Positions 1 to 64,000 of a stretch of DNA of 64,000 nucleotides are shown in pieces. Below the pieces are notes generated by a model, which worked only from the letters and a program-made list of their open reading frames with translations, did no database searches and was not told where the DNA came from. The stretch comes from Mobula hypostoma. Lineage: Eukaryota. Made by a program: the position numbers and the translations under genes. How positions within the stretch are numbered: position 1 is the stretch's first letter; each line of letters opens with the position of its first letter. The stretch lies in contig NC_086107.1 of the NCBI RefSeq assembly GCF_963921235.1, positions 94,490,001-94,554,000 on the forward strand, read 5' to 3'.

Positions 1-169
1 TTTAACTAACATCTTTTCGGTCTTTTAAAGTTTATTTTAATTTTTATCTTTTTATTTTCATGTTTGCACTTTATCCCATTGCAAAGCACTTTGAACTACA
101 TTGTCTGTATAAGAAGTGCTCGATAAACCAAGCAATTATTATTATTATTAACATTCTAAAGAGGAAATG

Positions 170-550
170 TTCAACGTGTTCGTACTTTTCTCTTGGGGTG
201 ACGAAGGATGAGAGGTGCACAAGATGGTAAAAGGCAGAGGTAGGGTGGACAGCCTCAGACTTTTCCCTCTGGGCAGAAATGGCTAATACAAGGGGGTATC
301 ATTTTAAGGTGATTGGAGGAAAGTGTAGCAGAAGATGTCAGAAGCATTTTTTTTACACACAAGAGAGCGGTGGGTGTGTGGACAAGCTGCCGGGGCAGAT
401 ACATTACAGACATTTAAGAGACTCTTAGATAGGCATATAGATGATAGAAAAATGGAGTGTAAGGAAGGGTTAGATTAATCTTGGGGTAGGTTAAAAGGTC
501 AGCACAAAATTGTGGGCCGAAGGGTCTGTACTGTGCTGTAATGTTCCATT
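170..550 (+). mobile_element. CR1 3' fragment
   Basis: Degenerate C-terminal ORF2 and 3'UTR shared with other CR1 copies here. Confidence 0.7.
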
Positions 551-953
551 ACTGTATCTCTATTTATGAAGTCCGGTATATTGTATAATAATGCAACCCT
601 GCAATATTGTAATCATTTCAATAAACTTTTGCATAAAAGGAAAATGCTGGGCAGCCCCTTACAAACAAAAAAGATATTTTAAACAGATGCTGGAAATGTA
701 AAATTAGAGAATGCTGGAAATCTTCAGCAGGTCTGGCGGCATCAGCGGGAAGAAAAGCAGAGTCAGCGTTACAGGTCAGAGACCCTTCATCCGAGCTGAC
801 AGGGAGACAAAAGAAGTTCATCAGATAGCAGGGGGGGCGGGGGAGGTGTAGGGGACATCTCTGATGTCCGTGGGGACAAAAGTTGCAGGTGAAAGATTGG
901 ATCTCTGACATTGATGCAGTCCTGCTGGGTCACAGAGTGTGTGTGTATGTGTG

Positions 954-1530
954 TGAACACTGAGGCTGTCTACGAGAAGGGTCAAAACTGTCTCTATTTC
1001 CTGAGGAGACTGAGGTCCTTTAACATCTGCCGGACGATGCTGAGGATGTTCTACGAGTCTGTGGTGGCCAGTGCTATCATGTTTGCTGTTGTGTGCTGGG
1101 ACAGCAGGCTGAGGGTAGCAGACACCAACAGAATCAACAAACTCATTCGTAAGGCCAGTGATGTTGTGGGGATGGAACTGGACTCTCTTACGGTGGTGTC
1201 TGAAAAGAGGATGCTGTCTAAGTTGCATGCCATCTTGGTCAATGTCTCCCATTATGTCTACTACATAATGTACTGGGTGGGCACAGGAGTACATTCAGCC
1301 AGAGACTCATTCCACCGGGATGCAACACAGAGCGTCATAGGAAGTCATTCCTGCCTGTGGCCATCAAACTTCACAACTCCTCCCTTGGAGGGTCAGACAC
1401 CCTGAGCCAATAGGCTGGTCCTGGACTTATTTCCTGGCATAATTTACATATTACTATTTAATTATTTATGGTGCAACTGTAATGAAAACCAATTTCCCCC
1501 GGGATCAATAAAGTATGACTATGACTATGA
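954..1530 (+). mobile_element. Rex1/Babar-like LINE 3' end with (ATGACT)n tail
   Basis: LYFLRRLRSFNICRTMLRMFYESVVASAIMFAVVCW (DUF1891-type C-terminus); same 3' end recurs at about 25085-25228. Confidence 0.85.
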
Positions 1531-1531
1531 A

Positions 1532-1855
1532 CGTGTGTGTGTGAGACAGAATGTGTGAATGTGTGTGAGGGTGTGTGTGTGTGTGTGAGACAGAGAATGT
1601 GTGTGTGTGTGAAAGTGTGTGAGAATGTGTGTGTGTGTGAGAATGTGTGAATGCGTGTGAGAATGTGTAAATGTGTGTGTGTGAGAATGTGTGAATGTGT
1701 GTGTGAGAGAATGTGCGTGTGTGTGAATGTGTGTGTGTGTGTGTGTATCTGTGTGTGTGCGCGTGCATGTGTGTGCGTGTGTGTGTGTGTGTGTGAGAAT
1801 GTGCGTGTATGTGAATGTGTGTGTGTGTGTCTGTGTGTGTGTGTGCATGTGTCTG
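1532..1855. repeat. Compound (TG)n / (GAATGT) microsatellite
   Basis: Directly visible. Confidence 0.98.
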
Positions 1856-2474
1856 TCCATCTGGATTTTTTGGATACAGCAATCAAGTTAACATAGAACA
1901 TTACAGGCTCTTTTGCTCAGGATGTTATGTCAACCTTTAATTCCACTCCGCTCAATCTAACCTTTCCCTCCCACATAGTTTTCCATTTGTTCTTCCATCC
2001 ATATGTCCATTAATTGTACACCCCCTTCTCTCTTCTTTAATCCTGGCTCCCCTCTTCCCTCTTCTCCTCACCTGCTATCACTTCCATCTGCTGTCCCTCC
2101 TTCCCTCTGTTTTCCTGTCAGATTTCTTCTTCTCCAGCTCTTTACCTTTTCCACCTATCACCTCCCAGCTTCTCCCCACCCCCTCCCCCACCCACCTACC
2201 TTGCCCCTCACCTGGCTTCACCTATCACCTTCCAGCTTGTACTCCTTTCACTCCTTCTGGAGTCATAGAGTCAGAGTACAGCACAGAAACAGGCCCTTTG
2301 GCCCATCTAGTCCATTCTTATTCTGGCTTCTCCCTTTCCTTTGCTGTCTTGGTGAAGGGTCTTGGCCCAAACAGTTGACTCTTCATTCCTTTCCATGGAT
2401 GCTGCCTGACCTGCTGAGCTCCTCCAGCAATCTGAGTGTGTTGCTTGAGATTTTCAGAATCTCTTGTGCCTATT

Positions 2475-3130
2475 AGTTTCCCCTAATTGTCTCTTAAATG
2501 TCCCAAATGTATCTACCTCCACCACCATCCCTGACAGCACGTTCAATGCCTCTCTCACTCTCTGTGTAAAAAACCTGCTTCTGACATCCCCTATCCTAGA
2601 CTTTCCTCCAATCACCTTAAAATTAAAACCCCTGATATTTTTTACTATTTCCACCCGGGAAAAAGTCGCTGGCTGTCCCCTTGACCTATGCCTCTTATCA
2701 TCCTGCACATCTCTGTCAAGTCACCTCTCATCTTCCTGCACTCCAAAGAGAAAAGCCCTGGTTTACTCACCCTCTCCTCATAAGACATGCTCTCTAGTCC
2801 TGGTAAATACAGCATCCTGGTAAATCTCCTCTGCACTCCCTCTAAAGTTTCCACATCCTCCCTATAATGAGGTGAACACAATACTCCAAATTTATTCTAA
2901 CCCAGGTTTTATACAGCTCACAGATCTCAACCTGGTCCCCCAACTAACGAAGGTCAACACACCGTACGCCTTCTGAACCACCCTATCAACTTTGAGGGAT
3001 CTATGGACATAGACTTCAAGATCCTTCTGTTCCTCCACACTGCCATTAACTTCCTACTCTGCCTTCAAGTCCGACTTTCCAAAGTGAATCACTTCACACT
3101 TTTTCAGACTAAACTCCATCTGCCATTCAG
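2475..3130 (-). mobile_element. CR1 ORF2 3' fragment
   Basis: SPHYREDVETLEGVQRRFTRML...SYEER and FFTQRV motifs. Confidence 0.85.
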
Positions 3131-4048
3131 TTAATAATGAAAAACAGATGTTTTAAATCATGCTCATCTTTGCAGTCAAAAGATTCAGCATAATTTGTAC
3201 GGCTTCCTGAAAAGCCCCAAATAAGTTTCAACGGGAGATCCCAAAGCTGATGGGTTTATCCTGAGAAGTGTCCAGTTTTGTGGACAGCAGCACCCTCTAG
3301 TGTCGAGAGAAAGCAAGCTGCCGGAGGAACGCAGTAAGTCAAGCAGGTGGGGGGACAATTTGACCCGAATTCCTTCCCACCACCCCTCTCTGCACCACAG
3401 ATGCTGCCTGACCCGCTGATTCTCTTTCAGCAGATTGTTTGTTGCTGCAGATTCCAGAGTCTGCAACATCTTGCGTCTCCCATCCAGCGTGATGTGTGTT
3501 AGACCAGAACTAAAGATAATGATGGTTGGTGTGGACCTGGTGACTGATGGAAGTCCTTCTGCACTGCATGACTCAGTGATACTGGGACATGTTTGAATCC
3601 ATCACTTCTCAGCAGGGGAATTGAAAATCATTTGATTAATATAATATCATCATTATGTTCCGTGTTGTATGACGTGGGTGATCAGTCTTTGACTATGATT
3701 GTTCTTAGCAATTTTTTTCTACCGAGTTGGTTTGCCATTGCCTTCTTCTGGGCACTGTCTTTATAAGACGGGTGACCCCAGCCATTATCAGTACCCTTCA
3801 GAGATTGTCTGCCTGGTGTCAGTGGTCGGATACCCAAGATTTGTGATATGCGCCAGTTGTTCATACAACCATCGACCACCTGCTCCCGTGGTTTCATGTG
3901 ACCCTGATCGGATGGGGAGATAAGCAGATGCTACATCTTGCCCAAGGGTGACCTGCAGGCTAGTGGAGAGAAGGAACTCCCTACACCTCCTTTGGTAGAG
4001 ATGTATCTCCACCCTAGCACCTTATGTAATCTATAATATAAAAACTAA

Positions 4049-4455
4049 TGTAACATGCTGGGCAAGGTTTCACTGCTAATGTAATGGTTTTTCTGTAGAA
4101 GCAGTGTTTGGGTTATGGTTCGAGATACCGGGTGCTTTGGAATGTGAGCTGGGTCCTTTGTTCAGTGAGGGATGAAGACAGAAGACACTGGAGGGAACTG
4201 GTCATAGGATACGACCCAGTGGGAAGATGGTGATTCGACGGAGCTGGGTGGCAAGATCGACTGAGGATCGGTGAATTGAGCTGCAACTGGTGCACATTTG
4301 GCAGTTTAATATTAATGGGCCCTTTTTGTTTCTTTCTTTCTTTTCTTTATTAACCCTTTAGTTAGGTAGGAGAGCCATCTCAATCTCACGGGTTTGGCGG
4401 GACGGGAGAGTGCCTTCCCTAGATTTACGAAGCCAAGGAAACCAGCGGGATTTCA
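4049..4455. mobile_element. Solo LTR (Gypsy-like)
   Basis: TG...CA ends; 4-bp TSD ctaa (4045-4048, 4456-4459); motifs shared with 35411-35862. Confidence 0.75.
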
Positions 4456-4689
4456 CTAATAACAGTACATGTGACCATAAAATAACCAGACTGCAGTAAC
4501 CCATCAGAAAACCTGATAATGTCTTTCAGGGAAGGAAGAACCTACCAGTACTGGACTGTGTGTGTGGTTCCAAACCTATGGTAATATTAATGACTCACAG
4601 TAAAACCAATCACTTTTGAAAGTCAGGGTCTGTAGAAAGTAGAGCCCCTAATTGTAAGAGTTAAAACACAATGCAAATCATAAACATAA

Positions 4690-5198
4690 GGCGTGATCCA
4701 GGATCTCCGGAGGGAAAGGCCCCGAATCCTCGGCTTTGCTTGTTGTTCGGCAGCCGGGGCGGGGTCAAAGCACTCGGCAGAGATGGTGCCCGGCACTCGG
4801 TGTCGGAAGGGCTGGTCGGAGGCTCGAAGTTTTCGGACGGACTCAGAGTCGGCTATGGTCGGGTGCTTCCAATGCATCGACAGTTGTCGGTGCCTGGAGG
4901 TTTATGGCAGAGAGAGTTTCTCCCTTCTGCCATCTGCTATCGGGGACTAGCGGGAGTCGATCAGAACTTTGAGACTTTTTTTTTACCGTGCCCATGATCT
5001 GCTCTTTATCAAATTATGGTATTGCTTTGCACTGCTGTAACTATATGTTATAATTATGTGGTCTTGTCAGTGTTAGTCTTTGGTTTGTCCTGTTTTTTTT
5101 GTGATATCACTCCGGAGGAACATCGTATCATTTTTTAATACATGCATTTCTAAATTACAATAAACGAGGACCGAGTGTCCTCATAATCTAATCTAATC
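4690..5198 (+). repeat. CpG-rich non-coding retroposon-like segment with (TAATC)n tail
   Basis: CpG-rich 5' part, LINE-like 3'UTR with aataaa and short tandem tail. Confidence 0.5.
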
Positions 5199-6232
5199 CA
5201 AAAAAAAATGTCAACTATTTATTCCTCTCCATAGATGCTGCCTGACCTGCTGAGTTCCTCCAGCATTTTGTGTGTATGTTACTCTAAAATATAATGCAGT
5301 GCAGCTTGTATAAATATAAATGCCATGAAGAGTGATACAAATATCAGAAAACAAGGGCAAAAAGAAAGGAGAACAAAAGCAACATACAATCTATGGAAAA
5401 ACTGAGTGGGTTGAGCAGTATCTGTTGGGGGGGTGTAGGGGGAAGGAATTGTCAACACTTTGGGCCAAAACCCTGTGTCAGAACTGAGAATGACGACAAA
5501 AAAATTGGAGACATTCCTCACCTGACCTGCTGAGTATCCCTGACATTTTGTGTTCTTATTTCTGATTTCCAGTGCCTACGTTCGATGTGCAATTCACAAG
5601 TAAGAGGTGGGTTGTTCCGTAAGCTCTCAAGAAATGGAACTGGGTCCAAGTTAAAGCATGGGTTGAAGTGATTGCTGGTAGGGGGAGTCTCTCTCACTGA
5701 TGTGAGTGTCCCCGGACTATAAGATAGTCGCTACCAGGCGGAACCCAAGTAAATAAATGACCCTGATGAAGGGTCTTGGCCCGAAATGTCAACTGTTTAT
5801 TCCCCTCTGTAGATGCTACCTGACCTGCTGTGTTCCTCCAGTATTTTGTGTGTGTTGCTCTGGATTTCCAGCACCTGCAGAATCTCTTGTGATGAAATAA
5901 GTGTGTTGGATTGTGGATCTGTTAATGTTAATAGTAAGTGTAAATAATCAGGCTGGATCGGGCAGAGTCAAGTGCTGCTCTGGAGTAAATGCCCCATTGT
6001 TGGTAGGGAATGGCTGTGTTGGGGGGTTGGACAGCCACCTGCCCTGAAGCGTGCAGCTCTTTGCTTCTGGACAGTGGCCAAGTTGGTGAGCTTGGTTGGA
6101 TATGCACGGGCAGGGGAGCATGGACGGGGGGGACGTCTGCACCTGTGACGTACACCCTCCGTGCAACGACCGCTCGGCTGAACGCAAAACCTACTCCCGC
6201 AGCCGTGAGGGCTGCTGGAAGCCTGGTCTCAC

Positions 6233-6332
6233 CGGCTCGTGCAAAGTCATCCTTGCTGTACGTGAAATCCTTGAGGAACGTGATGCATTCTGTCTCGTGG
6301 TTGTATCGCCGCGCCGTCTCCAACAACATGAT
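6233..6332 (-). CDS. NR1H2: LXR ligand-binding-domain exon (IMLLETARRYNHETECITFLKDFTYSKDDFARA); gene continues beyond the window start
   Basis: cttccag| acceptor, G|GTGAGA donor; 100 nt, phase 0/1; nearly identical to human LXR-beta as I recall it (…SKDDFHRAG). Confidence 0.97.
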
Positions 6333-7322
6333 CTGGAAGGGAAGAGCCACACAAGCACAAGTTTACAACCCTCTCACTCCTTCTTCCCCCTCCTCCCATC
6401 CTGTACCAGGGGCTCGAAGATTGGCTTTATTTGTCATAGATGCGCCAAAACACAGAAACATGGAAATGTGTCATTTGCATCAATGGCCAACATAGCCCAA
6501 AGATGTGCTGGGGACAGTCAGCAAGTGCCAACGCAGCATACCCAGAATTTACTAATCTGAACCCATACATCTTTGGCATGCAGGAGGAAACCGGTGCACC
6601 CACAGGAAACTTCCTCGGTCACGGGAAGAATGTACAAACTCCTTACCAACAGCGGGGGGTGGGGTGGGGAGTTAAACCGACGGCTGGTGCTGTAAAGCAT
6701 TGTGCTAACTGGTACGCTATTGTCTGCAATGGTGGTGATCACTCTTCAAAATTACTTCAGACGCAAGTTATCTCTGATTAATCTAGATCTCCACATCAAC
6801 ACAAGTTCTTTGTTCTTATGCCTGACGTCACAGAATGAGTCCAGCTTCAGGATTACTACTGGTCACCACCGGGTCACAGGGGGAAAAAATATGACTGGAT
6901 TTAACAAATGGCTTTAGGACTAACACACACAAAATGCTGAAGGAACACAGCGGGGCAGGCAGCATCAATGGAGAGAAATAAACAGTCGAAGCTTCGGGCA
7001 GAGATCTTTCATCAAAGCTGATTTTGTCTATGTTGCTCTGGATTTCCAGCATCTGCAGAATATCTTTGTGTTTTAAATGGCTTTAGGATCTTTGTAAACA
7101 GCTTCAATTCATTAATAAGCAGAAGGCAGACGCAGAGACTCTGACAAGTATAAAGAAGCATCTGGACTCACAAACAAACAAGAGAAGATCTGCAGATGCT
7201 GGAAATCCAAGCAACACACACAGAATGCTGGAGCATTTTCTGTACTCAGGAAGGTAGCTGCCTTCACTAGGGAACCTAACCATCCGGGACTTGTCCTTCA
7301 GGGAAGAGGTACAGGGGCCTGA

Positions 7323-7402
7323 AGACAGACAGACAAGACAGACACAGACAGACAGACACAGACAGACAGATAGATAGACAGACACACACACACACACACA
7401 CA
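7323..7402. repeat. (GACA)n/(CA)n microsatellite
   Basis: Directly visible. Confidence 0.95.
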
Positions 7403-7819
7403 AATTACAGGAAGCTTCTTCCCCTCCACCATCAGATTTCTGAATGGTCCATGAACCCATAAGCACGGCAGCATTATTTTTTTAATCTACGTACTTTGTA
7501 ATTGATGGTAATTTTTTTTTGTCTTTGCACGGCTTTGCTACCACGACTAATTTCACACGATTCTGATTCTGGACAAGCCCTTGAATTGCCAAGGCACAGA
7601 GGCTACGGTTCAGGTGTGTGGGTGGATGGGATCAATGTAGTTGGGCACTTGATTGATGGTCAGCATGGACTTGGTGGGCTGAAGGGCCTGTTTCTGTTCT
7701 GTGTGACTCCCCAGTAAACCTGGGTTAAGCTCACCCTTCAGCAGGAGCCGGCTCCATTTTAGGATACGCACAAGGATGTGGAAAGAACACTGGAGCCATT
7801 TTAAGCTCGGAGTCCTAAG

Positions 7820-9590
7820 TTCGAAGTAAATTTACTATCAAACAGTAAACCAAATACAACTCAGGTTCATATTCTTGCGGGCATACTCAGTAAATCCAAG
7901 AGACAGGATAGAATCAATGAAAGACCGCACCCAACAGGATGGATAAACAACCAATCTGCGAAGGCAATGAACTACAAATACAAAAGATAGATACAGTAAG
8001 TAGATAGATAAATAAATATCGAGAACATGAGATGGTGGAAGTGAGTCCGTAGGCTGTAGGAACAGTTTAGTGATGGGGCGAGTGAAGTTATCCCCTTTGG
8101 TTCAAGAGCCTAAAGGGTAATAACTGTTCCTGAACCTGGTGGTGTGAGTCCTGAGGCTCCTGTACCTTCTTCCTGATGATGGTGGGGGTCCCTAATGATG
8201 GATACTGCTTTCCAAATTGTACAAAGATGTATTGAGGACAAGGGCTTGAAGTTTGTGATTAATCTTAAGGGGATGATAATATTGAATGTCGAGCTGTAGT
8301 CAATAAAGAGCATTCTGATGTATGCATCTTTGCTGCCCAGACGTCCCAGGGTTGAGGGAAGAGCCAGCGAGTTGCCACCAATTGTGGGTCCCTTGTGATG
8401 GTTTAGGCAAATTGGAGGGAACGCAAGCTGCTTCTCAGGTAGGACTCGATAGGTCTCATCACCAACCTGCAAAACTCTTCACCACTGTGGACGTCAGTGC
8501 TTCTGGACAATAGTCACTGATGCAGATGACCACATTTTTCTTAGGCACTGGCATAATTGAAGTCTGCTTGAAGCAGGCGGGCACCTCAGACTGCTGAAGC
8601 GAGAGATTAAGGATATCAGTGAACATTCCAGCCAGTTGACCAGTACAGATCTTTCACACTCAGCCAGGTATCCCATCTGGGGAGGATGCTTTCCGTGAGT
8701 TCCCCCTCCTGAAGGATGCTCTCATGTCAACCTCAGAGACTGAAATCACAGGAGTTCGCGATGTTCCTCCACGTTTTGACAGTCAAAGTGAGCAGAGAAG
8801 GCTTTGGCCTCATCTGAAAGCGAAGCCCTGTTGTCACCTAGTCACTCGGTTTCACTTTGTAGGAGGTGATGGCATTCAAGCCCTGCCACAGCTGTCCAGC
8901 ATCCTTCAGTGGTTCCACTTTGGTCTGGAACTGCCACTTTGCATGAGAGATTGCTTTTCAGAGATTGTACCTGGAACTCCTGTATTTTACAGCATTGCCA
9001 GAGCCGAATGCCCCTGATCTGATCCGCAGCAGTTTGCAGATCTCATGGTTCATCCGGGGCTTCTGATTAGGGGAGACTCTGAATGATTTTGTGAGGATGT
9101 GCTCGGCTATGGCTGTTTTTATATCTGTGACAACAGTGGTGTATTCATTCAGATCCTCTGATCAGTCCTTGATCAGCCCTGTCTAACAACTCAAAGCAAT
9201 CTTGTAGCCACTCCTCTGCCTCCCATGATTGTTGTCTTTATCTCTGGAGGTTTGCTCTTTAGCCTCTGGCTGTCTGTAGGTAAGAAGCCAGCCAAGTGAT
9301 CAGATTTCCCCAAATGCAGTCAAGGGACGGAATTCCCAATTGTAATACTGTATAACAGTGAGTTTGGACCCTGGTGCTGCAGGTTACATGCTGATGATAA
9401 CTGGGCAGAGATATCTTCAGACAAGCCTGATTGGAGTCCCTGATAATGATTTGAAAGGTGTCGGGGTAGGCTGTTTCTTGTTTCCTGATGGCAACATTCA
9501 ATATCTTGTGTGCCTCCTTAACATCAGCCTTTGGCGGTATGTAATCTGCGGTTAGGTTCAAGAACGAGAACTTTCTTGTTAACTACAACA
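7820..9590 (-). mobile_element. Degenerate Rex1/Babar-like LINE (endonuclease, RT and 3' remnants)
   Basis: YIPPKADVKEA, YIRMLFIDYSSTFNIIIP, SIIRDPHH. Confidence 0.8.
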
Positions 9591-9609
9591 TTACTGAAAC
9601 AGACAGGTA

Positions 9610-10642
9610 CAGTGAAACCCCACTATAACATGATCGTTTGGGTCCATAAAATGTCATCGCGAAAAAAGAGGGGTCGTGCTAAATCAGGGTTGTTGTTACT
9701 GTAGAAATTAAAACACAAATTAATTTTTAGTAAAGCCTTTTAATACACTAAAGAACAAATAAAAAAACTCAAGTATATTAGCAATTATCATTTACAGTTT
9801 ATTTCTTAAAGAAGTGATTGAGTGTTCCTTGCTTGAACGTAGCATGTCGCTGGTGTGTTTTCAGTTCAGCCGTGTATTTGCACTGTCAGCTGAGTGAATT
9901 TCTCCTGACACTAACACTTGAGAAATTCCGTGGCGGCGTTTAAACCGGTCTAGCCATCCATTTCTAGTTTTGAGCTGTGAGGTTTCTCTGTTGATCTGCT
10001 TGTCAAACTTCTCGGCTTGAGCTTTGAGAATAGGACCGGAAACTGGAAGGCCTTCTGAGCGAGATTGAATGAACCACTCGTGCAGGGAGTCCTCGAGGCT
10101 GACATCTTTGGCTGTCTTCAGGCATTTGGCTTTTAGTCCTGCTTCTTCTTCAACTTTGCAAAAGCGACGTGCGTAACTTTTCTTTGTGAGATTTCCAGCC
10201 ACGAAGTGTTGATTCCGGTATCCCGAGGTCTCGTGCAACTTGAGTTTGACTTTTAGTCTTGATCGCATCAAGTGCTTGAAGCTTATCTTTCACAGAAAAA
10301 GATTTTCTTTTTCTAGCAGTTTGTTCCATTTTGAGCAAAAACAAAAGGTCCAATGACTCACACAGAATGCTGGTGGAATGCAGCAGGCCAGGCAGCATCT
10401 GCTCAAGACCCTTTGTCAGAATTAACGGAAAAAAGAGATAGCGAGAGATTTAAAAGTGGGAGAGGGAGGGAGAGACCCGAAATGATAGAAGACAGGAGGG
10501 GGAGGGATGAAGCCAAGAGCTGGGAAGTTGATTGGCAAAAGGGATACAAGGCTGGAGAAGGGGGAGTACGGATTGACATGGATATGGAGTCCAATGACTC
10601 ATCGCGTTATATCCGAATTTGCGTTAAATCGGGGTTTCACTG
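9610..10642 (-). mobile_element. Internally deleted Tigger/pogo DNA transposon with a nested Penelope-derived piece
   Basis: TIRs cagtgaaacccc / ggggtttcactg with TA on both sides; CENP-B-type HTH regions (KRKSFSVKDKLQAL...GIPESTLRGW; LHEWFIQSRSEGLPVSGPILK...GWLDRFKRRHGI); DDE domain absent. Confidence 0.93.
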
Positions 10643-10859
10643 TATTTGTAGGAATTTCGCGGTTACTGACACTAGCCTAATTACTAATTCCATTTTTACT
10701 TAATTACTTGAGTTTAAATTCCTATTTGCCATGCAACATTCTCTCAATTTTTTTTTCCAGCTGTGTGGACCAACCATTGCTCTGATCAGAAATCTTCCAC
10801 ACGGCCTGAACACCGCAGCGCTTAATTTTACTTGAAATATGCACCCTAGGAAAACTGAA

Positions 10860-12005
10860 AAATCACACACTTTTGATTTTATTTATGAACTGAAGTATAT
10901 AATGAAATATTGTATAACAAAGAAAATCTTTCACATGTTGCAAACTTCTCATCTGTCTATTACAAATCCATTGTCTATAAACACTGTCCAGATTAATTTC
11001 ACATCCAGATGAAAGATACGTCTTAATCATCATTAGATCATCCAAACGCTCCACTTTTAGTCATAAGACTGAATCCATGTTCTCAGACAGCACTAGGAGC
11101 TTGAAATATTCCAATGATGCCAACAAGAATTGATAGTTCTTCAAATTCTTCGTTTCTAAGCATGGAGTTCAACGTATCAGTTAACGTCTTAATTGAACCA
11201 GTCTTACCTTTGTCAGAAATTACAAATTTAAAATCACAGTATTGCTGTGATATTTTTGAGGGTACACTTTTGTTGTAGTCGTAATAATAGCTGAGTATTT
11301 TTTTTTTGTCAGTTGTACAATATTCTCTTTTCCAAATTCAAAATGGGTTGGAAATAATTTGGAAAAATGTGTGGCTCGGGTGGTCAATGGTTCGGTTGAG
11401 TTGTTCTCTGATCTTGGCAATTTACTTGCAAACTTCTCACCACCATATGAGGAGACACTGTTAATAGTGCACCGATGATGTCTCCTTGTATGGTGACGAA
11501 ATGTTTGCAAGTAAATTGCCAAAATCGGAGAACAACTCAACCCAATTAAAATTGGTTGTGGTTGCAATAGCAACAGGGTTAAAAGTTTGCCATTCTCTTA
11601 ACTTATCATCAGGAAGTTTATTATCCAAGTGATTATACACATGTTGAATTAATTGAATATTAGGCACAGTATCAACATCAGAACGCACAGATGCAAGATC
11701 TTTCGCTTTGTCACGCCAATAAACAGTATCACCAAGATACTGTGAATGTAACTTGTGAAATTTTGCTATGGCATACTGCAGTGCTTCAAATGCATTCAAA
11801 CAGCTTTTCTGAAGGAATTTACAAAGACATGCCAGATCTTTTAAAACATCATTAAGGACAGTTAATGCTACTCGATATTCCAGATTGGTCAAAACCTTCA
11901 GGCATTAGTTAGTGATCGGATCGTTACATTCATTAGCTTGTTCTTCGCAATACTGGATCAAAACATATATAACAGTACATGAAAGAAAATTCCTGCTGTG
12001 TAGCA
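10860..12005 (-). mobile_element. Degenerate hAT-family transposase, C-terminal half
   Basis: LNDVLKDLACLCKFLQK; dimerisation-domain remnant GIFQAPSAV*EHGFSL (cf. SSADCERGFS) and RLDDLMMIK. Confidence 0.75.
11394..11542. repeat. 64-bp imperfect inverted repeat with 21-nt loop
   Basis: Arms 11394-11457 and 11479-11542; 8 mismatches by manual alignment. Confidence 0.95.
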
Positions 12006-12644
12006 ACATTTCTGTTACTACGCAGCTGCACACCCTCGAGGGAGCAGTGTAGGAATTGAACTTGATTCTCCACATCGATGGTCCAGAACTCTGGCTGCAA
12101 TCCCGTAACTTGACCAATACACAATCATGCCCCTTATTTTATGGGCCGTCAAAGTGGTTATATTACTGGAAGAGAAGGCGATGGGTGTGACAGTAGACTC
12201 TGTTCCCTTCATATTCCTGTGTCTATCTGAAAGACTCAAACTCCACCACATAGCCTGCTTCCACTCCCACCCCTGGTAAACCATTCCATGCACCCACCAC
12301 CCTGCATTAAACCTTCTCCCCCCGTCCCTTTCCCCGATTTTAAAAGCGCGCCCTCTGGGGTTTGACATTTCTACCTTGTAAAAAAGGTTCTGTCTGTTTA
12401 CCATATCTACACCTCTCATAGATGGAGTTAATTTTATAAACTTCTCTCAGGTCTCCCATCAGCCTTCAGAGCTCTAGGGAGAACAATCCAGGCTTGTCTA
12501 ACCTTTCCTTATACTATACATCATACTCTCTATCCTGGTGAACCCCTCCACAAAGTCTCCAACCTCCCCATATCAGGAATGGTTGAATAATTAAAGTAGA
12601 AGAAGGGGAGATCTTTTTTTATTTACTGAGATACAGCGTAGAAA

Positions 12645-12968
12645 AGATTAAAGCCTCACCACGTATCTACGAATCGTATGCTATGCACCTAGTTAGAAGA
12701 GATATGATGAACTTGGGTGCTGCACCATGTGCCTGGACCTGCCCAAGGCCTCCACCTAAGGAGGCCGAGCTCGAAGAAGTGGCCACGGCTGGAGGCTGAC
12801 ATGGCCTCGGGCTCGAGTTTGGTGGGGGCAGCGGCGGGTGGTGCCAAGGCGGCCAGCGAGAACAAACTGGAGGACAGACTGTACTCGGTGCTGTCGCAAG
12901 ATCGAAGAAGATGGAGATGCATAGCCAACCCCATATTCGGGATGGCACCCACTGACTGACTGACTGAC
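12645..12968 (+). mobile_element. GC-rich RTE-like LINE 3' end with (GACT)n tail
   Basis: RPSSKKWPRLEADM...SQDRRRWR..ANP resembles the RTE C-terminus; short tandem tail. Confidence 0.55.
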
Positions 12969-14414
12969 AGCACCAAACAGACCCTTACGGCCCTTCGAGC
13001 CGTATCGCCTAGTAACCCCTTATTTAATCCTAACCTAATCACAGGACAAATTATCATGACCAATTAACCAAATAACCGTTATGTCTTTGGACTGTGGGAG
13101 AAAACCCACGCAGTCACAGAGAGAAATTATAAACTCCTTATAGGCAGAAGCGGGAATTGAACCTGGGTCTCCTGTACTATAAGATGCTGTGCTGACCAAT
13201 ATGACATCATGTCGCCATCTTGTAGAGTTAGTCTCAGGGTGAAAGGTGAAAAGTTTAAGGGGAACATGAGGGAGGACTTCTTCACAGAGGATGGTGTGAG
13301 TGTGGAATGAGATGGCAGTGGGTTCGATTTCAACCTCTAAGAGGTGGGAGGGTATGGAGGGCCATGGTCTGGGTGCAGGTTGATGGGTCTAGGCAGTGGC
13401 GAGAAGGGCCTGTTTCTGTGCTGTAGTGATCCATGACTCTATCCTTCCTATAATGGAGTAACCAGAACTGCTGACAGTATTTCAAGTGTGGTCTGTCTAA
13501 AGTTATACCCAACTCTTATACCCAACGGCTCTACCAAGCATGCCATAGGATCTTCTTTACCACCCTATCCACTTGCAGAGCCACTTTCAGAGAACTACGG
13601 GCTTGGAGCCCAAGAGCCCCCTGTACTTCAGGGGCCTCTACCATTAAATGGACTTTTTCCTTTCATTTGACCTCTCAAATTTTTGGAGATCTTTGATGCT
13701 TTTCTGCTTCACACAAGTTCACCCGAAGGCCACACAGTGTCCAGTTAAACAAGTTGAAGGGGTGGGGGGGTGTGCTGTAGTGTTGCGTGCTTTATGTGAG
13801 AACGCAACAGGTACAGAGAAATAAGAGTGTTTCTCCCTCATTAGCCGAAATAACCTACACTTTTTGGCCTTCATGAAGGAGGTGAAGTCCCACATTACCA
13901 GGTTCACAACAGGTATTTACTCCATTCAACCAATCACTACAATCCTAGTGATTAGTTTAGCAACACTGCGACATGGTAGTGTAGAGGTTAGCGTAACACT
14001 TGACAGTGCCAGTGTTTGGGGTTCAATTCCCACTGGTGCCTGTAGGGGCGTTTAGCATTCTGCCCAAGGCCACGTCGGCCTCCTCCCACATACACACCCA
14101 AGGCATACAGATTAGGGTTAGTAAATTGTAGGCATGTTCTGTTGGCGCCAGGAACGCGGTAACACTTGCGGGCTGCCCCCCCCCGGCGCATCCTTGGACT
14201 GTCTTGGCTTTTGACGCAAATGACACATTTCACCGAATGCTTTGATGTAACATATGACAAGTAAAACCAATCTTTAAAGATTTTTATCACTTTGCAATAA
14301 TACTGACTTTTTAGTTGTAATTGTGTTTTTTGTAAAAAAAAGTGTATGACTTGTTTTCCTACGAATGGTGCTTATATGTGCCTGTGAAGATGCTGCAAGT
14401 TAAGTTTTTAAGCC

Positions 14415-15730
14415 ATAATATATGAGAAGAAAGGCCATTCAGCCCATCAAATCTACTCCACCATTCCATCATGGCTGATTTATTATCCCTCTCAAACCCA
14501 CAGAATTAGGCCATTTGGCCCATCAAGTCTACTCTGCCATTCCATCATAGCTGATTTATTATCCCTCTCAACCTCAGTCTCCTGTCTTCTCCCTGTAACC
14601 TTTGATGCACCTACTAATCAAAAACTTATCAGCCTCCACTTTAAATATCCCCAAAGACTTGGCCTCCACAGTCATCTGTGGCAATGAATTCCACAGATTC
14701 TCCACCCTCTGGCTAAAGAGATTCCTCCTCATCTCTGTTCTAAAGGGACGTCCTTCTGTTCTGAGGCTGTTTTCATTGCACACCTGTACAGACCTGGACT
14801 CATGCAGGTGACAGGAAATTCCACTTGGACTTTGACATTAGTCATCAGCAAAAATAAAACTACTTAAACCATAATTGTCCATTTTAACAAAAGAAGCTAA
14901 ATTATAACAGAACTTAATATCAAAACAAAACTTTTCACACTATCATTTTACTTCTGGTTTCTACATGATAAACAGTGTGGCTACAAGTAGGTTAAAGTGT
15001 ACTAATTTGCAGGAGAGAGGTAAATTATTGATCCCTGTTAATAACCAGCAGGTCTGTCACCTAGACACTACAAGTTACAATGGAAAAACAAATTCCTTGT
15101 TTGCTGGGTGACTTCACAGTTCCTAGAAATCTGGTGCAGTACATTAACCCTTAATGTGTGGGAAGCTGTGCATGGGGATCACAGAGGCACAGCACTCTCG
15201 CCAGGTCAAAGAGGATGCCAAGGACTGGCGTTACTCTGCAATGTAGACCATTTCATTTACCATTAGATCATAGAACACTACAGCACAGTACAGGCCCTTC
15301 GGCCCACAATGTTGTGATAACCTATTTTAAGATCAATCCAACCCTTCCCTCCTACATAATCCTCCATTTTTCTCTCCTTAAATGCCCCCAATGCATCTGC
15401 CTCTACCACCACCCTAGCAGCACATCCCACATACCCAACACTCTCTGACATCCCCCTATACTTTTCTCCAATCACCTCAGAATTATGCCCCTTGCATTAT
15501 CCATTTCCACCCTAGGAAAAACTCTCTGGCTATCCACTCAGTCTATCTCCCCTATAATTTTGTGCATCTCTACCAAATCACCTCTCATTCTCGTTCACTC
15601 CAAAGAGAAAAGCCCTAGCTCACTCAACCTATCCTCGTAAGACATTTACCAGATTTACATCCTGGTAAATCTCCTCTGCACCCTCTCTAAAGTTTCTATG
15701 CTCTTCCTATAGTGAAGCAACCAGAACTGG
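14415..15730 (-). mobile_element. Two CR1 3' fragments (about 14415-14770, with a ~77-bp tandem duplication of the 3'UTR, and about 15265-15730)
   Basis: PFRTEMRRNLFSQRVENLWNSLP; duplicated aggccatt...ccctctcaa unit at about 14431-14575. Confidence 0.75.
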
Positions 15731-18700
15731 CCCCATTAATGAGGGAAGCCTTGGCACAATTATGAGTTGCCAATATACTGACATAACCAAATGAAAGGGA
15801 AAGACCGATGAACAAGCCAACGTATTTTGATCAGGTTACCCTTGTGACTGATTTCAAAGTTCAAAGTATAAACATGAGAAAGTCTGCAGGTGCTGGAAAT
15901 CCAGAGCAACACACACAAGATGTTGGAGGAACTCAGCAGGTCAGGCAGCATCTATGGAGAGGAGTAAACAACTGATGTTTCGGGCCGAGACCGTTCTTCA
16001 GGACTGGAAAGGAAGGCATAAAGAGCCAGAATGAAAAGGTGGGGAAAGGGGAAGGAAGCTAGCTGGAAGACGGCATGAATATTGATTTCTCCTTCCAGTA
16101 AAAAAAATTCCTTCACCTCTTCTCTTCCCCATTCTGGCCTCTTACCTCTTCTCACCTGCCTATTACCTCTCCCTGGGTCCCCTCCTCCTCCTCTTTCTCC
16201 TATGGTCCACTCTCCTCTCCTATCAGATTCCTTCTTCTCCAGTCTTTTATTTTTCCAACCCACCTGGCTTCACCCATCACCCACTAGCAAGCCTCCTTCT
16301 TCTCCCCCAACCTTTTTATTCTGACATCTTCCACCTTCCTTCTCAGCCCTGAAGAAGGGTCTCCGCCTGAAATGTCGACTATTTATTGATTTCCATAGAT
16401 ACTGCCTAACCTGCTGAGTTCCTCCAGCATTTTGTGTGTGTTGTCTTGATGATGGATGTGGCAGTGTTCCTTGTAGATGTGCTCAATGGTGGAGTGGTCT
16501 TTGGCTGTGCAATATACTGGTACATAGCAACCTTGAAGTCTCCATGTAACTGTAACCTCTCCTCTCGTGAAACACTTTGCTAAATTGCTCAAGGTTTCTT
16601 TGGGAAACGGGAGGCCCAGAATTGGAGCAGCATACACAAAATGCTGGTGGAACACAGCGGGTCAGGCAGCATCTACGGATGGGAAATGGACAGCTGAAGT
16701 TTTTGGCCTCGATTCTTCATCAGGCCAGCTGCCTAATCTGTTGTGCTCTCTAGCATTTTGTGTGTGCTGCTCCAGATCTCCAGCCCCGTCTATCTTGCGG
16801 CCCAGAATTGGAAACAATATTCTAGTAACGTTGAACCAGAGCCTTATTCAAATTTAACGTGTTTCAGAGGTTGTGTCCTCTGCTAATACAAAGCCAAGGA
16901 TCCTATAGCTCTTTATACAATCTGCCTTCTCGATTTGTTCTGCCTTCTCCAAACCTCCCTTTAAAATTGAGTCCCACAGTTTATATGCTACTCAGCCATT
17001 CTACTTAGTCTCCCATCCCATCTATCTATTACTTTAAGCTACTTTTCATAATGCTGTTTCGATTGTAAATACACTCTGGTATTTACTTACAACACTGTGC
17101 AAAAGTCTTGGACACATTATTATTGCGAGGCTGACTAAGACTTTTGCACAGTTCGGTTGTAATTTTATGTATTGCGCTGTCCTGCTGCCACAAAAGAAAA
17201 CAAATTTCATGACATATATGAATGATGATAAACCTGATTCCGATATGGGTCTCTATTGTGGACTGAGAGTGGGAAGGGGGCAGGGATAGGGGAATTATGG
17301 TTGGGAAAAGGGGAAGGGAGAGGGGAGGGAGCAGGAAGCACCACAGAGACATTCCGTAATGATCAATAAACCAATTGTTCGGAAACATATGACCTTGTCT
17401 CACATGGTGTCTCAGGGCTGGGTGTGTCCGCTCCTGCACCACCCCCTGCCCCTCGCACTCATTCTCTGCCACCTGTCCCACACCCCTCCCACGGCGCTCC
17501 ACCCTCACCACCCCCAGCATCTTTTACTCCTGTCACATTTACAAACTCGCTCTCTGCTCCACGGTGACAAATACAGTAATGTGCAAAAGTTTTATGCACC
17601 CCAGGTATCTATGTGCATTTTATTCCATATACTTTAACCTCCAACTTTATTTTTTATCTAATTGTTTATTCTTTACGATTCTTGAATGTTGTTTTTGTTG
17701 CATGTCGTGCCCTGACCAACACACCACAGCAAGTTCTTAATACATATAAATGTACACGGCGAATAAAATTAATCCTTGAGATGGTCTCTTCTTGGTCTTC
17801 CTAATTAATGTTATCACTCCAGCTTTATAGAATCACAGACAGTTATAGTATAGATTGAAACAACTGGGCCCATCATACATATGCCAACTCCAAATATAGC
17901 AATCCTGTCAGTTAATAACTTGGACTCTTGACCTCACAATCTACCTTGTTATGAATTGCACTTCATGGCTTACCTGCACTGCACTTTCTCTACAGCCGTT
18001 ACACTTCATTCTGTATTCAGTCACTGTTTTAATTTGTTCTACCTCAATGCACTGTGTAATGATTTGTTCTGTATGAACGGTATGCAAGACAGGCTTCTCA
18101 CGGTATCTTGGTACATGTGCCAATATAAACCAATTTCAATATCAATCCCCTTTGCCAATCCCATGTAAATTATGCTCTCTTTTGTGCCAATCCAATTGCT
18201 TTTCTGAAGGCCCCAAATGGCTATTTCCACCCTGCAGAATAAATAAAGAATTCAGCACATTTCCCTTACACAAGGAATCCTGCAGATGCTGGAAATCCAA
18301 AGCAACACACACAAAATGCTGGAGGAACTCAGCAGGTCAGGCAGCATCTACGGAAATGAAGAAGGGTCTCGGCCCAAAACGTCAACTGTTTAGTCAGCAT
18401 TTTGTGCATGCTGCTGGACATTTCCTTTGTAACTTTTGCCCGAGTTTTTAAGCCTGTGTCTTTACTTCTTCAACCACCCACTATTAGGAACAGCTTCTGT
18501 CTGTTTTGCCCCATTGCTCCCCTCTCAGTCGCCTTTACTGTAAGAATAGCCACAGCCTCTCCAATCTAACCCTGGAGCCAACATTGTTCTTCCCTGGAAA
18601 CACTTTATTACGTCTTTACTGCACCCTCTTTGCACTAAACCTCACTGCTGAAGAGTTTGACCATTGCTCCAGTCAAACTCCACCCTCCTGGACCTTGCTA

Positions 18701-20337
18701 TTATCCTATTTATTCATTTGTAGAATGTGGGTGTTACCAGCAGGCTCAGTTTTAATTGCCTGTTTGAACTGTAGTGTTGATCCTGGGCAAATTACAAGGT
18801 AACTTATTTTTTTATTCTTTCTTACTTCTCTTCTAATATTTCCATACTTGCATATTTGTGCACTTGTAATGCTACTGTGACACTAATTTCCTTTGGGATC
18901 AATAAAGTATCCACCTATCTATCACATATTCGTGCTGCAATCTTCCCTATCTGCTAACACAAACACATGAAATTCTGTAGATGCTGGAAAACGAGAGCAA
19001 CACACACAATATAATAGAGGAACACAGCATCCATGGAGAGGAATAAACATTCGACATCTTGCGCCAAGAGCTTTCACGAGGAAGGCCAACATTAGGCTGG
19101 CTGCTGGTGCATCTTTGAACTGAAATCAGTTTATTATTGTCATATGTCCCAAGACATAGTGAAGCTTGCATAGTGTTCGTTTAGGTCAGATCATTACACA
19201 TTGAGGTAGAACAAGGTAAAACAATAACAATGCAAAATAAAGTGCAACAGCACAGAGAAAGTGCAGAGCAGGTAAACAGTACAAGTTCAATGTTCAAAGT
19301 AAAACTTATTATCAAGATACATATATATCACCATACACTACCTTGAGATTAATTTTCTTGCAAGCATTTACAGGAAAATAAAGAATACAATTGAATTTAT
19401 GAAAAACTAAACAGAATCAAATACTGACAACCAACCAAGTAAAAAAAAAGACAACTTGCTCAAATAAATAATACCAAGAACATGGAAGTGAATCTATAGG
19501 TCGTGGAGTCAGCTCAGTGCTGAGGTGAGTGAAATCATTCACGTCGATTCAGCAGGCTTATTGTTCTAGGGTAGTAACTGTTCCTGAACCCGATTGCTTG
19601 GGACCAAAGGTTGCTGTGCCTTCTGCCTGATGGTAACAGCGAGAAGACAGCATGGCCTGGATGGTGAGGGTCGTTGACAGTGGAGGTTGCTTTTCTTTGC
19701 GGCAGTAAGATGCGAGATCATAATGAGGTAGATTGTGGGGTCAAAGGTCCATCTTATCAGCCGTGAAGCAGGGAATACAGCAATCCCTCATTCCCCTGCA
19801 ATACAGCCATCTTGCCCTCAAGTCCTCAATCTAGTTCTCCAGTGACTGCATTTTTGCTAAAAAAAAATGCAGGGTAGAGGAAGTTTTACACCTCGAGGTT
19901 TTAAGTACTCAACCCTCTCAGTGTCAAACTCCCAGATCTAGCCCTCTGCCCTTTTCTCTTGAAATAATATTTCCAGTCCACTACCCTCAAAATCCATGGT
20001 CAGTCCATCCTCTTCTCATAACTACAGCTTCTTGAAAGATTGTTTGCACTTTTGCAAAGTAAACTGACTCCAGGCCAGAAGCCAGCATTGTCAGTGGAGT
20101 GGAGTGTGAAGCGCAGAATCAAATATCACTGTGATGATTGTACATTCCAGTATCAATTGTTCGGCAACAATAAAGTATTCATCATCTTCTTTGTGGTATG
20201 GTGTCATGCTGGGATGGTATGATAGCATAGCGGCTAGCGTAGCGCCAGCGGCCCGGGTTCAATTCCACCGCTGTCTGTAAGGAGTTTGTACATTCTCCCC
20301 ATGACCGCGTGGGTTTCCTCCAGGTGTTGTGGTTTTA

Positions 20338-21380
20338 ACACATAGAAAACATAGAAAATAGGTGCAGGAGTAGGCCATTCAGCCCTTCGAGACTGCACCA
20401 CCATTCAGTATGATCATGGCTGATCATCCAACTCAGAACCCTGGACCTGCCTTCTCTCCATACCCCCGATCCCTTTAGCCACAAGGGCCATATCTAACTC
20501 CCTCTTAAATATAGCCAATGAACTGGCCTCAACTGATTCCTGTGGCAGAGAATTCCACAGATTCACCACTCTCTGTGTGAAGAAGTTTTTCCTCATCTCA
20601 GTCCTAAAAGGCTTCCCCTTTATCCTCAAACTGTGACCCCTCGTTCTGGACTTCTCCAACATCGGGAACAATCTTCCTGCATCTAGCCTGTCCAATCCCT
20701 TTAGAATTTTATACGTTTCAATAAGATCCCCCCTCAATCTTCTAAATTCCAGCGAGTATAAGCCTAGTCGATCCAGTCTTTCATCATATGAAAGTCCTGC
20801 CATCCCAAGAATCAATCTGGTGAACCTTCTTTGTACTCCCTCTAAGGCAAGAATGTCTTTCCTCAGATTAGGGGACCAAAACTGCACACAATACTCCAGG
20901 TGTGGTCCCACCAAGGCCTTGTACAACTGCAGTAGTACCTCCTTGCTCCTGTACTTGAATCCTCTTGCTATGAATGCCAGCATACCATTCACCTTTTTCA
21001 CCGCCCGCTGTACCTGCATGCCCACTTTCAATGACTGGTGCACAATGACACCCAGGTCTCGTTGCGCCTATCCTTTTCCTAATTGGCCACCGTTTAGATA
21101 ATAATCTGTTTTCCTGTTCTGCTACCAGAGTGGATAACCTCACATTTATCCACATTAAATTGCATCTGCCATGAATCTGCCCACTCACCTAACCTATCCA
21201 AGTCACCCTGCATCCTCTTAGCATCCTCCTCACAGCTAACACTGCCACCCAGCTTCGTGTCATCCGCAAACTTGGAGATGCTGCATTTAATTCCCTCGTC
21301 TAAGTCATTAATATATATTGTAAACAACTGGGGTCCCAGCAGTGAGCCTTGCGGTACCCCACTAGTCACTGCCTGCCACT
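20338..21380 (-). mobile_element. 3' ~1 kb of the same young CR1 family, inserted into a SINE
   Basis: ORFs 20414-21043 and 21094-21369 nearly match the 47-50 kb copy; same tail; host SINE resumes at 21381 with gtttt repeated on both sides. Confidence 0.95.
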
Positions 21381-23439
21381 GTTTTCACCCATATTCCAAA
21401 GATGTTTGGTTAGTAGGTTACTCGGGTGTAATGGGCAGTGCCAACTCATCGGGCCTGAAGGGCCTGGCACCGTGCTGTGTCTCTAAATAAATAGACATGG
21501 ATCGTTAAAAGTGACCACATAAATAAAGATCATAAAACCAGAGTAAACAGAAGACATAGCTCCTAGGAACACAAAGTACCAAGGCAAGAGCGGAGTATTA
21601 AATGCTTTAGCTGGGAAACTTTGTGCAAAGAACACAAAGGGGCAAAAAAAGAGCACTGATTCACCATGACACAAAAACCAGTGTGCATTCCGTGAGAGAT
21701 CATACGCCTAAAGCTGACCCGATAAAGGATTATGGAAGGTTATTGACCAGTAAATAGTAGAAGATTGGGTCCGAAGGTTGGCGAGTCTCTAACAAATGTC
21801 AACATTTAATACAAATGCAAAATAGAAGTGACAGGGAAGTTCAATCAATCTGTAGACACAAAGAATAATTTTCTTCCTTGCGGGCCAGACTTAGAGCAGA
21901 ATCCACAGTACAGCAAATTAGACAAGACTTGAAAAAGACGATTAGACCGTGGCATTTCACTTCATTACTTTAAATTTAATGGCAAGTTTCATTTAAAAAG
22001 CATCGTCAACATCTTAAAGGTGCAACATAGATCTGCTGTCAAAGAAAGTGACAGAAGGAATAGCTAGGTAAAATCACCAGAAACATGGACAAAAAAGCAG
22101 ATTTTAAGGAGTTTCTTAAAGTTGAAGTTAAAGAAATGGAGGGCTTGGTCAAAGAGTCACACAGCATGCAGATAGGCCCTTTAGCTCAACCTCTCCATGC
22201 TGTGTTGCCAGTGATTAGTCCCATCTGCACACATTTAGCCTTTAAACCAAACCCACCACCCCACCCATGTACTTATCTAGATGGCTTTTTAACACTATTA
22301 ATGTGTCTGCCTTGACCATCATTCTGGCAGCTCATTCCAAACATGCAACATGCTTTCCCTGACCTCCATTTTAAATCTCTTGCTTCTGAACTTAAATGCC
22401 TCCCCCGAGCAACACACACAAAACGATGGAGAAACTCAGCAGCATCTACGGAGAAGAAAAAACTGTCAACGTTTCTTCATCCTGACTGTAAAGGAAGGGG
22501 GCAGAAGCCAGAACAAGGCAGTGGGTGGAGGGGAAGGAGTACAAGCTGGCAGGTGATAGGTGGGACCAGGTGAGGGGAAAAAGTTGGGTGGGTGGTGGAG
22601 GAGGGTTGAAGTAAGAAGCTGGGATGTGATAGGCAGAAGAGGTAAAGGGCTGAAGAAGGGGGATTCTGATAGGAGAGGAGAGTGGACCCTGGGACAAAGG
22701 GAAAAGGAAGAATGAGGAGGGGTGATGGGCAGGTGAGGGGTAAGGGAAAGGAGAGGGCCAGAATGTGGAATGGATGAGAGAGAAGGGGAGGAGGGAGATG
22801 TTACCAGAAGTTAGAGAAGTCAGGTTGGAGGTACTAAGTCAGAATACGAGGTGTTGCTCCTCCAACCTGAGAGTGGCCACATGCAGCAGTGGAGGAGCCC
22901 CTGGACCAACACGTCAGAATGGGAATCGGAATTAGAATCACCAGGAAATCCTGCACGTTGTGGCGTAATTCCTCCAGCATTTTGTGTGCGTTGCTCTGGA
23001 TTTCCAGTATCTGCAGAATCACTTGTGCTTTAATCCTGTGCCCTTGTGTTTTAGCAGCCCTTTGCTAGGGAAAAAGATGATGTGTTGTCATCTTGTCTCC
23101 GCCCCTCATGATCTTAAACACCTTAGGGAGTAACTTCAGAATTTAAGAACCTTGGCATCTTCAGGTGCAGCCGTCAACAGTAGGGTGGGCAAGTTCAGTG
23201 ATGCGTAAGAGGAAGGCACAGATATTCAAGGAGGGCTTATTGGGATAGGAAAATAGAATTATACAGTATAAATGTGCCTTTGACCCCCTTTATCTATGCT
23301 GAATCATGATGCCTATCTACACTAATCCCACTGCCTACATCCACCCAATCCTTTCCAATCTAGGTACCTGTTCAGGTGCCTTTCAAACTTTACACAGAAC
23401 AATACAGCACAGAAACAGGACCTTTGGCCCACAATGTTG

Positions 23440-24042
23440 GACATCCCACCCTGCAAAAACTCATTTCAGGGAGGTAGCACCATCAATTTGCGGGAGACTC
23501 CTGGAACTTCCGGGAGAGGTGGGATGTCTGCAGTAGAGTAGCTCCTCAGCAGCTAGCCAGCTAGTTTAAATAATGTTAGCTATGCTAATGAATGAATGAC
23601 ACCTGTTAAACTCACCTCAACATGTCTTTTACAGTCTTAACCCACCATGAGCAATAGAAAAGTCACTGTTGCAAACAGTGCAGTGAGCAACACTGGCATT
23701 ATTTTTGACCCCTATTAGGCAGCGGTACACTTTAGTGTAGTCTGGGGTGACGTATGTTTTATATTTTCTGTTTTTGGAACACTCTGCCATGGCACGCTCG
23801 CTCTCTTGCTCTCTCTTGCTCGTGCTCTCTCTCTCTCTCCTCTCGTGGTCGCTCTCACGCTCACTCTCGCTCTCTCTCTCGTGGTCGCTCTCACGCTCAT
23901 GGTCACTCTCACACTCGCTCTCTCTTGCTCTCTCTCCCTCACGCTCAAAAAAATTGATTTCTGGGATATTGTATATAATTTGCGGGCACCAGGGAGCCAC
24001 TATTAATACGCGGGAGACTTCCGGGAGAGGTGGGATGTCTGC
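23440..24042 (-). mobile_element. Non-autonomous hAT-like element retaining an N-terminal zinc-finger fragment and a CT-rich repeat
   Basis: Inverted ends gacatcccacc / ggtgggatgtc; peptide AHCTVCNSDFSIAHGG; shares taaactcacctcaacatgtc with the 32.9-kb element. Confidence 0.65.
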
Positions 24043-24059
24043 AATATTGCGTCAGGCCT

Positions 24060-25080
24060 ATTAAATTAGGAATCAAACGGCCATATCCCATATCCTTCCA
24101 TTTTCTTCACATTCATGTGCCTATCTACAAACGTTTGTAGATGTCTCTTAAATATCGCTAATTTATCTGCCTCTACCAACCACCCCAGGCAGCAGATTCC
24201 AGGCACACACCACCCACTGTATAAAATATTCGCCACTCACATCTCCTTTGAAGTTACCCCCTCTTACTTTAAATGCATATCTTCTGGTATTAGACATTTC
24301 ATCCCTGAGAAATCGATAGCATCTGTCTACTCTGTCTGTGCCTCTTATAATCTTATAAACCTCTATCGCATCTCCCCCAAGCATCTACGGTTCCAAAACA
24401 AAACAAGTTTGTCCAAGTTCTTGTTATAGCATATGCCTTCTAATCCAGGTAAACCTCTTCTACATCCTCTCCAAAGCCTGGAGATCCTCCCTATAATGGG
24501 GCAAGTAGAACTATATACAATTCTGCAGATGCGGCCTAACTAGAGTTTTTTAGAAAACTCATTGCTGTAATTGTACCTGCCTCTACCACCTCCTCTTGCA
24601 GCTCATTCCTGCTATTCAGCACCCTCTGGGTAGAAAAACTTACCCTTCAGATCTTCTTTAATTTTCTCCCCTCTTACCTTAAACCTGTGCCCTCCAGACC
24701 ACCCTGCCTTAAGAAAAAAGGCTCTACCCTGCCAATGTCTCTTTTAATTTTATAAACCCTTATAAGATCCTCCCCTGGCTTCCTCGCTTTCCTGATCCAA
24801 TCTCTCTTTATAAACAGTTGTCCAGTCCAGGCAACATCCTGATGGATCTCATCTGCACTTGTTATTACCGCATCCTTTCTATAGTGTGGTTACCAGAACT
24901 GTACACAATACTCCAAGTGTGATACAACTAACATCTTGTATAACTGAAAGATTAATATCCCAGATCTTATACCCAATATCTTCCTCGGCTTTCTTCACTA
25001 GCCTGTGTCTTCATTTTCAGGAAACTACGGACTTGCATCCCAAGGTCGCTCTCTGTTTATCAATGCTCCTAAGGCCCTTA
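24060..25080 (-). mobile_element. CR1 3' fragments
   Basis: GDAIEVYKIIRGTDRVD...WNLLP. Confidence 0.75.
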
Positions 25081-27642
25081 TTATAGGCTGGTCCTGGACT
25101 TACTTCCTGGCACAATTTACATATTGCTATTTAACTATTTATCGTTTTATTACTGTTTAATTATTTATGGTGCAACTGTAACGAAAACCAATTTCCCCTG
25201 GGATCAATAAAGTATGACTATGACTATTATTTCCTCGCAATATCCGACCAGAATTTAACTTCCTAAAGTGCATGACCTCACACTTGCCTGGATTAAATTG
25301 CATCTGTGACCACTCCACCGAACTTTCCAGCTGATCTCTGTCCCACTTTATCAACCTTCTTTGCTATCTGCAACCAAATTTCATGTCATCTACAAACTTG
25401 TGCATCAGACCCCTGCAATTTCATCCATCGTCAATGACCCCCAGCATCCAGACCATGCTCTCTTCTCACTACCACCACCATGCAAGAGGTACAGGAGCCT
25501 TAGGTCCCACGTATCAACTAGGTTCAGGAATAGTTATCACCCTACAACCATCAGGCTCCTGAGCCAGTGTGGATAACTTCACTCACCATGAATGTGAACT
25601 GATTCTACAACCTACAAACTCACTTCCAAGGACTCTTTACAATTTATTTTTTCAGGGTTTTTGTTTGCACAATCTGACTTCTTTTGCACATTAGTGGTTT
25701 GTCAGTCTTTGTTTATCTATAAATTTCTATAAATTCTTTTGTATTTTTTTACTTTCATGTAAATGCCTGCAAGAAAATGATTCTCAAGGTAACAGATACA
25801 TACTTCGATAATAATTTTTAATTTAACTTTGACAAGTCATGTACAGATATTAGAAACAACAGAAGTCCTAGCACTAATCCTATGGTACGCTACTAGTTAA
25901 AGCCCTCCATTCTGTAAAACACCCACCTAACAGTATCCTCTATCTCCTGTCAGTTATCCAACTCGCCTTGGATCCCTTGTGCCTTAACCTTCTGGTCTAG
26001 CCCACCATACAGGACCTTGTCGGAACCCTTACAGAAGTCCATCTAAACCATGCGCTGGAGGTAAGAACGGGCCTGAGTGTAGTCCAATCTACGTGGACCA
26101 CTGGTTGAAGAATGAGAAATTAAAGGAGCCACCTGTGGTCAACCATATTGAAGATGATGATGAGAAAGAATGAAATCCTTTTACTCCAACTCTTTGAATG
26201 TCGTGAGTAACTCTTATAGAAAGCAGAGACAGAAACTATACAAGGAAAAAATGGGAAGATCAAAGACTTGATGAGTAGGTGGGAGGAATAAAAGAAAGAC
26301 TCATCACAAAATCTGATTCCGCATTTCTATAATTCACCAGCCTATTTATAGATTTGAGTCATCCATCACTCTTTCTTGGTTTACTGCCTTTTACTCCATG
26401 CTGAACCTCAGTTTAAAAGAAATCCAAGTCATTATAGAAGACTCATTTCTCCTCTGAGAGTCGATACCCAACTCACATTTCAAACCTGCCCCATTTTATT
26501 CAGCTATGAGAACAAGTGCTTTCTTTCAAACCAGATTATTGATTAATTCTGGGACTGCACAATCAACAGAGATCCGAGGAGAACCTTAACCGTTTGAAAG
26601 TCAATTAACATTAGAAATTAGTAACTGAATGACTGCTATTTTTTTCTTCACTTGTGGTAACTTTCTCTGATCAAATTGCCAATCAAGGAATTTCACAATG
26701 TGATTTCTATTCCTGCAACATTGGGAATTTTTTTTGGGGATGTTCTACCTTTGAAATCTGGAACCTTGGACAGACCCCTTGTGCAATAAAGGTGAACTCT
26801 TGATCTCTAAACCTGCTTCGTTGTGGCTCTTGCACCTTATTGTCTGCCCGCAATGTACTTTCTCTTTACCTGTAACACAATATTCTGCTTTCTGTTTTTT
26901 TTTTGTACGATCTCAGTGGACTTGTGAACAGAATGGTTGGAATAGATAGCAAAGCTTTTTAGTCTATCCTGCTACACATGACAATAATAAATGAATTACT
27001 GATCATACTGGTAGATATTCAAAAACCTTTACCTCAGACTGACATAATTGTGAAATTTCTACAGGTGTACGGTGGAGAGCATTCTGACTGGCTGCATCAC
27101 CACTTCCAAGGAGGCTCCAAAGCAGAGGATCGTAAGAGGCCACAGAGGGTTGTAGATTCAGCCAGATCCATCGCTGGCACACTGTAAGCCTCCCCACCAT
27201 CAGGGACATCTTCCAAAGGCGGTGACTCCATTATCAAGAACCCTCACCACCCCGGACAGGCCTTCTTCTCACTACTACCATCAGAGAGGAGGGACAGGAG
27301 CCTGAAGACCCAAACTCAACATTTCAGGAACAGCTTCTTCCCCTCTGCCATCAGACTTCTGAACGGACAATGAACCCATGAACACTACCTCACTATTTTT
27401 GCACTTTAATTATCTTTTAAAAAAAAGACGTAGATATTTTGCATAATTATTTTCTGCATTGCACTGGTTTGCTGCCACAAAACAACAAATGTCATGATAT
27501 ATGCCAGTGACAATAAACCTGATTCAGAGAACTTCAAGAACAAACCGGACAGCCTTATCCCGATGGATCAATTTGAAATATGAGTCTTCATCATTATACA
27601 ATAGGTAGCCTTATACAGCAGAAAGCCTTTGTTCTGGCTCAC

Positions 27643-27822
27643 CTCGATTGTGGATGCCTTCAGTAGTGCAATCTGGTCCTCCCGTGAGAGGTCAAGGAAG
27701 CCTGGGATCTGTTTGGCAAAGTCAACGATCTCCTGGACTGAAATGATGGCCAGCTCTGTGAAGTGTGCGAAGCGTTGCTGCCGGGTTTCCCGGTTATGGG
27801 GGTCGTTACTCTGTGGCCAAGG
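27643..27822 (-). CDS. NR1H2: LXR ligand-binding-domain exon (PWPQSNDPHNRETRQQRFAHFTELAIISVQEIVDFAKQIPGFLDLSREDQIALLKASTIE)
   Basis: Translated by hand (this frame is not in the ORF track); ctccccag| acceptor, |GTGAGC donor; 180 nt, phase 0/0; AIISV and KASTIE are beta-type. Confidence 0.97.
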
Positions 27823-28194
27823 CTGGGGAGGAAGACAAGGCTGAATGAAATGCTGCTTCTATTCAATAATAACCCTCCACATTCACAGAGCATAGAACAG
27901 GGCAGCACAGGAACAGGCCCTTCTGCACCAACCAAGATGCCAAATTATACTAAATCTCTTCTGAATGCATGTGATCCATATACCTCCCATTCCCTGCCTA
28001 TTCATTTGGCTGTCTATCTAGCACCTTCTAAACGCAACTACTCTGTCTGCTTCCACCACCATCCCTGGCAGCCCGTTCCAGGTACCCACCACTCTCTAAG
28101 AAACAATCTTGCCCTGCACATTTCCTTTGTACTTTTCCCTCTCTCTCTTTAATCGCATGCCCTCTAGAACTTAAGATTTATACCCTAGGAGTAA

Positions 28195-30925
28195 GGTTCC
28201 TTTCCTTGTGGGCAGGTTTGCGAGAGCTGTTTGGGAGGGTTTAAACTAATTTGGCAGGGGAATGGGAACCAGAGTGTTAGTGCTGAGGATGGGGTAGTTG
28301 GTTTACAAACAGAGGCAGTGTCTAGTGAGACTGCTAACAAGGGCAGGCTGATGGATAGGGCATCATTGCAGTCAATGGGATGAGCTTCAATGTAAAAGGG
28401 GCCAAAATCGAAAAGGACAGACGGTGCTACACTTGAATGCACACAGTATACAGAATAAGATACGGCAGATGAACTTGAAGTACAGTTACAGGTTGGCATG
28501 TATGATGCTGTGGGCATTACTCAATCATGGCTGAAAGAAGATTACAGCTGGGAGTTTAATGTCCAAGGATAAACACTATCAAAACAACAGGCAGGTAAGC
28601 AGAAGGATCAGTAAAAAAAAATCTGCTGGTAAAAAATCAAATCCTTAGAAAGACCCTGATGGGAGTATATACAGGCTTCCAAAAGGTAGCAAAGATGTGG
28701 TCTACAAATTACAAAGGCATGTCAAAAGGACAATATTACAATAGTCATGGGGATCTCAACATGTAGACAGATTGGGAAAATCAGATTGATGGTGGATCCC
28801 AAGAGAGGAATTTTGTAGAGTGCCAATGAGATGGCTTTCTACATTGTAGTTGAACCCATTCGGAGATCACCTATTCTGGATCCGGTGTTGTGCAATGAAC
28901 CATAATTTATTAGACAGCTTAAGGTAAAGGAACCCTTCAGAAACAGTGATCATAATATGATAGAATTCACTGTGCAATTTCAGAAGGATAAACTAAAGTC
29001 AGATATATCAGTATTACAATGGAGTAAAGGGAATTACAGAGGCATGAGAGAGGAGATGGCTAAAACTGATTGGAAGGGACTGCAATGGCTGGAGTTTCTC
29101 GGAGCAATTCGGAAGGCGCAGGATAGATATTTTAAAGGCAGGATGACGCACCCATGGCTGATAAAGAGAAGTCAACACCAGTAAAAACCAAAGAGAGTCA
29201 ACATAATAGAGCAAAACTTAGTGGGAAGCTTTTAAAAAACAACAGAAGGCAACTAAAAAAGGAAAAGATGGAATACAAAAGTAAGCTAACCAATAACAGA
29301 TATCAGATTGCTGGAAAATTATGCTGAAGAGATAGTAATAGGGGGCAAGGAAATGGCAGATGAACTTAAGCATTTTGCATCAGTCTTCACTGTAGAAGAC
29401 ATCAGCAGTATGCTGGAAGTTCAAGAATGTCAGGAGGCAGAAGTGAGTGAAGTTGCAATTACTGGAGAAGGTGCTTGGGAAACTGAAAAGTCTGAAGGTA
29501 GATAAATCATCTGGACCACCAGATGGTCTACACCACAGGGTTCTGAGAGAGGTAGCTGAAGAGATTGTGAAGGCATTAGTAATGACCTTTCAAGGATCAA
29601 CGGATTCCGGAACAGTTTCAGGGGAATGGAAAATTGCAAATGTCGCTCCACTCTTCAAGAAGGGAGAGAGGCAGAAGAAAGGAAATTACAGGCCAGTCTG
29701 GCCTCAGTGGTTGGGAAGATGTTGGAGTCGAATGTTAAGGATGTGGATTTAAGGTACTTGGAGGCACATGATAAAATAGGCCAAAATCAGCATCGCTTCC
29801 TTAAGGGAAAATCTTGCCTGACAAATCTTTTGGAAATAATAAGCAGGATAGACAAATGATAATCAGTGGATGTTGAATACTTGTATTTTCAGAAGGACTT
29901 CAGCAAGATGCCACACATGAGGCTGCTTAACAAGAACCTGTTTAACAAGAGCCCATGATATTACAGGGAAGATACTCACATGAATAGGGCATTGGCTGAT
30001 TGGCAGGAGCCAAACAGTGGGAACAAAGGAAGCCTTTTTTGGTTGACTGCCAGTGACTAGTGGTTGGGACTGCTTCTTTCTACGTTATATGCCAATGATT
30101 TGGATGACAGAATTGATGGTTTTGTGGCTGTTTGCAGACGATATTGAAGATAGATAAAGGGGCAGGTAAATTTGAGGAAGCAGAGAACCTGCAGAAGGAC
30201 TTAAGACAGATTAAGTGAAAGGACAAAGAAGTGGCAGATGCAACACAATGTCGAGAAGTGTATGGTCATGCACCTTGTAGAAAAAGTAAAAGCACAGACT
30301 ATTCCCTAAATGGAGAAAAAAATCAAAAATCTGAGGTGCAAAGGGACTTGGGAGTCCTCATTCAGCAAGCCCCAAAGGTTAATTTGCAAGTTGGTGAGGA
30401 AGGCAAATGCAATGTTAGCATTCGATTCGACGGGACTAGAATATAAAAGCAATGATGAATGCTGAGACTTTTATAAAGCACTGGTGACGCCTCACTTGAC
30501 TGAGCAGTTTTGTGCCCCTTATCTCAGAAAGGATGTGCTGACATTGGAGAGGGTTCAGAGGACGTTCACAAAAATGATTCCGGGATTGAAAGGCTTATCA
30601 TATGAAGAGCGTTTGATGGCTCTGGAATTAAGAAGAATAAGGAGGGGAATCTCACTGAAATCTATTGAATGTTGAAAGGCCTCAATAGAGTGGGCGTGGA
30701 GAGGATGTTTCCTATGGTGGGAGAGTCTAAGACCAGAGGACACAGCCTCAGAATAGAGGGTAGTCCATTTAGAACAGAGATGAGGAGAAATTTCTTGAGC
30801 CAGAGTGGTGAATCTGTTGATTTTGTTGCCACAGGCAGCCGTGGAAGAAACAGATCAGCCATGATGAATAGTGGAGCAGACTCAATGGGCCAAATGGCCT
30901 AATTCTACACCTATATCTTATGGTC
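28195..30925 (+). mobile_element. Old, degenerate CR1 LINE spanning ORF1 end to 3'UTR
   Basis: Broken endonuclease and RT motifs (SDHNM, KSSGPPDGLHHRVL, FLKGKSCLTNL, SKTRGHSLRI) with many stops and frameshifts. Confidence 0.9.
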
Positions 30926-31484
30926 TTCCGATTCTGACTGTCTACCTGAGCCTCTCAATTTTATAAAGCTTATAGATCCAGACCATAATTTTACAGAAAC
31001 TCAGCCAGCTCCGTCATGGGCACAACCCTTCCTGTCTCAAGAAAGTGGCACTTATCACTAAGGACTCATAACATCCAGGACATGCCCTCTTCTCGTTACT
31101 ACCTTCAGGGAAGAAGCACAGAAGCCAGAGACCTATACACACAACAATTCAGAAATAGCTGCTTCTATTTTCACATTTCTGAATAATCCAATAATACGTA
31201 TTCCTTATTTTTGCAATATTTATGTTATAGCAATTTTATATATTTGCACTGTACGGCTGCCACAAATTAATAAATTCCACATCATATGAGTTAGCGCTAA
31301 TAAATCTGATTCTGAAATTCTTTAAGTCTCCCCTCAACCTCTGAACCTCCAGACAACACTAAGTTTGTCCAGCACCCCTTTGTTCTGTCTGTCACCAAAA
31401 AAAACAGGATTTTTCAGTACCCAAACATTTCAACTTGACTTCTCATTCTGACATGTCAGTCTATGGCCTCCTCTACTGCTATAA

Positions 31485-32280
31485 TAAGGACATAAGAACA
31501 TAAGCAATAGGAGCAGGAGTCGGCCATCTGGTCTGTCGAACCTGCTCCACCATTCGATAAGGTCATGGCTGATCTGACCATGGACTCATCTCCACCTACC
31601 TGCATTTTCCCCTTAACCCTTAATTCCCCTACTATGCAAAAATCTATCCAATCTTGTCTTAAATATATTTACTGAGGTAGCCTCCACTGCTTCATACTCT
31701 GGTTGGAGGAACAACACCTCATATTCCTTCTGGGTAGCTTTTAACCTGATGGCATAAAATCACAAGACATGGAAGCAGAATTAGGCCATTCAGCCCATCT
31801 AGTCTTCTCCACCATTCTGACCATAGCTGATTTATTTTCCCTCTCAATCCCCCAGTCTTACCTTCTCTCTGTAACCTTTGGTGTCCTTACTAATCAAGAT
31901 CCTATCAACCTCCACTTTAAATATACCCAATGACTGAGCCTCCACAGTTGTCTGTGGCAATGAATTCCACAGATTCACAAATCTCGGCTCAAGAAATTCC
32001 TTCTCATCTCCATTCGAAATGGACATCCTTCTATTCTGAAGCTGTGCCCTCTGGTCCTAGACTCTCCTACTATTGGAAACATCCTCTGCACGTCCACCTT
32101 ATCTCGGCCTGTCAATATTCGACAGGTTTCAATGAGATCCCCCCTCATTCTTCGAAATTCGAGCAAGTACACGCCCAGAGCCATCAAACACGCCACACCC
32201 ATTAACCCTTTCATTCTCATGAACAACCTCTGCACCCTCTCCAACACCAGCACATCTTTTCTTCAATATGGGGCTGAAAA
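31485..32280 (-). mobile_element. CR1 3' fragments
   Basis: LERVQR...RGDLIET...SRTRGHSFRI. Confidence 0.8.
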
Positions 32281-32818
32281 TTCAGAAACAGCAAAAGGTT
32301 TAATATCACCGGCATATGTCATGAAATTTGCTGTTTTGCTGCAGCAGTACATTGCAATAATAATACTAAAACTATAAATTATAATAAGAAATATATTTTA
32401 AACATTAATAAATAGTGCAAAAAGGAAAGAAAGTGAGGTATTGTTCATGGATTCAATGTCCATTCAGAAATCAGATGGCAGAGGGGAAGAAGCTGCTCCT
32501 GAAATGTTGAGCACTTCTTCAGGCTCTTGATCTCCTCTTCACTGGTGGCTCCTGGGTGATGGGAGTCCTTAATGATGGATGCTGCCTTTTTGAGGCATCA
32601 CCTTTTGAAGATGTCCTCGATGCTGGGGAGGCTAGTGCCCATGAGGGGAGCTGTCTCGAGTTTACAACTCTCTGCAGCTTTTTCCCATCCTGTGCAGTGG
32701 CCCCTCCATACCCGGTGGTGATGCAACCCATCAGAATTCTCTCTACAGTACATCTGTAGAAATTTGTGAATATCTTTGGAGACATACCAAGTTGCCTCTA
32801 ACTCCTAATAAAATATAG

Positions 32819-33630
32819 CAGGGGTCCCCAACCTTTTTTGCGCCGTGGACCGGTTTAATATTGACAATATTCTTGTGGACCGGCCAACCCGGGGGTTGTT
32901 CAAGTAGGGTTAAACTCACCTCAACATGTCCTTTACAGTTGGGGTTGTCAATTTTCTCACTCCCAAATAAGGGACAAAAGTAGCAGTCAAATCCTGACGA
33001 AGGGTCCCGGCCCGAAACGTCCACTGTACCTCTTCCTATAGATGCTGCCTGGCCTGCTGCGTTCACCAGCATTTTTTGTATTTACCCTGAGAAAGACTAC
33101 CATGACGCCTTGCATGGGCACCTGTGTGCGCCTGTGTGGCATTCGCATATGTGACGTGCGCATGCGCATACGTGCCGATTTCTTTTTCCCCACAAATCGG
33201 TTTTGGCTTAATCTTCCCGACTATGCTGTACAGACATTATTTCAACTTTATATAGGCCGTGTATTTATCATATCAGTCCTGCTTTTACTATATGTTAGTG
33301 TTATTTTAGGTTTTATGTGTTATTTGGTAGCTTATTTTTTGGGTCTGGGAACGCTCAAAAATTTTTCCCATATAAATTAATGGTAATTGCCTCTTCACTT
33401 TTTCATAGGAACACTCTACCTTAGCGGGGGAAATACGGGACAAGGGCAGTCCCGTATGGGACAAACCAATTTAGCCCAATATACGGGATATCCCGGCTAA
33501 TACGGGACAGTTGGCAACCCTATATTCAAGTTCAACAGTGTGTGACAGGGAATGAGGAAAGGTGCAGGTGACTCATATCGTTTCCTCACGGCCCGGTACT
33601 GGTCCGCAGCCCGGTGGTTGGGGACCGCTG
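32819..33630. mobile_element. Composite non-autonomous hAT: Charlie-type outer TIRs, inner TAGGGTT...AACCCTA element
   Basis: Outer caggggtccccaacc / ggttggggaccgctg; inner 32905-33522 flanked by tgttcaag / tattcaag. Confidence 0.85.
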
Positions 33631-35410
33631 AAATCGTCCATCGTGCCTTCTCACTAATCACAATACTCCAAATGTGATCTAACCAGCGCCTTATAAGGCC
33701 TCAGCATTACATCCTTGAAATTACACCTCTTGAAATAAATACTAACATTGTGTTTGCCTTCCTTACTACAAACTGCTTCTTTCTTGAAGATGCTAAGAAT
33801 CGTAACAAAGATTTAAAGATTAGCTTTATTTGTCACATTCAGCGAAATGCATCATTTCCATCAAATCAACAAGGATTGTGCTGGGCAGCCTGTAATCACA
33901 CCAAATGAGGCCATTTGGCCCACTTGGTCTCTGCTAGCTCCCAAGGGAACAATTAAGTTAGTCTAATTCCTTATTTTCTCATTTCCTCTACCCCTCTATT
34001 CTCTCACACAAACAGCTATCAACTCCTCTAATTCTTTTACCCATTAACCTAAACCAAATTTTCTTTTGTAGCCGATTATATTAAATCACATCTCTGGAAA
34101 GGGGGAGGAAACTGCAGCGTATAGAGGAAGCCCACAGCGTCACAGGGAGAACGTGTGAACTCCATAAAGGCAGCACCAAAGGTCACAACCAGACGAGTCC
34201 TCGGATCTGTTGGACAGATGACTGTCTCCTACGGCCCTTTCCTGATAGGAGGGGGACTCAACGACATCGAAAGAGGGGCTGACCTGGGGTGGCACAGACT
34301 GTAGCTGTATATGTAATGCCAACACAGAGCCAGTGGTCCAGGTTCAATTCCCAACGCTGTCTGTAAGGAGACTGTACACTCTCCCCGTAGCCGCGTGGGT
34401 TTCCTCCGAGTGTTCCGGCTTCCACCCACATTCCAAACACACACAGATTAATTGGTTAATGGGGTAAAATTGGGCTTGTTGGACAGTAGGGCCTGCACCT
34501 CTGAACAAAACATCAACAGGATTCATGCCCCTAAAAGGCATCAGGAGACGAGACACTAAAATAATCCGTGCAGCACAGGGAAAAGGGCTGAGTCAAGGAC
34601 TCTCACTTTTCCATAAGATAAGAGATAAGACATAGGAGCAAAATTAGGCCATTCAGCCCATTAAGTCTGCTCTGCCATTCGATCAGGGTTGATTTCAAAT
34701 TCCTCTCAACCCCTCCTTTCCGCCTTCTCCCACTAACCTTACTAATCAAGAAACTATCAACCTCCACTTTAAATATACCCAAGTACTTGACGTCCACAGA
34801 TGTCTGTGGCAATGAGTTCCACAGATTCACCACCACTAGATAAAGAAATTCCTCCTTATCTCTGCTTTAAAGGGACATCCTTATATTCTGAGGCTGTCCC
34901 CTCTGGTCGTAGACTCCCCCACTATCGGAAACATCCTCTCCAGATCCACTCTATCTCAGCCTTAAATACATCCACCTCCCTATGTATTTATATGGTGTAT
35001 ATACCCCCAAGGCCTCTCCATATCCTCCTTGCAACCTACAAGGTCACCTGCCTGAATCATCAGCAAACATATGAAACTGTAGTGCAATACCAGGATGCTG
35101 CCTGGATTGGAGAACACGTCTTACGAAGACAGGTTGAGCGAGTTAGGGCTTTTCTCTTTGGAATGAGGGTGGGTGAGAGGTGACTAGCTGGAGGTGTATG
35201 GATGATAAGAGGCATAGATGGAGTGATACCACCTCCATCTGGAACGGAGGGGTCACCGCACAGAGGGATGTGAACTCAGCCAGCTCCATCATGAGCACTA
35301 GCCTCTCCACCATAGAGGAAACCCTGGAAAGGCAATGCCTCAAGCATGCACCTTGAAGGGACATCACCATCTGGGAAATGTCCTCTTCTCATTAGTACAA
35401 TCAGAGAGGA

Positions 35411-35862
35411 TGCCGTGACCATGGGCGGCGGGACGGACCCTGAGCGGGAGTCTGAGGCCCAAGGTCTTCAGCGAGGAGGGGAGACGAAGACAGACTCGTA
35501 TGGAGTGTCTGGTCGACCCCTGTGATTGGTCCCAGGCGGCAGGTCGAGGGGGTCGGAGGGGATTGAATGGTGGAAAGAAGACTCTATTAATTGAGTTCCA
35601 ACTGTTGTGCACGAAGTGGTTGAACTTTGATAAGTTTGGCGCCTTTTATTTTCCTTTTGTATTGTATCTCTATTAATTATAGTTCCAGTAAGATCTATAA
35701 AGTGTAATCATTCAATTGCCTCTGGTGTATTGTCTGTTAATTGGCGGGATGGGTACATCACACAGCATCCACACAGACTTGATTACCCAGTTTGGCGGGA
35801 CAAAGGCTGCTCCGCCTAGACAAAAGCGAGTTGAGCGAGCCTGAGGCTTACCAGGGGCTACA
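35411..35862. mobile_element. Partial or solo LTR related to 4049-4455
   Basis: Ends ggggctaca; shares aattgag..caact..tgcac and gtttggcgggac; no clear TSD. Confidence 0.6.
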
Positions 35863-36874
35863 ATATTTATTATAATTTATGGTATATTTTACATATTGTA
35901 CTGTAATGCTGTCACAGAACAACAAATTTCATGACATATGTCTGTGATAATATACCTGACTGTGGTTCTGCAATTTACTGCTGGAAAGGGCAATGGGAAA
36001 TGGGAAAAAATGTTGAAGAACAGACATCTTGTGATGCAGTTTTCAAAAGGACAAAGCATGACTACACAGGAACAGGCCCTTCAGCCCATCTAGTCCATGC
36101 CAAGCTATTATTCTGCCTAGTCCCGTTGACCTAAAGTAGAAACTGTATCACAGTGACAGGAAGCGAGGAAGAGGAATGATCTCACAGAGAGCTGGCTTGG
36201 GTTCACTGGCCGTGACACTTTACATACAGCGATTGCCACTGTCTGCAAGGTGCTTGTACATTCTCCCTGAGACGGCATGGGATTTCTCCAAGTACGTTGG
36301 TTTCCTTCCACATTCCAAAGACATATGGGGTAAGGTCAATAAGTTGTGGGCATGCCATGTCAGACACTCGCGCACTGCCCCCGGCACATCCTCGCACTGT
36401 GTTGGTTGTTGACGCAAACGGGGCATTTCACCGTATGTTTCAAGGTCCATGTGACAAGAAAAGCTGATTTTCACATCTTTCTGCTTCCAGGCTACAATAA
36501 GTAGGAAACCTGAACAGATCCTCTCCCGTGTGCTCCCCAGCATCAGGCACAGTCTTAGACCAGCTGCTGCCTTGTATGGAACCAGGCTTCTCAATATATC
36601 GTGCACTGCTCCATATTACAAAGGGTGGTGTAGGGGAAAGAACAGTGAGGGCTAATAACTAATAAATAGGAACGTGGATTGTGCTAACGTAGTAACAGGG
36701 ATCCACAGACGAAAGTAGAGATACAGAATACAGCAGCAACAACATCCAAGTTTCAGAACCTTCTTTGATTACGTTTAGCACCTATAGTTGTAAAAGAAAA
36801 CTGGATAACAGACCTGTGGATAGCAGTTTTATTCTGTAACCAGGACCCAATCTGCCATTCAAGTAAGCCTTCCT

Positions 36875-37262
36875 ATCGCCACCATTTGCATGGCGGGGTG
36901 GAGATACGTCTCTGCCAAAGGAGGTGTACGACGCTCCTTCCCTCCGCTAGCCTGCAGGTCACCCTTGGGCAAGGTGTAGCAGCTGCTTAGCCTCCCTGAT
37001 CAGAGTCACTTGAAGCCACGGGAACAGGTGGTGGACGGTCGTATGAGCAGCTGGTGCATATCACAAGTCCTGGTTAAGTGACCACTGACGCCAGGTAGAC
37101 AATCTCGATAAGAGTATTGATATTGGCTGGGGTCACCTGTCTTGTAAAGCTACTTCCCAGAAGAAGGCAATGGTAAACCACTTCTGTAGAAAAATTTGCC
37201 AAGAACAACCATGGTCATGGAAAAATCATGATCACCTTTGTCATAGGCCACGGCACATTAAT
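36875..37262 (+). mobile_element. RTE-related SINE-like repeat; other copies about 3650-4020 (-), 37765-38015 (-), 50478-50830 (+)
   Basis: Four alignable copies; aaggcaatgg(c/t)aaaccact motif resembles RTE/BovB-derived SINE ends. Confidence 0.7.
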
Positions 37263-39021
37263 GAACAAATTGCCACCATTCTGTATAACAGTGTAGCTTT
37301 ACTGGTAATCTCATAACCGAGAACGTCAAATCTGTACCAAATTCATGATCAGGTTTAACTGGTTTCGTGGTGCACACCAGTTTGTAATAAGTCGCCTGGT
37401 ATTTCGAAAACCAACTCCATGTGAAGTTTCAGTTTGCTCCTACAATGGGCGTCTGTATTAACTGCAGCAACTTTATTTAAACTGAGTGGTGAAAGTGTGT
37501 TTAATGCTGACGTTGTGTAAGCAATGACTTTTGGCTGGATAAGTGCATTATCAAAGCTTCAATAACAACTGGTAATTGCATTAACCAATGCATTTTGATG
37601 GCATCATAAACTAATCAAGTAACTCGTTCCCATGGGAAGTGCATTGCCCGGTGAGACGCAAACTGACTTCTAATCTGCTTTGGTGTATCTCGGTTGGGAT
37701 AGGGAACTGAGCCCCAGGAATCCTGGTCTTGGGACGCTCTGTGATTAAAGAGTCATCATCATTATGATGTAGGCGATCACAGTTCCATGACCATGACTGT
37801 CCTTGGAAAATATACAGAAGTCGTTTGCTATTAACTTCTTCTGGGCAGTGTCTTTACATAACAGGTGAACCCAGCCATTGTCAATACTCTTCAGAGATTG
37901 CCTGCCTATTGTCAGTGGTCACATAACCAGGACTTGTGATATGCACCAGCTTCACATACGACCATCCACCACCTGCTCCCATGGCTTCAGGTGACCCTGA
38001 TCGGGGGCTAAGCAGACGTAAGGCTCATGGATCAAGTTTTGGAAGATGGAGTTGGGCTGGATGGCTGCTTTTTGCCTAGCAGAGACACGATGGATCAAAC
38101 AGCCCCCATCTGTGCCATAAATGCTTCATGAAATAATTCAAGTTTTTAAATACACAAGAATCTTCAGATCTTCAAGGAGCAATGCCTCAAAAAGGTGGCA
38201 TCCATCACCGACTACCCCATCACCCAGGACATACCCTCATCTCATTGCCGACATAGGGAGGAGATACGGGAGCCTGAAGGCACACACTCAGTGGTTCAGG
38301 AACAACTTCTTCCCCTCTGTCGTTAGATCTCTGAATGGACAATGAACCCATGAACACTACCTCACTACTTTTTCTTTGTTTCTAACTGTAATTTACCGTT
38401 TGTATTATCTATTGCAATGTACGGTTGCCACATAACAACAGATTTCGCGACACATGCCAGTGATATCAAAACTGATTCTAATTAAGCAGCACAAGCATTC
38501 TTTACACCAACGTCTCCGTCACCAAGCGTTAGGTCAGGACGGCAGCGTAGCAATTAACATATTGCTTTATAGTAGCAGCAATCACCAGTCGGGGTCTGAT
38601 TCCTGCCCCTGTCTGTAAGGAGCTTGCAAGCTCCCCCCGTGACCACGTGGGATTCCCCCCTCATCCCAAAGGCCAGTGAGTTTGGGTTAGTAAATTAGGG
38701 CATGCTACATTGGTACCAGAAGCATAATGATACTTGTGGGCTTCGCCCAGGACAAACTCAAACGGTGTTTGTCACTGATGCTTCAAAGTACATTGTATGT
38801 TTCAAAGTACATGTGATAAATAAAAATAATCATCTCTCTCTCATGCAACCCAACCGGAGGCCAGTAAATGTCCAACAATGCACCAACCAACCAGCCCAGA
38901 TCCCGCATTCACACTGAAGACCCCTCAAGCGACAACAAGATGATGGAGCAAGTCAGCAGGCCGGGCAGCATTTCACTGCATGTTCCGATGTACGTGTGAC
39001 TTTAATCGACTCCATACTCAC

Positions 39022-39230
39022 CGTGACTTTGGGCTGGTCACTGAATGACCGCTTGTTACACTGCTGCTGGGCGGCCACCAGCTGCTGAATCATCGCCTCC
39101 TGCTCCGGTGTCAGCCGTACCACGTCCACGCTCACGGGCGAGTCCTCTGCTGCCGCCAGCACCGCCTGCGCCAGGTCCTCCTCCCGCTTCTTCTGCTTCT
39201 TGCTGCGGATCTGCTCTTCCGACAGGACGC
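39022..39230 (-). CDS. NR1H2: LXR hinge/helix-1 exon (CVLSEEQIRSKK...MIQQLVAAQQQCNKRSFSDQPKVT)
   Basis: cccgcag| acceptor, |GTGAGT donor; 209 nt, phase 1/0; NKRSFSDQPKVT matches LXR-beta, not LXR-alpha NRRSFSDRLRVT. Confidence 0.96.
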
Positions 39231-39479
39231 CTGCGGGCAGTGACAAGCACGATCAGAGACTCTGGGGGAGTCGGAACACACGAGGCCACGCTCTGCCTAA
39301 GCAGGCACAGACGTGACAGGTGGACCGTTGTGTGGATAAACGCGAAGACACCATTTTGGCACACGATGGGGAGAGATCAGGTCATGTTGGTGTTCAATGG
39401 GAGTAACAACGTGGAACAATACAGTGCAGGAGCGGGCCCTTCGGCCCATCTTATCCATGCTAAGCATGATTCGGAATGG

Positions 39480-40945
39480 ATCACAATTCCAATAGGCACA
39501 TAGATGATAGGAAAAAGGACTGTTATGTAGGAGGGAAGGGTTAGATTGATCATAGAGTAGGTTTAAAGGTCAGCACAACATCATAGGCTGAAGGGCTGTA
39601 CTGCACTGTAATGTTCTATGTCCTAAATTAAATCTTTTCTGCCTTTACATGGTTCATATCCTTCCACTCCCCAAACACTCAGGTGTCTAACATCAGTATC
39701 ATATCTGCTTCCATCACTGTTCCAGACACCCACCACCCTGTGTAAAACAAAACTAATGCCACACACATCTCTTAAACCATCACCCCCCACCTCTAATTCA
39801 TGCCCTCTAGTATTTGACATTTCTACCGTGGGAAAAAGATTCCATCTGTCCACTCTATCACCACCTCTCATAATTTTATAAACTTCTATCAGGTCTCCCC
39901 TGAGACTCAAACACTCCAGAGAAAACAATTCAAGCTTGCCCAACCCCTCTGTATCGTTCAGAATCCAGGCAGCACTTTGGTAAAACTCTTCTGAGTTTCT
40001 CCAGACTCTCTGCCTGCTTCCTGTACTAGTTTGTACACACCATAAGATCTTGACACAGAATTAGGCCATTTGGCCCCTTGAATCTGTTCTGCCATTCGAT
40101 CATACGATGTTGCGCTGTTGGCGTTTAAGGCAGCAACGAAGGTCCTCCACCTCTGTCTGTATAGAAGGATTCTTCTTGGCTGTTTCCATAACAATTGCTT
40201 TTTGACCAGTCAGGGTCATTAGCCTGAGCTGAACCCTCAAACCTGGAGGACTGGTGGACCACTCTCGTCTGGCCTCTGCCCTTTGACCTGATTGGCATGG
40301 GTGACCCTACCAACAGCCAAAGCACAAGGCCCCGACTCCAGCCAACATAACTCTCCGGGTCATTGAGGAACGCAAGCCTCCAAACCCAACAACAAGGTTG
40401 TGGTCTCTTAGAGGGCCGTTCAATTAAGGCTGATTTATTATCCCTCTCAACCCCATTCTCCTGCCTTCTCTCCAGAACTTTTGATGACCTGACTAATGAA
40501 GAACTTGTCAACCTCCACTTTAAGTACACTCAATGACTTCGCTTCCCTAGCCGTCTGTGAAAATGAATTCCACAGATTCATCGCCGACTGGCAAAAGGAA
40601 TTCTTCCTCATCTCTGCTCTGAAGAGACATCTTTATTCTGAGGCTGTGTCCTCTGATCCTGGACTCTCCCACTATTGGAAACATACTTTCCATGTCCACT
40701 CTATTTAGGTCTTTCAATATTTGACTGGTTTCAATGAAATCCCCTCTCATTCCTGAGATCATTCTCGTGAACCTCCTCTGGACCCTCTCCGATACCAGTG
40801 CATCCTTTCTCTGATATGGGGTCCAAAACTGCTCACAATACTCCAAGTGTGGTCTGACCAATGCCTGAGAAAGCATCAACATTACATCCTTGCTTTTATA
40901 TTCTAGTCCCTGGGAAATGAATGTTAACATTGCATTTGCCTTCCA
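39480..40945 (-). mobile_element. CR1 3' fragments plus an RTE-like SINE fragment (about 40105-40410) filling the DBD/hinge intron
   Basis: ORFs 39623-39943 and 40547-40978 carry CR1 C-terminal motifs. Confidence 0.8.
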
Positions 40946-41015
40946 ACGGATTATACCCGCCTCCCCCACCCCGCCCAAAGATCAGAATTAGGCAAATCGC
41001 CTGAAGCCTGCTTAC

Positions 41016-41285
41016 AGTGTTCCCTCATTCCGGCCTCCCGGCATTTCCGCAGTCGGCACTCCTGGCATTTCCTGCGCATGTACATGTCCATCTCACACTT
41101 GCCGCTGCTTTTGCAGGTGTACTGCGCGTTCTTGATGACGCTGCGGCGGAAGAAGCCCTTGCAGCCCTCGCAGCTCAGCACGTTGTAGTGGAATCCCGAC
41201 GCCTTGTCCCCACAGACGCTGCAGACCTCGTTGCCTAGCATCTTTGGGGCCGGGCCCTTCTTGCGCTTTACCATGGGCTCATCCC
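41016..41285 (-). CDS. NR1H2: LXR DNA-binding-domain exon ([43 protein letters not shown]...CREAGMREH)
   Basis: Two C4 zinc fingers, P-box CEGCKG and LXR-specific [12 protein letters not shown]; tttcag| acceptor, |GTAAGC donor; 270 nt, phase 1/1. Confidence 0.97.
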
Positions 41286-41364
41286 CTGAAAGGCATGAAC
41301 ACTGGCAGTTAAACAGCTGCCAAGCACGTGAGGGCTGCAGGCACACACACAAAAAAAACAATGC

Positions 41365-41665
41365 GGCACTGTAGCATAGCGGTTAGCATCATGTTTTCCA
41401 GTGTTGGCGATATGGGTCCAATTCCCACCAATGTCTGTAAGGAGTTGATACTTTTCCCTTGTGACCACTCTGGTTTCCTCCCACATTCAAATAGATGGTA
41501 GGATTAGGGTTATTAACTTGTTGCCATGTTATGTTGGTGCTAGAAATATGGCGACTCTTGTAGGCTGCCCCCAGCCCATCCTCGGACTGTGTTGGTCGCT
41601 GACGCAAATGACGCATTACACTGTATGTTTTGATGTACATGTGACAAATAAAGCTAATCTTTAAT
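41365..41665 (+). mobile_element. tRNA-derived SINE (V-SINE/HE1-like); more copies about 6420-6725 (-), 13965-14280, 20215-21490 (split), 36200-36480, 38530-38830, 46030-46265
   Basis: Head gtagcatagcggttagc...gggtccaattccc; core ctgtaaggagtt...ggtttcctcc...ccacattc. Confidence 0.75.
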
Positions 41666-42299
41666 CCTTAAAGTTCAAGCACAAGCTGATGCAAACAATC
41701 CTGCCCTAATGAAATACCAATCAGTGTTTAACCCTTTTCTTGATCAAACCGGACTGAGTCAGAAATGCACCTCCTTATCGTCACTTTGATCTCAATTCTG
41801 GAGCTTAGATATGGAGATTGCACACAGTCTCTTTCCCAGGAAAAGAGAAGCAACAGCTAGGGGCCATCGGCTTAATGTGGGGGGGGGGGGAGAGGGGGGG
41901 AAGAGTTTTGAAAGGGAGCTGAGGGACAACATTTTCACTCAGAGGGTAGTGAGTATATGGAACAAGCTGCCAGAGGAAGTGGTTGAGGCAGCTGCAGTAG
42001 TATCATTTAAGGAGCAGTTGGAACATGGATAGAAAAGGATTGGAGGGATACAAGTAAAATGGGACTAGCTTAGACGGGCATCCTGGTTGGCAGGAACGAG
42101 TTTCCTTCTCTGCTTTATGACTCCCTGACTTCAATCCTGTTGTGTAAGCACCTTGAGCAGAAGACCAAGTGGTTCAAGAAGATGGCTCATTGTCTTGAAG
42201 CTGCAAGGTTGTACCTGTACCTCACTGTACGTGGCAATAAACTTGACTTGATGGATGGCAAACGATGAGTGTTCCAGCAAATTTCCTGTCCAATTAATG

Positions 42300-43720
42300 A
42301 ATAGCTCAGCATTCAATACCATCACCCCCTCAAAACTAATCAATAAGCTCCAAGACCTAGGCCTCAATACATCCTTGTGTAATTGGATCCTCAATTTCCT
42401 CACCTGCAGACCCAAGGCAGTTTGGGTTGGCAACAACACCTCCTCCACAATTTCCATCAGCACAGGTGTATCACAAGGTTGTGTGCTCAGCCACCTGCTC
42501 TACTCACGATAGATTTATGACTGCGTGCCAAAGCACAGCCCCAATGCCATTTTCAAGTTTGCTGATGACATCACTGTTGTAGACCAAGTCAAAGGTGGTG
42601 ACAAATCAGACTGAAAATCTGGCTGAGTGGTGTCACAACAACCACCTCTTACACAATGTCAGCAAAACCAAGAGCTGATTATTGACTTCAGGAGGAGGAA
42701 ACCAGAGGTCCATGAACCAGTCATCACCAGGGGATCTGAGGTGGAGAGGGTCAGCAACTTTAAATTCGTTGGTGTTATTATTTCAGACGACCTGTTCTAG
42801 GCCCAGCGTGTAAGAGCAATTATGAAGAAAGTACAGCAGCACTTCCACTTCCTTAGGAGCTTGTGAAGATTCAGCATTACATTGGCAAACTTGTATAGAT
42901 GTATAGTGGAGCATACATTGACTGGCTGCATCATAGTCTGATATGGAAACACCAATGCCCTTGAATGAAAAATTCTACAAAAAGTAGTGGATACAGCCCG
43001 GTCCATCATGAGTAAAGCCCTCCCCACCATTGAGCACATCTACAAGATATGTACCAGGAAAGCAGCATTCATCATCAGGGACCCCCACCACAAAGGACAT
43101 GCTCTCTTCTTGCTGCTGCCATGAATAAAAAGGCACAGGAGCCTCAGAATTCACACCACCAGGTTCAGGAACAGTTATTACCCCTCAAACACCAGGCCTT
43201 TGAACCAAAGGGGATAACTTCACCTGCCCCCCGCCCCCCGCCATTACTGAAATTTTCCCACAACCTTTCAAGGACTCTCCATCTCATGTTCTCGATATTT
43301 ATTGCTTATTTATTTATTATTATTGTGTGGCACGTGGCCAGGTGGTTAGGGCGTTGGGCTCACCATCTGAAGGTTGTGGGTTCGAGTCTCGGCCAAGGCA
43401 GCGTGTTGTGGCTTTGAGCAAAGCACTTAACCACAAACTGCTCTAGACCACCCAGCTGAGAATGGGTACCGGCAAATGCTGGGGGTTAACCTCGCATTAG
43501 ACCGGCTTCCTATCCGGGGGGGAGTTTCGTACTCTCAGTCGCTTCACGCTACAGAAACCGGCACAAGCACCGGCCTAATAGGCCACAAGACTCCGGACAG
43601 ACTTTGACTTTGATTTATTATTATTACTATCTCTTTCTTCTTGTGTTTGCACTGTTTGCAGTCTTTTGCACTCTGATTGAACACCCAAGTGGCCTTTCGT
43701 TGATTCTGTTATAGTTATTA
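42300..43720 (+). mobile_element. Rex1/Babar-like LINE 3' part, interrupted by a SINE
   Basis: [34 protein letters not shown]...[10 protein letters not shown], then KFADD. Confidence 0.85.
43325..43612 (+). mobile_element. Full-length tRNA-derived SINE with 13-bp TSD
   Basis: A box tggccaggtgg, B box ggttcgagtct, (gacttt)n tail; TSD atttattattatt at 43312-43324 and 43613-43625. Confidence 0.9.
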
Positions 43721-43826
43721 AATTATTTTGGAATTAATGAGCATGCCCACTCACAGTTTTGTCAAAAATGAAATTTTTCCAAAAAAAAATTTGAAATATC
43801 AATTTATTTTAAAATATAGTACGTAC

Positions 43827-43988
43827 CACCGATATAAACTAGGCACTCAGATTCAGAGGAGAATGAACCATTGTAGTCGTTGGTGGCTGGGTCACGAACC
43901 TCCTCCGTCTCATACTCCTGCTTCACCTCATACTGTGCGCAGTCTATACTCTCCTCCGGCATAGACTCCGTCGCCTCTTTGTCATCTT
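43827..43988 (-). CDS. NR1H2: LXR-beta A/B-region exon (DDKEATESMPEESIDCAQYEVKQEYETEE...ECLVYIG)
   Basis: Long polypyrimidine tract ending cag|; donor G|GTACGT; 162 nt, phase 1/1, open and in frame with both neighbouring exons; acidic and non-repetitive. Confidence 0.8.
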
Positions 43989-44149
43989 CTGAAGAGGACA
44001 TGAGATGGGATGAATGGAAAATAAAATCAATGTCAATGAAGACTGACAACTGTATGGCCGAGAGTAAAATCTAAAATCAGGTTTATTATCACTGACGTAT
44101 CTCATGAAATCTATTGTTTTGTGGTAGTGCAGTGCAATATTTTTTAATG

Positions 44150-45960
44150 TATCGAGGAGAGCTTTTTGTTACAGTACGTAAACGGATCATCGAGGAAGGG
44201 AGCATTACTGGACTTTTTATCATGAAGTGTAGCTAATCAAGTGAGGAAGTGCCAATAGGGGAGCATTTTGGAGAAAGTGATCATACCTCATAACATGATG
44301 CCTAAGTGGTCGTCGTGAAACAGGACAAGCATGGACAAGTATTTAAGCTCTTAAATTGGGGCAAGGCCAATTTTATTAAGGGAGGAACTGGCAAAGGGAG
44401 ATTGGCAGCATCTACTTTTTAGTAAGTCTTCTTCTGTGGAGTGTGGTAGAACAGAGGGATCTGGGAATGCAGATCTATAATTCCTTCAGAGTGGCATCAT
44501 AGGTAGACAGGGTTGTAAGGAGAGGTTTTGGGACATTGGCCTTCATAAATCCAAGCATTGAGTACAGAAGATGGTAATGTTATCTTGGAGTTGTACAAGA
44601 CATTGGGAAGGCCAAATTTGGAATTTTGTATGTCGTTCTGGTCACCTACCTACATAAGATTGAGAAAATTTACAAAGATGTTACCGGGACTTAAAGACCT
44701 GAGTTATAGGGAAAGGTTGACTACGTTAGCACTTTATTCACTGAACGAAGGAGAATAAGGGGATATTTTGTAGAGGTTTACAAAATTATGAGGGGTATAG
44801 ATTGGATAAAGGAAAGAAGGATTTTTCCACTGAGTTTGGGTGAGACGAAAACTAGAGGTCGTAGGTTAAGAGCGAAAGGGGAGCTTCTTCACTCAGAGGA
44901 TGGTGAGAATGTGGAATGAGCTGCCAGCAGAACTGATGGATGCAGGTTCGATTGCAACAATTAAGAGAAGTTGGGATAGGTACGTACGTTTGTAGATGGG
45001 AGGGCTACGGTTCAAGTGCAGGTTGATGGGACGAGGCATATTGACAGTTCAGCACAGACTAGATAGGTCAAAGGGCCGGCTTCTATGCCGTAATGCTCTA
45101 TGACTCATGTCTGCACCATGGGAAGCATTGACAGAAGTAACAAGGGTTCAGGGTTGACATGTTCTGGTGAAGATAAAGCCCTGGGGCAACAATTACAGGA
45201 AACCATGGATTGGACGTCGAGGTTTGAATAAAGAGGAAAAAGGAAGCACATTACAAGTATAGGGAACTAATGATGCCAGAGGCACGTCAAGAGCATAAAA
45301 CCCCCTGGGAGGCACTTAAAACGGAAATTCAGGAGGCTAGTGGGTCATTAAAAATGACAAGCAGAGAATTAAGATAATTCTGAAGTGTTTCACAAGTATG
45401 AGGGCAAAAGAATAACCAGGGAGTATTAGAACACATAGGGGCAACAGGGGAAAGCTGTACATGAGCCAGAAGGTGTAGTTGACATTCTAACTAAATACTT
45501 TTCATACGAAGGATCCCCAATCATCTTGCATGCCCTACCACCGGACCCTGACACCGATCTGTCAAGGACCGTGCGGTGGCAACCCATGCATCAGCCTCCC
45601 CAGGCTAAACAAAGTAACACACACAGGGGTTCTCTGTGAAGGGAATGCACCCTAACATCCCGGATTATGTGGATCCTGGACCGGCCTGTGCAACCACCAG
45701 AGCTCCCACCAATAGACAACCCTTTGGAGAACGTGATACTTGACTTGAAAGGAAGTAGTGCAGCAATCGCTCATCAGTATTTGCAAAAGAAAGACTCGGT
45801 AGTCAAAAAATTCAGTGAAACTTTCAAAAATAAACTGGGGCATAATCAATGTCTTATTGGGCTTAATGGTAGATAAACCTCCAGCAATGGATGAGATTTC
45901 TCCCAGGTAACTGCAGGAGACAAGGGAGGAATTTGCTGGGGTTCTAGCTAAGATTTCTAA
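44150..45960 (+). mobile_element. Nested, highly degenerate CR1 fragments
   Basis: LYKTLGRPNLEFC...LSYRERL (44558-44758), CR1-type 3'UTR near 45100, flanking endonuclease/linker remnants. Confidence 0.7.
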
Positions 45961-46934
45961 GCCTTCGCTGGACAGGAATGAGGTCCCAGATGACTGGAGG
46001 ACAGCTAGCGGAGTCTCCCTTTACAAGAGAGGGGGAGCACAGCAGCATCGCGGTTAGCGGAACGCCACTACAGTGCTGCAACCTGGGTTCAACTCCCGCC
46101 GCTGTCTATAAGGAGTTTGCACCTTCTCTGTGGGTTTCCTCCGGGCGTCTCACATTCCAAAGATCTACGGGCAAACAGTTTAATTAGTCACATGGGTGTA
46201 ACTGGGTGGCACAGCCATCGTTGGGCTGTAAGGGCCTGTTACTGCACTGTGTCTCTAAATAAACATGTGAGGTATTTAAAATTACCAGCAGTGATAAATA
46301 GGCAGCTTACAAGAAATTCTCCCCCCTCTCAGAGGTAGATAAAATTGGACAACATAGGTCATGGCAAAAGGAAAGAGGTTCAGAGGGGATCTGAAGGTCA
46401 CCTTCTTCAGCCAGCGGGTGGGGAGTACCTGAAATGCACTGCCTGGGAGAGTGGTCAGGGCTGGGTCACTGACGGTACTGAAGTATCTGAATGAACCCTT
46501 GAACCTCTTACGCATGGGTTGCTATGGATCAAATGCTGGCCGATGCAGTTAGCATGGAAGGGTTCCCAATGGCTGGTAAGAACAAATTGGGCTGAATGGC
46601 TGGCATGAACAAGTTGGGCCGAATGGCCTGCTTCCATACTGTATGGCTCTATGAGAGCATAGAGAGGCATCATGATTAGCACAAACGGCCTGTTCTGTGC
46701 TGTGCAATTCTAGAATTTAACCTTCTGAAAAGCAGATGCAAATCATTCCCCTGTAACTTTAATAATCTCTCATATAACCCTCCATTTTTCTTTCATCCAA
46801 GTGCCCAAGAGTCCCTTAAACGTCCCTGATGTATCTGCAACTACCACCATCCCTGGCAGCATGTTCAACGCACTCACCACTCTCTGTAAAAAAAAACACA
46901 ACTTCACCTTCTGAAATGCAGATGTAAAAAATTC

Positions 46935-49900
46935 CACTTGAATCCTAGGGGGACCAATATCCTGGCAGGGAGATTAGCGGGGGCCACTGAGGTGACTTTA
47001 AACTAGAATGGTTGGGGGGTGGGAATCAAATTAAAGAGGCTAGGCGTGAGGAGGTTAGTTCACAACAGGGGGATGGGAACCAGTGCAGAGAGACAGAGGG
47101 GTGTAAAGTGAGGGTAGAAGCAGAAAGTACAAAGGAGAAAAGTAAAAGTGGCAGGCCGACAAATCCAGGGCAAGCATTAGAAAGGGCCACTTTTCAACAT
47201 AATTGTATAAGGGCTAAGAGAGTTGTAAAAGAGCGCCTGAAGGCTTTGTGTGTCAATGCAAGGAGCATTCGTAATAAGGTGGATGAATTGAAAGTGCAGA
47301 TTGTTATTAATGATTATGATATAGTTGGGATCACAGAGACATGGCTCCAGGGTGACCAGGGATGGGAGCTCAACGCTCAGGGATATTCAATATTCAGGAG
47401 GGATAGACATGAAGGAAGGGGAGGTGGAGTGGCGTTGCTGGTTAAAGAAGAGATTAACGCAATAGAAAGGAAGGACATAAGCCGGGAAGATGTAGAATCG
47501 ATATGGGTAGAGCTGCGTAACACTAAGGGGCAGAAGACGCTGGTGGGAGTTGTGTACAGGCCACCTAACAGTAGTAGTGAGGTCGGAGATGGTATTAAAC
47601 AGGAAATTAGAAATGTGCGCAATAAAGGAACAGCAGTTATAATGCGTGACTTCAATCTACATGTAGATTGGGTGAGCCAAATTGGTAAAGGTGCTGAGGA
47701 AGAGGATTTCTTGGAATGTATGCGGGATGGTTTTTTGAACCAACATGTCGAGGAACCAACTAGAGAGCAGGCTATTCTGGACTGGGTTTTGAGCAATGAG
47801 GAAGGGTTAATTAGCGATCTTGTCGTGAGAGGCCCCTTGGGTAAGAGTGACCATAATATGGTGGAATTCTTCATTAAGATGGAGAGTGACATAGTTAATT
47901 CAGAAACAAAGGTTCTGAACTTAAAGAGGGGTAACTTTGAAGGTATGAGACGTGAATTAGCTAAGATAGACTGGCAAATGACACTTAAAGGATTGACGGT
48001 GGATATGCAATGGCAAGCATTTAAAGGTTGCATGGATGAACTACAACAATTGTTCATCCCAGTTTGGCAAAAGAATAAATCAAGGAAGGTAGTGCACCCG
48101 TGGCTGACAAGAGAAATTAGGGATAGTATCAATTCCAAAGAAGCAGCATACAAATTAGCCAGAGAAAGTGGCTCACCTGAGGACTGGGAGAAATTCAGAG
48201 TTCAGCAGAGGAGGACAAAGGGCTTAATTAGGAAGGGGAGAAAAGATTATGAGAGAAAACTGGCAGGGAACATAAAAACGGACTGTAAAAGCTTTTATAG
48301 ATATGTAAAAAGGAAAAGACTGGTAAAGACAAATGTAGGTCCCCTGCAGACAGAAACAGGTGAATTGATTATGGGGAGCAAGGACATGGCAGACCAATTG
48401 AATAATTACTTTGGTTCTGTCTTCACTAAGGAGGACATAAATAATCTTCCAGAAATAGTAGGGGACAGAGGGTCCAGTGAGATGGAGGAACTGAGCGAAA
48501 TACATGTTAGTAGGGAAGTGGTGTTAGGTAAATTGAAGGGATTGAAGGCAGATAAATCCCCAGGGCCAGATGGTCTGCATCCTAGAGTGCTTAAGGAAGT
48601 AGCCCAAGAAATAGTGGATGCATTAGTGATAATTTTACAAAACTCGTTAGATTCTGGACTAGTTCCTGAGGATTGGAGGGTGGCTAATGTAATTCCACTT
48701 TTTAAAAAAGGAGGGAGAGAGAAACCGGGGAATTATAGACCGGTTAGCCTAACGTCGGTGGTGGGGAAACTGCTGGAGTCAGTTATCAAGGATGTGATAA
48801 CAGCACATTTGGAAAGAGGTGAAATGATTGGACAAAGTCAGCATGGATTTGTGAAAGGAAAATCATGTCTGACGAATCTCATAGAATTTTTTGAGGATGT
48901 AACTAGTAGAGTGGATAGGGGAGAACCAGTGGATGTGGTATATTTGGATTTTCAAAAGGCTTTTGACAAGGTCCCACACAGGAGATTAGTGTGCAAACTT
49001 AAAGCACACGGTATTGGGGGTAAGGTATTGGTGTGGGTGGAGAATTGGTTAGCAGACAGGAAGCAAAGAGTGGGAATAAACGGGTCCTTTTCAGAATGGC
49101 AGGCGGTGACTAGTGGGGTACCGCAAGGCTCAGTGCTGGGACCCCAGTTGTTTACAATATATATTAATGACTTGGACGAGGGAATTAAATGCAGCATCTC
49201 CAAGTTTGCGGATGACACGAAGCTGGGTAGCAGTGTTAGCTGTGAGGAGGATGCTAAGAGGATGCAGGGTGACTTGGATAGGTTGGGTGAGTGGGCAAAT
49301 TCATGGCAGATGCAATTTAATGTGGATAAATGTGAAGTTATCCACTTTGGTGGCAGAAATAGGAAAACAGATTATTATCTGAATGGTGGCCGATTAGGAA
49401 AAGGGGAGGTGCAACGAGACCTGGGTGTCATTATACACCAGTCATTGAAAGTGGGCATGCAGGTACAGCAGGCGGTGAAAAAGGCAATGGTATGCTGGCA
49501 TTTATAGCGAGAGGATTCGAGTACAGGAGCAGGGAGGTACTACTGCAGTTGTACAAGGCCTTGGTGAGACCACACCCGGAGTATTGTGTGCAGTTTTGGT
49601 CCCCTAATCTGAGGAAAGACATCCTTGCCATAGAGGGAGTACAAAGAAGGTTCACCAGATTGATTCCTGGGATGGCAGGACTTTCATATGAAGAAAGACT
49701 GGATGAACTGGGCTTGTACTCATTGGAATTTAGAAGATTGAGGGGGGATCTGATTGAAACGTATAAGATCCTAAAGGGATTGGACAGGCTAGATGCAGGA
49801 AGATTGTTCCCGATGTTGGGGAAGTCCAGAACGAGGGGTCACAGTTTGAGGATAGAGGGGAAGCCTTTTAGGACCGAGATTAGGAAAGACTTCTTCACAC

Positions 49901-50138
49901 AGAGAGTGGTGAATCTGTGGAATTCTCTGCCACAAGAAACAGTTGTGGCCAGTTCATTGGCTATATTTAAGAGGGAGTTAGATATGGCCCTTGTGGCTAC
50001 GGGGGTCAGGGGGTATGGAGGGAAGGCTGGGGCGGGGTTCTGAGTTGGAGGATCAGCCATGATCATAATAAATGGCGGTGCAGGCTCGAAGGGCCGAATG
50101 GCCTACTCCTGCACCTATTTTCTATGTTTCTATGTTTC
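46935..50138 (+). mobile_element. Young 5'-truncated CR1 LINE: end of ORF1, near-complete ORF2 (APE endonuclease + RT) with one frameshift, 3'UTR and (TTTCTATG)n tail
   Basis: ORF1 tail HLNPRGTNILAGRL...TLN* (46935-47006); ORF 47012-49507 with GITETW, YRPP, SDHN, GVPQGSVLGP, KFADD; continues in ORF 49492-50043; octamer tail about 50118-50138. Confidence 0.97.
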
Positions 50139-50256
50139 AAAGAGGAAGGGAAAATAATGAGAGGAATTAATGGAAGAGTTCTCTCAAAGAGCTGCCACAG
50201 ACCCAGTGGGCTGAATACCCTCTTTCTATGCTCTCAGAACTTATAGATGAGCCTAC

Positions 50257-50296
50257 CGTGGCCAGCGTCCAAGCCATTCACAGCCGAGAAGGACAT
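50257..50296 (-). CDS. NR1H2: LXR-beta coding exon 1 (start codon; MSFSAVNGLDAGH, phase 1 end); whole exon about 50257-50346 with 50 nt of 5'UTR
   Basis: ATG at 50296-50294 with A at -3; donor G|GTAGGC; acceptor tttcttttctttcccag| and branch-like GACTAAC (50380-50374); phase joins the next exon in frame; short first coding exon as in other LXR genes. Confidence 0.8.
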
Positions 50297-51539
50297 CTTC
50301 CATCACGTGTGGCACTGCATTGTGTAAATACAGACCAAGGTGAAAACTGGGAAAGAAAAGAAACTCATCAATAGTTAGTCTGACCGTAAATTCTACACTT
50401 AATCCCTTTTCTGGACATGACCAGCTTCTAATTTTATTTTGCTCTATTTATTTAATATAAATTTTATATACTATACATCACCATTTGGGTGGCGGGGTGC
50501 TCCTTCCCTCTGGTAGCCTGCAGGTCACCCTTGGGGAAGGTGGGGCATCTACTTAGCCCCCCACAGGCCAGGGTCCCATGAAGCCACAGGAGCAGGTGGT
50601 GGATGGTTGTTTGAGCGGTTGGTGCACATCACAGTCCTGGTTATCCGACCACTAACACCAGGCAAACAGTCTCTGAAGGGTATTGATAATAGCTGGGGTC
50701 ACCCGTCTTGTAAAGGCACTGCCAGAAGGCAGCAATGGCAAACCACTTTTGTAGAAAAGTTTTGCCAAGAATAATCATGGTCATAGAAAGACTGTGATCA
50801 CCTACATCATGCAACATTGTACATAATGAACAAATGATACTGTATACATATATATTTCTTCTGGTAATTTACTATTTTTTAATGCATTGCAGTGTACGGC
50901 TGCCACGAAACAAATTTCGCCACATTATACCAGTGATGATATACCTGATTCTGATTCTAATGGACGCAGATATTGGAAAACCAGTTTACTTTTGTCAAAT
51001 GTGCTGAGGAACAGCGAAAAGCTTTGTTTTGTATGCCATCCAGAGAGATTATGTCATTACAACAGTGTTTTGAGGGAGCACAAGACAAAACAACAACAGA
51101 ATGCAGAATTAAGTGTTACAGTTACATTGAAAGTGCAGTGCAGGTAAACATTAAGGTGCAAAATGAAGGGCAAGTAGACAATAAGGTGCTGTCTAGCTGT
51201 GACACTTTAATCTGCATTCTTTGTTGATCCTCTCTGCACCTTGTGGCACATCGAATGGCAACATTTCTTTAGCATTTGTCTGTCTTTTACGAGGCCAAGT
51301 TGCTAGCTCGACACTCAATCCAGCACAGATGGAAAGCGTGCAAGGAGCCAGCCGGATTCGAACCCAGAACCTTGAAGTCCAGAGCAAATGCTACTACACC
51401 ACCAGCCGGCATTCCGCACTCTGTTATTGTCTTATTGGTATTGGTGTACAAAGCTTGTCTTGCATATTGCTCACACAGGTCAAATCAGTGTATATGGAGC
51501 CAGAATAAGGTAAAACAATAACAATGCAGAATAAAGTGT

Positions 51540-51740
51540 CACACGTAAAAGTTGCTGGTGAACGCAGTAGACCAGGCAGCATCTATAGGAAGAGGTACAG
51601 TTGACATTTTGGGCTGAGACCCTTCGTCCTGAAACGTCAACTGTACCTCTTGCTATAGATGCTGCCTGGCCTGCTGGGTTCACCAGCAATTTTTATGTTT
51701 GTTGCTTGAAATTCCAGCATCTGCAGACTTCCTCATGTTC
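51540..51740. mobile_element. Fold-back Penelope pLTR-derived mini-insertion with 14-bp TSD
   Basis: Palindrome about 51543-51698; TSD gcagaataaagtgt at 51526-51539 and 51741-51754. Confidence 0.85.
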
Positions 51741-52210
51741 GCAGAATAAAGTGTAAAAGCTACCGAAAAAGTGCAGTGCAGGTAAACGATATGAAGTGCA
51801 AGATCATAATGAGATAGACTGAAAAGCCAAGAGTCCACCCTATTGTATGAGAGTAGAGACAGGTCTCTGGTACGTGCTGAGCTGTGTCCACAATTCTCCA
51901 CAGTTTCTTGCAGTTTTGGGCAGGGCAGTTGCCGGACTAAGCCCTGATGCATGTGGATAGAATGCTTTCTATGGTGCTTCGATAAAAATTGGTGAGATAT
52001 GGGAAACATTCCTAGATTCAGGCCCTTGACACCATAAGACATAGGACAGATTTGGGCCATTCGACCTATTGAGTTTTGTCCACCATTCAATCATGGTTGA
52101 TTTATTATCCCTCGCAACGCCATTCTCCTACCTTCGATCGATAACCTTTGATGCTCTTACTAACCGAGAACCTATCAACCTCTGCTTTAACTATAGTCAT
52201 TGACTTGGTC

Positions 52211-52825
52211 AATGAATCTATAAAAACCCAAAATGAGAGCCCTTCCCCTCTGGGTTGGGGTTTGAACTCCAGTTAAACTTCACATAGCCAGCACCTGAAG
52301 TCAGGTTTGAACCCAAGACCCTGAATTTGGAGGCAGCAGCTTGTGTGTAGTGACACTGTGCTGCCCAGGAATGTTGACCGATTTTTTTTCCGCCATCTTC
52401 TTGAACTGCTGTTGTCTGCGAAGGTTCTCCTAGTACAGTTGGGTTGGGTATTCCAGGATTCAGACCCAGCACTGATAAAAGGAATGAACATGTAACATCC
52501 AGACAGGACAGAGTGGAAAGGTGGTACCTGCTGCAGCTCTTGTGATGGGATTGAGAGGGGCTGTTCAGTCACGTGTTGGCCTTGTGTGGATGATCTGCAC
52601 TGCAGCCAGAGTGTTCTGGTCATGGCAGAATTGGGTGTCGGCAGTGGAAAAAATTGGTCAACATTCCTGGGCAGCACAGTGTCACTACACACAAGCTGCT
52701 GCCTCACAACTCCAGGCTCTTGGGTTCAAACTTGACTTCAGGTGCTGGCTGTGTGAAGTTTAACCGGAGTTCAAACCCCAACCCAGAGGGGAAGGGCTCT
52801 CATTTTGGGTTTTTACAGATTTATT
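52211..52825. repeat. ~180-bp inverted duplication with ~254-bp spacer
   Basis: Arms 52211-52391 and 52646-52825; about 11-12 differences by manual alignment. Confidence 0.95.
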
Positions 52826-54769
52826 CATGGAGTTATACAGTATGGAAAAAGGCCCTTCAGCCCAACTGGTCCATGCTGACCAAGACTCCTATCTGAGCCA
52901 GTCCCAATTGCTTGTATGTGGCTTATATCCCTTTAAAGTGCCAAGTGCCTTTTAAATGTAGTTAACGTACCTGCCTCAACCACATCCTTTGGCAGCTCGT
53001 TCTACATTCCCATTAAATCTCTTAAAAAGGTGCTTCTCGTTCTTGAGTCAATTCAATAGACAATAGGTGCAGTAGGCCATTCAACCCTTTGAGCCAGCAC
53101 CACCATTCACTGTGATCATGGCTGATCATCCTGGGGAAAAGACTGTGTGCATTGACCCAGTCTATTTTCCCTGTGCTTTTATACACCTCAATAAGGACAT
53201 TGAACAGTACAGCATGGGTCCTTCTACCCATGATGGTGTTCTGACTTTTTAAACCTACTCCACGATCAATCTAAAACCCTTCCCTACTACATAGACCATA
53301 ACCCTCCATTTTTCTTCCATCCATGCGCCTCTCCAAGAGTCTCTTATTTTGGCTTCCAAAGAGAAATTAGAATCAGAATCATGTTTAATATCACCGACAA
53401 ACGTGTCAGTGAGCTGTTGTTGTTCAGTCGTTAACTCAAGTCCGGACCATAAGGTCCATATTTTCACGGCAAGATATGGAAGTAGGTTGCCAGGCCATTC
53501 TTCCACGCTGATACTGCTGCTGCCCAGGTTGGGACCCGGCTGGGTTTAAACTCAGGACCATTTGCCTTGGAGTCCAGTGCTGATGCCATGACACCACCTG
53601 CCGGCCCAGTAAATGAGCTAGCTGATGTTAATTACCTATAGGTGTCAGTAGATGACAAAGAATCGAGGAGAGGGAGAGAATACGTTGCAGGGCAATAGGA
53701 CATGGAATTGCTTGTCGCAAAGCTGGTATTGCTGACGCACTGAATGGCATCTTCACCCCCTCCCACCTCGAGGTGAGAGAACAGCTTTGCTCTGGGTGAC
53801 ACCGGGCTTCTTATGATCTTGCAGAGTACAGATCCACAGAAAGCGGAGGGGATCCCATCACAGTCTGGATCTAGCAGTTTCAACCTGATAAACACAGGAG
53901 ATTCTGCAGATGCTGGAAGTCCAGGGCAACAGACTCAAAATGCTGGAGGAACACAGCAGGTCACACAGCATCCATGGAAATGAACAAACAGTTGACATTT
54001 CAGGCCGAGACCCTTGAAATGCTGATTATTTCTTCCTCTTCACACCCCCTGCCACGAACAGATGCTGAGTTCCTTCAGAATTTTGTTTGATACTCCACAA
54101 TCCTAATTTATGATTCCCACTGTGTTTCAGCACCATCAGTCCCCCTCAAAAAACACCCACACACAAAAAAATCCCTCAAACACAACACTTCAGGTTGAGG
54201 TTGCAGAGTGGTCAAAGAATTAGGTAAGCCATTTGGCCATCAAGTCTGCTCCACTAATTGATCATGGCTGATTTACTTTCCCTCTCAATCCCATTCTCCT
54301 GCCTACAACCCATAACCTTCAATGCTCTTTAACACTGAGTATCTATCTACCTCCACTTTAAATATACCCAGTGACTTGGCCTCCACAGCCATCTGTGGGC
54401 AACAAATTCCAGAGATTCATCACCCTCTGGCTAAAGAAATTCCTCCTCATCTCTGTTCCAAAGGGACATCCTTCTGTTCTGAAGTGTGTTTTCTGGTCCT
54501 AGGCTCTCAGGCTATTGGAAACATCCTCTCCATGTCCATTCTATCTAGGCCCATCAATATCAAGTAGGTTTCAATTTGATCCCCCCTCCCCTCATTCTTA
54601 ACTCCAGCAGGTAAAAGTCCAGAGTCATCAAAGCAGGAAGCTTGGGCTGATTTTAATTCCTTCCTGAACCAGTGTATTAATTCCTGTTATAGAGCAGCGA
54701 CAGGTGGAACAGCTAGAAGTCTCTTACACACTTGGAGTATTGTCTTATGTAGTTCCTTAAGGTTGTTAT

Positions 54770-55125
54770 AGCCAGGGGTGGGAGTGGGGAATAAGCTCCT
54801 ACCTATTAAATGCTTCCAATGTTGTGCACTTCAAATAGCCTCTGACAACCAAGTCCAGCTCCTGACCTTCACATGTGGCTTAGCTACTAAGCCCAGCGAA
54901 ACCGTTTCTACTGACAGGAGAAGGGGCAGAGGCAGGTTACTGGCACCTTAAAACCAGTCGCTTTGGGCAGATGGGGCTCATCAGTCGTGGTTGGCAGCTC
55001 ATGCAGGAGCAGGAAAACTCTGATCTCAAACCTCCACTATCTTGCGGCTACACCCACTCATGGGGAAGGCTTTGGGAGAAAACCCCGAGGAAATATCTGG
55101 AGCTGGAGTCCCTAAGGCAGTCCTT
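54770..55125 (+). mobile_element. Probable RTE-clade 5'UTR-derived fragment
   Basis: Structured non-coding segment (ggcttag-cta-ctaagcc hairpin; ggaaaactctga); family call from recall only. Confidence 0.4.
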
Positions 55126-55261
55126 AAGAAACGCGTTTCATAACCCACTAATCTATGTAAAAAATATATTATTTTATATCCTTCCCTCCAATACTTTCCT
55201 TCAATACCTTAAAGTTATGGCTCCCTGAACTAGCCATTTCCACCCTGGCTGTCTACCCTAT

Positions 55262-55930
55262 CAAAGTGCTACACCTGCCCCTTCACCTCCATTTAGGGCC
55301 CCAAACAGACCTTCCAGGTGAGGCAATACTTCACTTGTGAACTTGCTGGGATTGTCTATTGTATCTGGTGCTCACGATGTGGCCTCCTCTATATTGCTGA
55401 GACCCATCATAAGATGGAGGACCGCTTCATCAAACACCTCCGCTCCATCCACCACAAGCAGAACTTCCCGCTAGCCAAACCTTATATTCCTTCTGGGTAC
55501 CCTCCAACCTGATGGCATGAATATCAATTTCTCCTTCTCTTTACAAAAAAATTCCCTCATCCTCCCCTCTTATTCTCTTCTCTGGCTTCTTATCACTGCT
55601 CGCCTGCCTATCACCTCTCCCAGGTGCCTCTCCTCCTTCCCTTTTTCCCCATGGTCTACTCTCCTCTCCTATCAGATTCCTTCCTCTCCAGCACTTTACC
55701 TTTCCTACCTGCCTGGCTTCACCTTATCACCTTCCAGCTATCCTCCTCTCCCTCGCCTCACCCTCACATCCTGACATCTTACTCCTTCCTTTCCAGTCCT
55801 GACGGAGGGTCCCAGCCCAAAACATCGACTACTTGTTTGTTCCCACAGATGCTGCCTGACCTGCTGAGTTTCTCTAGCATTTTGTATGTGTTGCTTTGGA
55901 GTTCCCAGCATCTGCAGAATTTCTTGTGTC
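55262..55930 (+). mobile_element. Penelope-like element 3' part (GIY-YIG endonuclease remnant and pLTR)
   Basis: FTCELAGIVYCIWCSRCGLLYIAET...RFIKHLRSI (GIY-YIG-like), followed by the pLTR sequence seen many times in the window. Confidence 0.85.
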
Positions 55931-56614
55931 CACTCTATCCATGCCTCTCATCACCTTCTACACTTCTATCAAGCCACATCTCATCTAGTAGAGAAATACT
56001 TCACCTCTAATAGATGCTGCCTGACATGCTCAGTTCATTCAGCATTTTGTGTGTGTCTTGCTCAAGATTTCCAGCATCTGCAGAATCTCTTGTGTTTAAA
56101 CAAAGGTATACTAACCTCTGAATCCTCACTTCTGTCCCACCACAGAGAGGCAAAACTCCAACACATAGCATCAAGCGCTGGCTACAATCAATGGGATTAG
56201 CAAAGCAGATATAACCAAACAGTGGCGACATTCTAAACGCAAAAGGGCCTTCTTTCTACTCAGAATCTCAAACCCAAGTCAGAGCACAGGCCCCTCTGAA
56301 GTGGTTTGCATTCAGAAGTCAACAGTTCAACTGACTGAACCAAGCAAAGAAAAAGCTGCTGGGAAAACACCGGGTGGGGGGGGGGTGCATGTCAGGCGGC
56401 ATCTGTGGAGGGAAATATGGGGTTGACACTCTTCATCTGGATTGCTGGAGGAATTCTTTTTCAAAGTAGGCAAACCTCAAAGCACTGGAGAGGTAAAATG
56501 GAGACTGCAGAAGGAATTGAACCAAGAACACCGTGGGGCAGCACAGTAGAACAGAGCAATGGCATGGTAACATAGCAGCTAGTGCGACACTGTACAGCAC
56601 CAGTGGTCAGGATT

Positions 56615-57195
56615 AAGGCATTGGTAGACTGTACTTGGGAGTACTGTGAGCAGTTTTGGGCCGCTTATTTAAGAATTAGATAGGCTGGCTCTGGAAAGGA
56701 TCCAGAGGAGGTTCTCAAGAATGATCCCAGGAGTGAAAGGGTTAATGCATGAGGAATGTTTGATGGCTCTGAGACTATACTTGCTGGAGTTTGGAAGAAT
56801 GAGGGGGTGGGAATTTCACTGAAACCGATTGAGTATTGAAAGGCCTAGAAAGAGTGGACGTGGAGAGGATGTTTCCTATGGTGGGGGAGTCTAGCACAAG
56901 AGGGTACAACCTCAGAATAGAAGCACAACCCTTTAGAACAGAAATGAGGAGGAATTTCTTTAGCCAGAGGGTGATGGATCTGTGAAATTCATTGCCACAG
57001 ACGGCTGTGGGGGCCAAGTCATTGGGTGTGTTTAAAGCAGAAGTTGATAGGTTCTTGATCAGTAAAGGTGTCAAAGTTTAAGGAGAGAAAGCAGGAGAAT
57101 GGGGTTGGGAGGGATAATAAATCAGCCATGATGGAATGACAGAGCAGACTCGATGGGCCAAATTGGCTAATTCTGCTCGATCTCTTATGGTCTTT
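56615..57195 (+). mobile_element. CR1 3' fragment inserted in a SINE (SINE parts about 56530-56615 and 57195-57390)
   Basis: CR1 C-terminus and 3'UTR; SINE head before it and SINE body after it. Confidence 0.75.
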
Positions 57196-58051
57196 AATTC
57201 CCACTGCTCTCTGTAGAGAGTTTGCACATTCACCCTATGGGTTCCCTCTCACACTCCAAAGACATTCAGGTTACAGTTAGTAAGTTGTGGGCACACTATG
57301 TTGGCACTGAAAGCATGGCACCATTTGCAGGCTGTCCCTAGGACATCCTCAGATTGCTGATTGATACTGCAAATGACACATTTCACCATATGTGTGTTTT
57401 TAAAATCCTAGCCTTACCTACAGTGAGCTTTCCAGAACCAGTCATACATGGGCTACCATGTAGCTTACCTGCATTAACTCTTGTGGCCTCAGGACCTCAT
57501 TGTTCCTGCTCCGCTCAGTCCAGCTGGGAAAAGACCTCTGTGTTCTTACTCCCAACTTATTCTTCTTCTCACCAAAGAATCGAAGAGCGCAAAGCTAGGT
57601 GTGTCCGTATCACAGAGAAGGGTCGCGGTTTGCTATCCACTCTGAAACCAAACATTCGTGAAAATGTAAGAAAATAGGACCAAGAGTTGGCCACTTGGCC
57701 CTTCTAGTCGATCTTTCCTATCTCCTTTATAACACACTCAGCGATCCAGGCCTCACAGCTCTCTGGGACTGAGAATTCCAGAGGTTTGCCACCCTTTGCA
57801 AGAAGTTCCCATACACCTCCTTACCTTAATAGCATTTAAATAGCCACATCCTTAACTTGTAAATACATCCCCTCGTTTGAAAGTCTCCCACCAGGGGAAA
57901 CTTAAACATCTGTCCAATGACTCTCCCAGGGAATTTATACTCCTCTCCCAATTCAACTCCTCGTGTGTAGAGTTCCTCATTGTCCTCAATTCCTCAATCT
58001 TCCAGAAGTTTATCAATTCCTTCTTTAAGGACCCACAAAGATCTGGCTTCT

Positions 58052-59688
58052 TTTTTTTAAAATTTATTTTTATTGAAATTCAGCATCATACAAACATTTC
58101 CATAAGATGTATTGATATAAGATACTGTATGTATATATCATATATTCATGTTTGCCACTAATCTCCACATAGTATTTATCTGAGGTATACACTTATAGAA
58201 AAGAAAGAACTAACAAAAGGAAAACTATGTACAAGTAGGGAGCGATCTTTTAATTTTACAACATAATCATTGATTTGTGAGAATAAAATCCAACCTATGG
58301 GGTGTTATGTAGTCAAACCATTTTTCCCAGTATGAATCAAATTGTTCCAATTTATGATTAACAGATGCTGTTATCTTCTCCATTTTGTAAATATCCATTG
58401 TAATTTCCATCCATGCATTTAAAGTTGGGCTCTCCTATGATAAACATTTCTTGGTAAGGGTCTTTTTACCAGCCACCAGTAGTATATTCATTAAATATTT
58501 ATCTCTTTTCAGCCATTCTTGAGGTATATACCCAAAATATATGGTCTTATTTTCTAAGGGTATTTCACATTTTAAAATATCTTGTAGGGCATTGTGTATC
58601 CCACTCCAACAGTCTTTGATAACGGGGCAATCCCAGAAAATATGGTAATGGTTTGCATTTTGATTTCCACAATTTCTCCAGCAAACAGGGAGGTTACTAT
58701 CATAATGGGATTTCTGAGAGGATGTAATAAAATACCTTATCAGGTTTTTCCACCCAAACTCCCTCCATTTCTGTGAACTGGTACACTTCCATTGATACCT
58801 CCATATTATTGTCCATTCTTCCTCACATATAGTTATCCCTCCTTCCTCCTCCCATTTTGTTTTAATGTATGAAGTCGAATGTGTTTTAAGATTTGACAGA
58901 CCCTTATACACGCTTGAAATTATTCTACTACCATTATCTCAATCATATGCTTTTCTAAACCGTTCTATCAAACATGTACTTGCCTCGGTTAGATTTTTCA
59001 CCCTGCCATTAACATACTGTCGCTTCTGTAGATACTGATAAAAGTCTTGTTTTTCTAATAAGTGTTTCTCTTTAAGCATTTCAAAACTAAACAGTGTTCC
59101 TTCTTTCATTATATTGCATAGAAGTGTTATTCCTTTAGCTGTCCAGTCCTTAAATCTAGCATCTAGTTTATTCGGCGTAAAATCCGAGTCATATGCACAC
59201 CATTTAAGAATTACAAAATCTCCCTCTAGTTTATATTCTTTTATAATAGTTTTCCATATTTTAGGAGTCCATTTCACCCATGGATTATCAATAGTATTTA
59301 TATAACTTTGTAGCTTGTTATCAGCCAAAATTGCCTGTATGGGGATGGAAGGTATCTTCTCTTCAATGTTTTTCCATTGAGCGTCATATGACGGGTTGCA
59401 CCAGCATATCACAGCTCTCATCTGTGCTGCAACATAATAATCTCTAGGAGAAGGGAGGACCCATCCCCCCTTTTCCTCGGCTAATTGCAAAGTTTTGAGA
59501 CAAACTCTAGGTCTTTTACCTTGCCATATGTACCCTGATTTTGTGCCATTCATTGAATTGATGTTGGTTAATCTCTATTAGTAGGGTCTGAAAGAGATAT
59601 AATAGTCTGGGAAATATATTCATTTTAATGGATTCAATCCTTGAACTGAGACTAAAGAAAGGAATTAGATTCCATCTTGTTATGCCTT
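58052..59688 (-). mobile_element. 5'-truncated L1-clade LINE with A-rich tail and 16-bp TSD
   Basis: C-terminal CWRNC...HIFWDCP knuckle and IWQGKRPRV motif; T-rich tail from 58052; TSD caaagatctggcttct at 58036-58051 and 59689-59704. Confidence 0.93.
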
Positions 59689-60291
59689 CAAAGATCTGGC
59701 TTCTATGACCCTCCCTCTGTGAGTGGATCTGTGAGCACCTCAGTTTTAAGTGACTGACCCCAATCTTGTACTTGCATCCCCTCTTTAGAGACTATAATAC
59801 AAAAGCCTGAAATCATGAACCATCAGGCTCAAGGACAGCTTCTAGCCCACTGTTGAACAGTCTCCTAAAATGATAAGAGGACGGTTGATTTCCTAATCCA
59901 CCTCGTCATGGCCTTTACGCCTTATTGTCTGCCTTCACTTCACTTTCTGTGTAACGCTTTATTCTACATAATGTTATTTTTTTGTATTAACTCAATGCAG
60001 TGTTGTAATGATCAGTATGTGTGAGATGTTAAACAAAGTTTTTCACTGTATCTTGTACAAGTGACAGTCGTAAAACAAGTAATCAGGTTTTTTTTCCCTC
60101 TGTAGATGGAAGCTCAGGGAATAGCCCAATTGTGTAGGAAAGAGAAGAGGACAAAGGTTGCCCAAGGTGATGTCTGGTCAGAAATCATTTCCAAGATTCA
60201 AAGTACATCTTTTATCAAAGTATGCATGCAACATATAACCCTGAGATTCATCTTCCCAGACAGCCACAAAACAAGGAAAACTATGGAACCT

Positions 60292-60784
60292 CAAACACGA
60301 GGAAATCTGCAGATGCTGGAAATTCAAGCAACACACACAAAGTGTGGTGGAACGCAGCAGGCCAGGCAGCATCTATACAAAGAGGTACAGTCAGCGTTTC
60401 GGGCCGAGACCCTTCGTCAGGACTAACTGAAAGAAGAGATCGTAAGAGATTTGAAAGTGGGAGGGGGAGGAGGAGATCAGAAATGATAGGAGACGATAGG
60501 AGGGGGAGGGATGGAGCTAAGGGCTGGAAAGTTGATTGGCAAAAGGGATACAAGGCTGGAGGAGGGAAAGGATCATGGGACGGGAGGCCTAGGGAGAAAG
60601 AAGGAGGAGGGAGCCCAGAGGATGGGAAAAGAATTATAGTGAGAGGGACAGAGGGAGAAAAATGAGAGAAAAAAGGGAAAAGAAAAAAAAATAATAATAA
60701 TAAATAAATAAGGGATGGGGTACGAAGGGGAGGTGGGGCATTAACAGAAATTAGAGAAGTCAATGTTCATGCCATCAGGTTGGC
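60292..60784 (-). mobile_element. Penelope-like 3'/pLTR insertion with 14-bp TSD
   Basis: TSD aaactatggaacct at 60278-60291 and 60785-60798; hammerhead-like core at 60388-60425. Confidence 0.85.
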
Positions 60785-61028
60785 AAACTATGGAACCTGT
60801 TCAAAGAAATGCATTAACCCTCCATCCAACATGCATATTAAAAAAAATCATGCAAATGGCAAAAAAAAGAGCAAACAACGCAGAATATAAAACACCAACC
60901 CACAAAAGTCATCGAACGAGTCCAGGCATAGTCAGTTCGGTTCAAACCAGCGCTGGGACACTCGTTATCTACAGGCTACCCTGATCAAAATCACACCAAA
61001 TAGCAACAAAAAAGGACCAGAAACCAGA

Positions 61029-61237
61029 CATCACACATCAAAGTTGCTGGTGAACGCAGTAGGCCAGGCAGCATCTCTAGGAAGAGGTACAGTCGATGTT
61101 TCAGCCCTTGGAAGGGTCTCGGCCCAAAACGTCGACTGTACCTGTTCCTAGAGACGCTGCCTGGCTTGCTGCGTTCACCAACAACTTTGATGTGTGTTGC
61201 TTGAATTTCCAGCATCTGCAGATTTCATTGTGTTTGC
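61029..61237. mobile_element. Fold-back Penelope pLTR-derived mini-insertion with 14-bp TSD
   Basis: Palindrome 61032-61196; TSD gaccagaaaccaga at 61015-61028 and 61238-61251. Confidence 0.85.
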
Positions 61238-64000
61238 GACCAGAAACCAGAATCATGTTATAACGTGAACTACAGAGTCCAATCCACAAACCATGTCAAT
61301 TAAACCTGATGGCTGAAAACAAACACTCAGGCAAGAACTACAGTGAGAATCACTTACGTACTCTTTGATCATACTTTTGCATTCTAGGTGGTGGACATGG
61401 ATTGGAAAAGTTTCAGAAGGATAGGGCCTAACACTGACAAATGGGACTGGCTTAGATGGGGCATTGTGGTCAGCTGAAGGGACTGTTTCTCCACTCTATT
61501 TTGCTCAGTAACTGAGAAAGAGCTTCTTCTCTCTTCAGAGAAAACCATTTATTGTAAACCTCAAAACAAAACTGCAGGCAACACCAGACTGGAGCATTTT
61601 CAGAATTCAGAACAGATAAAATCTAAAATTCTCCGATATCAGCTCTCAGAAACTCCTCTAACATACCACTTGCACAAGACCCCACGAAGGCACACCAGGC
61701 AATTGAACATTGATTTCTCTAATTTCTGGTCTCACCTTCCCTCCTTCTCTCTTTGCCATTCCCTTTTCTGGCTTCCCTCTCACTCCTTCTCCTCATCAGC
61801 CCATCACCTCCCTCTGCAGCCCCTCCTCCTTCCCTTTCTCCCGCAGTCCACTGTCCTCTGTTGGGTTGGGGTATAGAATTACTACTTTTCTTGTAGTCTC
61901 ACTTTCCTATTTGAGCTTGTATTTTATATAAACCACCCACCACACAGATGTAATGGTCCAGTAATAATTTTTTCAGTAATTAAGGTACAGTTCCTTCTAT
62001 ATTCTACTAGAAACTTCTTAGTTCTAGTAGCTGGAGTCACGCGACTTGAATCTAGCTATTTTATAGATTAATTGTTATCACTGGAAGTCTTAGCCTCAAT
62101 CTTGACTCTCAAAGAAGCCTTGGATCGCAAGAACATCCGGAACCAACATCTCCTATCAAATTCATTCTTCTTCAGCTCTTTCCCTCTTCCACCTATCCCC
62201 TCCCAGCTTCTCACTTTATCCATACTCCCCCACCCATCTACTCTCCCCCTCGCCTGGTCTCACCCGTCTCCTGCCAGCTTGTACTCCTTCCCCTCCACCC
62301 ACCTTCATATTCTGACTTCTTCCCCCTTCTTTTCCAGTGCTGATGGAGGGTCTCAGCTGAGTTCCTCCAGCATTTTGTGTGCGTTGTGCAAATCTAAATG
62401 AGCTTTCCTCTAATCATTCCAAACAACATTTCTTCCCCACCCCACCCCCACAAATGGGACTAGACTGTGAAGACCAGTGAACTATTCAACCATGCAAGAC
62501 ATCACGACCACGACCACCAAGGGACTGAATCCTGAGCTCCAGGGGCGAAGTACGTGGAGTGCTCCAATTTCCTCAAACGTCCCAAGGAAATTCAGGTTGG
62601 GTGGATGAATTGGCCACTGTAAGTTACCCCCGCTCTTGTGTGTAGGTGAGTGGTGGCACCTTGGAAGAGTTATTGAGAATGTGAGGAGAATGATACATGG
62701 GATTATTGTAGGATTGGTCTAAGCGTGTGGTTGACAGTAGAACAAAGAAACACAATAGAAGCAATGCAGTGTTTTTCATTGATTCTATTGAATTTCTTTG
62801 TTCTACTGTGAATGCCTGCAAGAAAATGAATCTCAGGATAGAATATAGTGGCAAATATGAAAATAAATTTACCTTGTACTCTCTGCCACAATCCAGGCCT
62901 CATTGTTTATGAAGCACCAGTAGTGTCATACTGCTGGCTTTTTAAACTTGTCATAAATGCACCTTATGCTAAATGTCAATCTTCTGGAATATATTTTATT
63001 ATTTGTGGTAATATTACTTCATGTGTTGTATGTAAGATGCTTGTATTGTATTGTGCACCTTGGCCCGGAGGAATGTTGTTTCATTCGGTCGCTTACATGT
63101 ATATGGTTGAATGACAGTAAACACACACAGAATGCTGGAGGAACTCAACAGGTCAGGCACCATGTATAGAAATTAATAGATAGTCCATGTTTCAGGCAGA
63201 GACCCTTCTTCAGGACTGAGAAGGAAGGGGAAAGACACCAGAAATAAAAGGTGGGGGTGGGGGGAGGGGAAGGAGGCTAGCTGGAAGGTGATAGGCAAAG
63301 CCAGGTGGATGGGAAAGGTCAAGGGCCGGAGAAGAAGGAATCCATTATGAAGAGAGTGGACCTTAGGAGGAAGGGACCCAGGAGGAAGTGACAGGCAGGT
63401 GAGAAGAAGTAAAAGGTCAGAGTGGGGAATAGATGGGGGGGTGAGGGAAGAATTTGTTTACCAGAAGGAAAAATCGATATTCATGCCATCAGGTACCCAG
63501 ATGGAACATACTGTTACTCCCCCACTCTGAGGGTGGCCTCATCATAGCACAAGAGGAGACTGTGGACCAACATGTCAGAACAGGAATGGGAATTAAAACG
63601 CTTGGCCACCAGGAAGTCCCACTTGTGGCGGATGGTGCAGAGGTGCTCAACAAAGCAGCCCCCCCCCCCAATTTAGGACGGGTCTCACCAACGTAGAGCA
63701 GGCCACACCGGACTCAATAGATGACCCGAGCAGAGTCACAGGTGAAGTGTCACCTCACCCGGAAACTTGAACTTGACCCTGACTTACATCGATGGCCAGC
63801 ATGGACAATGCGACGAAGGGCCGGTCTCTGTGCTGCCTCTTCCTCGCTCTCGCCCTGTGTAACTGCTTCCCTCTTCACCCTTAGCACACTCAGCTCCCCG
63901 CCTGGACTTATCGCTCCCTTGATTATCATTCCATTTTACAGTGACCACGTGAAGTAAGCTGCCTCAGAGAGCAAGGAGACAGACTGAGAAAGTAGGGTGG

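What the first reader, a model, noticed from the sequence alone, without database searches (positions are those of the whole stretch)
46935..47030. Candidate -1 programmed ribosomal frameshift (U_UUA_AAC + stop) linking CR1 ORF1 to an AUG-less ORF2
Seen: ORF1 ends ACT TTA AAC TAG, so the heptamer T TTA AAC (46997-47003) sits in XXXYYYZ phase directly before the stop. The -1 frame is open from 46991 (G-D-F-K-L-E-W-L-G-G-G-N) into the whole endonuclease/RT ORF. Its first in-frame ATG is at 47642, about 210 codons in and past the GITETW and YRPP motifs; the track's 'M' at 47012 is TTG. A G-rich tract (ggttggggggtggg) starts 6 nt after the heptamer. Known: UUUAAAC is the coronavirus slippery site, and LINE ORF2s studied so far are mostly explained by termination-reinitiation. 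Inference: this CR1 makes an ORF1-ORF2 fusion, gag-pol style. I do not know whether this has been shown for CR1.
Basis: partly seen in the sequence, partly recalled or inferred. Interest (0 to 1): 0.78.

Follow-up and report, generated by a model that had tools for sequence, protein, structure and literature searches.

The report
Conserved frameshift signal in CR1 LINEs
A jumping gene of the CR1 type ends its first gene with the slippery sequence UUUAAAC, a stop codon and a run of G's, and this short cassette is kept in every diverged relative examined, which suggests that the enzyme gene behind it is made by ribosomes slipping back one base.

Summary
The sequence facts are correct. ACT TTA AAC TAG ends an ORF1 frame at 47006. 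T_TTA_AAC (46997-47003) is in slippery phase. The EN/RT frame is -1, opens at 46991, and has no in-frame ATG before 47642.

The window copy is a dead, 5'-truncated element (46932 to about 50138). It keeps only the last 24 ORF1 codons, and its ORF2 has a frame break. Full-length copies carry a 311-aa esterase ORF1 ending ...TLN*.

The cassette UUUAAAC + stop + about 7 nt + G5-6 recurs in about five CR1 families of this genome and in 17 of 17 readable junctions among distant relatives on metagenome contigs (14 exact). Their flanks are near random (0.30-0.35 identity, against 0.70 in the core). Of 81 ORF1 homologues with an intact C-terminus, from sharks to birds, 74 end in -LN. An AUG in the ORF2 frame is present in only some lineages. 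No conserved base-paired stimulator or general G-quadruplex was found, only the G-run.

Best reading (about 0.7): a conserved -1 frameshift makes an ORF1-ORF2 fusion. The main rival is AUG-independent reinitiation. Nothing is shown experimentally. I found no paper describing this, but key older CR1 papers were not readable.

The parts
46932..50138 (+). 5'-truncated, dead copy of a CR1-like LINE (here called family A)
   Evidence: Homology to other genomic copies starts at 46932 and ends at about 50138. Most other copies continue upstream into ORF1.
46932..47003 (+). Last 24 codons of ORF1 (C-terminus of the SGNH/GDSL esterase protein, ...HLNPRGTNILAGRLAGATEVTLN)
   Evidence: Full-length ORF1 (311 aa from the first M) is seen in L007, L009, L017 and L021. 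Pfam PF13472 E 6e-17; PDB 4c1b E 1.4e-28.
46988..46990 (+). TGA that closes the -1 (ORF2) frame 6 nt upstream of the heptamer
   Evidence: In the other lineages the -1 frame opens 3-15 nt upstream in most.
46997..47003 (+). Slippery heptamer U_UUA_AAC in ORF1 phase
   Evidence: Intact in 54 of 58 family-A copies, 19 of 22 family-B copies, 18 of 20 copies of families C-F and 14 of 17 metagenome junctions.
47004..47006 (+). ORF1 stop codon UAG, directly 3' of the heptamer
   Evidence: TAG in 57 of 58 family-A copies. A stop codon is adjacent to the heptamer in all lineages.
47007..47013 (+). Variable 7-nt spacer; holds ATG 47008-47010 in the +1 frame relative to ORF1 (8-codon ORF, not ORF2)
   Evidence: AATGGTT in 56 of 58 family-A copies. 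Family B has AATTGTT with no ATG.
47014..47019 (+). G6 run. A G5 core at +17..+21 from the first heptamer base is conserved in all lineages. Candidate 3' stimulator.
   Evidence: G in 16-17 of 17 lineages at each of +17..+21, while the spacer and later columns vary. GGGGGG in 48 of 58 copies, the rest point changes, none shortened.
47068..47072 (+). Second G5 motif (CAGGGGGATGGGAAC), matching the junction of family E without its heptamer. It marks family A as a chimera.
   Evidence: One search compared (family E junction). Family-E-like loose ends joining at 47066/47067.
46991..49507 (+). ORF2, first open segment in the -1 frame: linker, AP-endonuclease (about 47294-47863) and reverse transcriptase (about 48713-49357). 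No ATG before 47642.
   Evidence: Pfam PF03372/PF14529 and PF00078.
49363..50043 (+). C-terminal part of ORF2 in another frame; a frame break lies between 49363 and 49507
   Evidence: two overlapping open frames.
50077..50115 (+). 3' hairpin (GGUGCAGG...CCUGCACC)
50116..50138 (+). 3' microsatellite (TATTTTC TATGTTTC TATGTTTC), end of the element

Best explanation
The finding is the ORF1/ORF2 junction of a CR1-like LINE. In the living members of this family, and apparently in esterase-ORF1 CR1 elements generally, ORF1 ends with U_UUA_AAC followed at once by a stop codon. The endonuclease/reverse-transcriptase ORF is in the -1 frame, opens only a few bases upstream, and has no required AUG.

Proposed mechanism (inferred, not shown): most ribosomes read ...Leu-Asn and terminate, giving ORF1p. 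A minority slip back one base on U_UUA_AAC (tRNA-Leu UUA to UUU, tRNA-Asn AAC to AAA) and continue with CUA in the -1 frame. That gives an ORF1p-ORF2p fusion (...TLN-LEWLGGG...) of about 1,300 aa, in gag/gag-pol fashion.

The conserved G5-6 run 10 nt after the heptamer lies at about +17 to +21 from the P site, near the mRNA entrance of the ribosome (recalled). It is the candidate 3' stimulator. The adjacent stop may add to the effect by slowing the unshifted ribosome.

The copy in the window is a truncated relic and cannot do this itself.
For: 1. Real ORF1. Full-length copies have a 311-aa ORF1 with CxxC motifs and an SGNH esterase, ending ...EVTLN* = ACT TTA AAC TAG.

2. Family A, 58 copies: heptamer intact in 54, TAG in 57, no copy with a shorter G run. 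ATG 47008 is therefore out of frame family-wide, and the first ORF2-frame ATG lies inside the endonuclease.

3. Other families in the same genome:
- B: 19 of 22 TTTAAAC and 2 TTTAAAA; ATT in place of ATG.
- C: 11 of 13.
- D: 4 of 4.
- E/F: 3 of 3.

4. Distant relatives on metagenome contigs (24-52% ORF1 identity). 40 loci were fetched, and 23 end before the junction. Two more are rearranged and the junction could not be identified. All 17 readable junctions carry the cassette: 14 have exact TTTAAAC + stop, and one each has TTTAAAC AAG, GTTAAAC TAG and TTTAAAT TAC. The -1 frame then runs 403-502 codons, and its translation carries Exo_endo_phos in 6 of 6 tested.

5. A nucleotide island. Mean pairwise identity among 17 lineage representatives is 0.35 upstream, 0.70 in the core and 0.30 downstream. 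The heptamer, the stop and G at +17..+21 are invariant or nearly so, while the spacer varies.

6. Synonymous constraint. The residue before Leu varies (A, S, C, H, Y, T, G, D) but its codon always ends in U, Leu is always UUA, and Asn is always AAC. The chance spelling probability is about 0.013 per lineage.

7. Proteins. 74 of 81 ORF1 homologues with an intact C-terminus end in -LN. They come from rays, sharks, coelacanth, frogs, turtles, squamates and birds, by the sources' own names. The residue before LN can take an NNU codon in 82 of 84 LN-enders.

8. An ORF2-frame AUG next to the stop occurs in only some lineages (E/F, L081, L085, L091, L103). It is absent in the young families A and B, in the old family C, and in D.
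Against: No direct evidence of a shifted product. There is no ribosome profiling, no peptide and no reporter data.

No conserved base-paired stimulator was found. The 134 nt from the heptamer fold no better than shuffles (z = +1.18). RNAalifold finds no shared structure in three lineage groups. A G-quadruplex is predicted in only 3 of 17 lineages. A linear G-run is not, as far as I recall, an established -1 stimulator.

Some lineages have UAAUG, or an AUG in the ORF2 frame 2-5 nt after the stop, which is what termination-reinitiation would use. Human L1 ORF2 is reported to be translated without needing its AUG (Alisch 2006, as cited in PMC3708506 passages), so the lack of an AUG does not by itself call for frameshifting.

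The metagenome lineages are of unknown organisms and are not fully independent. The named-species evidence is at protein level only.
Confidence: 0.7

Rival explanations
1. Termination-reinitiation. Ribosomes finish ORF1 at the UAG/UAA and a fraction restart nearby in the ORF2 frame, at an AUG where there is one or at a non-AUG codon, as described for SART1 (UAAUG) and proposed for L1. The conserved G-run would then hold or position the post-termination ribosome.
For: The stop codon is always directly at the junction. UAAUG occurs in families E/F and in L103, and UAGnnAUG in the ORF2 frame occurs in L081, L085 and L091. SART1 uses UAAUG plus a downstream structure, and the L1 ORF2 mechanism is called unclear (PMC3708506 passages).
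Against: It gives no reason for the synonymous-site conservation of NNU UUA AAC. The young families A and B, the old family C, and D have no AUG in the ORF2 frame near the stop. The G-run lies downstream of the stop, inside or at the entrance of a terminating ribosome, whereas the known tethering motifs of caliciviruses lie upstream (recalled, not from a call).
Confidence: 0.2
2. The cassette is conserved for a reason unrelated to ORF2 translation, such as an RNA or DNA signal for packaging, transcription or ORF1p binding. ORF2 would be expressed by non-AUG initiation or internal entry on the linker.
For: No direct translation data. TTTAAA is also TATA-like. Near-cognate codons exist in some lineages: UUG at 47012 in A, UUG UUG in B, AUU in D.
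Against: The motif is phase-locked to the ORF1 stop, and to the point where the -1 frame opens, in every lineage. The -1 frame stays open from the heptamer to the endonuclease, 40-93 codons, in all intact copies. Near-cognate codons are not conserved: none in C or L082.
Confidence: 0.07
3. Artefact or decay: the frame offset is a mutation of this copy, or a homopolymer error in the G run, and the true element has ATG 47008 in frame with ORF2.
For: The G6 run is a homopolymer.
Against: 0 of 58 family-A copies have one G fewer (one copy has 7 G). No indel was reported across 46991-47107 in contigs of four runs from four organisms. Family B has no ATG there at all.
Confidence: 0.01

Closest known systems
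Coronavirus ORF1a/1b -1 frameshift site (U_UUA_AAC + pseudoknot)
   Same: Identical slippery heptamer, read in vertebrate cells. The downstream polymerase ORF is in the -1 frame (heptamer named as coronaviral in the finding; PMC8499926 abstract).
   Different: Here a stop codon follows the heptamer at once, there is no pseudoknot or other conserved helix, and the only conserved 3' element is a G5-6 run 10 nt downstream.
Retroviral and LTR-retrotransposon gag-pol -1 frameshifting (for example Rous sarcoma virus, whose A_AAU_UUA is followed directly by the gag UAG; recalled, from no call)
   Same: A structural or accessory protein is made in excess and the RT is made as a C-terminal fusion by rare slippage at the end of the first ORF. 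In RSV the heptamer also abuts the 0-frame stop. The Atkins 2016 passages report that 28 of 51 animal LTR elements have pol in -1 with heptamers.
   Different: This is a non-LTR element. ORF1p is an esterase protein rather than Gag. There is no protease to separate the fusion and no base-paired stimulator.
Dictyostelium TRE5-A / TRE3-A (APE-type LINEs)
   Same: [quoted passage not shown]
   Different: Different clade and host. I did not see their shift site. No conserved cassette across hundreds of millions of years is described in the passages I read.
SART1 (Bombyx) and human L1 ORF2 translation by termination-reinitiation
   Same: Bicistronic LINE RNA with the ORF2 start tied to the ORF1 stop. 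UAAUG also occurs in families E/F here (PMC3708506 passages).
   Different: Most CR1 lineages here lack an AUG in frame, and all keep a shift-prone heptamer, which reinitiation does not need.
Protein-dependent -1 frameshift stimulators placed 11-15 nt downstream of the shift site (arterivirus nsp1beta/PCBP on a C-rich motif and cardiovirus 2A; names recalled)
   Same: [quoted passage not shown]
   Different: Here the motif is a G-run and no binding factor is known. This is a resemblance only.
ZfL2-1 ORF1p esterase (PDB 4c1b; Schneider et al. 2013, PMC3905857)
   Same: The ORF1 esterase domain matches at E 1.4e-28, with the same coiled-coil + SGNH esterase architecture.
   Different: The passages I searched in that paper hold neither 'frameshift' nor 'overlap'. 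I could not see the ZfL2-1 junction DNA.

Membership tests
Canonical eukaryotic -1 programmed ribosomal frameshift site | Heptamer X_XXY_YYZ in the phase of the upstream ORF | tested here: met
   U_UUA_AAC at 46997-47003 in ORF1 phase. The same holds in all families and lineages.
Canonical eukaryotic -1 programmed ribosomal frameshift site | Downstream ORF in the -1 frame, overlapping the upstream ORF at the heptamer and open from there on | tested here: met
   The -1 frame opens at 46991 and runs 838 codons. It is open 403-502 codons in 6 metagenome loci, and its translation carries the EN domain.
Canonical eukaryotic -1 programmed ribosomal frameshift site | Stable stem-loop or pseudoknot starting about 5-9 nt after the heptamer | tested here: not met
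   MFE -13.7 kcal/mol, z = +1.18. No consensus structure in three groups. G-quadruplex in only 3 of 17 lineages. The only conserved element is a G5-6 run at 10 nt.
Canonical eukaryotic -1 programmed ribosomal frameshift site | Conservation of the signal at synonymous sites among diverged relatives | tested here: met
Canonical eukaryotic -1 programmed ribosomal frameshift site | A transframe protein is made | not testable with these tools
   No ribosome profiling or proteomics was available. The RNA status of the runs is only a guess.
CR1 / CR1-like LINE | ORF2 with AP-endonuclease and reverse transcriptase | tested here: met
   PF03372/PF14529 and PF00078.
CR1 / CR1-like LINE | 3' end with hairpin followed by a microsatellite (as described in PMC8665684 passages) | tested here: met
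   Hairpin 50077-50115, 8-nt repeat 50116-50138. The element ends at about 50138.
CR1 / CR1-like LINE | ORF1 with SGNH esterase domain (Kapitonov and Jurka 2003, title only seen) | tested here: met
   PF13472 E 6e-17; PDB 4c1b E 1.4e-28. GDS, G, GTND and DGxH blocks are conserved.
CR1 / CR1-like LINE | RT groups with the CR1 clade rather than L2 or Rex1 in a phylogeny | not tested
   No reference RT set was at hand. 'CR1' versus 'L2' therefore remains open, and I write CR1-like.
Termination-reinitiation junction (SART1 / calicivirus type) | Restart AUG in the ORF2 frame overlapping or within a few nt of the stop | tested here: not met
   Absent in the window's family A, where the ATG is in the wrong frame in 58 of 58 copies (57 ATG, 1 ATA), and in B, C and D. 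Present in E/F, L081, L085, L091 and L103.
Termination-reinitiation junction (SART1 / calicivirus type) | Upstream rRNA-complementary tether or downstream structure needed for restart | tested here: inconclusive
   No conserved structure. Upstream nucleotide conservation is near random. The G-run's role is unknown.

The most novel reading that the evidence does not exclude
Esterase-ORF1 CR1 LINEs of jawed vertebrates share an ancient recoding cassette, UUUAAAC-stop-N7-G5. Its stimulator would not be an RNA fold but a linear G-run sitting at the ribosome's mRNA entrance. It would act through a G-run-binding host protein or through ORF1p itself. That would be a trans-activated -1 frameshift in a cellular retroelement, setting the ORF1p:ORF2p ratio and producing an esterase-EN-RT fusion as the active enzyme.
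Probability: 0.25. Interest if true: 0.9.

Novelty: new variant of a known kind. Interest (0 to 1): 0.74.

Why it matters
How the second ORF of a bicistronic LINE is translated is an old open question. It is called 'not clear' in the PMC3708506 passage. CR1 is the dominant LINE of birds and reptiles, at 11.8% of the chicken model chromosomes per the PMC11835228 passage. ORF1 homologues of this element were found from sharks to birds.

A seven-base slippery site, a stop and a G-run kept unchanged while everything around them has randomised gives a sharp, cheap test: a reporter of about 120 nt with synonymous heptamer, stop-codon and G-run mutants. If it holds:
- CR1 ORF2p would be made as an ORF1p fusion, unlike L1.
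- Annotation of 'intact' CR1s should allow for the -1 junction.
- A G-run at a 10-nt spacer would be a new kind of frameshift stimulator.

If the reporter shows reinitiation instead, the conserved cassette still defines the signal for it.

Tried and rejected
Rejected: 0 of 58 copies.
- **G-quadruplex as the general stimulator.** ViennaRNA with G-quadruplexes allowed predicts one in only 3 of 17 lineages. Lineages such as L082, L084 and L086 have a single G6 run.
- **Conserved stem-loop or pseudoknot.** Single-sequence fold z = +1.18. RNAalifold gives 0.0, -3.8 and 0.0 kcal/mol for three groups. Only a lineage-specific hairpin about 28 nt downstream appears, in the L085/L091/L092/L097 group.
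- **A 15-nt mini-intron** (GTGAC...CTAG). Considered from the sequence and dropped: it is too short, and the GT is absent in family B.
- **Transcriptional slippage at the G run.** It could not bypass the upstream UAG. No indel was reported in contigs of four runs, but contigs drop rare variants and the RNA status of X11 and X17 is only a guess. This says nothing about expression.
- **Family-B TGA 12 codons into the -1 frame.** At first it looked like a refutation. It is CGA/TGA polymorphism among copies (CpG decay): TGA 8, CGA 5, CAA 1 of the 14 copies readable in frame, with 1 further copy frameshifted.
- **Literature.** Ten full-text searches found no paper linking CR1 to a slippery site or -1 frameshifting.
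  - Kapitonov and Jurka 2003 and Nakamura 2012 are not held.
  - Haas 1997 and Kajikawa 1997 were not looked up, and I expected them not to be held; an earlier mention there cannot be excluded.
- **Earlier notes of this scan.** Nothing on this sequence or genome.
Full report
**1. The observation**

The stretch reads GAG GTG ACT TTA AAC TAG AAT GGT TGG GGG GTG GGA.
- The frame ending at TAG 47004-47006 carries T_TTA_AAC at 46997-47003 in X_XXY_YYZ phase.
- The -1 frame is closed by TGA at 46988-46990 and is then open from 46991 to 49507 (838 codons).
- This frame holds an AP-endonuclease and a reverse transcriptase (PF03372/PF14529, PF00078).
- Its first ATG is codon 218, at 47642, inside the endonuclease. 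47012 is TTG.
- ATG 47008 lies in the third frame and gives an 8-codon ORF.
- The G6 run is 47014-47019.

**2. What the window copy is**

A DNA search of the window's own genome shows that homology between this element and 29 other copies starts at 46932. Most of the others continue upstream with shared sequence. The window copy is therefore 5'-truncated.
- Its 'ORF1' is a 38-codon stop-to-stop frame (46890-47006), of which only the last 24 codons belong to the element.
- The element ends at about 50138 with a hairpin (50077-50115) and an 8-nt microsatellite. That is the 3' structure described for CR1s in PMC8665684 (passages).
- ORF2 has a frame break between 49363 and 49507.

This copy is a relic, and any mechanism applies to its family.

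**3. The real ORF1**

In full-length copies the frame upstream of TAG is open for 341 codons (L007, L009, L017, L021). From its first Met it encodes 311 aa: CxxC...CxxC motifs, a presumed coiled coil by analogy with ZfL2-1 ORF1p (not tested here), and an SGNH/GDSL esterase.
- Pfam PF13472, E 6e-17.
- PDB 4c1b 'ORF1-encoded protein', E 1.4e-28.
- It ends ...ATEVTLN*.

In these copies the first ORF2-frame Met is again the one inside the endonuclease (VIMGDFN).

**4.

Among 58 family-A copies, window included:
- TTTAAAC is intact in 54.
- TAG is present in 57.
- The spacer is AATGGTT in 56.
- The G run is GGGGGG in 48, with point substitutions in the rest. One copy has seven G. None has one G fewer.

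So ATG 47008 is out of frame with ORF2 in the family, not just in this copy.

**5. Other families in the same genome**

| Family | Junction | Heptamer intact | ORF2-frame AUG next to the stop |
|---|---|---|---|
| B (about 93% alike among themselves, 76-80% to A at the junction) | TTTAAAC TAG AATTGTT GGGGGG | 19 of 22 (2 TTTAAAA, 1 TTCAAAC) | none (ATT) |
| C (old, decayed) | TTTAAAC TAA ATAGTA GGGGGG | 11 of 13 | none |
| D | TTTAAAC TAA TTTGGCA GGGGG | 4 of 4 (3 TAA, 1 GAG) | none |
| E/F | TTTAAAC TAATG TGGCA GGGGG | 3 of 3 | yes (UAAUG) |

Family B at first seemed to carry a TGA 12 codons into the -1 frame. Across the 14 copies readable in frame, that codon is TGA in 8, CGA in 5 and CAA in 1, with one further copy frameshifted. 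This is CpG decay of copies.

Family A looks like a chimera. It has a B-like junction joined to an E-like ORF2 5' region, which leaves a second G5 motif at 47068-47072.

**6. Distant relatives**

An alignment of 36 ORF1 homologues retrieved 40 metagenome loci with 24-52% ORF1 identity.
- 23 loci stop before the ORF1 end.
- 2 loci (L115, L119) are rearranged.
- All 17 readable junctions have the cassette:
  - 14 have exact TTTAAAC + TAG/TAA/TGA.
  - L117 has TTTAAAC AAG.
  - L087 has GTTAAAC TAG.
  - L093 has TTTAAAT TAC.

The -1 frame then stays open for 403-502 codons in L081, L082, L084, L087, L091 and L092. Its translation carries Exo_endo_phos 40-93 residues after the heptamer in all six. 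In most lineages the -1 frame opens only 3-15 nt upstream of the heptamer.

**7. Nucleotide-level constraint**

With 17 lineage representatives anchored on the heptamer, mean pairwise identity is 0.35 in the 60 nt upstream, 0.70 from the heptamer to +25, and 0.30 downstream. Column counts show the pattern below.

| Columns (from first heptamer base) | Element | Conservation |
|---|---|---|
| 0..6 | heptamer | 16-17 of 17 |
| 7..9 | stop codon | 15-16 of 17 |
| 10..16 | spacer | variable |
| +17..+21 | G run | 16-17 of 17 |
| beyond +21 | - | variable |

The amino acid before Leu differs among lineages (A, S, C, H, Y, T, G, D), but its codon always ends in U. Leu is always UUA, although UUA makes up 32 of 204 Leu codons elsewhere in these ORF1s. 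Asn is always AAC (25 of 71 elsewhere). Spelling x-L-N as NNU UUA AAC therefore has a chance probability of about 0.013 per lineage.

Overlap coding cannot explain this. The F-K codons of the -1 frame would be translated only if a ribosome were already in that frame, and no start exists upstream.

**8. Protein-level reach**

Of the 120 ORF1 homologues listed, 84 end in -LN. Among the 81 whose esterase block V lies 15-45 residues from the end, 74 end in -LN, and 66 of those do so exactly 26 residues after the Asp of DGxH. The 7 exceptions are -IN, -VN, -GN, one read-through and three truncations.

By the sources' own names the homologues come from rays, skates, sharks, coelacanth, frogs, turtles, squamates, an alligator and a hummingbird. 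The residue before LN is G, A, T, S, C, Y, D, F or I in 82 of 84, and E in 2. All of the former can be written NNU. I could not see the DNA of the named species.

**9. What the stimulator is not**

- The 134 nt from the heptamer fold no better than shuffles (-13.7 kcal/mol, z = +1.18).
- RNAalifold finds no shared helix in the own-genome group or in the L082 group. In the L085 group it finds only a weak hairpin about 28 nt downstream.
- G-quadruplexes are predicted in 3 of 17 lineages.

What is conserved is a bare G5-6 run 10 nt after the heptamer (9 in C and L085, 7 in L087). With UUA in the P site this is about +17 to +21, near the leading edge of the ribosome (recalled). The Atkins et al. 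2016 review (PMC5009743, passage) notes a minority of 3' stimulators that begin 12-15 nt from the shift site. [quoted passage not shown] This is a resemblance, not a test.

**10. Mechanism and rivals**

The simplest account of a phase-locked, synonymously constrained U_UUA_AAC at the point where an AUG-less -1 ORF opens is -1 programmed frameshifting giving an ORF1p-ORF2p fusion. Under tandem slippage the junction reads ...TLN-LEWLGGG.... The invariably adjacent stop suggests that it is part of the signal. It may slow unshifted ribosomes, or it may simply fix the ORF1p C-terminus.

The main rival is termination-reinitiation. It fits the adjacent stop, and the UAAUG or nearby in-frame AUG of some lineages (E/F, L103, L081, L085, L091). 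It has precedent in SART1 and probably L1 (PMC3708506 passages). It does not explain the heptamer, and it has no AUG to use in A, B, C or D.

I put frameshifting at about 0.7, reinitiation at about 0.2, other signal roles at about 0.07, and artefact at about 0.01. Both mechanisms could coexist.

**11. What is known**

- -1 frameshifting at UUUAAAC and gag-pol style fusion are textbook.
- For LINEs, a review states that Dictyostelium TRE5-A and TRE3-A require a -1 frameshift for ORF2 (PMC5911963 passage).
- The large recoding review mentions only HeT-A, TART and mammalian LINEs among non-LTR elements in the passages I saw.
- Ten full-text searches found nothing on CR1 with a slippery site or frameshifting.
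- The esterase-ORF1p structure paper holds neither 'frameshift' nor 'overlap'.
- The avian CR1 survey does not hold 'frameshift', and defines 'intact' by ORF2 alone.
- Kapitonov and Jurka 2003 and Nakamura 2012 are not held.
- I did not look up the original chicken and turtle CR1 papers, so priority cannot be excluded.
That is a parallel lead which I did not test; I checked only the Dictyostelium TRE precedent it cites.

**12. Verdict**

I class it as a new variant of a known kind, with interest 0.74.

Noticed in passing
window 46560-46660: Just upstream of the truncated CR1 copy lies a fragment resembling another CR1-like 3' end: GGGCCGAATGGCCTGCTTCC...CTATGA, similar to the hairpin at 50090-50110, preceded by a partial duplicate GGGCTGAATGGCTGGC. 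It looks like LINE tails nested or side by side.
   Followed up: no
window 47040-47100; L138-L140: Family A appears chimeric. Its junction and the next roughly 50 nt resemble family B. From about 47066 on, the ORF2 5' region matches family E (...QGDGNKCRETEGCK...), including a second G5 motif but without family E's heptamer and UAAUG.
   Followed up: partly
L052, L055, L061-L080 (family B), 36 nt after the heptamer: The 12th codon of the -1 frame is TGA in 8, CGA in 5 and CAA in 1 of the 14 copies readable in frame (1 more is frameshifted). This is CpG decay after insertion, which mimics a premature stop if only one or two copies are read.
   Followed up: yes
window 49363-49507: ORF2 of the window copy changes frame near ...AVKKA|NGMLAFI..., with two overlapping open frames. 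Together with the 5' truncation, this makes the copy non-functional.
   Followed up: partly
proteins P0027, P0063, P0064, P0020: Public records name clear CR1 ORF1 homologues as '40S ribosomal protein S24 isoform X2', 'transmembrane protein 204 isoform' and a Pseudomonas aeruginosa 'SGNH/GDSL hydrolase' (61% identical to this vertebrate LINE protein). These are probably gene-model fusions with a LINE, and contamination of a bacterial assembly.
   Followed up: no
L085, L091, L092, L097, about +35 to +58 from the heptamer: A lineage-specific hairpin (CCAGGC...GCCUGG) with some compensatory-looking changes lies about 28 nt after the heptamer in one metagenome group only. Its role is unknown.
   Followed up: partly
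own genome: The first-look candidate counts are very large: 29,326 for the esterase Pfam model, 7,241 for the family-B junction and 97,371 for a family-C-like ORF1. Esterase-ORF1 LINEs make up a major part of this 3.5-Gb genome.
   Followed up: no
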